Of a stretch of DNA of 64,000 nucleotides, positions 1 to 64,000 are shown one piece after another; position 1 is the stretch's first letter, and the number at the start of each line of letters is the position of its first letter. Under the pieces are notes generated by a model. That model searched no databases. It was not told the DNA's origin and worked only from the letters and a program-made list of their open reading frames with translations. The stretch covers positions 526,977 through 590,976 of the forward strand of contig JAOPTT010000006.1 in assembly GCA_051531975.1 (NCBI GenBank), given 5' to 3'. The stretch is from Spirochaetaceae bacterium (lineage in GTDB: Bacteria; Spirochaetota; Spirochaetia; DSM-2461). The position numbers were made by a program, and so were the translations under genes.

Positions 1-2
1 AA

Positions 3-932
3 GCTGCAACTAGTGGTGAAATGGCTTTAAAAATAATAAAGCTACATAAAATTGATCTTATTTTACTAGATATTATGATGCCAGGTTTAGATGGTTTCGA
101 AGTTTGTAAAAAGATAAAATCTGATATTGATACTAAAGACATTCCTGTAATATTTGTTTCTGCAAAAGGTGAGCAAGCTGATGAAACAATGGGATTTTCA
201 CTTGGTGCTGTAGACTATATAACTAAACCAATAAATGCTTCAATACTACTCGCCCGTACAAAAACACACTTAATGTTGGCAGATAAAACAGAATATCTTA
301 ACCATAGAGTTAAAGAAAGAACAAAGGAATTAGAAACCACCCGCCTTGAGCTTATTAAGTGTTTAAGTCGAGCTGGTGAATTTAAAGATAATGATACAGG
401 TCTTCATGTATATAGAATGAGTAAATATAGTCAACTAATTGCACTAGAGTATGGTTCAACAGATGAAGAAGCTGAATTAATATTACACGCATCACCTATG
501 CATGATGTTGGTAAAATTGGAATTGCAGATGATATTCTTTTAAAACCAGGTAAATTAGATAAAGATGAGTGGAAAAGTATGAAATTACATCCGCAATATG
601 GTTCAGAAATAATTGGGAATCATAATTCAAAAATAATTAAAGCTGCAAAATTATCATCATTAACTCATCATGAAAAGTGGGATGGAACTGGGTATCCGAA
701 CAATTTAATTGGAAAAAAGATACCATTTATTGGTAGAGTTGTTGCAATTGCTGATGTTTTTGATGCATTAACAAGTCAACGTCCATATAAAGAAGCATGG
801 AAAATAGATGATGCAGTTGATTTAATAAATAAAGAATCAGGGAAACACTTTGATCCAGAGCTTGTAGAAGCTTTTAATAGAGTATTACCTCAGATTATTG
901 ATATAAAAGAGAATTTCAAAGAGACCTATTAA
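3..932 (+). CDS. Response regulator with REC and HD-GYP cyclic-di-GMP phosphodiesterase domains (RpfG-like); 5' end lies outside the window
   Basis: The frame is open from position 3 (AATSGEMALK...). REC motifs ILLDIMMP and YITKP; HD-GYP motifs MHDVGK, HHEKWDGTGYP and ADVFDALTSQRPYK. Confidence 0.92.
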   Translation, partial: AATSGEMALKIIKLHKIDLILLDIMMPGLDGFEVCKKIKSDIDTKDIPVIFVSAKGEQADETMGFSLGAVDYITKPINASILLARTKTHLMLADKTEYLNHRVKERTKELETTRLELIKCLSRAGEFKDNDTGLHVYRMSKYSQLIALEYGSTDEEAELILHASPMHDVGKIGIADDILLKPGKLDKDEWKSMKLHPQYGSEIIGNHNSKIIKAAKLSSLTHHEKWDGTGYPNNLIGKKIPFIGRVVAIADVFDALTSQRPYKEAWKIDDAVDLINKESGKHFDPELVEAFNRVLPQIIDIKENFKETY

Positions 933-1078
933 TATTACTATATTTTAGACTATACATTTATTCTATTTAATGTTAATTTTCCACTTCGAAAGTGGATTTC
1001 CGGTCATAAACGTATTATTTTACAGTTTAACTCGCCTTGACTGGAGCATTTTAATGCAGGCTGGTTCAGGAGACAAGA

Positions 1079-2320
1079 ATGACATTTGACAAACTCGGTT
1101 TAAAACCGGAGTTACTTAAGGCAGTAGAATCTAAGGGATACAAAACTGCAACAGCAATACAAAGTGGATCAATTCCAGCAATTTTAGAAGGAAAAGACCT
1201 ACTAGGTGGAGCCCAAACAGGTACAGGGAAAACAGCAGCATTTGCCCTACCTATTTTAGATAGATTAAGTGAATATGATATAAAAACTAAACACCCTAGA
1301 GCCCTGGTATTAACTCCCACAAGAGAATTAGCAGCCCAAGTTGCAGAAAGTTTTATTCATTATGGTAAAAACTTAAAATTAAAAACTACTGTTATATTTG
1401 GTGGAGTAAAAATAAACCCACAAATTGCAACTCTAAAAAATGGTGTTGATATAATTGTAGCGACACCAGGAAGACTTTTAGATCATATGAGTCAGGGAAC
1501 AATTAATTTAAATAAAATTGAAGTTTTAGTATTAGATGAAGCTGATAGAATGTTAGATATGGGTTTTATTAGAGATATTAAAAAAATAACAGCTAAACTC
1601 CCTAAAAAACGACAAAACTTAATGTTTTCAGCTACCTATGGTGGGGATATTAGAAAATTAGCAGAGGAACTTTTAAATGAGCCTGTTTCTGTTGAAGTAA
1701 CAAAAAGAAATAGTGCAGCGGATAAAGTAACTCAAATTGTTCACAAAATTGATAAAGGACAAAAAAGACATCTGTTACAACATCTGATTAAAACTGAAAA
1801 TTGGTACCAAGTATTAGTATTTGTTAGAACTAAACATGGGGCTAATAGATTAGCAAAAGCTTTAGATAAAGAAGGTATTCCTTCCGCAGCTATTCATGGT
1901 GATAAAAGCCAAGGTGCCAGAACTCGAGCATTGAATGATTTTAAAAAAGGTGATCTTCAAGCATTGATTGCAACAGATGTTGCAGCTAGAGGACTTCATT
2001 TAGATGATCTATCCTACGTAGTAAATTATGATTTACCACAAGTTTCAGAAGATTATGTTCATAGAATTGGTCGTACCGGTAGAGCTGGTAAAACTGGTAT
2101 TGCTATATCCTTAGTTTGTGCCGAAGAACATTCTCAATTAAAACAAATTGAAAAAATGCTTAAGAAAAATATTGAAGTGATTGGCGTAAAAGGTTTTAAA
2201 CCAGTCAAAACTGAAAGAAATTCAGCACCAAAAAATAAAAAGGTACCTGATCCTTTTAAATATAATCCTAAAGCACCAAAACGAAAAAGTAGTAATTTTA
2301 ATAGAAGAAAAAACTCTTAA
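1079..2320 (+). CDS. rhlE: DEAD-box ATP-dependent RNA helicase (RhlE-like)
   Basis: Q motif, [42 protein letters not shown] and a basic C-terminal tail; AGGAG SD at 1068-1072. Confidence 0.88.
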
Positions 2321-3354
2321 CTATTTTTATTTATACCACAGGATGATCTTAAACATAAATTAGTGGCTAAGATGATCTCCTGTGGTCCAGTTTTTCTTTC
2401 TTCTATTAAGTCGTGTAATAGTAGACCAGCATTTTGGCCAATACCAAAAGCATTTTGTGAAATTGTTGTAAGATCTAATACAGAAGACATTGGAAGATCA
2501 TCAAATCCTAAAATAGATATATCTTCTGGAATAGAAAGACCAGAAGATATAGCTGCTTTATAAGCACCATAGGCCATTACATCACCAGAAGTAAATATTG
2601 CACTAAAAGTTCTATTTAGAAGTAACTTTTTAACACCTTCAGCTGTAGTAATCATATCGTAATCACCAGAAATTAGATTATTCTGATTAAATATAATTCC
2701 TTTCTCTTCAAATGCCTTAATAAATCCATTGTATCCATCTTGATCAACACAACTATCATTTATATTTAATACTGTATCCCTATCACCTGTTATGTATAAT
2801 ACATCTTTATGACCTAAACTTAAAAGATAATTTGCAGCGTTATAAGCACCTGTATATGTTTCTGAACCAACAAAACAAATTCCTTTAATGTCAACTTTTC
2901 TACCAAGACATACAATAGGTAATTCTATTGATTCTAATCTAAGTTCTTGCTTACATTTTGTATGGGTTGGTATATAAATTAATCCAGTGACACCTATTTT
3001 AATTAGAGAATCAACACATTCCATAGATTTATCTGGATCATTTCGTGAATCCATTATCGATACTTTATATCCAAAATTATAAAATGTATTTTGGATTTCC
3101 TTTATAAGGTTAGCAGAGTATGGATTCTCAATATTTGGGACAACTATTCCAACATGTTGACTTATAGAACTTCGATCTCTGTTTTTAGTAGGTCGAATAT
3201 AACCTAATTCTTCTATGGCACTATTAACTCTGAAGCTTACATCAGCACTAACACCATCAAATCCATTTATAACTCTTGATACTGTAGCGGTTGAAACTTC
3301 TGCTCGTTTTGCGACATCATCTATAACTATTTTTTTTCTTGATAAATCTTTCAT
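2317..3354 (-). CDS. LacI-family transcriptional regulator, probable regulator of the divergent nucleoside catabolism cluster
   Basis: [23 protein letters not shown]; sugar-binding domain with [12 protein letters not shown] and LTTI; divergent from pdp. Confidence 0.92.
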
Positions 3355-3361
3355 TAACTAC

Positions 3362-3390
3362 ATATTACGGTATTATGATAATATTTTCAA
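3362..3390 (-). promoter_or_regulatory. Sigma70-type promoter of the LacI gene (TTGAAA-17-TAATAT), 7 nt from the ATG, probably leaderless
   Basis: The minus strand reads TTGAAA N17 TAATAT gtagtta ATG, with no SD. Confidence 0.55.
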
Positions 3391-3427
3391 GAAATTTATC
3401 TGTAATCAACTACCTTCTCTCCGAAAG

Positions 3428-3462
3428 TTACAATATTTTACATAATTTTACATTTTATTACA
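3428..3462. promoter_or_regulatory. Four TTACA boxes at exact 10-bp period, candidate regulator binding array
   Basis: TTACA at 3428, 3438, 3448 and 3458; a further TTACA at 3472 and an inverted TGTAA at 3401. Confidence 0.55.
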
Positions 3463-3470
3463 GAAAACAT

Positions 3471-3499
3471 TTTACAACGAATAAATAATAGACTATTAT
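3471..3499 (+). promoter_or_regulatory. Sigma70-type promoter of the pdp operon (TTTACA-17-TATTAT)
   Basis: TTTACA at 3471-3476 and TATTAT at 3494-3499, followed by the SD AAGGAG before ATG 3535. Confidence 0.55.
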
Positions 3500-3534
3500 A
3501 TTAATAAGACCTATAACATAAATAAGGAGTTGTT

Positions 3535-4848
3535 ATGAGAATTGTAGATATTATTCAAAAGAAACGTGATGGAGAGATATTAGATAATAATGAAATTTCT
3601 TTTTTATTAGATGAATATTTAGAGGGTAATGTTCCAGATTATCAAATGTCGGCATTTTTAATGGCTGTTTATTATAAAGGCATGGAAAAAGTAGAACTTA
3701 AAACATTTACTGAAAAGATGATGAATTCAGGAGATATTATAGATTTTGATGGGGTTAATAAAGTTCTTATAGATAAACATAGTACTGGAGGTGTTGGTGA
3801 TAAAACAACAATTGCACTAGCTCCCCTATTTGCAAGTTTTGATATTGGTACAGCAAAATTATCAGGTCGTGGTTTGGGCCATACTGGTGGAACTATTGAT
3901 AAGTTTGAAGCAATCAAAGGTTTTAGCTTCCCTCAAACAAAAGAAGAACTAGTCGATTTAGTAAATAAATGTGGAACTGGAATAATGGGATATTCTGATA
4001 AAATTGTTCCTTTAGATAAAAAACTATATGCACTGCGTGATGTAACTGCAACTGTATCTAGTATTCCATTAATTGCGGCTTCTATTATGAGTAAAAAATT
4101 AGCTGTTCACGCAGACGGTATTATATTAGATGTAAAAACTGGTAGTGGCGCTTTTATGAAAGATCTAAAACAAGCTCAAGAGTTAGCAAAAACAATGAGA
4201 GATATTGGTGAATCAATGGATCGCAAAGTTGTTACATGTATAACTGATATGGATCAGCCGTTAGGTTTTGCAGTAGGTAATTCTTTAGAAATTATTGAGG
4301 CTATTGAAACAATTAAAGGTAATGGACCAAAAGAGTTTTCTTATTTAGTTGAAACTTTAGCAGCTATAGGATTGCAGTTAAAAGGTGATGTTAAAGATCT
4401 TGAAAAAGGTCGAGAGATGGTTAGAGATGTTATAAAAAGTGGTAAACCTGTACAGATGTTAAAAGATTTTATTGAAGCTGCTGGTGGTGATCCAAATGTT
4501 GTGGATGATTATAGTATATTACCTACAGCTAAAAGCAGTATTGTCGTTATGTCTACCTCTGCTGGTTTTGTTAACAAAATCGAAGCTGAAACTGTTGGTA
4601 AAGCGGCAATGGTACTTGGAGCTGGAAGAGCAACAAAAGAAGATATAATTGATCATGCCGTAGGTATTGTATTAAATAAAAAAATTGGAGATGTGGTAAA
4701 AATAGACGAAGAGATTGGTACTATTTATTACAATGATGATACAAACCTTGAGGACTCTATTAACATGCTGTTAGGAGCTTATACAATTGAAGAGACAAAA
4801 GGAGATGTTAACGATATTGTAATTGAAATAAAATCAGTTAATATCTAA
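3535..4848 (+). CDS. pdp: Pyrimidine-nucleoside phosphorylase
   Basis: DKHSTGGVGDK, SGRGLGHTGGTIDK, LYALRDVTATV and SIMSKKLA motifs. Confidence 0.95.
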   Translation: MRIVDIIQKKRDGEILDNNEISFLLDEYLEGNVPDYQMSAFLMAVYYKGMEKVELKTFTEKMMNSGDIIDFDGVNKVLIDKHSTGGVGDKTTIALAPLFASFDIGTAKLSGRGLGHTGGTIDKFEAIKGFSFPQTKEELVDLVNKCGTGIMGYSDKIVPLDKKLYALRDVTATVSSIPLIAASIMSKKLAVHADGIILDVKTGSGAFMKDLKQAQELAKTMRDIGESMDRKVVTCITDMDQPLGFAVGNSLEIIEAIETIKGNGPKEFSYLVETLAAIGLQLKGDVKDLEKGREMVRDVIKSGKPVQMLKDFIEAAGGDPNVVDDYSILPTAKSSIVVMSTSAGFVNKIEAETVGKAAMVLGAGRATKEDIIDHAVGIVLNKKIGDVVKIDEEIGTIYYNDDTNLEDSINMLLGAYTIEETKGDVNDIVIEIKSVNI

Positions 4849-4854
4849 ACCATT

Positions 4855-5841
4855 ATGGATAATATAAAGAAGGTTGAATTACATTTACATTTAGATGGCT
4901 CTCTAAGAATTGAAACAGTTAAAGAACTTGGTGTAAATTTAGGTCTGTTTTCAGAAAATTATTCTACACAAGAAATTAAAAATAAACTCTGCATTAATAA
5001 AGATGATAAAACATTAGTAGATTATTTAGAAAAATTTAATCTTCCAATTCAAATCCTTCAAACTAAAGACTCACTAGAGAGAGTTGCCTATGAGATTGTA
5101 GAGGATTTATCATTAGAAAATACGATATATGCTGAAATAAGAGTAGCTCCTATTCAGCATATGAAAGAAGGGCTAACAGGTGATGATATTGTGGAAGCGA
5201 TTTTAAAAGGGTTTAACAAAGCTTCTAGTAAATATCCTATAACTGTTAATCTTCTGCTATGTGCTATGAGACATCTACCTGCTAAGGATAATGAATTTTT
5301 ACTAACATTAGCTGATAAATATAAAAAATTAGGTGTTGTTGGATTAGATTTAGCTGGTGATGAAGCTGGATATTCTGTTGATTTATTTAGAGACTTTTTT
5401 AACAAAGCCAAAAAAATAGGAATACCATTTACTATACATGCTGGAGAAGCTAGTGGAACTGAAAGCATTGTTAAAGCAATAGAAATAGGGGCAAAAAGAT
5501 TAGGGCATGGCATTCGAGCTTATGAGGATGAAGATGTTATGGATCTTATTAAAAAAAGAGACATTTGTCTGGAGTGTTGCCCTAAAAGCAATCTTGATAC
5601 AAATGCCATAAAAGATTTTAATGAATATCCTATAATTAAATATTTAAATGTTGGCATAGCAGCTACATTAAATAGTGATAATAGAACAGTATCTGATACT
5701 AATTACGATAAGGAACTACTATTATTAAACAGGTATTTAACTATAAACACAGACGATATTAAAAATTTTAATATAAATGCAATTAACCATGCATTTATAT
5801 CAGAAGATAAAAAAGAACAGCTGTTAAATCAGCTAAATTAG
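4855..5841 (+). CDS. add: Adenosine deaminase
   Basis: ELHLHLDGS, GLDLAGDE, TIHAGE, RLGHG and NSDN metal/catalytic motifs. Confidence 0.93.
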   Translation: MDNIKKVELHLHLDGSLRIETVKELGVNLGLFSENYSTQEIKNKLCINKDDKTLVDYLEKFNLPIQILQTKDSLERVAYEIVEDLSLENTIYAEIRVAPIQHMKEGLTGDDIVEAILKGFNKASSKYPITVNLLLCAMRHLPAKDNEFLLTLADKYKKLGVVGLDLAGDEAGYSVDLFRDFFNKAKKIGIPFTIHAGEASGTESIVKAIEIGAKRLGHGIRAYEDEDVMDLIKKRDICLECCPKSNLDTNAIKDFNEYPIIKYLNVGIAATLNSDNRTVSDTNYDKELLLLNRYLTINTDDIKNFNINAINHAFISEDKKEQLLNQLN

Positions 5842-5849
5842 GAGATAAA

Positions 5850-6515
5850 ATGGAATTAAACAAATACATAGACCACACAGTATTAAAAGCAACAACTACA
5901 ACTGGGGACATAAAAAATTTATGTGCAGAAGCTAAAGAATATAACTTTTTTTCAGTATGTGTTAATGGATGTTATGTTGAACTTGCTAAAAATGAATTAA
6001 AAGGTAGTGATGTAAAAATTGCTGCAGTAATTGGATTTCCTTTAGGTGCAATGTCTAAAGAATCAAAGGTATTTGAGGCAAGCAGATCTATTAAAACTGG
6101 AGCCAATGAAATTGATATGGTACTAAATGTTGGATTCATGAAATCTAATATGTTTACTGAAATTGAAGATGAAATTCGAGAAATTAAACAGGCAATTGGA
6201 TCTAATGTTTTAAAAGTTATTTTAGAAACATGTTATTTAACAAAAGATGAGATCAGAAAAGCTTGTGAATTATCTGTTGCTGCAGGTGCTGATTTTGTAA
6301 AAACTTCAACAGGTTTTGGTACAGGCGGAGCTACTTATGAAGATGTTGAAATAATGCAATCAATCGTAAAAGGAAAAGCCCAAATAAAAGCTTCTGGTGG
6401 AGTACGGGATCTAGAAACTGCTACAAAATATATTGAAATGGGTGTTACTAGACTTGGAACAAGTTCTGGTGTTCAGCTAATGACTACAGGGAAAGCTGTT
6501 GAAGGTCAATATTAA
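5850..6515 (+). CDS. deoC: Deoxyribose-phosphate aldolase
   Basis: IDHTVLK, VIGFPLG, FVKTSTGF, IKASGGVR and RLGTSSG. Confidence 0.96.
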   Translation: MELNKYIDHTVLKATTTTGDIKNLCAEAKEYNFFSVCVNGCYVELAKNELKGSDVKIAAVIGFPLGAMSKESKVFEASRSIKTGANEIDMVLNVGFMKSNMFTEIEDEIREIKQAIGSNVLKVILETCYLTKDEIRKACELSVAAGADFVKTSTGFGTGGATYEDVEIMQSIVKGKAQIKASGGVRDLETATKYIEMGVTRLGTSSGVQLMTTGKAVEGQY

Positions 6516-6525
6516 GGAGAAAATT

Positions 6526-7692
6526 ATGACAAGTGTAGAACGTGTAACACTTATAGTTTTAGATAGTGCAGGTGTTGGAGAACTTCCAGATGCTAAAGAT
6601 TTTGGAGATGTAGGTTCTAATACTTTTGCACATATAGCTGATAGTACCGGTGGTTTAAATCTTCCAAATATGGAAAAACTAGGTCTTGGTAATATCACAC
6701 CGATAAAAGGTGTTAAACCTTTAGAAAATTCATCTGGAGCATATGGAAAAGCTGATGAAAAATCTAAAGGTAAGGACACCACTGTTGGACATTGGGAACT
6801 TGCTGGTCTTGTAAAAGATACTCCATTTCCATCATATCCAAATGGTTTTAGTAAAGAAGTATTAGATGAACTTACAAAAAGAACTGGTCGTAGTTGTTTA
6901 TGTAATAAACCATATTCAGGAACAACAGTATTAGATGATTATGGAAAGGAACAAAATGAAACAGGTAGTTGGATTATTTATACATCTGCTGACCCGGTAC
7001 TTCAAATTGCTGCCCATGAAGATTCGATACCTTTAAAAGAGTTATATAAAGCTTGTGAAATTGCTTTAGAGATTTGTAACGAAAAATCCCCAGTTGCAAG
7101 AGTAATTGCTAGACCATATCTAGGAGAAGATGGCAACTACACTAGAACTACAAATAGACATGATTATGCAATTAGTCCTGATGGCCCAACAGTTTTAGAT
7201 AGAATCAAAGCTGGGAATAAAGATGTTATAGCTATTGGTAAAATAAGCGATATTTTTTGTGGCCAAGGAATAACTGATACTAGAGGTACAAATAAAAGTA
7301 ATAAAGATGGAATTTTAAAAACTATCGCTGCTTTAAAAGAGGATACAAAAGGTCTGATTTTTACAAATCTTGTGGACTTTGACATGTTATATGGTCATAG
7401 AAGAGATCCTCTTGGATATAAAAATGCACTAGAAGAGTTTGATTCTTATCTACCTGAAATAATAGAAAATATGAAAGAATCAGAAATCTTAATACTTACA
7501 GCTGATCATGGTTGTGATCCTACTTATCCTGGATCAGATCATACAAGAGAATATATACCTGTTCTTGTTGCTGGAAAAGGACTAAATCCTACAAATTTAG
7601 GAACAAGAGAATCTTTTACTGACATCGCTTCCACAATTGAAGAGTTATTACTTGGAAATAAAATGCCTGGAAGTTTTGCTGGAGAGATTTAA
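6526..7692 (+). CDS. deoB: Phosphopentomutase
   Basis: LIVLDSAGVG, GKDTTVGHWE, NLVDFDMLYGHRRD, TADHGCDP and DHTREY. Start moved to ATG 6526, downstream of the SD AAGGAG. Confidence 0.95.
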   Translation: MTSVERVTLIVLDSAGVGELPDAKDFGDVGSNTFAHIADSTGGLNLPNMEKLGLGNITPIKGVKPLENSSGAYGKADEKSKGKDTTVGHWELAGLVKDTPFPSYPNGFSKEVLDELTKRTGRSCLCNKPYSGTTVLDDYGKEQNETGSWIIYTSADPVLQIAAHEDSIPLKELYKACEIALEICNEKSPVARVIARPYLGEDGNYTRTTNRHDYAISPDGPTVLDRIKAGNKDVIAIGKISDIFCGQGITDTRGTNKSNKDGILKTIAALKEDTKGLIFTNLVDFDMLYGHRRDPLGYKNALEEFDSYLPEIIENMKESEILILTADHGCDPTYPGSDHTREYIPVLVAGKGLNPTNLGTRESFTDIASTIEELLLGNKMPGSFAGEI

Positions 7693-7706
7693 TAAAGGAG
7701 TCGTTT

Positions 7707-8099
7707 ATGACAAAAGATAAAATCTTAGAACTTATTTCTAAAGCAAAAGCAGTTAGAGATATGGCATATACACCCTACTCTAACTTTAAAGTTGGTGCTG
7801 CAGTTATTGATGATAAAGGTAATTTACATGTTGGTGCGAATGTTGAAAATGGCTCTTATGGCTTAACAAACTGTGCAGAACGAACTGCTATATTTTCTGC
7901 TGTTACAAGTGGAATGAAAAGTATTTCAGCAATTGCAATCATAGCAGATACTACTGATCCAGTTAGTCCTTGTGGTGCGTGCAGACAAGTTGTTAGTGAA
8001 TTTTCTGACAATAATACTGTTGTAATATTAGCAAATTTAAAAATGGACTATGTGGTTATGAATATTGATGAAATATTACCATATAGATTTAAATTATAA
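7707..8099 (+). CDS. cdd: Cytidine deaminase (homotetrameric type)
   Basis: YTPYSNFKVGAA, NVEN, CAER and PCGACRQ zinc motifs. Confidence 0.96.
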   Translation: MTKDKILELISKAKAVRDMAYTPYSNFKVGAAVIDDKGNLHVGANVENGSYGLTNCAERTAIFSAVTSGMKSISAIAIIADTTDPVSPCGACRQVVSEFSDNNTVVILANLKMDYVVMNIDEILPYRFKL

Positions 8100-8110
8100 G
8101 GAGAATTTTT

Positions 8111-8362
8111 TTGGATTTTTTTGGAATAAACTTTTTAGAACTTTTTGGATATTTAGGCTCATTTGTAGTACTTGTATCACTTACAATGAGTTCTATAGTC
8201 AAGCTTAGATGGATAAACCTTCTAGGTGCTACTATGTTTACAATTTATGCACTTATGATTGGTGCATACCCTGCAATTTTTATGAATGCAGGTATAATAG
8301 TAATTGATATTTACTACCTAATCAAACTTTACAAACTACAACATCAAACTACATTTTGTTAA
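8111..8362 (+). CDS. Small three-TM membrane protein (YgjV-like)
   Basis: TTG start after the SD AAGGAG; hydrophobic helices; GYLGS...SLTMSSIVKLRWINLLG pattern. Confidence 0.7.
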   Translation: MDFFGINFLELFGYLGSFVVLVSLTMSSIVKLRWINLLGATMFTIYALMIGAYPAIFMNAGIIVIDIYYLIKLYKLQHQTTFC

Positions 8363-8378
8363 TAGATGCTAATAATAA

Positions 8379-8406
8379 GGCTACTCATTTTGAGTAGTTT
8401 TTTTTT
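8379..8406 (+). terminator. Rho-independent terminator closing the pdp-add-deoC-deoB-cdd operon
   Basis: GGCTACTCA-TTT-TGAGTAGTT stem followed by a T run. Confidence 0.85.
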
Positions 8407-8477
8407 GGTCAAATCGAAAGTCAGATGTAACAAAATGTAATCCATTGAATTAAATGACACTTTATTACATTTTTCAT

Positions 8478-8506
8478 TTGACGTATTACATATTCAAATG
8501 TAAGAT
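8478..8506 (+). promoter_or_regulatory. Sigma70-type promoter of the nucleoside ABC operon (TTGACG-17-TAAGAT), overlapped by TTACA/TGTAA boxes
   Basis: TTGACG at 8478-8483 and TAAGAT at 8501-8506; TTACA at 8465, 8486 and 8506; TGTAA at 8426, 8436 and 8499. Confidence 0.6.
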
Positions 8507-8537
8507 TACAGCATTAGAGAGAAAGGAAGGAAAACGA

Positions 8538-9608
8538 ATGAAATTATTTAAACTTTTAATTATTGGATTAGTAACAATGCTTGTTGCTGTTTCATGTTCA
8601 AAAGAAGAAACAAAAGTGACTACAACAAAAATTGGTATGGTTACAGATGCTGGAACAATAGATGATAAATCTTTTAACCAAGGAACATGGGAAGGAATAT
8701 TAGAAGCAGAAAAAGAGTTAAAAATCCAACCAAAATATCTTAAACCAGCTGGAACAACTGAAGCTGATTATTTAAAAGAGATTGGAAACCTTAACGATGC
8801 AGGTTACAAATTCATTGTTACTCCTGGATTCAAATTTGAAACAACAATATTTATTGCTCAAACTAAATACCCAGATACAAAGTTTGTAATTTTAGATGGT
8901 TCTCCCCACGCTGGAGACTACAACAATGTTGTGGGACCAAATACTGTCGCTATATTTTTTGCAGAGCACGAAGCTGGTTTCTTAGCTGGTTTTGCAGCAG
9001 CAGTAGAATTGCAAGAAGGTGATTTTGGATTTATTGGTGGGATGGAAATACCTCCAGTACAAAAATTTAACTGGGGATTCCAACAAGGTGTAGCATATGC
9101 AAATAAAGAGTATGGAACATCTATCACTTTAAAACCAGAAAATATCTTATATCAAGGAACATTTCATGATGTAGCAGCTGGTCAACAGTTAGCAGCTCAA
9201 ATGTTTGATAGAGATGTAGATGCTATATTCTGTGCAGCTGGAGGAGTTGGTGTTGGTGCTATTAACGAAGCAAAAGCTAGAGCTTCCCAAGGAGCTAAAA
9301 CATGGATAATTGGTGTAGATGTTGACCAATATACAGATGGTATATACAAAGATGAAACTTCTGTAATTTTAACATCAGCTGTTAAAAAAATCGATGTTGC
9401 AACATTTAAAATGATTGATGCAGACTTAAGTGATGAATTTCCAGGTGGAAAAACACTTCTTTTTGATTCTCTAAATAATGGTGTAGGAATTCCTATATTA
9501 AATCCTAACCTTTCAATTGAGACAGAAGTTAAAGCTAAAGAGATCTTTGGTATGTTAAAAGCTGGATTACTTGCAGTTTCAGGCGAACAAGGTGAATTAA
9601 TTAAATAA
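8538..9608 (+). CDS. BMP-family (PnrA/TmpC-like) nucleoside-binding lipoprotein of an ABC transporter
   Basis: Lipobox VAVSC; DAGTIDDKSFNQGTWEG, AAGGVG, IGVDVDQ and ILTSAVK. Start at ATG 8538 after a purine-rich SD. Confidence 0.9.
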   Translation: MKLFKLLIIGLVTMLVAVSCSKEETKVTTTKIGMVTDAGTIDDKSFNQGTWEGILEAEKELKIQPKYLKPAGTTEADYLKEIGNLNDAGYKFIVTPGFKFETTIFIAQTKYPDTKFVILDGSPHAGDYNNVVGPNTVAIFFAEHEAGFLAGFAAAVELQEGDFGFIGGMEIPPVQKFNWGFQQGVAYANKEYGTSITLKPENILYQGTFHDVAAGQQLAAQMFDRDVDAIFCAAGGVGVGAINEAKARASQGAKTWIIGVDVDQYTDGIYKDETSVILTSAVKKIDVATFKMIDADLSDEFPGGKTLLFDSLNNGVGIPILNPNLSIETEVKAKEIFGMLKAGLLAVSGEQGELIK

Positions 9609-9614
9609 ATAATA

Positions 9615-9633
9615 TGGGGCATTTAATGCCCCA
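9615..9633 (+). other. Intercistronic stem-loop between the binding-protein and ATPase genes (likely mRNA stabiliser)
   Basis: Perfect TGGGGCAT-TTA-ATGCCCCA inverted repeat with no U tract. Confidence 0.65.
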
Positions 9634-9650
9634 ACAACGGGAGGGACTAA

Positions 9651-11177
9651 ATGGACTATGTAGTTGAAATGTGTAATATAACTAAAGAGTTTCCAGGTAT
9701 AATTGCAAATGATAATATATCTATAAATCTTAAAAAGGGTGAAATTTTAGCCCTATTAGGTGAAAACGGAGCAGGTAAATCAACACTAATGAGTATACTT
9801 TTTGGTTTATATAAAGCCGAAAAGGGTGATATAAAAGTTAATGGTAAAAAAGTAAAAATTAATAACCCAAATCAAGCCGGTGATTTAGGTATTGGTATGG
9901 TACATCAACACTTTAAATTAGTTCATAACTTTACAGTTACAGAAAATATTGTTCTAGGGATGGAACCAAAAGGTCTATCATTAAACCTTGATACGGCATC
10001 AAAAAGAATTAAAGAGTTATCAGATAAATATAATTTAGATGTAGATCCAAATGCAAAGATTGAAGATGTTTCAGTTGGGATGCAACAGCGAGTTGAAATT
10101 CTTAAAATGTTATATAGAAATGCAGAAGTATTAATATTTGATGAACCTACAGCTGTATTAACTCCACAAGAAATAAAAGAATTATTAAAAATAATGAAGA
10201 ACTTAATAAATGAAGATAAATCAATTATATTAATAACTCATAAATTAAAAGAGATTAAAGAAGCAGCAGACCGTTGTACAGTAATTAGACGTGGTAAAGT
10301 AATTCAAACAGTGGAAGTAAAAGATAGCTCTGTATCTGATATGGCAGAGATGATGGTAGGTAGAAAAGTATCATTTAAAATTGATAAAAAAGAAAAACAA
10401 TTAGGTGAAACAATCCTTGATATAAAAAATATAAATGTCCTAAATAGCAGAAGAGTTTTAGGTCTTAAAGATTTCTCATTATCTGTTAAAAGTGGAGAAA
10501 TTGTTGGTATTGCAGGAGTTGATGGAAATGGACAAAGTGAACTTATTGAAGCAATTACTGGTTTAAGACCATTAGAAAGTGGACATATTTATCATAAAGG
10601 TTCTGATATTTCTAATTATACAATAAATGAAAGATTTAAATCTGGAATATCACATATCCCAGAGGACAGACATAAACATGGTCTGGTCTTAGACTACTCA
10701 ATTGAAGAAAATATGGTATTAGAAGTTATTTCTGATCAGCCCTTTTCAAAAAATGGTTTCATTAAAAAAGAACCAATAAGAAAACATGCTGAAGAAATAA
10801 TTACAGATTTTGATGTTAGATCTGGCCAGGGTGCTATTACAAAAACAAGATCTATGTCCGGTGGAAACCAGCAAAAAGCAATTATTGGACGTGAAATAAA
10901 GCATAACCCAGATCTTTTAATTGCAGTACAACCAACTAGAGGGTTAGATGTTGGATCAATTGAATATATCCATAAAAGACTAATTGAACAGAGAGACAAT
11001 GGTAAAGCTGTTATTTTAATTTCATTAGAACTTGATGAGGTTTTAGATCTATCAGATAGAATTGCTGTTGTAAATAGTGGAAATTTAATAGGAATTGTTG
11101 ATTCCAAAAAAACTAATGAAAACGAAGTTGGATTAATGATGGCTGGAATAAACAAAGGAGAAAACATTGAAAAATAG
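9651..11177 (+). CDS. Nucleoside ABC transporter ATP-binding protein (two ABC domains)
   Basis: GENGAGKST, VSVGMQQR, FDEPT, SGGNQQK and QPTRGLDVG. Confidence 0.93.
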   Translation: MDYVVEMCNITKEFPGIIANDNISINLKKGEILALLGENGAGKSTLMSILFGLYKAEKGDIKVNGKKVKINNPNQAGDLGIGMVHQHFKLVHNFTVTENIVLGMEPKGLSLNLDTASKRIKELSDKYNLDVDPNAKIEDVSVGMQQRVEILKMLYRNAEVLIFDEPTAVLTPQEIKELLKIMKNLINEDKSIILITHKLKEIKEAADRCTVIRRGKVIQTVEVKDSSVSDMAEMMVGRKVSFKIDKKEKQLGETILDIKNINVLNSRRVLGLKDFSLSVKSGEIVGIAGVDGNGQSELIEAITGLRPLESGHIYHKGSDISNYTINERFKSGISHIPEDRHKHGLVLDYSIEENMVLEVISDQPFSKNGFIKKEPIRKHAEEIITDFDVRSGQGAITKTRSMSGGNQQKAIIGREIKHNPDLLIAVQPTRGLDVGSIEYIHKRLIEQRDNGKAVILISLELDEVLDLSDRIAVVNSGNLIGIVDSKKTNENEVGLMMAGINKGENIEK

Positions 11178-12216
11178 AAAACTATGGGTTGCTATAATTT
11201 CGGTTATTTTAGGTTTACTAGCCGGAGCTATTTTAATGGCACTTATTGGTAATAATCCTTTTGAAGGTTATTTATACCTATTCAAAGGTGGATTAATGAG
11301 TGTAGAGAGAGTTGGTAATACACTTGCCACTGCTACACCAATTATTTTAACTGGTCTCTCTGTTGCTTTTGCCTTTAAAACTGGTCTATTTAACATTGGT
11401 GCTTCAGGACAAATGTTAATGGGAGGTCTAGCTGCAACAGCAGTAGCTTTAACTGTAACTCTACCTAAACCATTAATGTTACCAATAATTATTTTAGCTT
11501 CAATTATAGGTGGTGGATTATGGGGTTTTGTTCCCGGTTATTTAAAAGCTAAGTTTAATGTAAACGAAGTTGTTGCAACAATAATGATGAATTGGATTGC
11601 ATACTGGACAGTTTATTATACTGTTCCTGCTTATTTCAAAGGTCAATCATTAGAAACTGAATCAAGAATTATTCCTTTTTTTGCATCGTTAAAAGTTAAA
11701 TGGTTAACAGATCTATTTGATGGTTCTTATATGAATCTAGGTTTTATTCTAGCAATTATTGTGGTTATTGTAATTTCAATTATTTTAAATAGAACTGTAA
11801 TTGGTTTTCAGATGAAAGCTGCTGGATATAATAGAGATGCTGCAGAATATGCAGGAATGAACGTAAATAAAAACATAATACTTTCTATGGTTATAGCCGG
11901 TAGTTTAGCTGGTTTAGCTGGGGCAACTTATTATATAGGTTACTCTTCAAATATTCAGATAGGTATATTACCAACTGCGGGATTTGATGGGATTGCCGTT
12001 GCTTTATTGGGAGCAAACAATCCATACGGTGCAATGGCTGGAGCAATTTTCTTTGGATTATTACATTCAGGAAAAGGATTTATGAGCGCCATGACAGATA
12101 TTCCTCCAGAAATTGGAGATACAATTATTGCAACTATTATATATTTCTCTGCTGTTAGTGTTTTAATTGAGAGATTCTTAATATCAATATCAAAAAAAAT
12201 TAAGGAGCGAAAATAA
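11167..12216 (+). CDS. Nucleoside ABC transporter permease 1
   Basis: GLFNIGASGQ, NEVVATIMMN and GFDGIAVALLG; TTG start overlapping the ATPase gene. Confidence 0.92.
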   Translation: MKNRKLWVAIISVILGLLAGAILMALIGNNPFEGYLYLFKGGLMSVERVGNTLATATPIILTGLSVAFAFKTGLFNIGASGQMLMGGLAATAVALTVTLPKPLMLPIIILASIIGGGLWGFVPGYLKAKFNVNEVVATIMMNWIAYWTVYYTVPAYFKGQSLETESRIIPFFASLKVKWLTDLFDGSYMNLGFILAIIVVIVISIILNRTVIGFQMKAAGYNRDAAEYAGMNVNKNIILSMVIAGSLAGLAGATYYIGYSSNIQIGILPTAGFDGIAVALLGANNPYGAMAGAIFFGLLHSGKGFMSAMTDIPPEIGDTIIATIIYFSAVSVLIERFLISISKKIKERK

Positions 12217-13163
12217 TGGATGTAATTTTAAACTTATTCCCATATGCTATTGCTTTTACAATACCACTTTTAATTACAAGTTTAGGTGGTCTATTTAGTG
12301 AACGAAGTGGAGTTGTAAATATTGGTCTAGAGGGATTAATGATTGTTGGTTCTTTTGCTAGTGCAATTGTTATTAGTAGTGTTCAGGATATATTTCCACC
12401 AACTGTAGCTCTTTGGCTAGGATTATTTGCAGCAATGTTATTTGGTGCGTTATTTTCACTATTACATGCATTTGCTAGTGTTAGTTTAAATGCAAATCAG
12501 GTAATTAGTGGTACAGCTATAAACATGATAGCTGGAGCATTAACAGTTTTTATAGCAAGAAGTTTTACAGGTAGTGGTAATGTAAGAATTAGAATGGGAT
12601 TTAGTAGATTTTCTATTCCAGTTTTAAAAGATATACCAATTATTGGTAAAATGTTTTTTACTAATACATATGCTACAACCTGGTTAGTAATTCTAATATT
12701 AGTAATATCATGGTTTGTAATATATAAAACAGCATTTGGTTTACGACTTAGAGCCTGTGGTGAACATCCACAAGCTGCTGATGCTGCTGGTATTAAAGTA
12801 CATGTAATTAGGTATCTAGGAGTTATTATTTCAGGTGCGTTTGCAGGTTTAGGTGGTGGTGTAATACTAGTTACTTACTCTGGAGAATTTAATGGATCTG
12901 TTGCTGGTCTAGGATTTTTAGCATTAGCTGCATTAATCTTTGGGCAGTGGAAACCATTAGGAATTGTGGGAGCAACATTCTTTTTTGGTTTTGCGAGTAC
13001 TATTGCAAATGTATCCCAGGCAGTACCAGCATTAGCAAATATTCCTGGAATAATTTTAAAGGTATTCCCATATGTAATGACATTATTTGCATTAATACTA
13101 TTTTCAAAAAGTTCCCAAGCTCCAAAAGCAATTGGAGAACCATTTGATTCTGGTAAAAGATAA
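12216..13163 (+). CDS. Nucleoside ABC transporter permease 2
   Basis: ERSGVVNIGLEG, GLRLRACGEHP and GFLALAALIFG. Confidence 0.92.
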   Translation: MDVILNLFPYAIAFTIPLLITSLGGLFSERSGVVNIGLEGLMIVGSFASAIVISSVQDIFPPTVALWLGLFAAMLFGALFSLLHAFASVSLNANQVISGTAINMIAGALTVFIARSFTGSGNVRIRMGFSRFSIPVLKDIPIIGKMFFTNTYATTWLVILILVISWFVIYKTAFGLRLRACGEHPQAADAAGIKVHVIRYLGVIISGAFAGLGGGVILVTYSGEFNGSVAGLGFLALAALIFGQWKPLGIVGATFFFGFASTIANVSQAVPALANIPGIILKVFPYVMTLFALILFSKSSQAPKAIGEPFDSGKR

Positions 13164-13188
13164 TACTACAATATAATAAGGAGATAAA

Positions 13189-14016
13189 ATGAAAGATTTA
13201 GAAAATTTACAAAAAGCTGCGGAATACATACAGCAGAAAGTTACAAATATGCCTACAAGGGCAATTATTCTAGGCTCTGGTCTTGGAGAATTAGCTGAGG
13301 ATGTAAAAAATCCTGTATATTTAAATTATACTGATATCCCAGGTTTCCCTTCCTCAACTGCACCTGGCCACAAAGGTAGACTTGTTATTGGTGAATTAGA
13401 GGGAGAAAACGTACTTTTAATGCAGGGAAGATTTCACTTTTATGAAGGTTATGATATGAGTGTTGTAGTTTTCCCAGTTAGAACTATGAAACTTTTAGGT
13501 ATAAAAGACTTAATAGTTACAAATGCAGCTGGTGGAGTAAATGAATCATTTAAACCAGGTGATTTAATGTTAATTTCTGATCACCTATCAATGTTTTGTA
13601 AAAATCCACTAATGGGGCCTAACTACTCCGATTTTGGACCACGATTTAATGATATGTCAGATCCATATAACAAAAAATCTAGAGCACTAATCCATAATTT
13701 AGCAAAAGATTCTGGTCTTGATCTAAAAGAAGGTGTATATGCTTATATGACTGGACCAAGTTATGAAACTCCAGCAGAGATCAAAGCATTAAGAACTTTA
13801 GGTGCTGACGCAGTTGGAATGTCCACTGTTCCAGAAGTAACTACAGCTGTTCATGCAGGGATAAATGTATTAGGAATATCATGTATTACGAATATGGCTG
13901 CAGGTATATTAGATCAACCACTAGATGGTGATGAAGTTATAGAAACAGGTCAAAAAGTTAAAGTTAAATTCTCTAAACTAATTGTTGATATTTTAAAATC
14001 AGACATATTAAGTTAA
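13189..14016 (+). CDS. punA: Purine-nucleoside phosphorylase, trimeric (PNP-I/PunA type)
   Basis: ILGSGLG, GRFHFYEG, TNAAGG, GPSYETPAE and AVGMSTVPEV. Confidence 0.93.
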   Translation: MKDLENLQKAAEYIQQKVTNMPTRAIILGSGLGELAEDVKNPVYLNYTDIPGFPSSTAPGHKGRLVIGELEGENVLLMQGRFHFYEGYDMSVVVFPVRTMKLLGIKDLIVTNAAGGVNESFKPGDLMLISDHLSMFCKNPLMGPNYSDFGPRFNDMSDPYNKKSRALIHNLAKDSGLDLKEGVYAYMTGPSYETPAEIKALRTLGADAVGMSTVPEVTTAVHAGINVLGISCITNMAAGILDQPLDGDEVIETGQKVKVKFSKLIVDILKSDILS

Positions 14017-14031
14017 AAACTTAATTTCACC

Positions 14032-14076
14032 TTGAATTTCTGCCTAGATCTATTAGAATTCAATAATGGATCTAGG
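14032..14076 (+). promoter_or_regulatory. Candidate hydrogenase promoter (TTGAAT-16-TAGAAT) inside a 34-bp inverted repeat that reaches the SD
   Basis: CCTAGATC at 14043-14050 and GATCTAGG at 14069-14076, extended inward by TATTA/TAATG. Confidence 0.5.
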
Positions 14077-14084
14077 AGAAAATC

Positions 14085-15710
14085 ATGAAGGATAAAGAGA
14101 GTGTAATAGATACATTATTAGTAGAATATAAATTAAAAAAATTTAATCTATTAGATATCTTAACAGATATAAAAAGAGAGTTTAAGACTATAAGTCCAGA
14201 ACTAATTCTTCTATTATCCAAAAAATTAAAAATACCAGCAATAAAAATTGAAGAAGTTCTTACGTTTTATAGTTTTTTAGGTACTGAAAACACTGGAAAA
14301 TACACTATAAGAGTCTGTAAAACTATCTCATGCATTATTGCTAATAAATCAGAAATACTTAATGTAATAGAAATTGAAACAAATACTAAACTAAACAGTA
14401 CCTCAGAAGATAATCTATTTACAATAAAAGAGTGTAACTGTCTTGGAATGTGTGACCAGGGACCTGCTATTTTAATAAATAACATTTTATTATCATCAAT
14501 TAAATCTTATGACATTCCAGTTATAATCACATCATGTAAAAATGGTAATTTTAATGATAAATATGGCCATAGATATGTATCAAATATACATAAAAAATCA
14601 GAATTATACAATTTTCTTGAATCTAAAAGTAATTTCAACTATTTAATCTTATCAGCAGAGGAGATAATAAAAAAAATAACTGAATCAGGGCTAAGAGGTC
14701 GAGGTGGAGCAGGCTTCCCTACTGGCCTTAAATGGGAAACTACTAAAAAAATAAAATCCGATATTAAATATATAATCTGTAATGCAGATGAAGGAGAACC
14801 GGGAACTTTTAAAGATCGTTTCTTACTTGATAAATACCCGGATAAAGTTATTGATGGTTTATTAGCTGGTGCAAAAGCTATTGGAGCTACTGAAGCAGTA
14901 ATATATTTACGAGCAGAGTATACATATTTATTAGAAAAACTTCAAAAAGCAATAGATGAATATGATTTTAATATCTCAATACATCTTGGTAGTGGTTCCT
15001 ATGTTTGTGGAGAAGAAACCGCATTAATTGAATCCCTTGAAGGCCACAGAGGAGAAGCTAGAATAAAACCACCTTACCCTACAGAATATGGATTTAGAGG
15101 AAAACCTACTGTTGTAAATAATGTAGAAACTCTAGTTGATGTGAGCTTAATTCTTGAACATGGAGTATCATTTTTTAATTCAGTAGGAACAGACAAATCT
15201 AAAGGTACTAAGTTTTTTAGTATATCTGGGGATTTAGAAAAACCGGGAATATATGAACTTCCATTTGGAATTACAATCCATGAGTTATTAAATGAACTTA
15301 ATGTTATAGATGTTCAATCAGTACAGATGGGAGGAGCATCAGGTCTAAATATAGCTCCAAAAGACTTTAAAAATGTTATAGCCTACGAAGCTGTACCTTC
15401 TGGTGGTTCAATAATTATTTTTAATAAATATAGAGATATGCTTAAAGTTGCTCAAAATTTCATGGAGTTTTTTGTAGAAGAATCATGTGGACAATGTGTA
15501 CCCTGCCGAGAAGGTTCTATTAAAATATTAGATGGCATAAATCAGATTATACGGGGTAACGGTTCTAAATTTTATTTAGCTAAACTTATATTATTAGCAA
15601 ACAACATTATGATCTCTTCTAAGTGTGGCTTAGGTCAGGTATGCGGAAATTCTTTTATATCAATTATAGAAAATAATCGGCAAGAAATTGAATCTAGGTG
15701 TAAGGAGTAA
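14085..15710 (+). CDS. NAD(H)-linked [FeFe]-hydrogenase diaphorase subunit, NuoE(HydC)-NuoF(HydB) fusion
   Basis: N-terminal CKTISC...CLGMC [2Fe-2S] site; GLRGRGGAGFPTG, NADEGEPGTFKDR and YVCGEETAL; ESCGQCVPCREG...C [4Fe-4S] site. Confidence 0.9.
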   Translation: MKDKESVIDTLLVEYKLKKFNLLDILTDIKREFKTISPELILLLSKKLKIPAIKIEEVLTFYSFLGTENTGKYTIRVCKTISCIIANKSEILNVIEIETNTKLNSTSEDNLFTIKECNCLGMCDQGPAILINNILLSSIKSYDIPVIITSCKNGNFNDKYGHRYVSNIHKKSELYNFLESKSNFNYLILSAEEIIKKITESGLRGRGGAGFPTGLKWETTKKIKSDIKYIICNADEGEPGTFKDRFLLDKYPDKVIDGLLAGAKAIGATEAVIYLRAEYTYLLEKLQKAIDEYDFNISIHLGSGSYVCGEETALIESLEGHRGEARIKPPYPTEYGFRGKPTVVNNVETLVDVSLILEHGVSFFNSVGTDKSKGTKFFSISGDLEKPGIYELPFGITIHELLNELNVIDVQSVQMGGASGLNIAPKDFKNVIAYEAVPSGGSIIIFNKYRDMLKVAQNFMEFFVEESCGQCVPCREGSIKILDGINQIIRGNGSKFYLAKLILLANNIMISSKCGLGQVCGNSFISIIENNRQEIESRCKE

Positions 15711-15713
15711 ATA

Positions 15714-17504
15714 ATGATAAAAGTAGTAATAGATAATAAAGAAATATTAGTGGAGAAAGATACAACAATTTTGGAAGCTGCTAAAATATTAAAAATAAGT
15801 ATACCAACACTGTGTTATCATAAAGATTTAATTCCATTAGGTTTATGTCGTATATGCTTAGTTGAGATAAAAGGTGTAAAAAACCTAGTTGCTTCATGCT
15901 CTTATAAAATAATTTCAGAAATGGAAATATATACATTTTCTGACCGTGTAAGAGAAGCGAGACAAACAATCATAGATTTAATGATTAGCTCCCATGATAA
16001 CAATTGTACAATATGTGATAGAGCAGATAATTGCGAATTACAGCAACTAGCAGTACAGTACGGTTCTTCAAGCTATCCATACGGAAATACAATTACCGAT
16101 AACCGAGTTTATAACCTTTCATCATCAATTTCTAGAGACTATAGTAAATGTATTCAGTGCAGAAGATGTATTCAAACATGTGATTTTTTACAAGACATTG
16201 GGATATATGGAGTAAAAAACAGAGGATCAGATACCCAAATTAGTACTTTTAATAACAATTCATTAATAGAAACTAAATGTATTAACTGTGGCCAATGCAT
16301 TAATAGATGTCCAACAGGTGCACTAAAAGAGATCGAATCAATAACCGATGTATGGGAAGCTATAAAAGATCCAAACAAATATGTTGTTATACAAACAGCT
16401 CCTGCACCAAGAGCTGCAATAGGAGAATGTTTTAATTATCCACCAGGTAATTCATATACATACCAGCTTAATACTGCATTAAAAAAGATTGGTTTTAATA
16501 ATGTATTTGATACATGTTTTACTGCAGACTTAACAATAATTGAAGAAGGAACGGAACTTTTAGAAAGGATTAAAAAAGCAGAGAAACTACCCTTATTCAC
16601 CTCCTGTTCTCCTGGTTGGATTAAATATATTGAGCATAATTACCCAGAATATTTAAATAATCTTTCAACTTCAAAAAGTCCTCATGAAATGTTTGGAGCA
16701 ATAATAAAAACATATTATGCAAAAAAGAAAAATATTGATCCAAAAAATATTGTGGTTGTTTCTTTAATGCCCTGTACAGCTAAAAAATTTGAAATATTAA
16801 GACCAGAAATGGTAGACTCTGGATATCAAGATGTAGATTATGTTTTAACAACTAGAGAGATTGGTAAAATGATAAAACAAGCTGGTTTAGAGTTAAAAGA
16901 TTTAGGTAAAACATATTTTGATGATCCTTTTGGTGATGAAACAGGGTCAGGGATAATTTTTGCCTCAACTGGAGGTGTTATGGAGTCAGCATTAAGAACT
17001 GTTTACCACATAACAACAGGCACACCCTTAGAAGCAGTTACCAACTCCCTAAAAGCTACAACCATAAGAGGTTTTGACGGAGTTAAATATGCTGAGTTTA
17101 AAATTGAAACCGTCGCAGATGTTCCACAGTTATTATCTTCCAAAATTGATAACTTTGATTTTTTACTTGGAGCAACACTTAAAGTTGCAGTATGTCATGG
17201 AACTAAAAATGCTAAAAAGGTTTTAGATAATATAAAAAATGGTGGCGAATTCAGTAAATGCCATTTTATAGAATTTATGGCCTGTCCTGGAGGTTGTTTA
17301 GGAGGAGGAGGACAACCAATTCCAACAAATGATGAAATCAGAAAACAACGAATGTTTGCTGTGTATAATAATGATGAAGAGTCAGAAACAAAACTTTCAA
17401 GTTATAACAGTGCTGTATTAGAGATATATTCTCAATTTTTTAATAATCAACCAGGAGGAGAATTAGCACATAAATTATTACATACCCAATATATAGAACG
17501 ATAG
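15714..17504 (+). CDS. hydA: [FeFe]-hydrogenase catalytic subunit (group A)
   Basis: N-terminal [2Fe-2S], HxxxCxxCxxxxxC and two CxxCxxCxxxC motifs; H-cluster motifs TSCSPGW, MPCTAKKFE and EFMACPGGCLGGGGQP. Confidence 0.95.
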   Translation: MIKVVIDNKEILVEKDTTILEAAKILKISIPTLCYHKDLIPLGLCRICLVEIKGVKNLVASCSYKIISEMEIYTFSDRVREARQTIIDLMISSHDNNCTICDRADNCELQQLAVQYGSSSYPYGNTITDNRVYNLSSSISRDYSKCIQCRRCIQTCDFLQDIGIYGVKNRGSDTQISTFNNNSLIETKCINCGQCINRCPTGALKEIESITDVWEAIKDPNKYVVIQTAPAPRAAIGECFNYPPGNSYTYQLNTALKKIGFNNVFDTCFTADLTIIEEGTELLERIKKAEKLPLFTSCSPGWIKYIEHNYPEYLNNLSTSKSPHEMFGAIIKTYYAKKKNIDPKNIVVVSLMPCTAKKFEILRPEMVDSGYQDVDYVLTTREIGKMIKQAGLELKDLGKTYFDDPFGDETGSGIIFASTGGVMESALRTVYHITTGTPLEAVTNSLKATTIRGFDGVKYAEFKIETVADVPQLLSSKIDNFDFLLGATLKVAVCHGTKNAKKVLDNIKNGGEFSKCHFIEFMACPGGCLGGGGQPIPTNDEIRKQRMFAVYNNDEESETKLSSYNSAVLEIYSQFFNNQPGGELAHKLLHTQYIER

Positions 17505-17592
17505 AGCATAAACATTACATAAGTGTAATAAATCTGAAATGTACAAGAAAGGATATAAACATATATTATGTATGTACAATTTAGGAGCACTT

Positions 17593-18597
17593 ATGGAAAA
17601 TACAATGACAAAAATAGTAGATATAAATGAAATTAATAGCCGAGTAAAAGAGACATCAGCTTGGATTAATAATTTTCGTAAAGAGATGGGAAGAGTTGTT
17701 ATTGGTCAAAATAGATTAATTGATAGACTTTTAATAGCAATGTTAACTGATGGGCATGTATTATTAGAAGGTGTACCTGGGCTTGCAAAAACCTTAACTC
17801 TTAAAACATTAGCAGAATGTATTAATATTGATTTCAAAAGAGTTCAATTTACTCCTGATATGTTACCAGCAGACATTACAGGTACTGAAATATATAACCC
17901 TAAAAATTTAGATTTTATTATTAAAAAGGGACCAATTGACGCGAACCTTATATTAGCTGATGAAATTAATAGAGCTCCAGCAAAAGTTCAAAGTGCTCTA
18001 TTAGAAGCAATGCAAGAGAAACAAGTAACAATTGGAACAGAAACGTTTAAACTACCCCAGCCTTTTTTAGTATTAGCAACACAAAACCCAATAGAACAGG
18101 AAGGTACATACCCACTTCCAGAAGCACAACTAGATAGATTTATGCTTAAAGTTGTAATTGATTACCCTACTCCATCTGAGGAGAGAATTATACTTGATAT
18201 GGGTGGAAGTAACTTACCAGATAGAGTCGATAATGTCGTTGATATAAAAGAATTATTAGAAGCAAAAGATGTTGTTAAAAATATATATATGGATGACAAC
18301 ATAAAAGACTATATAGTCTCAATAGTTTATGCCACTAGAGATCCACAAAAATATAATATAGACATACAAGATTATATTAAAATTGGTGCATCCCCTAGAG
18401 CAACATTATGTCTTAGAGATGGAGCTAAAGCATATGCTTATTTACAAGGTAGAGGTTATGTTACTCCAGCAGATATTAAAGCTATTGCTCCAGATATACT
18501 TAGACATCGAATTGGAATAACTTTTGAGGCAGAAGCTGAAGAACTAACAAGTCTAGATATATTAAATAAAATACTAGAAACCGTACCGGTACCTTAA
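17593..18597 (+). CDS. MoxR-family AAA+ ATPase
   Basis: LLEGVPGLAKT, QFTPDMLPADITG, LADEINRAPAKVQSALLEAMQE and ATQNPIEQEGTYPLPEAQLDRF. Start at ATG 17593 after the SD AGGAG. Confidence 0.95.
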   Translation: MENTMTKIVDINEINSRVKETSAWINNFRKEMGRVVIGQNRLIDRLLIAMLTDGHVLLEGVPGLAKTLTLKTLAECINIDFKRVQFTPDMLPADITGTEIYNPKNLDFIIKKGPIDANLILADEINRAPAKVQSALLEAMQEKQVTIGTETFKLPQPFLVLATQNPIEQEGTYPLPEAQLDRFMLKVVIDYPTPSEERIILDMGGSNLPDRVDNVVDIKELLEAKDVVKNIYMDDNIKDYIVSIVYATRDPQKYNIDIQDYIKIGASPRATLCLRDGAKAYAYLQGRGYVTPADIKAIAPDILRHRIGITFEAEAEELTSLDILNKILETVPVP

Positions 18598-18599
18598 AC

Positions 18600-19493
18600 A
18601 TGGAAAAAAACTTTACAAAAGAAGTTTTAAAAAAAGTAAAAAATCTCGAAATTAAAACTAAGAGTTTAGTTAATGATGCTCTTGCAGGACAATATCACTC
18701 TATTTTTAAAGGTCAAGGAATGAACTTTAGTGAGATTAGAGAGTATGTTCACGGTGATGACGTAAAAAATATAGACTGGAATGTAACTGCGAGACAAGGA
18801 ACCCCTCACATTAAAAAGTACGATGAGGAGAGAGAACGAACAATATTACTCATGGTTGATATTAGTCCTTCAACTCTTTTTGGATCTTCTAATAATAAAA
18901 AAGAAGTTATTGCTGAATTAACAAGCGTTTTAGCATTCTCTGCTGATAAAAATAACGACAAAGTTGGTCTGATCTTATTTACTGATCGTATTGAACTGTT
19001 TATACCACCAGGTAAAGGAAGAACCCATCTTTTAAGGATAATTAGAGAATTACTTTTTTTTGAACCTGTGGGAAAAGCAACCGATGTCATTAAGGTTTTA
19101 GATTTTGTGAATAAAAGCTTTAGTAGAAAAGTTGTTACTTTTTTAATTTCAGATTTAAGTTTAGATACTTTACCGGAAAATTTTAAGAGAAAAATGAAAT
19201 CTACAGGTAAACACCATGATTTAATAACTATTAGAATTAGAGATAAAAATGAGTTAGATATACCTAATGTAGGAATTATAACATTAGAGGATTTAGAAAC
19301 AGGTGACATATTAGAAGTTGATACAAGTAGTAAACATACTAGGAAATTATATAAGAAGTTATTAATTCAGAGGGATGAAAAGATTAGTTCGTTGATTAAA
19401 GCATGTGGTATAGACTTTTTAGACATAAGAACAGATGAAAACTACATGCCTGCTCTACTAAAGTTTTTTACATTAAGAGAAAGGCGAGGATAA
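18600..19493 (+). CDS. DUF58-domain protein
   Basis: FKGQGMNFSEIREYVHGDDVKNIDWNVTAR...EERE; canonical position after moxR. Confidence 0.92.
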   Translation: MEKNFTKEVLKKVKNLEIKTKSLVNDALAGQYHSIFKGQGMNFSEIREYVHGDDVKNIDWNVTARQGTPHIKKYDEERERTILLMVDISPSTLFGSSNNKKEVIAELTSVLAFSADKNNDKVGLILFTDRIELFIPPGKGRTHLLRIIRELLFFEPVGKATDVIKVLDFVNKSFSRKVVTFLISDLSLDTLPENFKRKMKSTGKHHDLITIRIRDKNELDIPNVGIITLEDLETGDILEVDTSSKHTRKLYKKLLIQRDEKISSLIKACGIDFLDIRTDENYMPALLKFFTLRERRG

Positions 19494-19991
19494 ATGGAAG
19501 ATATTATAGAAATATATGAACCTATATATAGAGAAACAAGTAAAGTACTTCCTATAACTCTTTTGTTTCTATTAATTTTACTTATTGGTATAGGACTGTT
19601 TTTTTTGTTTAGGTATATAAAATATAAAAAAAGTATTATTACACCTGAACACAAATATAAAAAATGTTTAGATAGTTTTTTAATACTTCAAAATAATATT
19701 GAAAAAAAATCCACCCATGATTTTGCAGATAAAGTTAGTTATTTATATAAGAAATACTTAACAGATCTTTATTCTACAGATTTCAACTCTACAACAGCTG
19801 AAGAGATGATAGAAAAGTTACTTCTATTTAATGTAGACAATGTACTAATTAAGGATATGTTTATTAATATTATAGAGCCTTGCCAATTTGGGAAACTACA
19901 TATAAACATTGATCAAAAAAATATAACCATTAAAAATTGTGTAGATAGTATTACAACGCAATATAACAAAAAGGTAAATATAGATGCTTAA
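19494..19991 (+). CDS. Membrane-anchored hypothetical protein of the bat cluster (DUF4381-like position)
   Basis: Single N-terminal TM helix; lies between DUF58 and batA. Confidence 0.65.
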   Translation: MEDIIEIYEPIYRETSKVLPITLLFLLILLIGIGLFFLFRYIKYKKSIITPEHKYKKCLDSFLILQNNIEKKSTHDFADKVSYLYKKYLTDLYSTDFNSTTAEEMIEKLLLFNVDNVLIKDMFINIIEPCQFGKLHINIDQKNITIKNCVDSITTQYNKKVNIDA

Positions 19992-20973
19992 ATTTCAAGA
20001 ACCTCTGTTTTTAATAATAATTCCAATAATTATTGTTATAACTATATTACAACTAAGAAAGAAAAAAAGCAGTGGTATAGGGTTTTCTCAATTAACAATA
20101 TTAAAATTAGCTGCAAAAAGAAATAAACTAACAAATCTACCCTATCTTCTTAGAACATTAAGCTTAATATTTTTAACTTTATCATTATCTGGACCAATAA
20201 AAGAAAACTCAATAGAAGATAATAATGCAAGTGGTATAGATATTATTATTGCACTAGATGTATCAGGTAGTATGGATGGTTTAGACTTCTCTACAAAATT
20301 AAAAAAACAAACTAGATTAGATGCTGTTAAAGTTGTTGTTAAAGAATTTATTGAGAGTAGACCAAACGATAGAATTGGTGTTGTTGCCTTTGCAGGAGGA
20401 CCATACCTTGCAAGTCCATTAACTCTTGATCATGGTTGGTTATTTAAACGATTAGAGCTTTTAAACACAGGTATGATAGAAGGTGGAACTGCCATTGGAT
20501 CAGCAATTGCTTCTGCATCAAATAGTTTAAACCGAGTTGAAAGTAAATCTAAAATCATCATATTGTTAACTGATGGTGAGAATAATAGCGGAACTATAGA
20601 ACCAACACAAGCAGCTGAAGCTGCTGCAGCACTAGATATAAAGATCTATACTGTTGGTGCTGGAAAAGAAGGTCAGGCTCCATATGAAGTTAAAGGCTTT
20701 TTTGGAAGTGAAATTCAATATGTTGATGTAAAAATAGACGAAGAGATGTTAACAAATGTTGCTACTACCACAGGTGGTACTTATTTTCGAGCTAAAGATA
20801 TTAAATCATTAAAAGGAGTTTATGATCAGATAAACAAAATGGAAACAACAACTAGAGTTGCAAATAAATCTATTTTATATAAATACTATTTTATGATTCC
20901 ACTAATTATAGGTTTAGCTTTTTTAATACTAGAAATTATCTTAACTTCCTCAAAATTAAGGAGAGTTTATTAA
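19984..20973 (+). CDS. batA: BatA-like VWA-domain membrane protein
   Basis: N-terminal BatA-type TM; MIDAS motif DVSGS; DRIGVVAF, SPLTLDH, GTAIGSAI and LLTDGENN. Confidence 0.88.
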   Translation: MLKFQEPLFLIIIPIIIVITILQLRKKKSSGIGFSQLTILKLAAKRNKLTNLPYLLRTLSLIFLTLSLSGPIKENSIEDNNASGIDIIIALDVSGSMDGLDFSTKLKKQTRLDAVKVVVKEFIESRPNDRIGVVAFAGGPYLASPLTLDHGWLFKRLELLNTGMIEGGTAIGSAIASASNSLNRVESKSKIIILLTDGENNSGTIEPTQAAEAAAALDIKIYTVGAGKEGQAPYEVKGFFGSEIQYVDVKIDEEMLTNVATTTGGTYFRAKDIKSLKGVYDQINKMETTTRVANKSILYKYYFMIPLIIGLAFLILEIILTSSKLRRVY

Positions 20974-22553
20974 TGGAATTTCAATACCCTTTATTACTAC
21001 TATTATTACCACTGTTTTTAATCTCATATATACCTGTTTCTATCTGGAAAGAGAAAAAAAATAATAAAAACTTAAAACTGTTTATTGGAAATAATAGTAA
21101 AAATTTATTACCAACCATAAATAATAAAATAAAAATCATTAAATATATTCTTCTGTTTTCATCAATAATTTTATTAATTATATCTTTAGCAAGGCCACAA
21201 AAAGGTTTCATTTGGCAAGAGGCAACAACTAGTGGAATAGATATTGTAATTGCTATAGATACATCAAAAAGTATGGAAGCAATAGATGTAACCCCAAATA
21301 GATTAACTAGAGCTAAAATGGCATTATTAGAACTTAGCAGCCAATTAAATGGCGATAGAATTGCATTAATACCATTTGCAGGTTCATCATTTGTGATGAC
21401 TCCATTTACTGCTGATTATAATATATTTAATCAAAGTGTATCTTCAATAAATACTCAGATTATACCAAAGGGTGGAACAAATATTAAAAGTGCTATCTCT
21501 AGCTCAGAGGAACTGTTTAAAGATAAAAATTCACATAAAATATTAATTCTTGTCACAGATGGTGAAGATTTAGCAAATAAAGGAATAGAAGAAGCTAAAA
21601 GAGTTGCAGATTTAGGAGTTCAAATTTTTACAGTTGGGGTTGGGACAAAAGATGGTGAATTAATTCCAGACCCATCTAAAAAAGGACAATATCTTAGAGA
21701 TAAAAAAGGTAATGTTGTTAAATCAAGGTTAGATGAAAATTCTTTAATTCAAATAGCCAAATCAACTAATGGTGATTATAGACATATTTCTTCAAGTGGA
21801 AATGGAATTCTAGAAATTTACCAAGAAAAACTTTATGAACTAGAACAACTCGATAAAAGTGAACAACGTAGTAGAATACCAATAGATTTTTACAGATGGT
21901 TTTTACTACCAGCAATCATTTTATTATTATTAGAGTTTTTAATAGTTAATATAAAAACAAAAAAAATAAATAAAAAAACTATATTAACATCGCTATTACT
22001 TTTAAACATGACTGGTCTTTTCTCAACTCCTGCTGATGATGCATTTAAAAAAGGGGATATAGATAAAGCTATCTCTTTATATCAGAAGGAGAAAAAAACT
22101 CCAGAAACTCTGTACAATCTTGGAACAGCTTATTATATAAAAAATGATTTTGTCTCTGCTGTAACTCAGTACCAGGATGGACTTGAAAAAGCTAATGCAG
22201 ATTTACAAAGTAGAATTTTATTTAATTTAGGAAATAGTTTATACAGAGTAAGTGAACAAACTGAAGAGATGTCAGAAAAAATTGACCTTTTAAAAGCATC
22301 CTTAGAAAGTTACAAAGGCTCTTTAGCTTTAAAAAACAGGGATAAAAAGGTTCAAAAAAACCATGATTTTATAAAAAATATCTTAGATCAAATAGAACAG
22401 AATCAAGATGAACAAAAACAAACTGATGAATCTATAACTGAAGAAATGACAAAAGAAGAGGCTGAAGCTCTGTTAAAAGCACTAGAAGGTGAAGAAGTTG
22501 ACCTGAAATATATATTAAACAGTGACGATAACACATATAGTGGTGAATGGTAA
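20973..22553 (+). CDS. BatB-BatC-like fusion (VWA domain plus TPR repeats)
   Basis: MIDAS motif DTSKS and LVTDGED; a TM helix; then TPRs (YNLGTAYY, FNLGNSLY) and a BatC-like tail EEAEALLKAL...W. Confidence 0.85.
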   Translation: MEFQYPLLLLLLPLFLISYIPVSIWKEKKNNKNLKLFIGNNSKNLLPTINNKIKIIKYILLFSSIILLIISLARPQKGFIWQEATTSGIDIVIAIDTSKSMEAIDVTPNRLTRAKMALLELSSQLNGDRIALIPFAGSSFVMTPFTADYNIFNQSVSSINTQIIPKGGTNIKSAISSSEELFKDKNSHKILILVTDGEDLANKGIEEAKRVADLGVQIFTVGVGTKDGELIPDPSKKGQYLRDKKGNVVKSRLDENSLIQIAKSTNGDYRHISSSGNGILEIYQEKLYELEQLDKSEQRSRIPIDFYRWFLLPAIILLLLEFLIVNIKTKKINKKTILTSLLLLNMTGLFSTPADDAFKKGDIDKAISLYQKEKKTPETLYNLGTAYYIKNDFVSAVTQYQDGLEKANADLQSRILFNLGNSLYRVSEQTEEMSEKIDLLKASLESYKGSLALKNRDKKVQKNHDFIKNILDQIEQNQDEQKQTDESITEEMTKEEAEALLKALEGEEVDLKYILNSDDNTYSGEW

Positions 22554-22563
22554 AAGGAAAAAG

Positions 22564-24231
22564 ATGAAAAAATTAACGCTAACAATCATACTTTTAACTA
22601 TTTTAAATAGTTTATATTCCCAAACGATAGATATTGAAATTCAAAACCCATATATTTCTCTTGGAGAATGGACAACATTAAAAGTTACTGCATCAGGTGA
22701 TATTAAAAGTATTAACTATAGTGACCCAGTTGGAATGACAATAACTCAGATAGGAAACAACAGTTCTATTAGTACATTTAATGGAAAAAAAACTACAAGT
22801 TATATATTAAGCTTTAGAATTAAACCTCTAAAAAAGGGAGAGCTATTAATACCGACATTTTATATCGAAAATTCAAACGATGAAATGATTTCAAGTATTA
22901 AAACTAAACTTTACGTTAATGAAAAAAAACAGGATTCTCCAAGTAATCACAACTATTATAGCTCTTTTGAATCTGAATTTGTAAAACTATATATAGATCT
23001 ACCAGAAAGAAACTTATATGTAGGAGAAGCAGTTCCAGTAAAAATGACCGCATATTTTTCTACAAAATATCAACCTAGAATTGAGAGACACCCATATATG
23101 AAGACTGGTTCTTTTTTATTAGATACAGGAGAAAATTATACCAATGATCAACCAGAAGTTCTTATTGATGGAGAAAAATGGATACAAATTGAATGGAACA
23201 GCCATTTAACACCACTTAAAGCTGGAGAATTAGATCTTGAGATAGTTTTTGATAGTTACATTGAAATCCCATCAGGGAATTCAGGGTTCTTTTCATCATC
23301 AAAAAGGGAAGAATTTAAAACTTCGACAGAACTTCAAACAGTGGATATAAAAACTTTACCTTCGATAAATAAGCCAATTGGATTTACTGGTGCAATTGGA
23401 AATTTTTCTATGGATAGTAGTTTAACTCCTTTAGATGCACAAGTTGGGGATCCTTTAACTTTAACTTTTGATATTTATGGTCAAGGTAATTTCCAAAGGA
23501 TAACTATGCCCCAAATAACTTCAGATTTAATAAACTGGAAATTATATCCTGAAACTTCAACATATAAAGGGTCAAACAAATCAAATTTCATGGGAATAAA
23601 AAGTTTTCAACAAATTCTTTCACCTACAAGCATAGACATCAACAGTTCCCCTACTTTGGATTTCTCATATTTTGATCCTGAAAAAGAGAAATACATTATA
23701 CTAAAAAATGAAATATTACCTCTGAATATTACACCTGGAACTTTTCAGGATAAAGAAATCTCTGAAAAACTTAACGAAAACTTCAAAGAAATGAAGCAAG
23801 AGATGAGACATAAAAAAAGTAGTAAAACTACAAATTTCTCATCAATTATTGGTACACCTATATATTCAATATTAACAATAATTTCTTCAATTTTTATATC
23901 ATTGTCTATTATATTTCAGTTATTATTATACAGGAAAAAAAGGCCTGTGGATAAAACATCAAAAGAGCAAAGGTCATTATTAAGTCAAATAAAGAAATGT
24001 GAAAATGAAGAGAATTTTACTCAGGCACTAGAACTATACACAACAATAATTAAGAAATCCATATCATCCAAAAGAAATATAAACTCAGATTCAATAGCTT
24101 CTTCAGATTTAAAAAACAATGTATTAAAGAAAGTATTACAAAAATCAGAAGAAATTAAATATTCAAATAAAAGTATAAAATCTACTGAATATATAAAAAT
24201 CACCGATCAAATTATGGAGCAGTTAAAATGA
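22564..24231 (+). CDS. batD: BatD-family protein
   Basis: Signal peptide from ATG 22564; LYVGEAV, FTGAIGNF, VGDPLTL, GQGNF and FSYFDP motifs; C-terminal TM. Confidence 0.85.
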   Translation: MKKLTLTIILLTILNSLYSQTIDIEIQNPYISLGEWTTLKVTASGDIKSINYSDPVGMTITQIGNNSSISTFNGKKTTSYILSFRIKPLKKGELLIPTFYIENSNDEMISSIKTKLYVNEKKQDSPSNHNYYSSFESEFVKLYIDLPERNLYVGEAVPVKMTAYFSTKYQPRIERHPYMKTGSFLLDTGENYTNDQPEVLIDGEKWIQIEWNSHLTPLKAGELDLEIVFDSYIEIPSGNSGFFSSSKREEFKTSTELQTVDIKTLPSINKPIGFTGAIGNFSMDSSLTPLDAQVGDPLTLTFDIYGQGNFQRITMPQITSDLINWKLYPETSTYKGSNKSNFMGIKSFQQILSPTSIDINSSPTLDFSYFDPEKEKYIILKNEILPLNITPGTFQDKEISEKLNENFKEMKQEMRHKKSSKTTNFSSIIGTPIYSILTIISSIFISLSIIFQLLLYRKKRPVDKTSKEQRSLLSQIKKCENEENFTQALELYTTIIKKSISSKRNINSDSIASSDLKNNVLKKVLQKSEEIKYSNKSIKSTEYIKITDQIMEQLK

Positions 24232-24947
24232 CAAAAAAAATAGTATTGATTATACTGTTTCTAATGACAGCAAAAATTTACTCAAACTCATTCCAAAGAG
24301 GAAACTTAGAGTTTACTAATAAAAATTATAGTGTTGCAATTGAATCATATCTTGAAGATATTAAAAAAAATGGAAACAACCAAAATACTCTTTTTAACCT
24401 AGGAAATTCTTATATAAAATTAGATAAATATGGGGAAGCCCTATCTGTTTTATATAAAGCAAGACTTTTATATCCTAGAGATGCTAATATAAATTTACTA
24501 ATTAAAGAGATAGAAGAAGACCTTAACCTCGAGAATCAATTTAAAAGATTCAAAATAATTTCTTTCCGAGAAAACTGGATACTAACACTTATACTTCTAA
24601 CTTGTTTATCATTTATATTGTTTATAATAAGTTATTTATCTTATACAAAACAACGAAACTTTCTTCTATTTCGACTTAGAAAAGCAGCTATAATTATATT
24701 CTTAATTTTATTACTAGTCTCTATTACAGGTAATATCATAGATAACTCAGGAAAAAAAGCTGCTATTGTATTAGTTACATCAGAAATACTTATATCCCCA
24801 TATGTAGGTAGTGAACAGAGCTATAAAGCAAAAGAAGGTATAAAAGTTACTATAATAGATGAATTTGAAAACTTCTACAGTATAATTGAAGCTGATGGTA
24901 AATATGGTTGGATTGAAAAAGATAAGTTAGGTATCTTATGGAAGTAA
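24228..24947 (+). CDS. batE: BatE-like TPR plus SH3-like protein
   Basis: FNLGNSYIK TPR, two TM helices and a C-terminal EGIKV...GKYGWI SH3-like segment. Confidence 0.8.
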   Translation: MTKKIVLIILFLMTAKIYSNSFQRGNLEFTNKNYSVAIESYLEDIKKNGNNQNTLFNLGNSYIKLDKYGEALSVLYKARLLYPRDANINLLIKEIEEDLNLENQFKRFKIISFRENWILTLILLTCLSFILFIISYLSYTKQRNFLLFRLRKAAIIIFLILLLVSITGNIIDNSGKKAAIVLVTSEILISPYVGSEQSYKAKEGIKVTIIDEFENFYSIIEADGKYGWIEKDKLGILWK

Positions 24948-25522
24948 TAACTTTAGGTTCTAAATCTCCTAGAAGATTAGAACTGCTTAAAAGGTTGGAT
25001 TACAAAGTTGTTGTAAAACCACCAAAGATTAAAGAAGAGATGGATCTAAACTTATCAGTTGAAGAAAATGCAATAAAAATATCTATGGATAAACTTAATT
25101 ATATTAAAAAACATAACCCAGATGATAAATGGATATTAACTGCCGATACTTTTATCGTTTATAATAATAAAACACTTGGAAAACCTATAGATAGAACAGA
25201 TGCATTTAATATGCTTAAACTGCTATCTGGAAAAAGACATAAAGTTTTGACAGGTATCTGTATCTACTCAAAGATTCAAAACAAAATATTAACAGATGTA
25301 GATGTTACAGAGGTGCATTTTAAAAAAATTACAGATGCTCAAATAAATGATTATTTAAGTTATAACGAGTGGCAAGATGCAGCAGGAAGTTATCAGATAC
25401 AAAACAGAGGTGAAATTTTAGTACAGTATATAAATGGCTCATTCTCATCAGTTATGGGGTTGCCAATAAGCCGTATTTATGGCATGTTTACAACATTAAA
25501 TTTTAATAATCCGGTAATCTAA
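24938..25522 (+). CDS. maf: Maf-family nucleoside triphosphate pyrophosphatase
   Basis: LGSKSPRRLELL, LTADT, LGKP, LSGKRHKVLTG, AGSYQIQ and VMGLP. Confidence 0.92.
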   Translation: MEVITLGSKSPRRLELLKRLDYKVVVKPPKIKEEMDLNLSVEENAIKISMDKLNYIKKHNPDDKWILTADTFIVYNNKTLGKPIDRTDAFNMLKLLSGKRHKVLTGICIYSKIQNKILTDVDVTEVHFKKITDAQINDYLSYNEWQDAAGSYQIQNRGEILVQYINGSFSSVMGLPISRIYGMFTTLNFNNPVI

Positions 25523-25571
25523 TTACTGAGAAAAAAGCGAAGGGTGCTTATTTAAGCAAGGGAGGCCAATT

Positions 25572-26357
25572 ATGGCAGTAGTAACAATGAAAAACCTATT
25601 AGAATCAGGTGTTCACTTTGGACATCAGACAAAAAGATGGGAACCAAAAATGAAAAAGTATATCTTTACATCAAGAAACGGTATACATATCATTGATTTA
25701 CAAAAGACAATCGTAGCTATCAAAGACGCTTACGATGCAGTTAGAAAAGTATCTTTACAAGGTAAATCTGTACTTTTCGTAGGTACAAAAAAACAAGCTC
25801 AAGGTGCAATTAAATCAGAAGCAGAGCGTTGTGAAATGTATTACGTGAACCAGAGATGGCCAGGTGGAATGTTAACAAACTTTTCTACAATCAAAAAGTC
25901 ACTTCATAGACTTAAAAAAATTGAAAAAATGGAAATTGATGGTACATTTGATGCACTTACTAAAAAAGAGGTTTCTAAATTAGTTAAAGAACAAACTAAA
26001 TTAGAGAGAACTTTAGGTGGAATCAAAGAAATGAAAGATCTTCCTGGTATTCTTTTTGTAGTTGATACAAAAAAAGAAGCTATTGCTGTAGCTGAAGCCA
26101 GAAAACTACACATACCTATAGTTGCAGTTGTTGATACTAACTGTAGCCCAGAAGGAATCGACTACCCTATTCCTGGAAACGACGATGCAATTAGAGCAAT
26201 TAGTTTATTTACTTCTGTAGTAGCAAATGCTGTTATTGAAGCAGAAAACGAAACTGGTTTAAGAGTTATTGAAACTTTACAAGAAGAAGAAGCTGAAGAA
26301 AAATTAAGAGCTGAACAAGCTGCTGCTGCAGCTGCTGCTCAACCAGGAGAAGCGTAA
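25572..26357 (+). CDS. rpsB: 30S ribosomal protein S2
   Basis: [30 protein letters not shown] and [10 protein letters not shown]. Confidence 0.98.
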
Positions 26358-27181
26358 TGGCAGTATCACCACAAGATGTTAAAAAACTACGTGAAGCTAC
26401 TGGTGCAGGAATGCTTGATTGTAAAAAAGCATTAATTGCTGTAGATGGTGATTTTAAAGCTGCTGAGAAGCACTTAAAAGAACAAGGTCTTGCAAATGCC
26501 GGTAACAGAAGTGATAGAGCAACTAACGAAGGTGGAGTGTTCACTAAAGTTACTGCTGACAAAGCTATTTTAATTCAAATAACTTGTGAAACTGACTTTG
26601 TTGCTAAGAATGACAAATTCAAAGAAGCTGGTGAAACTGTATTAAATGCAATTGTTGCTAAAGGTTTTACAGAACCAAACGAAGAGTTATCTGACCTTTT
26701 AAAAGAGTATATTGCTATACTAAAAGAAAATATGGTTTTAAAAACTGTAATTGTAATGGACATTGCTTCTGATGAAGTTGTTGTTGATTATGTACACAGT
26801 GGTTTAGTAGCTGTATTAACTAAAGTTAAAACTAGTGATATTGCAAATGCTGCAGTTAAAGCTTTTGCTTTTGATTGTGCTTTACATGTTGCAGCTTTCC
26901 AACCAATGTACTTTGATAGAACAAAAGTTGATGCTGAATACTTAAAAGAACAAGAAGATATTTTTGTAACACAAACTGCTAACTTAGGTAAGCCTGAAAA
27001 AATTGTTGCAGGAATCGTTAAAGGTAAAGTAAACAAGCACCTTGCACAAATTTGTTTTGTTGATCAGAAGTTTGTTAAAAATGACAAGATTTCAGTTGCT
27101 GCGGCAGCAAAAGAAGTTGCTAAGGAAGCTGGAATTACAGTTGAATTAGTTGATTATGCTCTTGCAGTTGTAGGTAAATAA
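26357..27181 (+). CDS. tsf: Translation elongation factor Ts
   Basis: VKKLREATGAGMLDCKKAL and CETDFVAKN. Confidence 0.98.
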   Translation: MAVSPQDVKKLREATGAGMLDCKKALIAVDGDFKAAEKHLKEQGLANAGNRSDRATNEGGVFTKVTADKAILIQITCETDFVAKNDKFKEAGETVLNAIVAKGFTEPNEELSDLLKEYIAILKENMVLKTVIVMDIASDEVVVDYVHSGLVAVLTKVKTSDIANAAVKAFAFDCALHVAAFQPMYFDRTKVDAEYLKEQEDIFVTQTANLGKPEKIVAGIVKGKVNKHLAQICFVDQKFVKNDKISVAAAAKEVAKEAGITVELVDYALAVVGK

Positions 27182-27192
27182 TATTAATACTT

Positions 27193-27221
27193 CAGGCTAT
27201 CATTATTGATAGCCTGTTTTT
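27193..27221 (+). terminator. Rho-independent terminator after tsf
   Basis: CAGGCTATCA-TTAT-TGATAGCCTG followed by TTTTT. Confidence 0.85.
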
Positions 27222-27238
27222 ATAAAAAGGAATAGAAA

Positions 27239-27781
27239 ATGGATAGTATAAACGCTAGTGCTGAACAAAAGATGAAAAAAAGTATTTCTGCACTTAAAAA
27301 TGAATATAATTCAATCAGAACAGGACGAGCTTCAGCTTCAATTTTTGATAAAATAAAAGTTGATTATTATGGTGCTCCAACACCTTTGAATCAGTTGGCA
27401 ACTATCAGTATTCCTGAAGCTAGATTAATAGTAATTCAGCCTTTTGATAAAAACTCATTAAATGAAATAGAAAGATCAATTTTTGCCTCAGACTTAGGTT
27501 TAACACCTGGAAATGATGGGAAAGTTATTAGAATAAATATTCCACCACTAACTGAAGATCGTAGAAAAGAGTTAGTAAAACAAGCAAAAAGTATTGGTGA
27601 GAATGCAAAGATTGGAATAAGAAATATTAGAAGAGATTCTAATGACCTAATTAAGAAGGGTGATTTTTCTGATGATGCTAAGAAAGATGGTCAAGTTGAA
27701 ATACAAGAAGTAACTGATAAATATATTAAACAAGTTGATGTTGTCTTTAAAGAAAAAGAAAAAGAGATAATGGAAGTTTAA
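27239..27781 (+). CDS. frr: Ribosome recycling factor
   Basis: IRTGRAS, VDYYGAPTPLNQLA, PPLTEDRRKELVK and IRNIRRD. Confidence 0.97.
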   Translation: MDSINASAEQKMKKSISALKNEYNSIRTGRASASIFDKIKVDYYGAPTPLNQLATISIPEARLIVIQPFDKNSLNEIERSIFASDLGLTPGNDGKVIRINIPPLTEDRRKELVKQAKSIGENAKIGIRNIRRDSNDLIKKGDFSDDAKKDGQVEIQEVTDKYIKQVDVVFKEKEKEIMEV

Positions 27782-28488
27782 TGCAGAAGAGTTCAACTCT
27801 TCCATCCCATATAGGTTTTATTATGGATGGTAACGGTCGATGGGCAAAAGAAAAGGGTCTGATAAGAACAAAAGGACACCAAGAAGGCCTTGAGACCGCT
27901 AAAAAAATAATCAAATACGCATCTGATATTGGTATAGAATTTGTATCGTTATATGCCTTTTCAACAGAAAACTGGAAAAGGGCTGAAGAAGAAGTATCTT
28001 TTTTAATGTTATTAATTAAAAAACATCTTAAAAAAGAGTATAATTTTTATAGAGAAAATCAGATTAAAGTTGTTCATAGTGGCGACTTAGATGGACTTCC
28101 TAAAGATGTCCAATATGAGATAACCACAGCTATAAACGATACAAAAGATTTTACAGGTTTAACTGTAAATCTTTTGATTAATTATGGCGGAAGAGATGAA
28201 ATTACAAGAGCTGTTAATAAAATTTTAAATGATAAAAGTATTAAAAAAATAACTGAAAGTGATATAACTAATAATTTGGACAATCCATTAATTCCAGATG
28301 TGGACTTAATGATTAGAAGTAGCGGAGAAGAGAGATTGAGTAACTTTTTACTTTGGCAATGTGCATATTCGGAGTTTTATTATTCTAATGTATTATGGCC
28401 AGATTTTTCAGTAGAAGATCTTAATGTTGCTATTGATGCTTATAAAAATAGAAATAGAAAATTTGGTGGTTTAAATGATAAAAAATAA
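27781..28488 (+). CDS. uppS: Polyprenyl (undecaprenyl) diphosphate synthase
   Basis: HIGFIMDGNGRWA, YAFSTENWKR, NYGGRDEI and RSSGEERLSNFLLWQ. Confidence 0.97.
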   Translation: MQKSSTLPSHIGFIMDGNGRWAKEKGLIRTKGHQEGLETAKKIIKYASDIGIEFVSLYAFSTENWKRAEEEVSFLMLLIKKHLKKEYNFYRENQIKVVHSGDLDGLPKDVQYEITTAINDTKDFTGLTVNLLINYGGRDEITRAVNKILNDKSIKKITESDITNNLDNPLIPDVDLMIRSSGEERLSNFLLWQCAYSEFYYSNVLWPDFSVEDLNVAIDAYKNRNRKFGGLNDKK

Positions 28489-29338
28489 TGTAATTCAGCG
28501 TGTAGTACTTTTTTGTGGGGCAATCCCAGTAATAATAGCAGCAATATTTTTATTACCACAACAATCACATCTTTTTTTTAACACTGCGGCTATAATAACT
28601 AGTTTTATAGCATCTAAAGAACTTATTTCAATGTTTAAATTTAAAGGTATTAAGCTAAACTCTGTGCTACTACCCTATTTAAGTATTCCACTACCATTAG
28701 CTTCATATATTATGGTTAGATTTGGTATTAATTACGATCTTTTCTCAATTGTATTAACTTCTCTAATTATATTTATTCTTCTTATTTCAATCTCAACAAA
28801 AAAGAGTGAAAATGATTTTTCAAATAATATAACTTTTATTTCTACATCAATGTTTGTGGTAGTTTATCCTAGTTATTTTATATCTTATATAGTTAGATTT
28901 TCTGAATTTCAGAGTTCTAGTTTAGTTATCTGTTACTTTATTTTAATTGTTTTCATGAATGATTCAGGTGCATGGTTATTAGGTGTGCTTTTTGGAAAAA
29001 ATAACAGAGGCGTTGTAAAAGTAAGTATGAATAAAAGTATTATGGGATTTGTTGGTGGTACTATAGGTACATTTCTTTTTATGGGAATAGCTAGAAACTT
29101 TATCCCAGAAATATCGTCAATGCCAATTTATATCTACATAATATTATCTGCAATTTTAGCTTTAGTAACAATAACAGGTGATTTAGTTGAATCTGCAATA
29201 AAAAGAAGTGCAAAAGTAAAAGACTCAGGTAATGTGATAATGGGTCGAGGTGGACTTTTAGATTCCATTGATTCTTTACTATTAGCTGCACCAATTTTTT
29301 ATTATATTATTAAAACTTATGCTGAAAAAGGTATGTAA
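28475..29338 (+). CDS. cdsA: Phosphatidate cytidylyltransferase
   Basis: GDLVESAIKRSAKVKDSG...GRGGLLDSIDS; multiple TM helices. Confidence 0.95.
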   Translation: MIKNNVIQRVVLFCGAIPVIIAAIFLLPQQSHLFFNTAAIITSFIASKELISMFKFKGIKLNSVLLPYLSIPLPLASYIMVRFGINYDLFSIVLTSLIIFILLISISTKKSENDFSNNITFISTSMFVVVYPSYFISYIVRFSEFQSSSLVICYFILIVFMNDSGAWLLGVLFGKNNRGVVKVSMNKSIMGFVGGTIGTFLFMGIARNFIPEISSMPIYIYIILSAILALVTITGDLVESAIKRSAKVKDSGNVIMGRGGLLDSIDSLLLAAPIFYYIIKTYAEKGM

Positions 29339-30474
29339 TGAAAAAAATATTTCTACTCGGTGCAACAGGTTCAATAGGAAAAAGTACAATTGATATAGTT
29401 GATGATTTCCCAGATAAGCTTCAGTTAGTAGGATTATCTGCTCACTATAATGATTTAAAACTATCACAATTAGGATTAAAATATAATATTAATGATTTAG
29501 TTTTAACTGGTTCCGAAAGTTCTGATTATTCAAATATATGCGATTTTGGTTTAGATTCATTATTAAAAAAAATTAAAGAAAGTAAAGCTGATATTGTTGT
29601 TAATGGAATAGCTGGTTCAAGTGGATTATTACCTTCTATAATGACAATTGAAAGTGGTAAAGACTTAGCGTTAGCAAACAAAGAAACAATGGTTATGGCT
29701 GGTCCTATAATTAACGAATTGGCATCAAAACATGAAGTAAAACTACTTCCTGTTGATTCAGAACATTCTGCGATATTTCATCTTTTAGAAAACTGTAAAC
29801 CAGAAGAACTAGATGAAATTATTTTAACTGCATCAGGTGGAGCATTTAGAGATAAAAGTATAGATGAGCTTAAAAATGTTACTTTACAAGATGCTTTGAA
29901 ACATCCAACCTGGGATATGGGTGAAAAAATAACTATAGATTCTGCTTCTATGGCTAATAAAGGGTTAGAAGTAATTGAAGCTGCTATGTTATTTGATATA
30001 GATATTGATAAAATAAAAGTTTTAATTCATCCTCAAAGCTATATCCATTCGTTAATAAGAAAAAAAGATAACTCCATGTATGCCCAAATTAGTGCTCCTG
30101 ATATGAAATTACCAATTCAGAATGCAATATTTTACCCTAATATGGAAAGAGTTAGTTCAGCATATTTAGATCTGATCAATAAGGAACTTACATTTTTAGA
30201 ACCAGATTTAAAAAAATATAAAATGTTAGAATTAGCATATACATCTCTAAAACTTGGAAATGCTTATACCATTGCATATAATGCTGCAAATGAAGTTTTA
30301 GTTGAAGCATTTGTTAATAATGAAATAAAGTTTTTAGATATCCCTAATATTACTGAGATAATTTTACAGCAGAATATAACAATTAAACCAACTACTATTG
30401 ATAATATTATAAAAATTGATACAGATGTAAGAAAAGAAACATTAACTCAAATAAGGAAACATTTTGATAATTAG
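29338..30474 (+). CDS. dxr: 1-deoxy-D-xylulose-5-phosphate reductoisomerase
   Basis: LGATGSIG, LANKE, PVDSEHSAIF and HPTWDMGEKITIDSA. Confidence 0.97.
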   Translation: MKKIFLLGATGSIGKSTIDIVDDFPDKLQLVGLSAHYNDLKLSQLGLKYNINDLVLTGSESSDYSNICDFGLDSLLKKIKESKADIVVNGIAGSSGLLPSIMTIESGKDLALANKETMVMAGPIINELASKHEVKLLPVDSEHSAIFHLLENCKPEELDEIILTASGGAFRDKSIDELKNVTLQDALKHPTWDMGEKITIDSASMANKGLEVIEAAMLFDIDIDKIKVLIHPQSYIHSLIRKKDNSMYAQISAPDMKLPIQNAIFYPNMERVSSAYLDLINKELTFLEPDLKKYKMLELAYTSLKLGNAYTIAYNAANEVLVEAFVNNEIKFLDIPNITEIILQQNITIKPTTIDNIIKIDTDVRKETLTQIRKHFDN

Positions 30475-31717
30475 ATACATTTTACCAATATTTGCTCTGA
30501 GTATTGTTATAGCAATTCACGAACTTGGACACTTACTAACCGCGAAACTTTTTGGTGTTCATGTGGAAGTTTTTTCAATTGGAATTGGAAAAAAACTTAT
30601 TACTTACACAAAAAACAAAACTCAATATGCCCTATCTTTAATACCTTTAGGTGGTTATTGTAAACTAAAAGGTGGTGATATCCAGAACCCAATCGAAGAT
30701 AATGATTCAATGGATAAAACCCATCCACTAAAAAAAATCCTTATCTATTTTGCGGGACCTTTTTTTAACTTTTTACTAACTTTTATAATACTATCAACTG
30801 TATATTTATTACCTGTTCATCATATTTTACCTCCAACAGTTCTGCCTGTAACAGAAAAGAATTTACCAGCAGCTGAGGCAGGAATCATCAATGGTGATAA
30901 AATATTATCTATCAATAATATTCCAATTAATTCCTTTGATGATATTGCTAAAAATTTAAGTTCAAATAAGTTAGATGTTATAGTTGAACGAGGACAAAAT
31001 ATCATAAACCTTACAGTTTATCCTCAAACAATTGAAGGTAAATCCTTTATAGGTGTTTACCCATATATACCATTAACAATAATAGATACAAATAAAAATT
31101 CTATACTAAAACCAAATGATAAAATAATAGCTCTTAATGAAGAAAATGTTGATAATTATTTTTCTCTAATTAATAGATCTAAAGAGTTAGAAAAATTCGA
31201 TTTAACTATAATTAGGGATAGTTTAATATTAAAAGAAACATTATCTATAAAAGATTTACAAAATATTACTTTTATTAAGAAGTACTCCTATACTCCATTT
31301 AAAGCTATTTATCTTGGATTTACTAATACTTTAGATATGTTAAAAAGGATAGCTACACTTCTTTTTGATTTATCTAAATCTGGCCAGGTAACTAAAAACA
31401 TATCTTCACCTTTAAGATTAGTTTATGATATTGGTAATAGTATTGACAGCATTTATTCTATTAGCAATTTATTGGTAAGTATACAGACCTTTTTAACTAT
31501 TATTGCATCAATTAGTTTAAGTTTAGGTTTTATTAACTTGTTGCCAATACCCATTTTAGATGGAGGTCAAATATTACTAAATATTATATCTTTATTTAAA
31601 GGAAAACCAATTAATAAAAAAATTGTATATGGATATCAAACAGCTGGTTTAATTATTGTATTATTACTTTTTACATTTGGACTAACTAATGATATTTTTT
31701 ATTTTGGAGACTTATAA
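30464..31717 (+). CDS. rseP: RIP metalloprotease RseP (site-2 protease with PDZ domain)
   Basis: HELGH, FSIGIG, AGPFFN and NLLPIPILDGG. Confidence 0.95.
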   Translation: MIIRYILPIFALSIVIAIHELGHLLTAKLFGVHVEVFSIGIGKKLITYTKNKTQYALSLIPLGGYCKLKGGDIQNPIEDNDSMDKTHPLKKILIYFAGPFFNFLLTFIILSTVYLLPVHHILPPTVLPVTEKNLPAAEAGIINGDKILSINNIPINSFDDIAKNLSSNKLDVIVERGQNIINLTVYPQTIEGKSFIGVYPYIPLTIIDTNKNSILKPNDKIIALNEENVDNYFSLINRSKELEKFDLTIIRDSLILKETLSIKDLQNITFIKKYSYTPFKAIYLGFTNTLDMLKRIATLLFDLSKSGQVTKNISSPLRLVYDIGNSIDSIYSISNLLVSIQTFLTIIASISLSLGFINLLPIPILDGGQILLNIISLFKGKPINKKIVYGYQTAGLIIVLLLFTFGLTNDIFYFGDL

Positions 31718-33672
31718 TGAATAAAAAAATTATTTTAGTATTGCTTTTTTTACCAACTCTCTTATTTGCAAAAAAGGTTATAAATTCTGGTCATCAAACA
31801 CCTGTAAAATTTATTAAATATTATGAGTTAGAAGATAGTTTTTTTTCCTTGAGCGAGGATGGAACTTTAGTAATTAAAAAGAGCACTGATAAAAAAATAT
31901 CCAGAAGATTTTTTTTGACTAACAGTAATATTACACAGTTTGTTTTATCAAATAAAAATAATCAACTAGCTATTGTTGAGTCAGATAATTCTACTACTTT
32001 CAGATTAACTGTTTGGGATTGGAAAAAAGAAAAAAAACTATATTCAATCAATTTAACTGAGTTTCCTATGTCAATAGGATTTACTGGAGGTGGCAACTAC
32101 ATATTTGTAACTTCAATTTCTTCAAAACCAATAAAAATATACAATGCAAGATCAGGAGCACCTACAACCAATTTAAACAAGACAAATACATTCATTGATT
32201 ATGTATATGTTGGATCTTCAGAAACATATGCTTTTTTATATTCATCCTCTGGAAAACTAGACATCAGATCTTTTCGTGATTCTAAACTAAATAGATCTGT
32301 AGTAACTGAAAAAAACTTAACGAATATTTCAGTTACACCAGATAAGAAATATTTTGTTGCACAAAAAAACAATACTATTTACATAATCGTGAGAAATACT
32401 GGAATAGTCTACGCAAAAAAAGAAATATCAGATTTGAGTTATTTTACCCAAAATAGTTTTACCGGTGATTTAATCTGCTATATTAATAACCGATATAAAA
32501 AATCAATTAGTATCCTACAAATTGTCGCTGGAGATTTTTTTGAATCATCATCTACTGATATATTAGTCAAAAACCCCATAGATAAAATGTGCTTTGCTAA
32601 TAACTCTATAATATATACTGATATAAAAGGTAATTTAATAAAATACGATCTATGGAGTAAAGAATCTTCAATATTCCTCAACAATGATATTATTGATATT
32701 CAGGATATAACAATTATAAACGACACTGCACTATTATCTACAAACGATAAGATTTATAGTTTCAAATCCCCATTTTTTAGTGATAAAATTAAAAATACTC
32801 GAAGATTATTAAACTTTACTATAGAACAATTTGATTCACCAATCAAAAATCCAGTTGGCAGTATTAATTATAATAAAAGTCTTATAATCTGGAATGATTC
32901 AATAGCTCGCCTAGATTTAGAAACCGGTGAGACTATTTTTAACCACATGCTTACATCAGAAATAGTTGATGTAAAAATTTTAGAAAACCAAATGATATGT
33001 TTAGATAAAAATGGATACATTAAGATTATAAATTTAATTACTAACGATGTTACTTTTACTTTTAAATCACCAGGTTTTACTTCCATTTCATTTTATGATA
33101 ATAATGAAATAATTGGGGGGATTAATAGCTCATTAGGTGGATCACTAATGACTGTTGATACAATAACAAAAGAAACCCAACCAATAAAAACTTCATTAGA
33201 TGTAGTATTTGAAATTGTGCAAAGTAAAAAGTCATATATCGTTTATTTATTAGGAACAAAAAAATTAAATGGTAATAATATTACAAGGTTTATCGAATAT
33301 AACCTTTTAACCAAACAAGAACGAATTCTGTTAAAGCAAGATACTGAAGAGTTATATTCAAGTTTTGAAATAGATAATAACGGAAATATATATACAAACT
33401 TAAGTAGTAAATCCTTAATAAAGATAAATTCACAAACTAGAAAAATAAAACCATTTGAAACGACAACTAATCAAACTAAAAATATTCTATTTGAGAATGG
33501 TGGTATTTTTACTATCAATGAGAATAAGTCTCTTTCTATATGGAATCCTTCTACAGGTAAGAAACTAATAGATTTCTATTTGTTCAAAGACGACGAATGG
33601 GTTGCAATATCTAAAGATGGTATTTCAGCTATAGGTTCAAATAATTCTGATAAATATATCAGTTCAAACTAA
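31717..33672 (+). CDS. Exported beta-propeller (WD40-like) hypothetical protein
   Basis: Signal peptide; GHQTPV, SLSEDGTL, LTVWDW and LSIWN WD-like repeats. Confidence 0.65.
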   Translation: MNKKIILVLLFLPTLLFAKKVINSGHQTPVKFIKYYELEDSFFSLSEDGTLVIKKSTDKKISRRFFLTNSNITQFVLSNKNNQLAIVESDNSTTFRLTVWDWKKEKKLYSINLTEFPMSIGFTGGGNYIFVTSISSKPIKIYNARSGAPTTNLNKTNTFIDYVYVGSSETYAFLYSSSGKLDIRSFRDSKLNRSVVTEKNLTNISVTPDKKYFVAQKNNTIYIIVRNTGIVYAKKEISDLSYFTQNSFTGDLICYINNRYKKSISILQIVAGDFFESSSTDILVKNPIDKMCFANNSIIYTDIKGNLIKYDLWSKESSIFLNNDIIDIQDITIINDTALLSTNDKIYSFKSPFFSDKIKNTRRLLNFTIEQFDSPIKNPVGSINYNKSLIIWNDSIARLDLETGETIFNHMLTSEIVDVKILENQMICLDKNGYIKIINLITNDVTFTFKSPGFTSISFYDNNEIIGGINSSLGGSLMTVDTITKETQPIKTSLDVVFEIVQSKKSYIVYLLGTKKLNGNNITRFIEYNLLTKQERILLKQDTEELYSSFEIDNNGNIYTNLSSKSLIKINSQTRKIKPFETTTNQTKNILFENGGIFTINENKSLSIWNPSTGKKLIDFYLFKDDEWVAISKDGISAIGSNNSDKYISSN

Positions 33673-34900
33673 TTATTTTTCTGTATAAACTCTTTATTAA
33701 ATATATTGGAAACATTTCAGTTCCCCCTCTCTTTTGTGGAGGGGTTAAATTTAATCTTATTTTAGTACTATCTTTAAAATAACCTTCAAAACTTTCAAAA
33801 CTTTTTAGTTTACCACTAGAATCATTTTTAACTTCAATTCCGGAAACTTTATTTTCCCGAACTAATAAAAACTCAATTTTAGACATATTATGAATCCATG
33901 AATAAATCTCTATATTTCCTGAGGAAAAAAGTTCTGTTGCAACATAATTATTACATATACCACTTAATATTGAATTGGATAATAGACCATCTGATAAATA
34001 TAAAACTTCTGGTATATCTGAAATTGCTCCTAAAAGTCCTACATCAGCGAAATAAGTAATAATTGAGTTTTCATTAAATTTAAAATCTTTCTGCTTTATA
34101 ATTGGTGAAATATAAATTAAATTTAAATTTTCTAAGCTTGTAAAATATTTTTTAAAAGATTTAAATCGTGTTGATTCTGAAATATCGGATAGCTTAAATT
34201 TACGATTATCTCTTACAAGATTAGTATATATTAATTGGATAACTTTTATTAGATTTTTATAATCAGTTGTTTTATAATAATTTGATAAATTTGAATAAAT
34301 ATTTTTAAGTAAATATTTTTGTTCTTGCCTAACTTCATCAAATTTAAGACCTTTTTCTATATATAACTCTATAACACTAGGCATACCACCTACTATTAAA
34401 TAATGACTGAAATAAAACATAATTTTATTATTAAAGTTAATATCAATATCATTTACATTATTTAGAGTAGCAAATATTTTATATAATTCAATATTTACAT
34501 TATAGAGGAACTCCTCAAAACTTAATGGAAAAAGTACCAAATATTTAACAGCTAAAGGTTTTGTATCCCCTCGACCTTCTTTAATAAATGAATCAATTAT
34601 TATGAAATACAATTCAGGGAATTTTATTGATAGCTGATTAATATCAGATAGCTTATCTCTACTACCATTTAAATTATCTATAATAACTAAACTTAATGAG
34701 GGTAAATTTATAATCTCTTTTGTTATAAATTCAATATCTGAAGTTGATGAATCTATATACAAATTGAAGTTAAACTCACTATCTCCAAATTCTTTAATTA
34801 ATGTAGTTTTACCTACCCCTGTTATACCACCCAATATCAAAAACCGACTATTACCACTATTCTTCCATTGTAATAACTGGTTATATGCAAATCTATTCAT
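33659..34900 (-). CDS. AAA_14 ATPase with DUF4143-type C-terminal domain (degenerate motifs)
   Basis: GITGVGKTT Walker A; LFPLSFEEFL, YLIVGGMPSVI, YFADVGLL and KIEFL...GIEVK. Confidence 0.8.
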   Translation of the reverse strand: MNRFAYNQLLQWKNSGNSRFLILGGITGVGKTTLIKEFGDSEFNFNLYIDSSTSDIEFITKEIINLPSLSLVIIDNLNGSRDKLSDINQLSIKFPELYFIIIDSFIKEGRGDTKPLAVKYLVLFPLSFEEFLYNVNIELYKIFATLNNVNDIDINFNNKIMFYFSHYLIVGGMPSVIELYIEKGLKFDEVRQEQKYLLKNIYSNLSNYYKTTDYKNLIKVIQLIYTNLVRDNRKFKLSDISESTRFKSFKKYFTSLENLNLIYISPIIKQKDFKFNENSIITYFADVGLLGAISDIPEVLYLSDGLLSNSILSGICNNYVATELFSSGNIEIYSWIHNMSKIEFLLVRENKVSGIEVKNDSSGKLKSFESFEGYFKDSTKIRLNLTPPQKRGGTEMFPIYLIKSLYRKIISLN

Positions 34901-34917
34901 GATTTAGTTTATAACGG

Positions 34918-34976
34918 TTTTTAATAGGAAACAACCACCTATTAAAAAGAAGTACTACATTGACCTAACCTATTAA
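34918..34976. promoter_or_regulatory. Inverted repeat plus a third half-site in the divergent AAA/pfp promoter region
   Basis: TTTTTAATAGG-N9-CCTATTAAAAA at 34918-34948, and CCTATTAA again at 34969-34976 between TTGACC (34960) and TATATT (34984). Confidence 0.5.
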
Positions 34977-35046
34977 GAAATATTATATTTAATAAACATA
35001 TTTTTAGGAAATCAATTGCTTGATAGCAAAAATAATAGGAGATAAA

Positions 35047-36705
35047 ATGACCAATCTTTCCCCATTACAAAAGCTTAGATATGAGTATCAACCTAAGCTT
35101 CCGACAGTATTAAAAGGTGATGTTAATAACATTGCAGTAGAATTAGGAGCTCCAACAGAGTCAATCGCAGATCAAGCTGAAGTAAAAGACCTTTTCAAGA
35201 AAACATATGGTCTTCCAGTTGCAAAATTCGTTGAAGGATCAAATCCAAATGCCGGGAAAAAAATTAATGTAGGTGTTATATTATCTGGTGGACAGGCTCC
35301 AGGTGGACATAATGTAATTGCCGGAATCTACGATGGTGTAAAAAACGGAAATAAAGAGTCTAAAGTTTACGGTTTTCAGGGTGGACCTGCTGGAATTATG
35401 AAAGGTAATCTTGTAGAGATTACTCCAGCATTTATGGATGAGTATAGAAACACAGGTGGTTTCGATATGATCGGTTCTGGTCGAGACAAACTAGAATCAA
35501 GAGAGCATTTTGATATGGCAGAAGCAACATGTAATAAATATGATATTAGTTCTGTAATTATTATTGGTGGTGATGACTCTAATACAAATGGAGCTGTTTT
35601 AGCAGAGCATTTTGCAGCTACTAATGCTGGTATTACTGTTGTTGGTTGCCCAAAAACTATTGATGGTGACTTAAAAAATGAGCATATTGAAACTTCTTTT
35701 GGTTTTGATACAGCTTGTAAAACATATTCTGAGTTAATTGGTAACATTCAAAGAGATGCTAACTCTGCAAAGAAATATTGGCATTTTATAAAATTAATGG
35801 GTCGAAGTGCATCACATATCGGTTTAGAGTGTGCTTTAGAAACTCAACCAAATATCTGTATTATTTCAGAAGAAGTTGAAGCACAAAACAAAACATTAAA
35901 CCAAGTTGTTGACGATCTAATTAAAACTATAGTTACTAGATCTAATAATGGAGAAAACTTTGGTGTTGCTTTAATACCAGAGGGTTTAATTGAGTTTATT
36001 CCAGAAATGAAAGTACTTATTTCTGAACTTAATAACTTATTAGCTATTGAAGCTGATATTTATGCTAAAGTTGAAGGATTTGATAACCAAGTTAAATGGA
36101 TATTAGAAAAATTAACAAAGGCTGCTGCAGATGTATTTGCAACTCTTCCAAAAGGAATCCAAGGACAATTATTAATGGATAGAGATCCACATGGTAATGT
36201 TCAAGTATCTAGAATTGAAACTGAAAAATTATTAATTGAAATGATAAATACAAAATTATCAGCTATGAAAAAAGATGGTAAGTTTAGTGGCTCATTTAGT
36301 GGTTTAAACCACTTCTTTGGTTACGAAGGTAGATGTGCATTCCCATCAAACTTCGATGCTGATTACTGTTATTCTTTAGGATACACTGCATTTTTATTAA
36401 TGAATCAAGGTTTAACTGGTTATATTTCTAATGTTAAAAACCTTGAGAAACCTTCTACAGAATGGGTTGCAGGTGGAGTACCATTAACAATGATGATGAA
36501 CATGGAACAAAGACATGGTCATATGAAGCCAGTTATCAAAAAAGCATTAGTTGAGTTAGATGGTGGTCCATTTAAAGCATTTAAAGCTGCTAGAGATGAG
36601 TGGGCAGTTAAGACTATGTACAAATTCCCAGGTGCTATACAATATTATGGCCCTACAGAAGTATGTGATCTTACTACAGAAACACTAAAATACGAAAAAG
36701 CATAA
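35047..36705 (+). CDS. pfp: Pyrophosphate-dependent phosphofructokinase (diphosphate--fructose-6-phosphate 1-phosphotransferase)
   Basis: [19 protein letters not shown] (PPi-type Asp), PKTIDGDL and MGRSASH. Start at ATG 35047 after AGGAG. Confidence 0.96.
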
Positions 36706-36710
36706 AAATG

Positions 36711-36738
36711 AAGGCTGCATTTTTATGCAGCCTTTTTT
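36711..36738. terminator. Terminator between convergent pfp and comFB genes (possibly bidirectional)
   Basis: AAGGCTGCAT-TTTT-ATGCAGCCTT followed by a T run, with an A-rich left flank. Confidence 0.85.
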
Positions 36739-37036
36739 ATCTAATATCATGAGATGCGTTTGATGATACAAAACTAACAGCCTCATTAATCTTCTCATCG
36801 ATATCATCTTGTCTATTATCTGCATTAGCTCTAGAATATAACCCACCATATAATGAAGCACTATAATTAGGTTTTAATCTATTTAAAGCAAAACAAACAA
36901 TATCAATAATACACTCTTCACATTGGCATATTTTTTCTTCTTTATTACTTAAATTAATCTCTAATGTTTCAATCACTCTATCTTTAATTGTATTTTCAAT
37001 AATACTAAAATCATAATCTTCTTTAAACGACATCAT
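36737..37036 (-). CDS. ComFB-family protein (stand-alone)
   Basis: N...V...ICQCEECIIDIVCFALNRLKPNY...AVSFVSSNASH pattern; AGGAG SD. Confidence 0.85.
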   Translation of the reverse strand: MMSFKEDYDFSIIENTIKDRVIETLEINLSNKEEKICQCEECIIDIVCFALNRLKPNYSASLYGGLYSRANADNRQDDIDEKINEAVSFVSSNASHDIR

Positions 37037-37161
37037 TTACTCCTATCATCACTATTATAATACATGTTTTGATCTATTATAAATAAAAAATCAGTAATTT
37101 GCATTATTTGTTTTTTTTAAAACTATTTATATTTCTAAAATTAAGATATAAAATGTTAATT

Positions 37162-39336
37162 ATGGTAAAAAATTTATATATAATATTTATGTTAATATTG
37201 ATCCCAATATTTTTAATTTTGACTCCTCCCCTCAAAAAAAATATTACACCTTATCAATCTACTAATAGTCATTTGTTATTACCTCAAAGAAATATAGTTA
37301 TTGTCACTTTGAGTTTAAAAGAAAACAACTTAATCTTAGATGATATTAGTACAATAAACAAATTGCATGAACTAGCTGATGTATTTAATAATATAAGAGG
37401 AATGAATAGGGTTTCTTCAATATTAAATGCTACATTTATTTCATCACATGATGACGAAATTGAAGTGAAACAGTTTATTCCGAAAAATATAAAACAGATT
37501 CGATTAACAGATCAAATAAAGGATATCTCTATTTACCCTGAGCTATCCCCATTTGTTAGTAAAAATAGGGATTCGCTACTTTTTTATCTACCTTTTGGTT
37601 ATTCTGTCTTACCTACAGATATACTTAAATCAATTGAGAACGTTCAATCTAGCTCTGATCTAAAATTTTCTTTTACAGGTAAATCACCGATAATTGCAAT
37701 TACTGAAAAATTACTCTCTAAAGATATTACAATATTTCTTCCACTACTCTTTCTTTTTGTTTTGATAATTTTTTTGGCATTTAGGTCCGTAAAAGCAATT
37801 CTCTCAGCTTGGTTAATAATATTACTTTCAGTTTCGGTCTCATATTGTTTTTTAAAATTTTTAAATATTGAAATTACACCTTTAATATTATTAGTACCAG
37901 TATTTGCATTAGGTTTGTTAAGTGATTATATAATCCATTATATTTACCATCTGTTTTATGCTCCAGGATTACAGAATTCGTTTCAAGTTAGAAAAGCTTT
38001 ATTATATCCATTAAGTTTAACTGCGTTATCAACAATTACAGGTTTTATATCATTAATATATATAAATGCATCTGGCCATATACTTTTAGGTACAATAATT
38101 GCACTCTCTGTAATTTTAACATTTATAGGTGTAGTATTATGGTTACCATATTTGAATTTTAAGGCGCCTGACAAAAATATTTTACCCAAATTTTCTTATC
38201 TTCAAAATATTTTGTTTAATAAACTATACGCTAAAAAAAATTATCTGTTTATAATACTAATATTAGGTGTAATTTGGGGAATAGTTCAACTTCCAAACCT
38301 AAAAATTGAACCATACCCTATAGAACAACTTCCCCAAAACTCTACAATTAGAGAAGCTGAGAATCTAATAAACAGAGATTTTTATGGTGCTCTGCCATTT
38401 TTTATTGAGATAGATACAGGAGAAGCTAATAGTTTTTTGAATAAAGATACTTTATTAATTTTAGATGAAATTCATAACTCTTTGGATAAGAACAAAAGTA
38501 TTGGTAATAGTAATTCTTTATTAACAGTATTAAAAAGAATAAATTATTATTTCTTAGGAGATGAAGAACCTTTACTGCAAAGTACAACCTACGATGAAAT
38601 ATATCCAGCTTTAATTGAAGGGTATTTACTTTATTATACTTCTGGTGTTGATCCTTTAGAGTACGAATCATTTGTTGACCAATCCTACCGATATTTCTCA
38701 ATTAAAGGGTATGTCAAATATTTAAATGTATCGAATTTAGATAGTTTTAATAAAACTATAGATCAAATTAAAACAACATTACCTCAAAATTGGAAATTGA
38801 GTGTGCATGGAGTTTTAGAAGAACTTGAATCTGAAAAGATTGGATTAACAAAAAATTGGATATTCTCTTTTGCATTTGGAAGTTTTTTAATTTTTATGAC
38901 AGTTTTTATATTTTATAAAAAATTAAAACTTGCATTATTATCATTATTACCAGGTTTCATTAGTATGATCTTATCATTTGGTATAATTAGTATTATGGAT
39001 ATTGCTATTGATTCATTTTCTATTATTTTTGTGGCAATAATTACTGGATTAGTTATAGATTATAGTATACATACATTATCAGCATTAGATAAAGTTAGTG
39101 AGATAAGATCTATAAAAGAGGGTTTTAATTACATTAATAGCTATAGTGGTATCCCTATCTTTTTAAGTTTTTTAACATCCTTAGCATCTTTTTCAGTACT
39201 TTTTTTATCTTCTTTTAAAGGAGCTAGAAGTTTAGGTATTTTACTTTTTGCATCTTTAATAATTTCATATATACTTAGTTTATATCTATTGCCAATAATT
39301 GTTTTACCAACAAAATTAAATAATAAGGAACAATAA
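37162..39336 (+). CDS. MMPL/RND-family transporter
   Basis: Two repeats of a periplasmic domain plus TM bundle, with GLLSDYIIHY and GLVIDYSIH motifs and LTALSTITGFISL. Start uncertain (37153 or 37162). Confidence 0.88.
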   Translation: MVKNLYIIFMLILIPIFLILTPPLKKNITPYQSTNSHLLLPQRNIVIVTLSLKENNLILDDISTINKLHELADVFNNIRGMNRVSSILNATFISSHDDEIEVKQFIPKNIKQIRLTDQIKDISIYPELSPFVSKNRDSLLFYLPFGYSVLPTDILKSIENVQSSSDLKFSFTGKSPIIAITEKLLSKDITIFLPLLFLFVLIIFLAFRSVKAILSAWLIILLSVSVSYCFLKFLNIEITPLILLVPVFALGLLSDYIIHYIYHLFYAPGLQNSFQVRKALLYPLSLTALSTITGFISLIYINASGHILLGTIIALSVILTFIGVVLWLPYLNFKAPDKNILPKFSYLQNILFNKLYAKKNYLFIILILGVIWGIVQLPNLKIEPYPIEQLPQNSTIREAENLINRDFYGALPFFIEIDTGEANSFLNKDTLLILDEIHNSLDKNKSIGNSNSLLTVLKRINYYFLGDEEPLLQSTTYDEIYPALIEGYLLYYTSGVDPLEYESFVDQSYRYFSIKGYVKYLNVSNLDSFNKTIDQIKTTLPQNWKLSVHGVLEELESEKIGLTKNWIFSFAFGSFLIFMTVFIFYKKLKLALLSLLPGFISMILSFGIISIMDIAIDSFSIIFVAIITGLVIDYSIHTLSALDKVSEIRSIKEGFNYINSYSGIPIFLSFLTSLASFSVLFLSSFKGARSLGILLFASLIISYILSLYLLPIIVLPTKLNNKEQ

Positions 39337-40103
39337 TGAAAAAAATATATTCCACAATATTATTACTATTAACTATGACACTGTTTGGAAATCAGGTTGA
39401 CAATATTATTTCCGAGTTTGCTGATGCTATAATGATTCCCAATCTATATGGAGTTTTTACAATTGAATTAATAAGTTCTAATGGAGAAAAAAGAGAGATA
39501 CAAGCTAAAGCATATCAGAAACAAGTATCAAATAATCAGATGAATAGGTTATTTGTATTTATGTCTCCACCTTCTGTTAGAGATACTGGTTTATTAATTC
39601 ATTCATTTTATGATAAGGGTGAAAATAAAATGTGGATGTATTTGCCAATTGTAAAAAAAATAAAGAGAATCTCACTATCAACTGCTGGAGGTGGTTATTT
39701 TATGGGTAGTGATTTTTCTTATACAGATTTAATAAGTAAAAGTTCAAATAAATATATACAGGAAATGGTTGGTGAAGCTGTAATCGAAGGCCGAGAATGT
39801 TATACTATTAAAGAGTATGGAAATACAAAAGAGCAAAAAGAAGCATTAGGTTATGAATATATAATTAATTATTATGGTAAAAAAGATTCTTTTTTATATG
39901 GAAGAGATTTTTATGAATTTTCTGGAGATCTTAAAAAAACTTACAGGGTAAAAGAAGTTAAGATTTTTGGTAAATATATATATCCAATTAAAATTGAGAT
40001 GGTAAACCAACAAACTTATCATAAGTCAATTATTACAGTCGATGAAATTAGTATAGATGAGTTATCTAATAAGTATTTTTCCACAAGATATTTAAAGAAA
40101 TAG
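39336..40103 (+). CDS. Outer-membrane lipoprotein-sorting (LolA-like) periplasmic protein
   Basis: Signal peptide; FMSPPSVRDTGLL, MWMYLPIVKKIKRIS, FMGSDFSYTDL and C-terminal FSTRYL. Confidence 0.85.
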   Translation: MKKIYSTILLLLTMTLFGNQVDNIISEFADAIMIPNLYGVFTIELISSNGEKREIQAKAYQKQVSNNQMNRLFVFMSPPSVRDTGLLIHSFYDKGENKMWMYLPIVKKIKRISLSTAGGGYFMGSDFSYTDLISKSSNKYIQEMVGEAVIEGRECYTIKEYGNTKEQKEALGYEYIINYYGKKDSFLYGRDFYEFSGDLKKTYRVKEVKIFGKYIYPIKIEMVNQQTYHKSIITVDEISIDELSNKYFSTRYLKK

Positions 40104-40110
40104 GATACAT

Positions 40111-41349
40111 ATGAAGAGAATATATTTAATTTTTATTATGCTATTTATCTCTTATAATCTTTATTCTCAAGAAATAAGAGTAACAACATTTTCAGATCTA
40201 TTTATTCAGATAGAACCAGAATCAGAATATGAATTGTTAAGGCAGAGAAACTACTTTAGACCTGAGTTTAATGTCGACCTACTTGATGACATTGCTTCCT
40301 TCAATATTTCGGGAGAATTTTATTATGATCACTTTGATGATCAGGTAACCCCAGATCCCTTTAATATTTTAAGAGAATTCTACTTTTCTTTCTATTTACC
40401 CTTATCGGATATCTTTATTGGACAAAAATACATAACAAAAGGTAAAGCAGATGTATTTAGTCCTTTAAACATCTTTAATGCGTCATACAAAGAACTTCTT
40501 AGCCTAGATGATCAATATCAAAGTAAACTGCCAGAAGTTGTCTTAGAGCTTAATTATTATTTAAACGATGATAGTTCTTTGGAATTTATTTACATACCAT
40601 TTCCAAGAACTGATTACCAAGGTACTGGGGAAATTGATATAACGTTAAATAATATTGATTATCTATTTAATAAAGAGTCTGACCCATATTTAATGGAGGA
40701 CTCACATTCATTTTTTTTAACATATAATTTATATGGATTCAATTTTGATACACAAATAACTTATGCGAACTATGTTGATGGGAACTACAATTTTTTAATT
40801 GACTCAGATACAAATAATATAACAAAAATATATAATCGTGTTCAAACTATTGGTGGATCAGTAAGTACAAGCCTTGGTCCTATAGCATTAACAGAGGAAT
40901 TAGCATTTAATTTAACAGAAAATTTTGGTGGAGATGATATCGGAATTAAAAACTCAGATATAACTCTAAATACTCAATTAATGCATCCATTGTTTGGTCG
41001 TACTTATGCACAAATAAATATTATTTACCAGTATATATTTGACTTCTCTGAAGATGGTGAATTAGAGGCTGCAATCAATGATGTACATCTACAACCTACA
41101 GATAATATACTGTTCTTTATTGCCCATTTACATGACAGCTTTTTTAGAGAAAAGCTATATATTGGTCTGAATTTAGGTTTTTTCTTCTCTGATGATATTT
41201 ATGTTGCACCAAGAATTAATTATTCAGTTTCTGATAATATCACTATCGAAAGTGGTATAAATATGTTTACAGGGTCATATGAAAATAAATTATTAGAAAA
41301 TAATCTAGGTGGAGATACTCTATTTCTTAGAATCAAGTATCAGTATTGA
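40111..41349 (+). CDS. Probable outer-membrane beta-barrel protein (DUF1302-like)
   Basis: Signal peptide; LREFY...IGQKYITKGKADVFSPLNIFN; aromatic C-terminal strand LFLRIKYQY; third gene of the MMPL/LolA-like cluster. Confidence 0.65.
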   Translation: MKRIYLIFIMLFISYNLYSQEIRVTTFSDLFIQIEPESEYELLRQRNYFRPEFNVDLLDDIASFNISGEFYYDHFDDQVTPDPFNILREFYFSFYLPLSDIFIGQKYITKGKADVFSPLNIFNASYKELLSLDDQYQSKLPEVVLELNYYLNDDSSLEFIYIPFPRTDYQGTGEIDITLNNIDYLFNKESDPYLMEDSHSFFLTYNLYGFNFDTQITYANYVDGNYNFLIDSDTNNITKIYNRVQTIGGSVSTSLGPIALTEELAFNLTENFGGDDIGIKNSDITLNTQLMHPLFGRTYAQINIIYQYIFDFSEDGELEAAINDVHLQPTDNILFFIAHLHDSFFREKLYIGLNLGFFFSDDIYVAPRINYSVSDNITIESGINMFTGSYENKLLENNLGGDTLFLRIKYQY

Positions 41350-41522
41350 CAATTAGCACTTATGTGTATGACGGACAATTAGCACTTATGTGTATGCCAG
41401 ACAATTAGCACTTATGTGTATGACAGACAATTAGCACTTATGTGTATGACAGACAATTAGCACTTATGTGTATGACAGACAATTAGCACTTATGTGTATG
41501 ACAGACAATTAGCACTTATGTG
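41348..41522. repeat. 26-bp tandem array (6 full units plus a 19-bp partial unit), consensus GACAATTAGCACTTATGTGTATGACA
   Basis: Units start at 41348, 41374, 41400, 41426, 41452, 41478 and 41504. Only units 1 and 2 differ from consensus, by one base each. Confidence 0.97.
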
Positions 41523-41530
41523 CTAATTGT
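41505..41530. other. Perfect 11-bp hairpin formed by the last repeat unit and the 3' end of dnaB (possible terminator or stabiliser)
   Basis: ACAATTAGCAC-TTAT-GTGCTAATTGT spans the dnaB TAG; no clear U tract on either strand. Confidence 0.7.
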
Positions 41531-42866
41531 TATCATAGGCCAGTGGTTCAAACCTGGTATAATGAGGAATGAATGCCATTCTAATAGTTCCTACAGGACC
41601 ATTTCTCTGCTTTGCAATAATAAGTTCAGTTTCTATTGAATCTGGTGGTCCATCATCGCTATCGATGTGTCTCTCTCTATGTAAAAACATAACCATATCA
41701 GCATCCTGCTCAATAGATCCCGACTCTCTTATGTCTGCAAGTCCCGGAGCTTTACCTTCAGACTGTCTACCAACCTGGGATAAAACGATTACTGGGATAT
41801 CGAGTTCTCTTGCTAGAGCTTTTAAGGATTTACTTATCTCAGATACCTGTTCATGTTTTGGTATTTTATTATTTTCAGATGATATTAAACCTATATAATC
41901 AATAAATATAATTTTAACGTCATGTTTTGACTTCATCCTTCTTGCCTGGGCTCGAAGTTCTAAAAGGGTTATGTTTGGAGTATCATCTATATAGAGCGGA
42001 GAGTCGTATATTCGTCCAGCGGCATCAGTTAAAAGGTGAAAATCCGAATTTTTTAAGAATCCTGATCTTATTCTCTGAGATTCAATTTTCGCTTCTGCAG
42101 CTATAACCCTTTGCATTAATGACTCAGCTGACATCTCTAAAGTAAAAAAGCCTGTAGATATCTTTTGTTTAATAGCGGTATTAGCAGCTAAAGTCAAAGC
42201 AAATGCAGTTTTACCGACTGAAGGTCTTGCACCAATTATTACCATTTCCTGATTCTGAAAACCACTTGTCATATCATCCAAAGAGTTAAAACCTGATGGT
42301 ACACCAGTATATGTATCCTTAGTCTGATACCTCTTCTCTATCGCTTCTACAGTAGCCTGTACAACTTCTTTAGCGTCTTTGTATCTATTTGTCTGTTGTT
42401 TATCATTAATATCAAAAATAGCTTTCTCGGCATTTTCAACAATTAATTTAGAATCTTCAGTCTCATCGTGGGCATTTGAAATTATGGAATGTGCTACACT
42501 TATTAAATTTCTCCGAACTGCGCATTCAGAAACTATTTTAGCATAATAATTTACATTTGCTGCAGTTGGTACAGAACTTGTTAGTGTAGCAATGTAACCT
42601 GGGCCACCAGATTTATCTAGTTCACCTTTAGATGTTAAGTGGTCAACTAATGTAACTAAATCGACAGCACTACCATTACTTGATAGATCAATAATTGCTT
42701 GAAATACAATTCTATGTGCATTTTGATAAAAATCCGAGGGTTTAACGTACTCTAATACGTTATCTAATACTTCAGTATTAAAATTTAAGAGCAACGCCCC
42801 TATAGAAGCCTTCTCGGCTTCTAAATTATGGGGCGCAGTCTTATCCTTAAGTGAATTAAGGTTCAT
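41523..42866 (-). CDS. dnaB: Replicative DNA helicase
   Basis: PHNLEAE, GARPSVGKTAF, FTLEMS, IDYIGLI, LSQVGR, RESGSIEQDAD and AKQRNGP. Confidence 0.97.
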   Translation of the reverse strand: MNLNSLKDKTAPHNLEAEKASIGALLLNFNTEVLDNVLEYVKPSDFYQNAHRIVFQAIIDLSSNGSAVDLVTLVDHLTSKGELDKSGGPGYIATLTSSVPTAANVNYYAKIVSECAVRRNLISVAHSIISNAHDETEDSKLIVENAEKAIFDINDKQQTNRYKDAKEVVQATVEAIEKRYQTKDTYTGVPSGFNSLDDMTSGFQNQEMVIIGARPSVGKTAFALTLAANTAIKQKISTGFFTLEMSAESLMQRVIAAEAKIESQRIRSGFLKNSDFHLLTDAAGRIYDSPLYIDDTPNITLLELRAQARRMKSKHDVKIIFIDYIGLISSENNKIPKHEQVSEISKSLKALARELDIPVIVLSQVGRQSEGKAPGLADIRESGSIEQDADMVMFLHRERHIDSDDGPPDSIETELIIAKQRNGPVGTIRMAFIPHYTRFEPLAYDNN

Positions 42867-43402
42867 TATTCAGCAGAATCAGTAGTAGGTTCAACTTCAG
42901 CTGGAGCTTCAACAGGAGCTTCAACTTTTTCTTCTTCTACAACTTTTTTTGCTTCTTCAATTGGAGCAACAGTTAATTTTAACTTTGCAGATTCATTTCC
43001 GTAAAGTTTAATTTCAATACTGTATGTACCAATTACTTTAATGTTATGTCCAGGAACTTCTACTTTCTTACGTTCAACAGAAATACCTTTCTTTGTTAAC
43101 TCTTCAACAACTGTTGCATTGTTAACAGAACCAAAAAGTTTACCTTTTTCACCAACAGGCATTTTAATAGTTAACTCTTCTGATTCAATTTTTTCTCTAA
43201 GAGAAAGAGCAGCTTTTCTCTTCTCTTCTTTTAATTTCTCAATAGTTCTTTTTCTTTGCTCAAGAACTGTTAAGTTTGCTTTGTTGCATAGTACGGCTAA
43301 CTTATTTGGAATTAAATAGTTTCTAGCGTAACCATCTGCAACTACTTTAATATCACCTTCTTCACCTAGGTTAAGAACGTCTTTTGATAAAATAATTTTC
43401 AT
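42866..43402 (-). CDS. rplI: 50S ribosomal protein L9
   Basis: LGEEGDIKVVADGYARNYLIP and GKLFGSV. Confidence 0.97.
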   Translation of the reverse strand: MKIILSKDVLNLGEEGDIKVVADGYARNYLIPNKLAVLCNKANLTVLEQRKRTIEKLKEEKRKAALSLREKIESEELTIKMPVGEKGKLFGSVNNATVVEELTKKGISVERKKVEVPGHNIKVIGTYSIEIKLYGNESAKLKLTVAPIEEAKKVVEEEKVEAPVEAPAEVEPTTDSAE

Positions 43403-43417
43403 AATGATCCCCTAAAC

Positions 43418-43696
43418 TTATTTTCCAGCAAAAGGAAGAACTGCAATAGTTCTTGCTCTTTTGATCTCTCTAGTTAATGCTCTTTGGTGAGATGCACAAG
43501 TACCAGTAATTCTTCTTGGTAATATTTTACCATTATCTGATACAAATCTTTTTAAAGATTCAGCATTCTTATAATCCATTGCAGCTTTACCTACACAAAA
43601 TTTACAAACTTTCTTTCTGAAGAATTTATTTGCTCTTGGACCTTTTGGTGCAAAAGATTTTCTTCCAGAATCGTCGCTTCTTTGCTCATCGCTCAT
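43418..43696 (-). CDS. rpsR: 30S ribosomal protein S18
   Basis: [12 protein letters not shown] and [15 protein letters not shown] at 43696 after AGGAG. Confidence 0.97.
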
Positions 43697-43711
43697 AGTC
43701 AACTCCTAATC

Positions 43712-44230
43712 TTAAAATGGTATATCGTCTTCGAAATTACCATTCCCACCCTGATTTCCGGATGGATAATTTTCGTAGGACGGTTTATTGTTGCTTACAC
43801 TGTTATTATTGTGATTATTATTTCCAGAATTTTGGTTTCCTTGATTAAAATTACTTTTCTGATTATTACCAGAATAACTTTGACCACCACCTTGCCCAGG
43901 ACTATTACCACCTAATAACTGAATATTATTACCAAGAACATAAACTTTACTTCTCTTTTGGCCATCTTGTTCCCATCGATCTTGCTTAAGTTCACCAATA
44001 ACAGCAATTTGCTTACCTTTCAGTAAATACTGATTTAAAGTTTCACCTAATCTACCTAGTAAAGTAACATCAATAAAGTTGGCCTCTTCAACCCATTGAT
44101 CTCCATCTTTTTTAGTAGAATTAACAGCAAGTGATAATTTAGATATTGCAAAACCACTATTAGTATACTTTAGTTCTGAATCTCTAGTTAGTCGACCTAC
44201 AATTGTAACACTGTTTATATCTTTAGCCAT
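43712..44230 (-). CDS. ssb: Single-stranded DNA-binding protein
   Basis: NSVTIVGRLTRD, an N/G-rich linker and C-terminal DDIPF. Confidence 0.97.
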   Translation of the reverse strand: MAKDINSVTIVGRLTRDSELKYTNSGFAISKLSLAVNSTKKDGDQWVEEANFIDVTLLGRLGETLNQYLLKGKQIAVIGELKQDRWEQDGQKRSKVYVLGNNIQLLGGNSPGQGGGQSYSGNNQKSNFNQGNQNSGNNNHNNNSVSNNKPSYENYPSGNQGGNGNFEDDIPF

Positions 44231-44254
44231 AACAACCCCTATCCTTGATTTAAT

Positions 44255-44536
44255 CTATTTTTCTGAACGAATAAAAAGATATTTTAATAATTCATCTTTA
44301 AGTTTAAATTGTTCATCAAGTATTGCTACTTTTGAACCATCTAACTTAATTAAGAAAAAGTGATAGTGCGATCTATCTTCTTTTTTGATTTGATAAGCTA
44401 CAGGTCTATCACCCATATCTTCTTCTTTTAAGAATTCTGCACCAGCTTCAGTTAATAAAGCTTTTACAGCTTCTAAACCTTTAGCATAGTTGTCTTCTTT
44501 CGTTTTAAAAAGACATACCAATTCATATTTTGTCAT
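44255..44536 (-). CDS. rpsF: 30S ribosomal protein S6
   Basis: YELV...MGDRPVAYQIKK; first gene of the canonical rpsF-ssb-rpsR-rplI order. Confidence 0.93.
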   Translation of the reverse strand: MTKYELVCLFKTKEDNYAKGLEAVKALLTEAGAEFLKEEDMGDRPVAYQIKKEDRSHYHFFLIKLDGSKVAILDEQFKLKDELLKYLFIRSEK

Positions 44537-44590
44537 CTGTTCCTCCTTGCGGACTTCTATGATTCACTAACAGTGAATAAAGAGGCTACA
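44537..44590 (-). ncRNA. Candidate S6:S18 autoregulatory leader RNA
   Basis: The minus strand has a hairpin ATTCAC-TGTTA-GTGAAT within a longer imperfect stem, then CCG-C-AAGGAGG, i.e. a CCR motif just 5' of the SD as in known S6:S18 leaders. Confidence 0.55.
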
Positions 44591-44592
44591 AT

Positions 44593-44621
44593 AAAATAGC
44601 ATAGTACAAAATATGAGTCAA
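44593..44621 (-). promoter_or_regulatory. Sigma70-type promoter of the rpsF operon (TTGACT-17-TATTTT with extended TGn)
   Basis: Read directly on the minus strand upstream of the leader. Confidence 0.65.
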
Positions 44622-44652
44622 GATCCAAAGCGTTTCTTACGATAATTGAAAG

Positions 44653-45099
44653 ATGGAAAACATAACAAATACGCTGATACAGTACGAAGAAAACATCTTT
44701 TATTTAAAGTTATCTTTAAATAATATAAAAAAAGCTCAATTACTTAATATAAATAGGGAACTTTTTCAAAACAAAATTAAGCAAGATCTTGCTTTTATTC
44801 AAAAGTGTACCAATGTTTTATATGAACATCTACAAAAAAATAGTAAATTTATAACTATGAATGAGCAATTACACTCAATTCAGAGCCTAAAAAAATTATT
44901 TAATAGAGAAGTTAACTCTTTAATAAAGTCCGGATTTATTAAAAAGTCAGATTTTATTGAACAGTTAGAAATAAATAATTTTGATATTGAAAAGATTTCT
45001 GATAAAATCAGTGAAATTGCTGATGATGTAAACAAGGAAGACTTAACTACAAACGAAGAGTTAAATATTTTATTAATGGATGATATGAATAATGAATAA
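44653..45099 (+). CDS. Hypothetical helical protein
   Basis: 148-aa ORF overlapping the start of the next gene; no recognised motif. Confidence 0.7.
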   Translation: MENITNTLIQYEENIFYLKLSLNNIKKAQLLNINRELFQNKIKQDLAFIQKCTNVLYEHLQKNSKFITMNEQLHSIQSLKKLFNREVNSLIKSGFIKKSDFIEQLEINNFDIEKISDKISEIADDVNKEDLTTNEELNILLMDDMNNE

Positions 45100-46543
45100 C
45101 ATAAACTACGAATTATCAAATACTTTACTGAAGTTATTTAATGATGGGGAAATTGGTCAAGAACCTAAAGTTGTTCTTCAAGATCTACCCAATGTTGATA
45201 ATATAAATATATTTGACTTATCTAATGATATAAATATTGCAATTGATGAAAAACAAGTAAATAACTTTTTTAACAAATTTAATTTACCACCTGATATTTT
45301 CATTGAATGTAAATTAAATAACTTCTATTTCAACTCTGAACTGTTAGAAAAAATTGGAATATATTTATATCCTACAATTGCATTTGGTGTATTAAATGGT
45401 GGTTCTGCAACAAGTTATGTTGATATTTCAAAAAACAGAGGATTTAATGAAGAATTACATAATAATTTATCAGAAGTATTTAAAGATTTAACTTCTAAAT
45501 ACAAAGGAAAAGCAAAAGGTATTACCCCAGCGTACATTAATCCAGATGGAAGTCCTGGAGTTTCTTTTATGGAATTAAAATTTCGTTCATTATTATTAGA
45601 ATCGAAAAAGTATAATGATGTAACTGGTCTTGATCCAAAAAATCTTTTCCCTATATTTCAAATGACCTCTTCAATGAATAATGAAGAAATTAATTCTTTT
45701 TATGATTCAATTAAAGACAGTCCAATGTTAAAAGAACTAATTAAAGAAACAAATAATAATAATATATCAAATGTATATTCTGGAATTCAGCCATTAATAA
45801 CTGCTTTTACTCATTCTAGTGTTTCAGATAAGAAAGAAATATTTAAAGATAGTGATGGAGAGAATTTAGCACTACCAGGTGGGCATGGACAGTGTTTTTT
45901 AGTTTTAAAACAGATATTTAAAGATTTATTAAAAAAAGGTGTATACTTTATAACACTTGGAAATGTAGATAATATAGGTTATTCAATTGATCCAAAAACA
46001 CTTGCTTTATTAGCTTTAACTGGTAAACAAGCAACATTTGATTTTTCATATAAGACACAATTTGATGTAAAAGGTGGTATTTTAATAAAAGATCAATTTG
46101 GTAAACTAAATTGTGCAGATATTGGTGTTGCAGTTTCTAAAAATGACTTAGAAAAAGCACAAGAAAGTGGAAAACCTATTCTATTTAACTGTGCTACTGG
46201 TATGTTTTCTTTGGAATATCTTGTAAATAATTTAGATGATATAATATTAAAGCTTCCTACTAGATTTAGTGATCAAAATAAAGATATAGGATTATACTCC
46301 CAAGCTGAACAAGTTACATGGGAGATAATAAGTCTACTAGATGATTTTATGATAATGGCGGTTAACAAATATGACAGATTTTTAGCTTCTAAATTATTAT
46401 TAGAAAATTTAGTAACAAGTGGTTTTGCTACTAATATAACAAATATAGAACTAAAAAATTGTGCTAAAGAATTAAATAAAGGACTATTAAATATATTAGA
46501 AAACAAATTAAATCTAAAAATAATTAATGGTAAATGGGTTTAA
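45092..46543 (+). CDS. UDPGP-family (eukaryote-type) nucleotide-sugar pyrophosphorylase, probable UTP--glucose-1-phosphate uridylyltransferase
   Basis: LNGGSATS, PGGHGQ, LGNVDNIG, KGG, FNCATG and RFLASK motifs. Confidence 0.8.
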   Translation: MNNINYELSNTLLKLFNDGEIGQEPKVVLQDLPNVDNINIFDLSNDINIAIDEKQVNNFFNKFNLPPDIFIECKLNNFYFNSELLEKIGIYLYPTIAFGVLNGGSATSYVDISKNRGFNEELHNNLSEVFKDLTSKYKGKAKGITPAYINPDGSPGVSFMELKFRSLLLESKKYNDVTGLDPKNLFPIFQMTSSMNNEEINSFYDSIKDSPMLKELIKETNNNNISNVYSGIQPLITAFTHSSVSDKKEIFKDSDGENLALPGGHGQCFLVLKQIFKDLLKKGVYFITLGNVDNIGYSIDPKTLALLALTGKQATFDFSYKTQFDVKGGILIKDQFGKLNCADIGVAVSKNDLEKAQESGKPILFNCATGMFSLEYLVNNLDDIILKLPTRFSDQNKDIGLYSQAEQVTWEIISLLDDFMIMAVNKYDRFLASKLLLENLVTSGFATNITNIELKNCAKELNKGLLNILENKLNLKIINGKWV

Positions 46544-46546
46544 TTC

Positions 46547-47251
46547 TTATTTAATAATTGTTTCTAGGGCAAGTTCCATCATTTGAGTAAAAGTTTTTTC
46601 TCTTTCTTCACTTGATGTTTCTTCCCAAGTAACTAATGAATCACTTACTGTTAAAATTGTTAAAGCACTAACATTATATTTTGCAGCTAAAGTATATAGA
46701 GCCGAAGATTCCATCTCAACAGCTAGAACATTAAAGTTAGCCCACATTTTCCACTCATCAGGATTATCTGTATAAAATGAATCTGAAGAAAGCACATTAC
46801 CTGCTTTTAAATCAATATCCATTTTTTTTGCTACATCCAAAGCATTAGAAAACAGTTTAAAATCTGCTGTTGGTGCAAAATCCATTCCATTAAATCTATT
46901 TTTGTTCATTGATGAATTTGTCGAAGATGCCATTGCTAAAACAATATCTCTTACATGAATATCAGATTGCATAGAACCACAAGAACCTACACGAATAAGT
47001 TTCTTAACATCATATTCTTTTATCAATTCATTAACATATATTGATAAAGATGGTAAGCCCATTCCGGTACCCTGTACTGAAATTTTTTCACCCTTATATA
47101 GACCAGTATATCCTAGCATTCCCCGTACTTTATTATAACATACAGGGTTTTCTAAATAATTTTTAGCAATAAATTCCGCCCTAAGTGGATCACCTGGAAG
47201 TAATATTTTATCAGCTATTGCGCCTTTTTCTGCATTAATATGAATACTCAA
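46547..47251 (-). CDS. deoD: Purine-nucleoside phosphorylase, hexameric DeoD type
   Basis: [38 protein letters not shown] and TVSD; TTG start. Confidence 0.96.
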
Positions 47252-47263
47252 ATTAAACCTCTT

Positions 47264-47698
47264 TTATTTCAGTACTCCAAGCACTCTTTCTAAAACTTTT
47301 TTTCTATCTAATGGTTTAACAATATAATTTTTTGCACCAATCATTAGAGACTTTTTAACTAAATCTTGCTTACCTAGTGCACTAACCATTACAACTTTAG
47401 CATCTTTATCAAATTCAATAATCTTTTCTAATGCAGTAACCCCATCCATTTTAGGCATTGTTATATCCATAGTAACAATATCTACATTTGGATGTAGTTC
47501 TTTGTACATTTCTACACCTTCTTCACCATTTCCGGCGGCTCCAATTACCTCAAAACCTTCTGAATTTAATATCTGTGATATCTGTTTTCTTACAAAAACA
47601 GAATCATCAACTACTAAAACCTTATATGCTAAACCAGAATCACTTTGACCTTCTGGTTTTCTTTCATTAATTGAAGGCATATCACTATTAGTTTTCAT
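47264..47698 (-). CDS. cheY: Chemotaxis response regulator CheY with spirochaete-type N-terminal extension
   Basis: VVDDS, TMDITMP, VSA and VKP; follows cheX. Confidence 0.92.
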   Translation of the reverse strand: MKTNSDMPSINERKPEGQSDSGLAYKVLVVDDSVFVRKQISQILNSEGFEVIGAAGNGEEGVEMYKELHPNVDIVTMDITMPKMDGVTALEKIIEFDKDAKVVMVSALGKQDLVKKSLMIGAKNYIVKPLDRKKVLERVLGVLK

Positions 47699-47706
47699 AT
47701 ATACTC

Positions 47707-48171
47707 CTAGTTTCTCTCTCTAATTGCCACATTAATTTCAATTTTCCCAAGTGTTAATTCCATAGGAACAATTAAAGCTTCCACATCCATATCTGTTACT
47801 TGCATATTTTCACCAGTAATAATTGCAGGGGGAGTAAGGTCAAACTTAAAACCTAAATCATATAATTTAGTTACAGCTTGAGCTGTGATCATATTAGCTA
47901 ATTCAGTTATGGTTGCTTTTCCAAGATCATCTAAGCTTGGAAGAGTCTCTCCATTCATTGCAGATGCTAAATCAACAGCCGTCTGCATACTCATGTCAAA
48001 TAAAACTCGACCTTCAACATCTCCTGCTAAACCTACTATAGCAGCAACACCCATAACAGGTTGTGTTGTTCTTTTAAGAAATAATTCCCCTCTTTGTACT
48101 TCAGTACCAAGCACTTCTTTTAACACATTAAATGCTGCTTCAACAAACGGGTTAATATATTCTACTCTCAT
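47707..48171 (-). CDS. cheX: CheY-P phosphatase CheX
   Basis: YINPFVEA, GLAGDVEGRV, ELANMI (ExxN) and LTPP. Confidence 0.95.
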   Translation of the reverse strand: MRVEYINPFVEAAFNVLKEVLGTEVQRGELFLKRTTQPVMGVAAIVGLAGDVEGRVLFDMSMQTAVDLASAMNGETLPSLDDLGKATITELANMITAQAVTKLYDLGFKFDLTPPAIITGENMQVTDMDVEALIVPMELTLGKIEINVAIRERN

Positions 48172-48213
48172 GGACTACAATCTCCTTCTAATATCTTGTT
48201 ATATTGTTTAACA

Positions 48214-49524
48214 CTATTTTTTTATATAAACTCTAATGGATCCAGAACTACTTTCTGTCCAATCTCCAGAATTTGGTAGTTCCTCATTTTCTCCTAATAA
48301 TAAAACTCCACCAGGTTTCATTTTTTTAGCCACTATTGCAAAGAATTTCATCTGAACATCTTCTGGTAAAAATGATATTAAATCTCTAGCACATATAAAC
48401 TGATAGCCAGAGAAATGATCTGCATTATTAACATCGTGGTATTCAAATCTAATTGAATCTTTTATTTCATTATTAAAACTATAACCATTTATAGATTCAG
48501 AAACAAAATTCCTATATCTATCAGGGATATCGCTTTTACTAAAGTTTAATGCAGGTGCAGATGAAATGCTTAATAAATCTGAATCTCCTGCATGAATTTT
48601 AATTTGGGTACTACCATAATGTTCTTTTAACATACAAGCCAATGAATATGTTTCGTATCCTCTACCACAACCAGGATTCCAAATTTGCATAATACCAGAA
48701 GATACATTTGGTAACACCTTCTTTATTGCATCTATATAATCTGTTTTCCAGAACTGCCCAGTACAAGGAGAGAAAAATGGTAATAAAAATTCATTTGCAG
48801 AAGCTTCAGATTCAAGTTGAAAGTCTTTTCCTTCTGCATTTCTATACTGTTTCCAGATTTTACCTCTATCTTTTAACCACACCATATTCACTGGAGATAC
48901 ATTGAACTTTTTAAAAGTGCTTAACGTATCTTTAAAAAAGCTAATATCAATTGCTTCTTCTTTAGTAGATTTAAATTCTTCTTTAGCATTTAACTGACTT
49001 ATAGCTTCAATCTGTTTATCAACAGATTCTGGATTAGTAGAAAATATCTTCTCTACATCTAAAATAATGTAAAGTTTTTTATCATTTTCAACTACACCGT
49101 GGATATATTCAATATTAACATCGCCAAACAGAGGATGTGATGGCTGTATTCGAGAACTAGATACACCTACAACTCTATCAATACCATCAACGATTACACC
49201 TATAAGGTGGCCATATTCTAATTGTAATATGACCATGTTTTCAGATTCATTATCCTGCTTTTCTTCAATCTTAAGTCCAAAAAACAATCTTAAATCTATT
49301 ATTGAAATTATCTCTCCCCTAAGATTATATACACCACGAACAAAAGGTGCTGTATTTGGAACGAACGTAAATCTATCAGCTTTTGATATACTAGCAACAT
49401 TCATTATATTTATTCCATAATCTTTTCCAGCTAAAGTGAAAGTAACCATTTTATAATCAATGTTTACAGAGATATCTTTGTCTTCAACTGCTACATTCAT
49501 CTTCTCATCTTCCATTAATATCAA
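48214..49524 (-). CDS. cheW: CheW adaptor fused to a CheR-like methyltransferase domain
   Basis: N-terminal CheW (VPNTAPFVRGVYNLRGEIISIIDLR); C-terminal IWNPGCGRGYETYSLA, FEYHD, ICARDL and GGVLLLGENE. Exact start uncertain. Confidence 0.9.
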   Translation of the reverse strand: MILMEDEKMNVAVEDKDISVNIDYKMVTFTLAGKDYGINIMNVASISKADRFTFVPNTAPFVRGVYNLRGEIISIIDLRLFFGLKIEEKQDNESENMVILQLEYGHLIGVIVDGIDRVVGVSSSRIQPSHPLFGDVNIEYIHGVVENDKKLYIILDVEKIFSTNPESVDKQIEAISQLNAKEEFKSTKEEAIDISFFKDTLSTFKKFNVSPVNMVWLKDRGKIWKQYRNAEGKDFQLESEASANEFLLPFFSPCTGQFWKTDYIDAIKKVLPNVSSGIMQIWNPGCGRGYETYSLACMLKEHYGSTQIKIHAGDSDLLSISSAPALNFSKSDIPDRYRNFVSESINGYSFNNEIKDSIRFEYHDVNNADHFSGYQFICARDLISFLPEDVQMKFFAIVAKKMKPGGVLLLGENEELPNSGDWTESSSGSIRVYIKK

Positions 49525-51854
49525 CCTCTACCTAGTATGAGAGCATCTCTTTGTTGTCTCTCCGCTACTTCTTTTTTCATTCCTAATTCTAATAATTGAC
49601 TTACATCGATAATTAGAGAAACTGTTCCATCACCTAAGATTGTAGCGCCTGCAATGCCTGGAGAACTTGTATAATGGTCATTTAGAGGTTTAATTACAAC
49701 ATCTTCCTCACCTATTAGAGAATCAACCATCAGTCCCATTCTCTTCTCTCCACTACCTACAATTACAACAAACTTATATTCTGTACCACTATCATCTGGT
49801 AATCTAAATAGTCGATTTAAACGTAATAATGAAATTACATCTTCTCGAACATTAAATACTTCATAGTTATCAATAAATCTAATTTCATCAGGTTTAATTC
49901 TGTGACTTTCAGCAACAGAAGTTATAGGTATCGCAAAAATTTCTTTACCAACCCTTACTAATAAACCTTGTATAATCGCTAATGTTAGCGGTAGTTTAAT
50001 AGTAAATCTAGATCCTGTACCAAATTCTGACCATACACTTACAGAACCATTTAATTTTTCAATCTTCCTACGAACAACATCAAGTCCAACACCTCTACCA
50101 GAGATATCTGTTACAGATTTAGCTGTTGAAAATCCAGGTTCAAAAATTAAATTAAATGCTTCTAGATCAGTTAAATTTTTATTTTCGTGAATTATTCCAT
50201 TTTTTACAGCCTTAGCCATAACATTTTTTACGTCGATTCCTGCACCATCATCTGCAATTTCAATAACTATCATGTTACCTTCATTTTTGGCTTTTAAAAG
50301 TATATGCCCTTCTTCAGACTTACCATTAGCAGCTCGTTCAGATTTAGTTTCAACACCATGGTCAATTGAGTTTCTAACACAGTGCATAAGTGGATCTAAT
50401 AAATCCTCAATAACTGATTTATCTAGTTCTGTATCTTCACCTTCTATTATTAAAGTAATATTTTTATCAAGTTTTTTTGATAAATCTCTAACAAGTCTAG
50501 GGAATCTAGAGAACACTTGTCCAATTGGTACCATTCGCACACGTAGTACACTTTCATGTAAATCACCAGTAGTACGGCCAAGATTAGTAGCAGTACTTCT
50601 AAATAAGTTAACAGTACTTTTTAAATTATTTTCAAAATCATCAAAAACACCATTTAGTTTTAAGTACTCTTCTGTTAATGATTTTTTTACTTCTTTACTT
50701 GAAGTACCTTCCCTTTGAAATTTATCAAATAGTTCAGGTAAAACATCAAAGAAACGCTTTAATTGATCTTTATAAGTAGATTCACAATTCTGAAAGTTTG
50801 TTAGAGAATCAGCAAATTGATTACTTATTTGGTTAAAAGTTGCTTTAGTTATAACAGCCTCACTAACAAGATTTAAAATCTCATCAATTCTTCTACTATC
50901 AACTCTTAATATAGAACCTTGAGTTGCAACAGCTTTTTTACCTTTTTTTGTAGATACATCATCTAAAACTTCTTCTTTTGTTTCTAAAGGAACAGAAACT
51001 AATGGTGTCTCAATTTCTTTAGCTATCTCTTTTTCTTGAACTACAACAGCTGGTTCTGGCGTCTTTTTAACCTCAGTTGCCGCTGATAAAAGAGTTACAC
51101 TACTTTCTAAAGTTACATCGGATAGTTCAGATTTTCTCTTAATATCAGATATATTTTCATCTGATGATAAATAATATTTTACATCAGCTACAAAATTATC
51201 ATCATACAATACATCAAAATCTGGTACAGTTTTTAAAATTTCACCAACTGACTTTAATGCAGTAAAAACTTGTATTCCACCTACACTATTCATAGGGTTT
51301 TCAGGATCAAACTTTACATGAACAACATAGACATCTTTTCCATTAGCAGCTTCTTGAAGCTCTAAAACATCGTATTCACTTAGTTCTGAATCATTAATAC
51401 TATTTTCTACTGTTTCACTTTTTTTCATAATAGGTTCAGCCTTTTGTTTTGGACTATCTCCATTTTTAAATGAATGTAATGTTTTTTCTATAGAAGAAAT
51501 ATCTTCTTGATAAATGTTGCCTTCACTTCTAGCATCTAACATCAATTTAATGACGTCTAAAGAATTTAATAGGCTATCAACAACATTTCCAGTTATGGAT
51601 ATCTGACCGGCTCGTATATCGTCCAGTAGATCTTCAACAATATGGGTAAAAGACGCTAATTCAGCCATCTGTACCGTAGCAGCTCCACCTTTTAAGGTAT
51701 GTGCAGCTCTAAATATTTCATCTATAGAATCCTTATCCGTTGGATTATTTTCTATAGATAATATATTTTGCTCCAACTGCTCTACTTGCATTTGTGCTTC
51801 AATAAAAAAGTCTTTTAATAACTCTTCGTTATTTGGGTCTAAATAATCGCTCAT
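49521..51854 (-). CDS. cheA: Chemotaxis histidine kinase CheA
   Basis: HPt IFRAAHTLKG, a P2 domain, a dimerisation domain, HCVRNSIDHG, DDGAG, FEPGFST, SGRGVGLDVV and a C-terminal CheW domain. Confidence 0.97.
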   Translation of the reverse strand: MSDYLDPNNEELLKDFFIEAQMQVEQLEQNILSIENNPTDKDSIDEIFRAAHTLKGGAATVQMAELASFTHIVEDLLDDIRAGQISITGNVVDSLLNSLDVIKLMLDARSEGNIYQEDISSIEKTLHSFKNGDSPKQKAEPIMKKSETVENSINDSELSEYDVLELQEAANGKDVYVVHVKFDPENPMNSVGGIQVFTALKSVGEILKTVPDFDVLYDDNFVADVKYYLSSDENISDIKRKSELSDVTLESSVTLLSAATEVKKTPEPAVVVQEKEIAKEIETPLVSVPLETKEEVLDDVSTKKGKKAVATQGSILRVDSRRIDEILNLVSEAVITKATFNQISNQFADSLTNFQNCESTYKDQLKRFFDVLPELFDKFQREGTSSKEVKKSLTEEYLKLNGVFDDFENNLKSTVNLFRSTATNLGRTTGDLHESVLRVRMVPIGQVFSRFPRLVRDLSKKLDKNITLIIEGEDTELDKSVIEDLLDPLMHCVRNSIDHGVETKSERAANGKSEEGHILLKAKNEGNMIVIEIADDGAGIDVKNVMAKAVKNGIIHENKNLTDLEAFNLIFEPGFSTAKSVTDISGRGVGLDVVRRKIEKLNGSVSVWSEFGTGSRFTIKLPLTLAIIQGLLVRVGKEIFAIPITSVAESHRIKPDEIRFIDNYEVFNVREDVISLLRLNRLFRLPDDSGTEYKFVVIVGSGEKRMGLMVDSLIGEEDVVIKPLNDHYTSSPGIAGATILGDGTVSLIIDVSQLLELGMKKEVAERQQRDALILGRG

Positions 51855-51862
51855 AATATATA

Positions 51863-51891
51863 ATTTTCTTGCAAAAAGAAGTGAAAGTCAA
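51863..51891 (-). promoter_or_regulatory. Candidate cheA promoter (TTGACT-17-GAAAAT), 8 nt from the ATG
   Basis: Read on the minus strand; no SD upstream of cheA. Confidence 0.45.
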
Positions 51892-51999
51892 GTTATAAAA
51901 ACAAACTCTTTAATATGATTGATCTTTTAGTCATAAAAAACTTAAAAAGAATACCCAAAAAATAGGTTTATATACTATAATAAAATTAAGAGGTTTATT

Positions 52000-52860
52000 T
52001 TGAAAAAAATTATTATATTGTTAAACTTTTTTATAACATTTAGTCTGTTCTCTGTTGATTTTGATACATATTTTGCTATGAATAATTTTCATTTTAATGA
52101 TGATGATGAAATTTCTTCATCTTCTTATGATTTTGATTATGGTGAAATTGTTACTCAAGAAATTTCAGATGGGTTATATTTGGATGCTGGTTTTACTAAA
52201 AGTATAATTTCCGATTTCTCAATCTTTACAGATTTTAGAATAAGTAATGATCTATTTGGTTTTAACCTAGGAATATTTACTAACTTTCTAAACGATAGTA
52301 GTAAAATAATAACTCCTGGATTAAATTACGGATTAGATTTTAAAATTCCAGGTATTATACTAGTTAATTTAGAACTAAATAATACAATTCCAAATACATC
52401 ACCTTTAGAATCAGGAGTTAGTATAAATAATTACAATATTAAGCTCGGGTTTTATGCAGGAGAAGCAATAATAAGTATAAATTTAGATTCTTTAAGCAAT
52501 ACAAAAGGAACTATTTTAAGCTCTACATCTAATATAGATAATAAATATTATTTAAATTTAGATCTATTTAATAAATATTCTAAATATAGAATTAGTATAG
52601 ATTTAGGTTGGAATAGTATAAGTAGAAAAATAGATATATTAACTAATGAATCAGATACATTAGCCAGTGAAACAGAGAGTGATTTAGAAGCTGGTTCTGT
52701 GTATTTTAACTCCGACTTCACATTGTTATTTTTAGAAAACTTTGAGATAGATTTTGGATTATTATTACACCTAATTAGATTACCAATCAATGATGTTGAT
52801 GCATTTGAAAGCGATGAATTTAGTTGGGGATTTAATATTGGAGTAGTATATAAACTTTAA
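52000..52860 (+). CDS. Exported hypothetical protein, probable outer-membrane beta-barrel
   Basis: TTG start after GAGGT; signal peptide; alternating amphipathic strands; C-terminus WGFNIGVVYKL. Confidence 0.6.
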   Translation: MKKIIILLNFFITFSLFSVDFDTYFAMNNFHFNDDDEISSSSYDFDYGEIVTQEISDGLYLDAGFTKSIISDFSIFTDFRISNDLFGFNLGIFTNFLNDSSKIITPGLNYGLDFKIPGIILVNLELNNTIPNTSPLESGVSINNYNIKLGFYAGEAIISINLDSLSNTKGTILSSTSNIDNKYYLNLDLFNKYSKYRISIDLGWNSISRKIDILTNESDTLASETESDLEAGSVYFNSDFTLLFLENFEIDFGLLLHLIRLPINDVDAFESDEFSWGFNIGVVYKL

Positions 52861-52861
52861 A

Positions 52862-54313
52862 TTATTCCAATACTTTCCTCTTTAAAACAGCAATATAATC
52901 TAGTAATTGTTTTGTGATAATTTTTTCAGAATTTACAATATTTTTATTCTCCATATTATTATTTAGCTCTTTAATTAATGTATTTAGTTCTAGTGCATCA
53001 CTTACTGGTGGATATAAGATTCTACCTGCACAAAAACTTTTCCATCGTTCTAACTCTTTTTGAGATAGTAGTTCAGGATGATTTCTACATATAAAACGCC
53101 ATAACATTTCAGATATTCTTGAATCATCAAAGTTCAATTTTAAGTCAATGAGGTCTTCCTTTCTAGTATTATGAATTAAAGTAAATTTAGCTTTATCCTC
53201 ATCTTTAAAAAAGCCACCACTATATATCTGAAAATCTGGATCTTTTATATCTTTTTTATTAGCTGTATCCTTAGTATAAACTTGAATAACTTTTTGAGTT
53301 AAATTTTGAACATCCTTAATTATATTAAGATGTTTAAAACATTCTTCAGTATTAATACCTAAACTTACTGATTCTTCTGGTGTTAATGTACCTAAAGGCG
53401 CAATTAAAGGGCTTTTATTAATGTGCACACATTTTAAATGGATTCTATTTTGATCAGCATTTAATTTATCAAATGGTAAAAAAAGTCTCTCTTTTATCTG
53501 TTCTGAAGTTAGTGCAACCAGATCCATAGGATCATAACGTAAATCATAACAGATAATAGAGTTTTTATTCAAAGGATCTACAGCCAATGGACATAACATC
53601 GTAGTACAGCCCATTTCTGATGTATACATTGCTGCTGTATGATAAAATGGTTTCCTTTTGAAAACATCTATATATTTTTTTACACCCTCTTTTTTCCTTA
53701 AGGAAAATGCAAAGTTAAAAAACTTTGGCTGAGCTTCATATATTTTTTTTGCTATACCAATGGTTGCTTCGACATCTGATAAAGCATCGTGGGCATTAAC
53801 ATGTTTTATTCCATTAACTTTACTCAACTCTTCTAATTTAAATATTGATTTTCCATGACTATCGTTAACCCAATTGATTCCTGTGGGTCTAAAATCGTGA
53901 ACACCTCTTACAAGATTAATAATATCCCACCTAGAATTTCCACGACCCCACTCTCTAAGATAAGGGTCTTTAAAATTTCTATAATATAAATTACGTATAA
54001 ATTCATCATCGAACTGGATGGAGTTATACCCTACAACGCAAGTTCCTGGTACGGAAAATTCTTTATCTATTTGATTAATAAAATCATATTCACTAATACC
54101 TTCTTCTATTGTTTTTTGAGGAGTAATTCCCGTAATATAACACGCTACAGGGTCCGGGAGATAATCTGGTGTTATTTTACAGTAAAGAACTAATGGTTCC
54201 CCTATTATCTCAAATTTCTGGTTTGTTCTAATACCAGCAAATTGTGCAACCTTATCCCATGCAGGGTTCCTACCAAATGTTTCTAAATCGTACCAATAAA
54301 GTGTTTCAGCCAT
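52862..54313 (-). CDS. sbcB: Exodeoxyribonuclease I
   Basis: WYDLETFG, AQFAGIRT, GYNSIQFDDE, NSRWD, HDALSDV and HINKSP. Confidence 0.95.
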   Translation of the reverse strand: MAETLYWYDLETFGRNPAWDKVAQFAGIRTNQKFEIIGEPLVLYCKITPDYLPDPVACYITGITPQKTIEEGISEYDFINQIDKEFSVPGTCVVGYNSIQFDDEFIRNLYYRNFKDPYLREWGRGNSRWDIINLVRGVHDFRPTGINWVNDSHGKSIFKLEELSKVNGIKHVNAHDALSDVEATIGIAKKIYEAQPKFFNFAFSLRKKEGVKKYIDVFKRKPFYHTAAMYTSEMGCTTMLCPLAVDPLNKNSIICYDLRYDPMDLVALTSEQIKERLFLPFDKLNADQNRIHLKCVHINKSPLIAPLGTLTPEESVSLGINTEECFKHLNIIKDVQNLTQKVIQVYTKDTANKKDIKDPDFQIYSGGFFKDEDKAKFTLIHNTRKEDLIDLKLNFDDSRISEMLWRFICRNHPELLSQKELERWKSFCAGRILYPPVSDALELNTLIKELNNNMENKNIVNSEKIITKQLLDYIAVLKRKVLE

Positions 54314-54387
54314 GTAAATATAATATGTAAAAAACTCTTTTTACTAAAGTGCTTTAATTAAATAAAATACTATGTTAATAATTACAT

Positions 54388-55050
54388 ATGATAAATTCAA
54401 AAAAATGGTTATTAAAAAATATAACTTTACATACTCATGATAATAAAACAGAAGAGTTTTTTAATGGTTTAACCCATTTATTAGGTATTATATTATCCAT
54501 AATTGGTCTTGTTTTATTATTTTTGAAAGAGACTCAAACAATACACTTTAAGGGTGCTACAATAGTTTATGGATTTACTATGTTGCTGTTATTTAGTGCT
54601 TCAACAGCTTATCATTGGCTGAAGGACCCTGTTTTAAAACGAATAGGTAGGATTCTTGACCATTGTAATATTTATTTATTAATTGCAGGAACATATACAC
54701 CCATCGCGTTTTATGTAGGTGGAAAATTTGGAATTACGATAATTATTGTAGAGTGGTCTTTAACAATTTTAGGTATTCTTTTTACTTTAAGATTCTGGGG
54801 TAAATTAAAACCTCTTCATATTGTATTTTATCTATTGATGGGTTGGATGATAGTTTTTATCTGGTCTGATTTCATATTAACGGTACCAAAAGAGTTATCA
54901 ATTATGATTATTATAGGTGGTCTTTTTTATACACTAGGCGTAATAATATATGCGCTTAAAAAAGTACCTTTTTATCATGCAGTATGGCACCTTTTTGTTG
55001 TTGGTGGTGCATCATCAATGTTTTTAGGGATTTATAAATATTTATCATGA
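54388..55050 (+). CDS. trhA: PAQR/haemolysin III-family membrane protein
   Basis: EEFFNGLTH, STAYH, LDHCNIYLLIAGTYTP and HAVWHLFV. Confidence 0.92.
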   Translation: MINSKKWLLKNITLHTHDNKTEEFFNGLTHLLGIILSIIGLVLLFLKETQTIHFKGATIVYGFTMLLLFSASTAYHWLKDPVLKRIGRILDHCNIYLLIAGTYTPIAFYVGGKFGITIIIVEWSLTILGILFTLRFWGKLKPLHIVFYLLMGWMIVFIWSDFILTVPKELSIMIIIGGLFYTLGVIIYALKKVPFYHAVWHLFVVGGASSMFLGIYKYLS

Positions 55051-55643
55051 AAAAAATCAGATCAAAAGAAGAGTTTAAAAAACTTTTTGAGATATTAAAA
55101 GTTTCATATATATCTGAATATATTATTGAATACCCATCTTTGTTAGATATTGATCCATATGAATCAAAATATTATCTGGATAATAAAAATGAATTTGATC
55201 AGTTATACGCAACCTATGGAACTAAAATAAGAGATAGATATGTCTCTGATGTCTATGTGGCTCTTACAAAGTCTAAAGGTTATGGTTTATTTACCAATAA
55301 AACTATTCAAGTTGATAGTTTTATTGGTGTTTATATTGGAGTTATCAAAGAAGAAGATGAAATGGTAGCTTTTGATGATAGTGGATACGATACAGATTAT
55401 GCATGGGATTATCCAGATGAGATAGATAACTTCCCTATCCTAGAAATAAATGCTAAATACAGTGGAAATGAATTAAGATTTGTAAATCATGATTTAGAAC
55501 CAAATATTAGAGTTGAACATACAATTGTTGATAATATGTGGTATATTTTTTTTGTTGCAGATAGAACTATTAATAAAGATGAAGAGTTCAGCATCTCATA
55601 TGGAGAGGCATATTGGGACACGGACCATAGAACTTTAAATTAA
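55047..55643 (+). CDS. SET-domain protein-lysine methyltransferase-like protein
   Basis: KGYGLF, IGVYIG, GNELRFVNHDLEPN and EEFSISYGEAYW. Confidence 0.88.
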   Translation: MKKIRSKEEFKKLFEILKVSYISEYIIEYPSLLDIDPYESKYYLDNKNEFDQLYATYGTKIRDRYVSDVYVALTKSKGYGLFTNKTIQVDSFIGVYIGVIKEEDEMVAFDDSGYDTDYAWDYPDEIDNFPILEINAKYSGNELRFVNHDLEPNIRVEHTIVDNMWYIFFVADRTINKDEEFSISYGEAYWDTDHRTLN

Positions 55644-56827
55644 TAAAACCAATTGACACTGTCTATTTGAATCTCTTCTATAGATGTTAAGATTCTTACT
55701 AAAATGTCATTCATTATATCAAATCCATCATCTGTTAATTTGTAATAATCAGTATTAATAATAAGAGAGCCTTCATTAATTAAATCTTCTGTTATAGGAA
55801 TACAATCTCCTATATTTTTCTTAAATATTTCATAAAACCTTTTAATATCAACACCTTTTTTTAATCGAAGCCCCATTATTACATAGTCCTCAAAAAAGTT
55901 TTTAGGTGATAAAAGTTCTACGTCTTCACCCCATGATTGATCTTTTCCTTTTAAAAAAGTTTTAATTGATTTACTGTTGGTTACTCTTAATAAGTTGTCA
56001 TTTTCATCTAATAATGTTGAAACTGCTCCAGGACCAATTCCTAAATATGGTTTTAACTCCCAATAATTAATATTGTGAAGACATGGATATTTTTTAGTAT
56101 AATTTGAAACTTCATAATTATTATATCCAGCTGCTTTTAATAAAGATCTTCCTTCTAGCCATATATCTTCACTTAAATCATCTTCTAAAGCTTCAAGTAA
56201 TCCCTTAGAGACTTCATCTTCTAATACTGTACCTTCTTCCAAGGACAATGCATAAAATGAAATATGGTCAGGATTATATTCAAGAGCCTTTTTAATATCC
56301 ATTGTTATCATTTTTTTGTTTTGATAAGGTACCGAAGATATTAGATCTATACTAAATTGCTTAACCCAATATTTTTTAACTAGTAACATAGCTTTTTCAA
56401 TAATATTTAAGGTAGATTCTCTTCCTAATGTAGATAAAGTTATATTGTTAAAACTTTGAATACCAATACTAAGTCTATTTACTCCAAAGTTATTACAAAC
56501 ATTTATAAATTCTTTAGTGATAGATTCTGGATTAGATTCAATACTGAATTCTTTTAAATTGGGACAAGAAGTATGCAAAAAAGATAATAACCTAGACAAT
56601 TCAGGTATTGGAAGCATTGATGGAGTTCCTCCACCAATAAAAATAGTCTCTACCAATGGGCTGTTTAACTTTTTATTCCAATATTTGAACTGTTCAATGA
56701 TCTCAGTTATTACTTTTGGTATTCTTTCAAAATCTATTGTCTCAGAATAAAAATCACAATATTTGCATTTAGAACTACAAAAAGGAATATGAATATAGAG
56801 AGAAATTTTAGAAGATTTTAAATTCAT
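55640..56827 (-). CDS. hemW: Radical-SAM haem chaperone HemW (HemN-like)
   Basis: LYIHIPFCSSKCKYCDF, GGGTPS, RLSIGIQSF, YEVSN and HNINYW. Confidence 0.9.
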   Translation of the reverse strand: MNLKSSKISLYIHIPFCSSKCKYCDFYSETIDFERIPKVITEIIEQFKYWNKKLNSPLVETIFIGGGTPSMLPIPELSRLLSFLHTSCPNLKEFSIESNPESITKEFINVCNNFGVNRLSIGIQSFNNITLSTLGRESTLNIIEKAMLLVKKYWVKQFSIDLISSVPYQNKKMITMDIKKALEYNPDHISFYALSLEEGTVLEDEVSKGLLEALEDDLSEDIWLEGRSLLKAAGYNNYEVSNYTKKYPCLHNINYWELKPYLGIGPGAVSTLLDENDNLLRVTNSKSIKTFLKGKDQSWGEDVELLSPKNFFEDYVIMGLRLKKGVDIKRFYEIFKKNIGDCIPITEDLINEGSLIINTDYYKLTDDGFDIMNDILVRILTSIEEIQIDSVNWFY

Positions 56828-57545
56828 TTAATGGCCAATATTTTAATAAAACCCTACCAATAATATGTGATTCATCTATAGCACCAAAGATACGGGAGTC
56901 ATTTATAGTTTCTCTATTATCTGCTATTAGAAAATACTGACCAGTTTCTATATATACTTCATCTAATTCAGTAGAAAATGGAAAATCTGTTTTCCAAACT
57001 TTTGATATATTTTTTTTACTAATATCATAATCAATTTCAGTAAGTTCAAACTCACTTAGAAAAAAGACACCATCAGATGTCTTTATATATACAGTACTAT
57101 CCTTTATTTTAATAGAATCTCCTGGAATACCAACAACTCTAAGAAGTTCGCCTCGTCCTCTATATTCTTCATTGTCATATAACAATGATCTCTTCTGTAG
57201 AGTAAAAATTCTTACTATTGGATCTAAAATGTGTTCAAATAAACCCGCCTGTTTACTATAGTTTGTACTTGTTAAAACTAATTCCCCCCGGCGAAGGTTA
57301 CTATTAAGATTTTGTTTTAGTACTGAATCAAGATTTTTAGATGGTAATAATATTAACGAGTCCTTTTGATTAAGAGATGGTAACATCGAATCACTATTTA
57401 CACCAATTGTTAAAGCAATAAAAGATGTGAATAGGGAGTAAAAAACTATTAAAAACAGTATCCGTACAAAGTATGTTCTAAATCTTTTTGTCTGAGATTT
57501 TTTATCTCGGTATGATCGATATTTCTTATTTGATGATCTACTCAT
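56808..57545 (-). CDS. Signal peptidase I paralogue lacking the catalytic lysine
   Basis: TM helix, SDSMLPSL, LLRVVGIPGD and ADNRETINDSRIFG. Confidence 0.85.
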   Translation of the reverse strand: MSRSSNKKYRSYRDKKSQTKRFRTYFVRILFLIVFYSLFTSFIALTIGVNSDSMLPSLNQKDSLILLPSKNLDSVLKQNLNSNLRRGELVLTSTNYSKQAGLFEHILDPIVRIFTLQKRSLLYDNEEYRGRGELLRVVGIPGDSIKIKDSTVYIKTSDGVFFLSEFELTEIDYDISKKNISKVWKTDFPFSTELDEVYIETGQYFLIADNRETINDSRIFGAIDESHIIGRVLLKYWPLNEFKIF

Positions 57546-57547
57546 AT

Positions 57548-58489
57548 TTATTTAACTACTCCGATTCTTTTAATAGGCCAGAAATTAAAACTAGCTTGTC
57601 CTAAAACTTCTGATTCCTTAATTGGACCAAAATATCGCCCATCTTTTGAATTATCTCTATTATCTCCCAATGGAAGGATCCAACCCTTAGGAACATAAAT
57701 ACCAGTACTCTGTTTATTAAATTCTTGATAATAGTTTAACATTGAAGGTGATAAATGGGAAAGATATTTATAATTTGATAAAATACTAAAATATTTGTCT
57801 TGGTAATAGACTGATGATTTATTGTTTTGATTGTTATAAACACTAGATCTAATATTTTGATCAATTTCAAAATACCTCTCTTTTACCAATAGACGGTTTG
57901 TATTATAATTTAATTTAGAAATATCTTTAAAACTACCCTCATGTAGATAATCACTTTCACCTTGTGGTTTTATATAAAGTTCTCCATTTCTAAATTGAAC
58001 AATATCACCATCAGCTGCTATTGAACGTTTAATTAAGAAATGATGTGCTGGATTACCATCTGAATCTTTATCGATATCTATCATAGATAAAGTTAACATA
58101 AAGGTTAGTCTTTGCACTAAATCAAAAACTGGACCCTTTGAGACATATTCAGGATTTTCGAAGATAATGATATCGGTTCTATTGGGTGACTCTATTCCAG
58201 TCATTTTTTTTATACCAGGAAGTAATTCTGGTCCATAGATAAATTTATTAACAAATATTCTATCACCAACTAGCAATGTATTTTCCATTGATTTCGAAGG
58301 TATGACATAAGCTTGAAACAGATATTGATTTAGTAATAAAACGACTCCAGCAGCCCATATAAATGCACCTACCCAGTCTAATATAGGATGTAATTTTTTT
58401 TGTTTCTCACTTTTTATAAAAGAGGATCTTTTTTTATATGTTAATATGTTTTCTGTGAATTTTATTAATCGATTAACCACTATATGCAT
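57548..58489 (-). CDS. lepB: Signal peptidase I
   Basis: IPSKSMENTLLVGDRIFVNK, LIKR and LGDNRDNSKDGRYFG. Confidence 0.95.
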   Translation of the reverse strand: MHIVVNRLIKFTENILTYKKRSSFIKSEKQKKLHPILDWVGAFIWAAGVVLLLNQYLFQAYVIPSKSMENTLLVGDRIFVNKFIYGPELLPGIKKMTGIESPNRTDIIIFENPEYVSKGPVFDLVQRLTFMLTLSMIDIDKDSDGNPAHHFLIKRSIAADGDIVQFRNGELYIKPQGESDYLHEGSFKDISKLNYNTNRLLVKERYFEIDQNIRSSVYNNQNNKSSVYYQDKYFSILSNYKYLSHLSPSMLNYYQEFNKQSTGIYVPKGWILPLGDNRDNSKDGRYFGPIKESEVLGQASFNFWPIKRIGVVK

Positions 58490-58495
58490 TCTGAT

Positions 58496-58547
58496 AAAAT
58501 AACATTAATTAGGATTTATTGACAAGAGATTTCATCATTCATATAAT
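58496..58547. promoter_or_regulatory. Back-to-back sigma70 promoters sharing an overlapping -35 region
   Basis: Plus strand: TTGACA(58519)-17-TATAAT(58542)-5 nt-ATG 58553. Minus strand: TTGTCA-18-TATTTT (extended TGn)-6 nt-ATG 58489. Confidence 0.75.
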
Positions 58548-58552
58548 GCGAT

Positions 58553-60001
58553 ATGATTTTTAGAAATAAAGAAAAAATTGATGCTTCTCATATAAATATA
58601 ACATTAAAACCATTTTTAAATATTAAACCTCAAATTTATATTCCAATTATATATTCAGTTATTTTTGCTATAGTATTTTTTACTATAATTATTCTACCCG
58701 GAATATTAAAAAATGGTACAGAATTAAATATTACATCAACTCCAGGGAATGCTTCTGTTTATATTGATGATGTTAGGATTGGTTCAACACCATTAAAAGT
58801 GTTTGTAGAGAAAGGCAAAAAAACTATACTAATAAAGAAAGATAATTTTATTGATGTTTTAATAGATAAAAAAGTTCGTGGTAAGTTATTTTTCTCTCTA
58901 TTTAATAAAAAAAGGGAGGATATACATACAAATTTATTATCTAAAAATGGAAAACAAATATTAGAAAATGCATATTTAGAAATGTCACGGTGGAGTTTAA
59001 TTAATAATAAAGATGTAAAAAATAGATACAGGATACCTTCTTTATTGTCTTTAAGTGTTAAAGATTATTACAGATCAACTGATTTTGATAAAAAAACATT
59101 AGATAATTATCTATTATCTTCAATTAAATTAGTTACAAATGAGAACATCTTTAGCGATTATCTTAGAGCAATTATGATTTCTGAATCCGACTATAGACTT
59201 CCATCAATATCATCTATTAAAAATAGTATTATTTTTGTTAATAACATTGTTGAAGAGAATCCAAATACTCCTCTTCTATTATATAATGAGATTTTAAAAG
59301 ATATAAAATCTGATAATAAATATTACAAATTGTTAACTGATAGACACAGAAAAATTATAAATAAAAATGTAATCTCTTTTGAAGATCCAAAGGATGATGT
59401 AGATATAGGAAGTATGACTTTTAAATATATCCCAAATTCAAATATCACACCTTATGATGTTAATTTTATTCATAACATAACTGAGGAAAGTTTTTACATA
59501 TCTGAACTTATGGTCTCTAAGGAAAACTATCTAGATTTTGTATCAAAAAATCCAGAATGGAATACTGAAAATAAAGATTCCTTAGTTTCTGATAAATTAG
59601 TTGATAACTATTATCTTAGTTTTGAAAACAGTGAAGAGTATATAACAAATGTTTCTTATTTTGCTGCATTAGCTTGGTGTAAGTGGGCTAACTCATATTA
59701 TGAAATACCTGAGGGTTGGATTATTAATTTACCAACAGAAAACATGTGGTTTAGTGCAGTATTATACGGTATTAATCTTAATGTTGAGGCTTGGCAGTGG
59801 ACCGATCAAGGATTTTACCTTTATGATCATTTTTTAACTAATAATAATGGTGTACCTATTACTCCATTTACAGATATAACACCAAGACTTGTAGTTGGTG
59901 AAAATAAGTATAATACAAAAGCAGAATCAGGACGAGGTGTACAAGAAGCAAACTGGTGCACTCCATTTTTAAGTTTTAGACCAGTTCTGGTAAAGGAATA
60001 G
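58553..60001 (+). CDS. Membrane-anchored PEGA-domain protein with a C-terminal FGE-sulfatase-like domain
   Basis: TM helix; PEGA LNITSTPGNASVYIDDVRIGSTP; FYISELMVS...NVSYFAALAWCKW...LPTENMW...FRPV. Confidence 0.75.
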   Translation: MIFRNKEKIDASHINITLKPFLNIKPQIYIPIIYSVIFAIVFFTIIILPGILKNGTELNITSTPGNASVYIDDVRIGSTPLKVFVEKGKKTILIKKDNFIDVLIDKKVRGKLFFSLFNKKREDIHTNLLSKNGKQILENAYLEMSRWSLINNKDVKNRYRIPSLLSLSVKDYYRSTDFDKKTLDNYLLSSIKLVTNENIFSDYLRAIMISESDYRLPSISSIKNSIIFVNNIVEENPNTPLLLYNEILKDIKSDNKYYKLLTDRHRKIINKNVISFEDPKDDVDIGSMTFKYIPNSNITPYDVNFIHNITEESFYISELMVSKENYLDFVSKNPEWNTENKDSLVSDKLVDNYYLSFENSEEYITNVSYFAALAWCKWANSYYEIPEGWIINLPTENMWFSAVLYGINLNVEAWQWTDQGFYLYDHFLTNNNGVPITPFTDITPRLVVGENKYNTKAESGRGVQEANWCTPFLSFRPVLVKE

Positions 60002-60003
60002 TT

Positions 60004-60468
60004 ATGGCAAAAAAAAAGGAAGCTCCTGGTACGCTAGGAAAAAATAGAAAAGCATTTTTTAATTACAGTATCGAAGAGAGTCTTGAATGTGGAATAGAAT
60101 TAAAAGGGACAGAAGTTAAATCTTTAAGAGATCACCAATTTGCATTTGTAGATTGTTATTGTGAGATTAAAGATAATCAGCTTTGGCTTTATAAATTAAA
60201 TATTAATACTTATGGTTTTGGAAACATACATAACCATATAACAGATAGACCTAGAAGACTTCTTGTGCATTCTAAAGAGATAGATAAATTAGAAAGAAAA
60301 ACAAGGGAGAAAGGTTTTACTCTAATACCCTTAAAATTCTATTTAAAGGGTTCTTTAGTAAAAGTAGAAGTAGGTCTCTGTAAAGGTAAAAAACTCTATG
60401 ATAAAAGAGATACAATAAAGAATAGAGATATGGATAGAGATCAGAGTCGAAAAAGTAAATTCGATTAA
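60004..60468 (+). CDS. smpB: SsrA-binding protein
   Basis: NRKAFFNY, GIELKGTEVKSLR, RRLLVH and GKKLYDKR. Confidence 0.98.
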   Translation: MAKKKEAPGTLGKNRKAFFNYSIEESLECGIELKGTEVKSLRDHQFAFVDCYCEIKDNQLWLYKLNINTYGFGNIHNHITDRPRRLLVHSKEIDKLERKTREKGFTLIPLKFYLKGSLVKVEVGLCKGKKLYDKRDTIKNRDMDRDQSRKSKFD

Positions 60469-60580
60469 ATGAACTAATGAATATGCCTTTAAAATATTCA
60501 AATCCAGTACAACATTATATTTAATACTCAGCTATAACTATACTTTAAAGTTTAAAATAACCATTTTATTTTTGGCTTAT

Positions 60581-60618
60581 TTGCTATTACAACCATATCA
60601 TATTATCATTTAATATGA
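60581..60618 (+). promoter_or_regulatory. Promoter TTGCTA-17-TATCAT straddled by the palindrome TCATATTA-N5-TAATATGA
   Basis: -35 at 60581-60586, -10 at 60604-60609, palindrome at 60598-60618. Confidence 0.6.
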
Positions 60619-60627
60619 GGTAATTTA

Positions 60628-61008
60628 ATGAAAATTTTAGTTATTGATGATTCTACTGTAATGAGAAGAATACATATGAATTTATTAAAAGAGATTGGAT
60701 TTAACAAAAGTGATATTTTAGAAGCGGAAAATGGTGAAGTTGCACTTAAACTAAGTTTAGATAATGATATAAAACTATTTTTACTAGATTGGAATATGCC
60801 TAGACTAAATGGTTTGGATTTTACAAAAAATATTCGGTCTTTAGAAAAGTATAAAAAAATTCCAATTATAATGGTTACATCAGAGGCTGCAAAATATCAT
60901 GTAGTTGAGGCAATAAAAGCAGGTGTAACAAATTATGTAGTAAAACCGATAAAAAGTGATGTCTTAGTTGAAAAGATTAGTAAATATGTAAAAACTGGTA
61001 AAATGTAA
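60628..61008 (+). CDS. Single-domain CheY-like response regulator
   Basis: VIDDSTVMRRI, LLDWNMP, MVTSEA and YVVKP. Confidence 0.92.
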   Translation: MKILVIDDSTVMRRIHMNLLKEIGFNKSDILEAENGEVALKLSLDNDIKLFLLDWNMPRLNGLDFTKNIRSLEKYKKIPIIMVTSEAAKYHVVEAIKAGVTNYVVKPIKSDVLVEKISKYVKTGKM

Positions 61009-61469
61009 TGAAAGCAAAATTTATTAACCCCTTTATCAGTGCTGCAGAAAAATTATTTATTGAATTTTTAGAATTAGATGTAAAGATTGGAAACCCTTTT
61101 TTAATGGATGGTAAAAATGATCTATATGAAGTTTCTGCCATTATTGGTCTAGCTGGCGATACACAAGGTGCAGTAGTATTAAGTTTTCATTCAGATACTG
61201 CGATACAAATGATAACACTATTTGCACATCATGATTATAAATATCTAACAAACGAAGTTTTAGATGGTGTTGGAGAATTTGTAAATATAATTGTTGGAAA
61301 TGCTAAAAAAGATCTTGAAGATTACCGAATTTCAATATCATTACCAGGTGTAGTTACAGGGAAAGACTATAGAATAAAATGGCCTGATGGTGTTCCAATA
61401 ATAACAATTCCATTTCAATCTGAAATAGGTAATTTTACTTTAAATGTTTCTCTATTGGATGCTATATGA
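61008..61469 (+). CDS. cheX: Second CheX-family phosphatase
   Basis: FINPFISA, IIGLAGDTQGAV, GEFVNIIVG (ExxN) and ISLPGVV. Confidence 0.9.
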   Translation: MKAKFINPFISAAEKLFIEFLELDVKIGNPFLMDGKNDLYEVSAIIGLAGDTQGAVVLSFHSDTAIQMITLFAHHDYKYLTNEVLDGVGEFVNIIVGNAKKDLEDYRISISLPGVVTGKDYRIKWPDGVPIITIPFQSEIGNFTLNVSLLDAI

Positions 61470-63619
61470 AAATAAATTCTATTCAAATCAAAGTTGCTTC
61501 TTTAATAATTCTAATTTTAACAGTATCAATAACCTCTGTATTAATATTTACAACTCAAAATCATAAAAATGAACTTATAAAATCAACAGAGCGAACACTT
61601 TCAATAAATACGGGAATTTTAAATACGGTAATTAGAAATATAATGTTGAGTGGTGAAGCTCCAATTGCTACAAAAACTGTTCAAGATCTTAAAACCTTAC
61701 CATCCTTAACTGAAGTTTCTATATATAGAATTGATGGTACGACAGCTTTTAGTGATTATGAAACTATTGATAAGGTTAATAACTATCAGGATACTATTAT
61801 GTTTTCTAAAACTAATCGTATAGAAAATATGATGGCAAATAATTCAAATTTTAATGAAGTTTTAAAAAGTAGAACACCTAAACAAAATGAATTAATTGAA
61901 ACTCAAGAATTAGAGTATTATTTCCCTATTTTAAATTATAAAGAGTGTAGAACATGTCATGGTGATGAAGAATTCATTAGAGGAATTGTCCACTTTAAAA
62001 TTTCTCTTAAAGGTGTTTATAAGACAATAGCTACTTCTACTAAAATAACAACAATATTATTTATTGCAATTGGTATTCTTATTACTTTTTTACTATATAT
62101 ATCTTTAAAAAAAATAGTTTTAAAACCTATAAAAACAATATCTTATGTTGTAAATGAAGTAGGTTCTGGGAATTTAGAAGAGAGAGTTATATTAGATAAT
62201 AAAGATGAACTAGGAACCTTAGGGGCTTATATTAATAATATGATTGTAGGTCTTAAAGAAAGAAATTCTCTACTTATAACTAATCGTGTAATAGAAGCAA
62301 AAAACAGGGAAAATAAAAAATATCTTGATAATATTCAAGAAGGTTTAGTTCTTTTAGATAAAGAATTTAACATTACAGGAATATATTCACTTTATTTCAA
62401 AAAATTGTTTAAAATAGATAATCCTGAGGGTGTATCTATAGAAAAACTAATTTATTCTAATAATGGTTCAACTGAGTTTATTGAATTTCTAGATCTTATA
62501 ATGAATAGTTTACATGCTGATATGGATATGTTATTAGAAATTAATCCTATAGATAATACATCTGTAGTTTTATTTGATAAAAGTAAAATTATTATTGATG
62601 CTTATTTTGCTAGAGTTTTTAACGCAGATGATGAAGTCGAAAATATTATGGTAATTTTTAAAGACCGTACAAAAATAATTCAAGCTGAAGAAGAATTAAA
62701 AAAAGAGAAATTGAAAGGTCTAAGTGAGTTGGAGATAATTTCTTCAATGTTAAAATTAGGAAATAAGGACTTTGAGTCTCTAATTACTGATTTAAAATTA
62801 ATAATTGATAGTATGGAAACTTTTTATGAAAACAATTCTCCTGATAATAAAAATATACTTCTTAGAGACTTACATACCTTAAAAGGTATAGCAAACTACC
62901 TTGGATTCAGACAACTCTCAGAATTACTACATACATCGGAGACATCTATAGCTGATAATAATTCAGAGTTTATTAAGAAAACTTCATCTGAATTAAAATC
63001 AGAATATGAATTGATTGTGTCTATATATGAAAAATTTCAAAGTTTTATAGAAAACAGTGTTGATAAAGATCCATTAAAAAGATTCTTTAATATATTAACA
63101 ACAATGATCAATGAAACTTCAAAGAAGTTAGAGAAAGAAGTTAACTTTAAAATAGAAAGTAATATAGATGAATTCCCCTATCTAGAAGAATTAAAAGGTT
63201 CAATTATTCATTTACTAAGAAATGCAATTGATCATGGAATTGAAGATACATTTGAAAGAATAGAAAGGGGTAAATCTGGTATTGGGACTATTACTTTGAA
63301 ACTATTAGAAAATAAAAATAACTATTTAATAGATATTGAAGATGATGGTAATGGTCTTGATTTTAATCTAATACAAAAAAAAGCAATAGAGAAAGGTATA
63401 ACAAAAAGATTAGATTTGACTCATAATGAATTAACAACAATTCTATTTAAACCAGCCTTTAGTTCAAAAGAAAATATATCCGAAACATCAGGTCGAGGTT
63501 TTGGATTAGATGCTGTAAAAGACAGTGTATATAAATTAAAAGGCACTATAAATATTAAAAATAGAAACTTAAATGGAACTACATTTCAAATTAAATTGCC
63601 AAAGGGAGATAGCTTATGA
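61466..63619 (+). CDS. Membrane-anchored CheA-type histidine kinase: periplasmic CxxCH sensor, HAMP, PAS-like, HPt and HATPase domains, no CheW domain
   Basis: TM1; CRTCH at 61946-61960; TM2; HAMP (KPI...DELGTL); PAS-like LDNIQEGLVLLD; RDLHTLKG; HLLRNAIDHGIE; EDDGNG; FKPAFSS; SGRGFGLDAV; ends at FQIKLP. Confidence 0.88.
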   Translation: MKINSIQIKVASLIILILTVSITSVLIFTTQNHKNELIKSTERTLSINTGILNTVIRNIMLSGEAPIATKTVQDLKTLPSLTEVSIYRIDGTTAFSDYETIDKVNNYQDTIMFSKTNRIENMMANNSNFNEVLKSRTPKQNELIETQELEYYFPILNYKECRTCHGDEEFIRGIVHFKISLKGVYKTIATSTKITTILFIAIGILITFLLYISLKKIVLKPIKTISYVVNEVGSGNLEERVILDNKDELGTLGAYINNMIVGLKERNSLLITNRVIEAKNRENKKYLDNIQEGLVLLDKEFNITGIYSLYFKKLFKIDNPEGVSIEKLIYSNNGSTEFIEFLDLIMNSLHADMDMLLEINPIDNTSVVLFDKSKIIIDAYFARVFNADDEVENIMVIFKDRTKIIQAEEELKKEKLKGLSELEIISSMLKLGNKDFESLITDLKLIIDSMETFYENNSPDNKNILLRDLHTLKGIANYLGFRQLSELLHTSETSIADNNSEFIKKTSSELKSEYELIVSIYEKFQSFIENSVDKDPLKRFFNILTTMINETSKKLEKEVNFKIESNIDEFPYLEELKGSIIHLLRNAIDHGIEDTFERIERGKSGIGTITLKLLENKNNYLIDIEDDGNGLDFNLIQKKAIEKGITKRLDLTHNELTTILFKPAFSSKENISETSGRGFGLDAVKDSVYKLKGTINIKNRNLNGTTFQIKLPKGDSL

Positions 63620-64000
63620 AATTAATGATATTTATAACTTTATCATTTACATTATTATCCTGTTCAAATAAAAAAGAGGTTATTCTACCACCAATAAGTC
63701 AAGAAAATATATCTGGAACAGTATTGTGGAATCGTATAACAAATGAAACGGACTATAATACCTATTCGTATATGCCAGGACAAGAAGGTCTTAAAAATGG
63801 GCAGAGTCCTCATGGAGTTTTACATAAAATATTTGCAAATAAAATCCTTTTAGATGGTTTGCCTGCTAAAAGTGGCACTGTTCCATACGGTTCTATAATA
63901 GTAAAAGAAAACTATACATCAGATGAAGAATTAGATAAATTAACTGTTATGGTTAAAGTAAAAGATTATAATCCTGAAGCTGGAGACTGGTTCTGGGCAG
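63616..64000 (+). CDS. Cytochrome P460-family lipoprotein, truncated by the window end (absent from the ORF track)
   Basis: Manual translation: MKLMIFITLSFTLLSC (lipobox)...SPHGVLHKIFAN...PYGSIIVKENY...TVMVK...YNPEAGDWFWA. ATGA overlap with the kinase stop. The expected CxxCH would lie beyond 64000. Confidence 0.78.
   Translation, partial: MKLMIFITLSFTLLSCSNKKEVILPPISQENISGTVLWNRITNETDYNTYSYMPGQEGLKNGQSPHGVLHKIFANKILLDGLPAKSGTVPYGSIIVKENYTSDEELDKLTVMVKVKDYNPEAGDWFWA

Follow-up and report, generated by a model that had tools for sequence, protein, structure and literature searches.

In the LuxP-LuxQ and TorT-TorS systems, an accessory periplasmic protein is encoded together with a membrane kinase and acts on the periplasmic domain of that kinase; the pairs consist of a solute-binding protein without haem and a HisKA-type kinase. 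In the H-NOX/HnoK and NosP/NahK pairs, a stand-alone haem protein that binds nitric oxide (NO) is encoded beside a kinase or cyclase that it presumably regulates when it binds gas; these pairs are cytoplasmic, use b-haem and have unrelated folds. The locus that we describe here, from a marine spirochaete, shares with the former an accessory periplasmic protein co-encoded with a membrane kinase, and with the latter a small haem protein co-encoded with a kinase or nucleotide cyclase. Unlike LuxP-LuxQ and TorT-TorS, its accessory partner is a haem protein and its kinase is not of the HisKA type. Unlike H-NOX/HnoK and NosP/NahK, both partners are predicted to be periplasmic c-haem proteins, and the kinase would have a haem of its own.

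The nearest described relatives of its sensor domain are found in the Geobacter MCPs GSU0582 and GSU0935 (3B47 and 3B42). According to the available sections of PMC8396549, these domains bind NO in both redox states, their distal ligand Met60 is displaced by NO and CO, and they are usually read as redox-potential sensors. A 2026 preprint, again in the sections available, reports that sCache_haem members fused to signalling domains behave as NO sensors (PMC12889525). A 2023 survey counts Hpt, dimerisation, HATPase and CheW domains among the parts of every CheA and describes CheA as devoid of a sensor domain (PMC10542144, available in part). The cytochromes P460 and c'-beta (NeP460 2JE3, McP460 6HIU, NsP460 6AMG, McCP-beta 6HIH, TtCP-beta 7EAD and NeCP-beta 7S5O) have a common fold with a C-terminal CxxCH, and the known ones are soluble enzymes of nitrifiers and methanotrophs. 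In the literature examined, some of it available only in part, we found no description of a cassette that joins a haem sensor kinase to a P460 protein.

The window, meaning the whole 64,000-nucleotide stretch of DNA that was analysed, ends within such a cassette. Its features are as follows:

60469..60627, + strand: smpB-cheY intergenic region, 159 bp, possible promoter
60628-64113, + strand: four-gene operon, CheY/CheX/kinase/P460 lipoprotein
60628..61008, + strand: CheY, single-domain response regulator, 126 aa
61008..61469, + strand: CheX, CheY-P phosphatase type, 153 aa
61466..63619, + strand: membrane sensor kinase, 717 aa
61556..62020, + strand: periplasmic sensor of GSU0582/sCache_haem type, residues about 31-185
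61643..61645, + strand: Met60 codon, candidate distal haem ligand, invariant, aligns with 3B47
61946..61960, + strand: CxxCH haem-c attachment motif C161-R-T-C164-H165, invariant
62114..62257, + strand: HAMP domain, residues 217-264, Pfam E 7e-9
62339..62671, + strand: cytoplasmic PAS-like domain, residues about 292-402
62755..63055, + strand: HPt helical bundle, candidate phospho-acceptor His470 (codon 62873-62875)
63071..63601, + strand: CheA-type (P4-like) ATP-binding domain, residues 536-712
63616..64000 in the window and 113 nt more beyond it, + strand: P460-family haem-c lipoprotein, 165 aa

Reading past the window end gave the P460 gene its full extent (L005:3593-4090). The junctions, read directly from the sequence, are TAATG, ATGA and ATGA overlaps, and the first-pass annotation was right to describe four translationally coupled genes. 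A GAGG-type ribosome-binding site lies 8 nt 5' of the cheY ATG. The same annotation had placed the operon behind its own promoter, which the 159-bp gap does not bear out: its four sigma-70-like matches are weak and no more than expected by chance (2.6 +/- 1.7 in shuffles). A promoter in the gap is plausible. The part of the operon inside the window had also been said to lack MCP, CheW, CheR and CheB, and the part beyond 64000 adds none of these by open reading frames and Pfam; the operon ends at 64113, and next come a DOMON gene in convergent orientation, tmRNA and an integrase island.

The kinase is composed of TM1, a haem-c Cache/PAS-like sensor, TM2, HAMP, a PAS-like domain, HPt and a CheA-type ATPase. 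The C161-H165 CxxCH falls between its two hydrophobic helices (residues about 10-30 and 185-208; helices 6-62 and 182-233 in the AF2 model). GSU0582 and GSU0935 likewise have a periplasmic Cache/PAS-like domain between two transmembrane helices, then HAMP, with one CxxCH just before the last strand and a distal Met on the N-terminal helix; they signal through an MCP domain to CheW and CheA, whereas the cassette kinase has a fused CheA-type HPt-ATPase. The PAS-like domain matches Pfam PAS_9 at E 0.006, below its cut-off, and forms an alpha/beta module in the AF2 model (293-400, pLDDT about 85). The HPt helices span 402-530 in that model; Pfam Hpt scores 27.6 bits (E 3.6e-6) in one scan and 28.7 bits in another, against a cut-off of 24.6, and R467, H470, K473 and G474 are invariant across 37 kinases. 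The ATPase matches HATPase_c at E 1e-13 and NCBIfam CheA models at E 3.5e-46 and 4.9e-32, and all 10 distinct PDB sequences found at E<=1e-5 are CheA (best T. maritima 1I58, E 1.6e-40). Its invariant residues among the same 37 kinases include H582, N586, D589-H590-G591, D626, G628, G630, S675-G676-R677-G678 and G680-L681. The homologue search gave about 90 full-length sequences, and all those with a source name come from spirochaetes.

As in CheA (T. maritima 1I58/1B3Q and the genome's own), an HPt phospho-His and a P4-type ATPase are encoded with CheY and CheX. Unlike CheA, the kinase lacks P2, the P3 dimerisation domain and P5/CheW, with no Pfam match to CheW, P2 or H-kinase_dim in residues 279-717 even at E<=10, and it includes a transmembrane sensor, HAMP and PAS of its own. 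Since CheA is defined by four core domains and two of them are missing, we regard the kinase, on its domain content, as CheA-like in its likely working and not as a CheA. The first-pass label of a CheA-type kinase stands for the catalytic core; Pfam and the helix positions agree with the rest of that description, namely HAMP, HPt, HATPase and a periplasmic CxxCH without CheW.

As a single sequence, the sensor scores below the gathering cut-off of PF21563 (17.6 bits against 27). Among 27 members, PF21563 matches 17 and Tll0287-like 5, and a profile of the 27 homologues places the sensor with the Geobacter haem-c sensors named in the first-pass annotation, matching 3B47 (E 1.5e-7) and 3B42 (E 0.008). 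The CxxCH aligns with the CQSCH motif of 3B47 and is kept in 27/27 sensors and 37/37 kinases; N58, M60, L61, G63, G91, P154, C161, C164, H165, R172 and G173 are invariant in the 27 homologues. Met60 of the kinase lines up with M26 in the chain numbering of 3B47, and an offset derived from His143 makes this residue Met60 of GSU0582. CxxCH motifs are rare in this genome (21 of 5107 ORFs of >=100 aa hold any), and those of the sensor and P460 are invariant in 27 and 28 homologues, respectively; we therefore do not regard them as chance occurrences.

The piece of the P460 gene inside the window reaches only 20.6 bits against Cytochrome_P460 (PF16694), below the cut-off of 27. The whole protein reaches 43.5 bits (E 5e-11) and has a lipobox Cys16. 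Searched with Foldseek, its AF2 model (pLDDT 84.5) matches cytochromes P460 or c'-beta in each of the first 19 rows of the listing (ranks 1-25), and TM-scores normalised to the target reach 0.62 among the matches listed. Cys16, H66, H70, K97, T110, C145, C148 and H149 are invariant in 28 homologues. As true P460s do, the protein places a Lys at the site of the cross-link: in the alignments, K97 falls on Phe61 of 6HIH and 7EAD and on Met79 of 7S5O, positions that correspond to the cross-linking Lys70, Lys78 and Lys106 (Table 2, PMC11928373, available in part). Its closest sequence match is nevertheless a c'-beta (7EAD, E 6.5e-9). The cap position holds H66, where known P460/c'-beta proteins have Phe or Arg, and T110 replaces the proton-accepting distal carboxylate, which makes NH2OH oxidation doubtful. 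With a His or Lys as distal ligand, the P460 haem could be six-coordinate. The protein further differs from known P460s in being a lipoprotein of a fermentative-type spirochaete, encoded as the partner of a sensor protein.

A search of genome contigs gave 28 related kinase loci. CheX lies upstream of the kinase in all 28, CheY in 27 (the 28th contig begins within the cassette), and P460 lies downstream in 26 (the other two contigs stop within the kinase gene); in 16 of the 26, as well as in the window's own cassette, kinase and P460 overlap by 4 nt. In the reverse direction, a sample of 401 class genomes contained 61 P460-type genes, and 28 of the best 30 loci have a kinase C-terminus directly upstream on the same strand, the other two (L053 and L078) being apart from any kinase. 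The linkage on which the first-pass annotation relied is thus conserved elsewhere, in every kinase locus as far as its contig reaches. Within 3 kb of a haem-sensor match and on the same strand are 48 of the 61 P460-type matches, arranged as 28 with a kinase, 17 with a sensor-cyclase then a divergent P460, and three with P460 then a sensor. Three of the 13 ‘unlinked’ matches do have a kinase C-terminus upstream, and six unlinked matches are intermediate-scoring.

The pairing extends to other outputs. In the kinase-locus survey, adenylate-cyclase-fused sensors have P460 directly upstream in 3/3 cases. No P460 match at E<=1e-5 accompanies 43 of 92 sensor matches, a figure that is partly an undercount: among three ‘P460-less’ sensor-cyclase loci inspected by hand, two have a divergent P460 directly downstream (Pfam E 1e-14 and 1e-9), and the third (L090) has no called P460 partner. 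The sensor can exist without P460, since this genome has a sensor-cyclase paralogue (C8:72387-73784) with a GGDEF gene downstream and, by genome search, only one PF16694 gene. Because most P460-type genes stand beside haem-sensor genes, cyclase-fused ones included, the conserved unit is sensor plus P460, and the recurrence of P460 with cyclase-fused sensors speaks for a functional link to the sensor domain itself. The cassette's sensor gene is strictly paired with P460, a protein that the available parts of the Geobacter and sCache_haem literature do not mention. Trees of sensors and P460 partners agree in shallow clades and show no co-duplication; cyclase-linked sensors form one clade (85/86), and their P460s need two changes. 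Scanning 150 of 201 flank ORFs found a single MCP, no recurrent MCP or CheW, and no recurrent reductase or oxidase partner. A DOMON protein, of a family that includes b-haem electron carriers, is encoded near the cassette in six loci, and a PilZ gene just downstream in three.

A canonical che operon lies 9 kb from the cassette on the minus strand (47264-51854). It is confirmed as such by its domains: a CheA (49521-51854) with Hpt/P2/dimerisation/HATPase/CheW, a CheW-CheR fusion, CheX and CheY. The genome contains 17 CheA-type ATPase matches and at least three CheY-CheX-HPt-kinase cassettes, the other two with MASE6 and ammonium-transporter inputs; an adenylate cyclase comes after the Amt-type cassette. 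The cassette CheY matches Pfam Response_reg (E 7e-25), with E. coli CheY as its best NCBIfam match (E 2e-29), and its closest solved relatives are all CheY (3H1G, E 1e-33; 4HNS; 2CHY). It has the DWNMP, T and K positions that we take to be CheY hallmarks. It shares 48% identity with its MASE6-cassette counterpart and only 28% with the CheY of the canonical operon, so that a motor target is not assured. The cassette CheX matches Pfam CheX (E 1e-22, 80 bits), all eight of its PDB matches at E<=0.001 are CheX or CheC-like proteins, and it is 27% identical to the canonical-operon CheX.

The suggestion that P460 and the sensor could be modelled as a complex was followed up with two sensor domains, three haems and P460. 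The ipSAE was 0.47 (runs 0.48, 0.47 and 0.46) against 0.00 for the best control, with partner pLDDT >=90 and contact agreement between runs >=85%. The ipSAE mark is reached by 116/157 solved complexes and 2/215 mismatched pairs; at ipSAE <=0.60, it is passed by only 18 solved complexes and both mismatches. The complex thus rises above its controls with a score from a low-reliability range, ‘more often wrong than right unless likely beforehand’, and the model weakly suggests contact.

Overall, the cassette is likely to respond to nitric oxide or redox state independently of conventional chemoreceptors. The reading that we prefer, to which we give an even chance, makes P460 a co-sensor in the periplasm, for NO or some related signal, with the kinase driving a dedicated CheY that is reset by CheX. 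The four genes would form a self-contained path from periplasm to CheY. The Cache/PAS-like domain would hold one covalent c-haem via Cys161 and Cys164, with His165 as proximal ligand and Met60 as exchangeable distal ligand, as in GSU0582 and GSU0935. The P460 lipoprotein, produced together with the kinase by translational coupling, would be an accessory co-sensor in the periplasm, bound to or working near the sensor domain; its pocket, in which Lys97 takes the cross-link site, His66 forms the cap and a carboxylate is missing, points to small-ligand binding and not to catalytic hydroxylamine oxidation. Binding of NO, or of a closely related N-oxide or redox signal, would alter haem ligation, and the change would travel through TM2, HAMP and the cytoplasmic PAS to the CheA-type ATPase. 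The ATPase would phosphorylate His470 of the HPt bundle, from which the phosphoryl group would pass to the cassette CheY, with the flagellar switch as its most likely target, until it is removed by the cassette CheX. Neither a receptor array nor CheW nor adaptation by methylation would take part. The pathway drawn in the first-pass annotation is supported in part: it withstood each point that could be checked computationally; that P460 hands a ligand or electron to the kinase is a step that we still infer.

In the Geobacter homologues, with midpoint potentials of -156 and -251 mV, an on/off switch at Met60 has been proposed to report redox potential (PMC8396549, available sections), and Met60 is invariant in the cassette sensors. 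The cassette might then be a redox-potential (energy-taxis-like) sensor that reports ambient redox poise, with P460 as a mediator bringing the sensor haem into equilibrium with electrons of a periplasmic or outer pool. As has been proposed for GSU0582/GSU0935, that haem would be high-spin when oxidised and low-spin, with Met as ligand, when reduced. The strict co-encoding of P460, the nearby DOMON proteins and the scarcity of other c-type cytochromes, given which a dedicated mediator would make sense, fit this account. We consider it unlikely, as characterised P460/c'-beta proteins are ligand-binding or catalytic penta-coordinate haems and not electron shuttles (PMC11928373, in its available part), signalling-fused sCache_haem proteins behaved as NO sensors and not as oxygen or redox sensors (PMC12889525, likewise), and no reductase or oxidase recurs in the 150 flank ORFs scanned. 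A scavenger or protector role, in which co-expressed P460 removes or buffers NO or NH2OH with no specific sensor contact, seems more doubtful again, even though cytochromes c' scavenge NO (preprint 10.64898/2026.05.25.727664, available in part). Such a P460 would be a periplasmic counterpart to CheX that ends the signal, or a guard of the sensor haem; fast signal removal would be useful to a cassette without methylation adaptation, the complex prediction is weak, and P460 sometimes stands alone (L053 and L078). Against this, the kinase/P460 overlap and fixed order are conserved, and distinct P460 lineages track distinct sensor lineages, which fits fixed-stoichiometry partners better than a general detoxifier; T110 and the lack of a distal carboxylate make NH2OH turnover of the NeP460/McP460 kind unlikely (Table 2, PMC11928373, in part).

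The output may also differ from that of the preferred reading while the input stays the same: CheY could target cyclic-nucleotide or c-di-GMP signalling or a protein partner, with CheX setting its lifetime. The cassette CheY falls with its MASE6 counterpart in a group of its own, sensor plus P460 input drives adenylate cyclases in paralogous systems, and both the three PilZ genes and the cyclase after the Amt-type cassette are compatible with this. We nonetheless think it improbable, since the protein is a bare receiver domain with CheY's key positions, its best solved relatives bind the motor (H. pylori CheY1, followed by V. cholerae and E. coli CheY), and CheX is not known in any role other than dephosphorylating CheY-P in chemotaxis. 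An ordinary chemotaxis kinase working on arrays encoded elsewhere, with the haem domain as an add-on, is very hard to credit. The canonical operon and the other CheA-type ATPases could supply its setting, but the kinase is a two-pass membrane protein with HAMP, without the dimerisation domain or the P5 domain by which CheA docks to arrays, and its neighbourhoods have no recurrent MCP or CheW among the 150 flank ORFs scanned.

Some single neighbours are related to nitrosative stress. An Hcp gene (Pfam Prismane) adjoins the cassette in L042, an ORF resembling Hcp by eye adjoins the lone P460 in L053, and L039 has a YgbA_NO gene close to the cassette; with a few dozen neighbourhoods inspected, these three could be chance. 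The genome encodes ResB and CcsA, and thus has the cytochrome c maturation genes that covalent haem attachment in the cassette presupposed. Beside them lies an octahaem CxxCH ORF.

The operon comprises four genes, the last of which ends past the window, in the adjoining sequence of the same contig (locus L005). These genes and their surroundings are as follows.

Genes in and around the cassette (window positions, or L005 positions where so marked)
60004-60468, plus strand: smpB, separated from the cassette by a 159-bp gap
60628-61008, plus strand: 126-aa receiver protein (CheY)
61008-61469, plus strand: 153-aa CheX
61466-63619, plus strand: 717-aa kinase
63616 to 113 nt past the window end, plus strand: 165-aa P460-like ORF
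L005:4120-4632, minus strand: secreted DOMON protein of 170 aa, convergent, 30 nt past the P460 stop (Pfam E 7.5e-31)
L005:4851-5234, plus strand: tmRNA gene, ssrA (ARAGORN; Rfam, 148 bits)
L005:5334-16000: integrase and a block of more ORFs, island-like

The cassette genes are joined at the junctions TAATG, ATGA and ATGA, and these, together with the ORFs and their domains, agree with the four overlapping genes described in the first-pass annotation. The promoter of its own that the annotation gave the cassette is not borne out: the 159-bp gap holds four weak sigma-70-like matches, no better than the 2.6 ± 1.7 found in shuffled sequence. The cassette lies between smpB and ssrA in a region of low G+C (0.23-0.32). 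Its lack of MCP, CheW, CheR and CheB, claimed for the part inside the window, also holds for the genes downstream of the operon, none of which supplies any of the four. The possibility that an ordinary che cluster is completed there was rejected, as a DOMON gene, the tmRNA and an integrase island are found instead. A strong hairpin terminator stands 3' of the tmRNA, followed by a tyrosine integrase (Pfam), and the block that begins with it resembles an island with ssrA as its insertion site. The tag peptide of the tmRNA appeared atypical in the ARAGORN output, and a 1080-aa ORF in the post-integrase block was judged by eye to be a candidate type I restriction enzyme. Directly 5' of smpB is a 482-aa protein with PEGA and FGE-sulfatase-like domains (window 58553-60001, plus strand).

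The kinase contains HAMP (residues 217-264), Hpt and HATPase_c domains and a sub-threshold PAS match in Pfam. Its AF2 model (mean pLDDT 79) begins with a long helix (6-62), an alpha/beta module (65-180) and a second long helix (182-279) that runs through the membrane into the HAMP domain; the cytoplasmic part consists of a PAS-like module at 293-400, then the HPt bundle, made of helices (402-530), and lastly the ATPase domain (536-712). The Hpt domain, P1 of CheA, scores 27.6-28.7 bits against a cut-off of 24.6, and the motif R467-x-x-H470-x-x-K473-G474 is invariant in an alignment of 37 kinase homologues, with His470 as the predicted phospho-accepting histidine. The ATPase is of the CheA type (P4): at E<=1e-5 it matches 10 distinct PDB sequences, every one of them CheA and the best 1I58 (E 1.6e-40), and NCBIfam CheA models match residues 535-712. 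Residues conserved in its ATPase boxes among the 37 homologues are H582, N586, D589-H590-G591, D626, G628, G630, S675-G676-R677-G678 and G680-L681.

The remainder of CheA was not found. PDB matches are confined to residues ~531-712 and start only at the ATPase domain. Residues 279-717 of the kinase (439 residues) gave no match, even at E<=10, to P2, to the P3 dimerization domain (H-kinase_dim, PF02895) or to the P5 CheW-like domain (PF01584), and the C-terminus lies only 5 residues past the ATPase. The same test, applied to the canonical CheA 9 kb upstream of the cassette on the opposite strand, gives matches to all five CheA domains, with 49.7 bits for H-kinase_dim. In a published survey, Hpt, dimerization, HATPase and CheW are the four core domains by which CheA is defined, and CheA is described as having no sensor domain (PMC10542144). 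Compared with CheA so defined, the cassette kinase lacks two of the four core domains and carries its own sensor; on its domain content, it would work like CheA without being a CheA. The canonical operon itself is ordered CheA / CheW-CheR / CheX / CheY, and the CheW-CheR protein between CheA and CheX is a 436-aa fusion (window 48214-49524, minus strand) in which both domains match at E ~1e-31 to 1e-34.

On the output side, the cassette CheY (Pfam Response_reg, E 7e-25) is closest to motor-binding CheYs. The top 49 of the 60 PDB matches listed for it are CheY or CheY homologues, and its best solved relatives are H. pylori CheY1 (E 1e-33), then the proteins of V. cholerae and E. coli. CheX belongs to PF13690 (80.4 bits, cut-off 27), has 6VPW, 3HM4, 1SQU and 3HZH among its PDB matches and Borrelia CheX among its relatives, and is a predicted CheY-P phosphatase. 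Identity to the canonical-operon copies is 28% for CheY and 27% for CheX; between the cassette CheY and its counterpart in another cassette it is 48%. Further loci of the source genome are as follows.

Loci elsewhere in the source genome (G000; contigs C6, C8, C9 and C14)
G000:C6:503181-506017 (L082), minus strand, outside the window: MASE6 cassette with CheY (125 aa), CheX (156 aa) and kinase (653 aa)
G000:C9:62951-67174 (L083), plus strand: Amt cassette with CheY (121 aa), CheX (153 aa) and kinase (933 aa)
G000:C8:72387-73784 (L084): second sensor of the genome, a sensor-adenylate cyclase of 465 aa with CAKCH, 29% identical to the sensor of the kinase
G000:C9:421543-426680 (L091): 448-aa octahaem cytochrome with 8 CxxCH, between NQR/RNF-like genes and ResB-CcsA
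G000:C14:46316-48580 (L092): hybrid histidine kinase with Tll0287-like (DUF3365) haem-c sensor (Pfam E 7e-18), PAS, HisKA, HATPase and receiver

Since the genome has two more CheY-CheX-HPt-kinase cassettes, the kinase studied here belongs to a family in which CheA-like kinases are fused to sensors. The MASE6 kinase combines a multi-TM MASE6 input with Hpt and a CheA-type HATPase, and no CheW domain was found in it; another genome of the genus (L012) carries the MASE6 form too, again with CheY and CheX. The 933-aa kinase has an ammonium transporter domain (Pfam E 9e-115) at its N-terminus, then Hpt and HATPase, and its cassette is followed by a 218-aa adenylate cyclase. Open frames of ~920-930 aa in several genomes of the class match the PAS-HPt-ATPase part of the kinase, and their length fits the Amt form.

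The periplasmic sensor of the kinase (residues ~31-185) is homologous to the sensor domains of GSU0582 and GSU0935 from Geobacter sulfurreducens. A profile built from 27 homologues matches the corresponding PDB entries 3B47 (E 1.5e-7) and 3B42 (E 0.008); the profile was needed because the single sequence barely detects 3B47, only at E 1.5. PF21563 (Mcp40H-20_sensor / sCache_haem) matches 17 of the 27 members (best E 4.7e-7), the sensor of the window's kinase falling below its gathering cut-off as a single sequence, and a Tll0287-like Pfam model matches five. The CxxCH residues C161, C164 and H165 are invariant in all 27 and lie between two TM helices, in an extracytoplasmic location. M60 is likewise invariant among the homologues. 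In the HMMER alignment it pairs with chain residue 26 of 3B47, which is Met60 of GSU0582 when the numbering offset is set by the haem histidine (chain 109 = His143).

Met60 is reported as the distal ligand in the reduced Geobacter sensors; these domains bind NO whether oxidized or reduced, and CO in the reduced state, and have potentials of -156 and -251 mV (PMC8396549). The sensor of the kinase is a candidate haem-c domain with M60 at the distal-ligand position. A 2026 preprint gives the family its new name, sCache_haem; in it, members fused to signalling domains are reported to act as sensors of NO and not of O2 (PMC12889525). No mention of P460, Hpt or Spirochaetota was found in the passages of that preprint consulted, nor of P460 in those of its companion preprint.

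A haem-c sensor presupposes cytochrome c maturation, and ResB and CcsA were found together on contig C9, just past the octahaem cytochrome and the NQR/RNF-like genes; haem-c maturation is predicted to be available, as the first-pass reading needed. The c-type cytochromes are scarce: among the 5107 ORFs that are 100 aa or longer, 21 contain CxxCH. A crude filter for a hydrophobic N-terminus retained 5 of the 19 single-CxxCH ORFs, and four of these are the kinase, the P460 protein, the sensor-cyclase and the Tll0287-like hybrid kinase (Pfam-confirmed). The hybrid kinase is a third haem-c sensor of the genome, from the other subfamily. Apart from the sensors, candidate c-type cytochromes are very few, the octahaem cytochrome among them.

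The lipoprotein belongs to the Cytochrome_P460 family, the complete protein matching PF16694 with 43.5 bits (cut-off 27). Foldseek, run with its AF2 model (pLDDT 84.5), gave 14 matches at E<=0.001, and the top 19 matches listed (ranks 1-25) are all cytochrome P460 or c'-beta. Residues invariant in 28 orthologues are the lipobox Cys16, H66, H70, K97, T110, M112 and K114, together with the C-terminal CxxCH (C145-x-x-C148-H149). K97 aligns with Phe61 of the c'-beta structures 6HIH and 7EAD and with Met79 of 7S5O. According to Table 2 of a 2025 review, these positions are those of the cross-linking Lys70 (Ne), Lys78 (Mc) and Lys106 (Ns) of true P460s (PMC11928373). K97, present in 28 of 28 orthologues, would therefore supply the lysine at the haem cross-link position that marks P460 proper.

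By the same alignments, the cap residue is His66, where known members have Phe32, Phe29, Arg46 or Arg50. The distal carboxylate needed for hydroxylamine oxidation (Glu96 in Ne, Asp102 in Mc) was not found in any of the 28 orthologues, all of which have T110 there, aligned with Gly82 of the c'-beta protein 7EAD. By sequence, the lipoprotein is thus a lysine-bearing P460 type in which the residue required by known P460s to oxidize hydroxylamine is missing. Its sequence fits a binder better than an enzyme, though His66 may serve as an alternative base.

The linkage of these genes is conserved elsewhere, as the first-pass reading would have it. There are ~90 full-length homologues of the kinase, and every source name given is that of a spirochaete. 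Oceanispirochaeta isolates have a kinase with 42% identity. We assembled 34 loci from species-representative genomes, 28 of them with a kinase-type homologue. Upstream of the kinase, CheX is present in 28 of 28 and CheY in 27, and P460 is found downstream in 26; the shortfalls are at contig ends, one contig beginning at CheX and two stopping inside the kinase. Three loci have an adenylate-cyclase-fused sensor, each with P460 directly upstream. In three distant loci (L048, L050 and L051), none of the cassette partners was found with the queries used.

We also searched 401 genomes of the class with profiles of both proteins. The P460 profile gave 61 hits in 52 genomes, and among the best 30 of these 61 loci the kinase C-terminus lies directly upstream in 28, including one (L063) where only the last 60 kinase residues are in an open frame. 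The two exceptions are L053, in which P460 adjoins a multi-TM sensor and a candidate Hcp ORF identified by eye, and L078, in which P460 stands alone. The sensor-domain profile gave 92 hits in 81 genomes. When the two tables were joined, 48 of the 61 P460 hits lay <=3 kb from a sensor hit on the same strand: 28 of the kinase type, 17 with a ~485-aa sensor-cyclase followed by a divergent P460, and 3 with P460 followed by the sensor. Three of the 13 unlinked P460 hits have a kinase C-terminus upstream, split by contig ends or frame breaks.

From the sensor side, 43 of the 92 hits have no P460 hit at E<=1e-5, a figure that undercounts P460 partners because, of three such loci read by hand, two proved to be followed directly by a divergent P460 gene (Pfam E 1e-14 and 1e-9). 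The sensor-cyclase on C8 in the source genome has no P460 neighbour, with a PilJ-GGDEF gene downstream, and only one PF16694 gene was found in that genome. The P460 type rarely occurs without the sensor and the sensor sometimes occurs without P460, a pattern that fits an accessory partner. Trees of 24 sensor/P460 pairs did not show co-duplication of the two: the cyclase-linked sensors form one clade (85/86), but their P460s need two changes. Both sets of loci were drawn from the same species representatives and are not independent; since the genomes share ancestry, the counts are a description of conservation and carry no statistical weight as a test.

We predicted a complex of the mature P460 protein with a pair of sensor domains and three haems, using a separate alignment for each protein. 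The ipSAE was 0.47 (runs 0.48, 0.47 and 0.46), compared with 0.00 in all three controls; partner pLDDT was at least 90, and the runs agree in at least 85% of contacts. In calibration, 116 of 157 solved complexes passed the mark, as did 2 of 215 mismatched pairs; only 18 of those solved complexes, and both mismatches, scored <=0.60, in a set without ligands or custom alignments. The prediction lends weak support to sensor-P460 contact: together with the genomic prior it nudges the odds up, and it is not evidence alone.

The reading of the cassette as a self-contained redox or nitrogen-oxide sensing pathway has the support that sequence alone can give, and the mechanism is a proposal. The parts come from known families; what is new is the wiring, in which a CheA-type core without P3 and P5 is fused to its own haem-c sensor and comes with a dedicated CheY, a dedicated CheX and a P460-family protein as obligate partner. 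We found no description of the cassette in the literature searched, which lay mostly outside subscription journals and the sCache_haem architecture supplements. To our knowledge, CheA is held to be the sole histidine kinase without a sensor of its own, reliant on receptors and CheW. In this cassette, a transmembrane sensor is joined straight to a CheA-type core, with CheY and CheX retained, and three such cassettes with differing inputs are present in one genome. The cassette offers a minimal, tractable chemotaxis-like pathway that needs just a single kinase, CheY and phosphatase and dispenses with arrays and methylation.

A more far-reaching interpretation, which we consider improbable, is that spirochaetes possess a second route to the flagellar switch, free of arrays and made up of CheA-like kinases that lost P3 and P5 and are fused directly to membrane sensors. 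Inputs would be haem-c plus P460, MASE6 or an ammonium transporter, and every kinase would have a CheY and CheX of its own. In the haem member, the P460 lipoprotein would be an enzyme-coupled front end that binds or converts NH2OH or NO and presents the product to the kinase's own haem. If true, this would mean a taxis response to nitrogen-cycle intermediates in non-nitrifying organisms and a first signalling role for the P460 fold.

We know of no role for P460/c'-beta proteins outside nitrifiers and methanotrophs. For intermediate P460/c'-beta forms, a recent review gives the function as ‘yet to be determined’. The strictly conserved pairing of P460 with a haem-c sensor, whether the output is a kinase or a cyclase, suggests that P460/c'-beta proteins have a part in signalling and gives the family a concrete partner. 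Periplasmic haem-c sensors have only lately been proposed as NO sensors, and a dedicated haem-protein partner would alter the view of their ligand specificity.

The flank census covered 150 of 201 flank ORFs, leaving out L040, L043, L045-L047, L049 and the rest of L044. These 150 include one MCP and no CheW, CheR or CheB, and no family recurs among them beyond DOMON, PilZ and scattered Hcp or YgbA_NO. DOMON genes occur near the cassette in six loci, the window's own included; in the other five (L025, L034, L044, L046 and L047) the distance is at most ~3 kb, and <=1 kb in four. The DOMON protein may be a loosely associated third periplasmic component. A PilZ gene lies just downstream of the cassette in three loci. 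An Hcp gene (Pfam Prismane; L042:3300-4928) is divergent from the adjoining cassette, the candidate Hcp seen by eye beside the lone P460 is at L053:2228-3502, and a YgbA_NO gene (L039:1885-2214) is upstream of a cassette. Such nitrosative-stress-type neighbours are too few for a pattern. Some longer P460-type proteins of ~290-380 aa (P0121-P0125, P0129, P0134, P0195 and P0236) score above the single-domain forms on the profile, and our guess is that they contain two tandem P460 domains.
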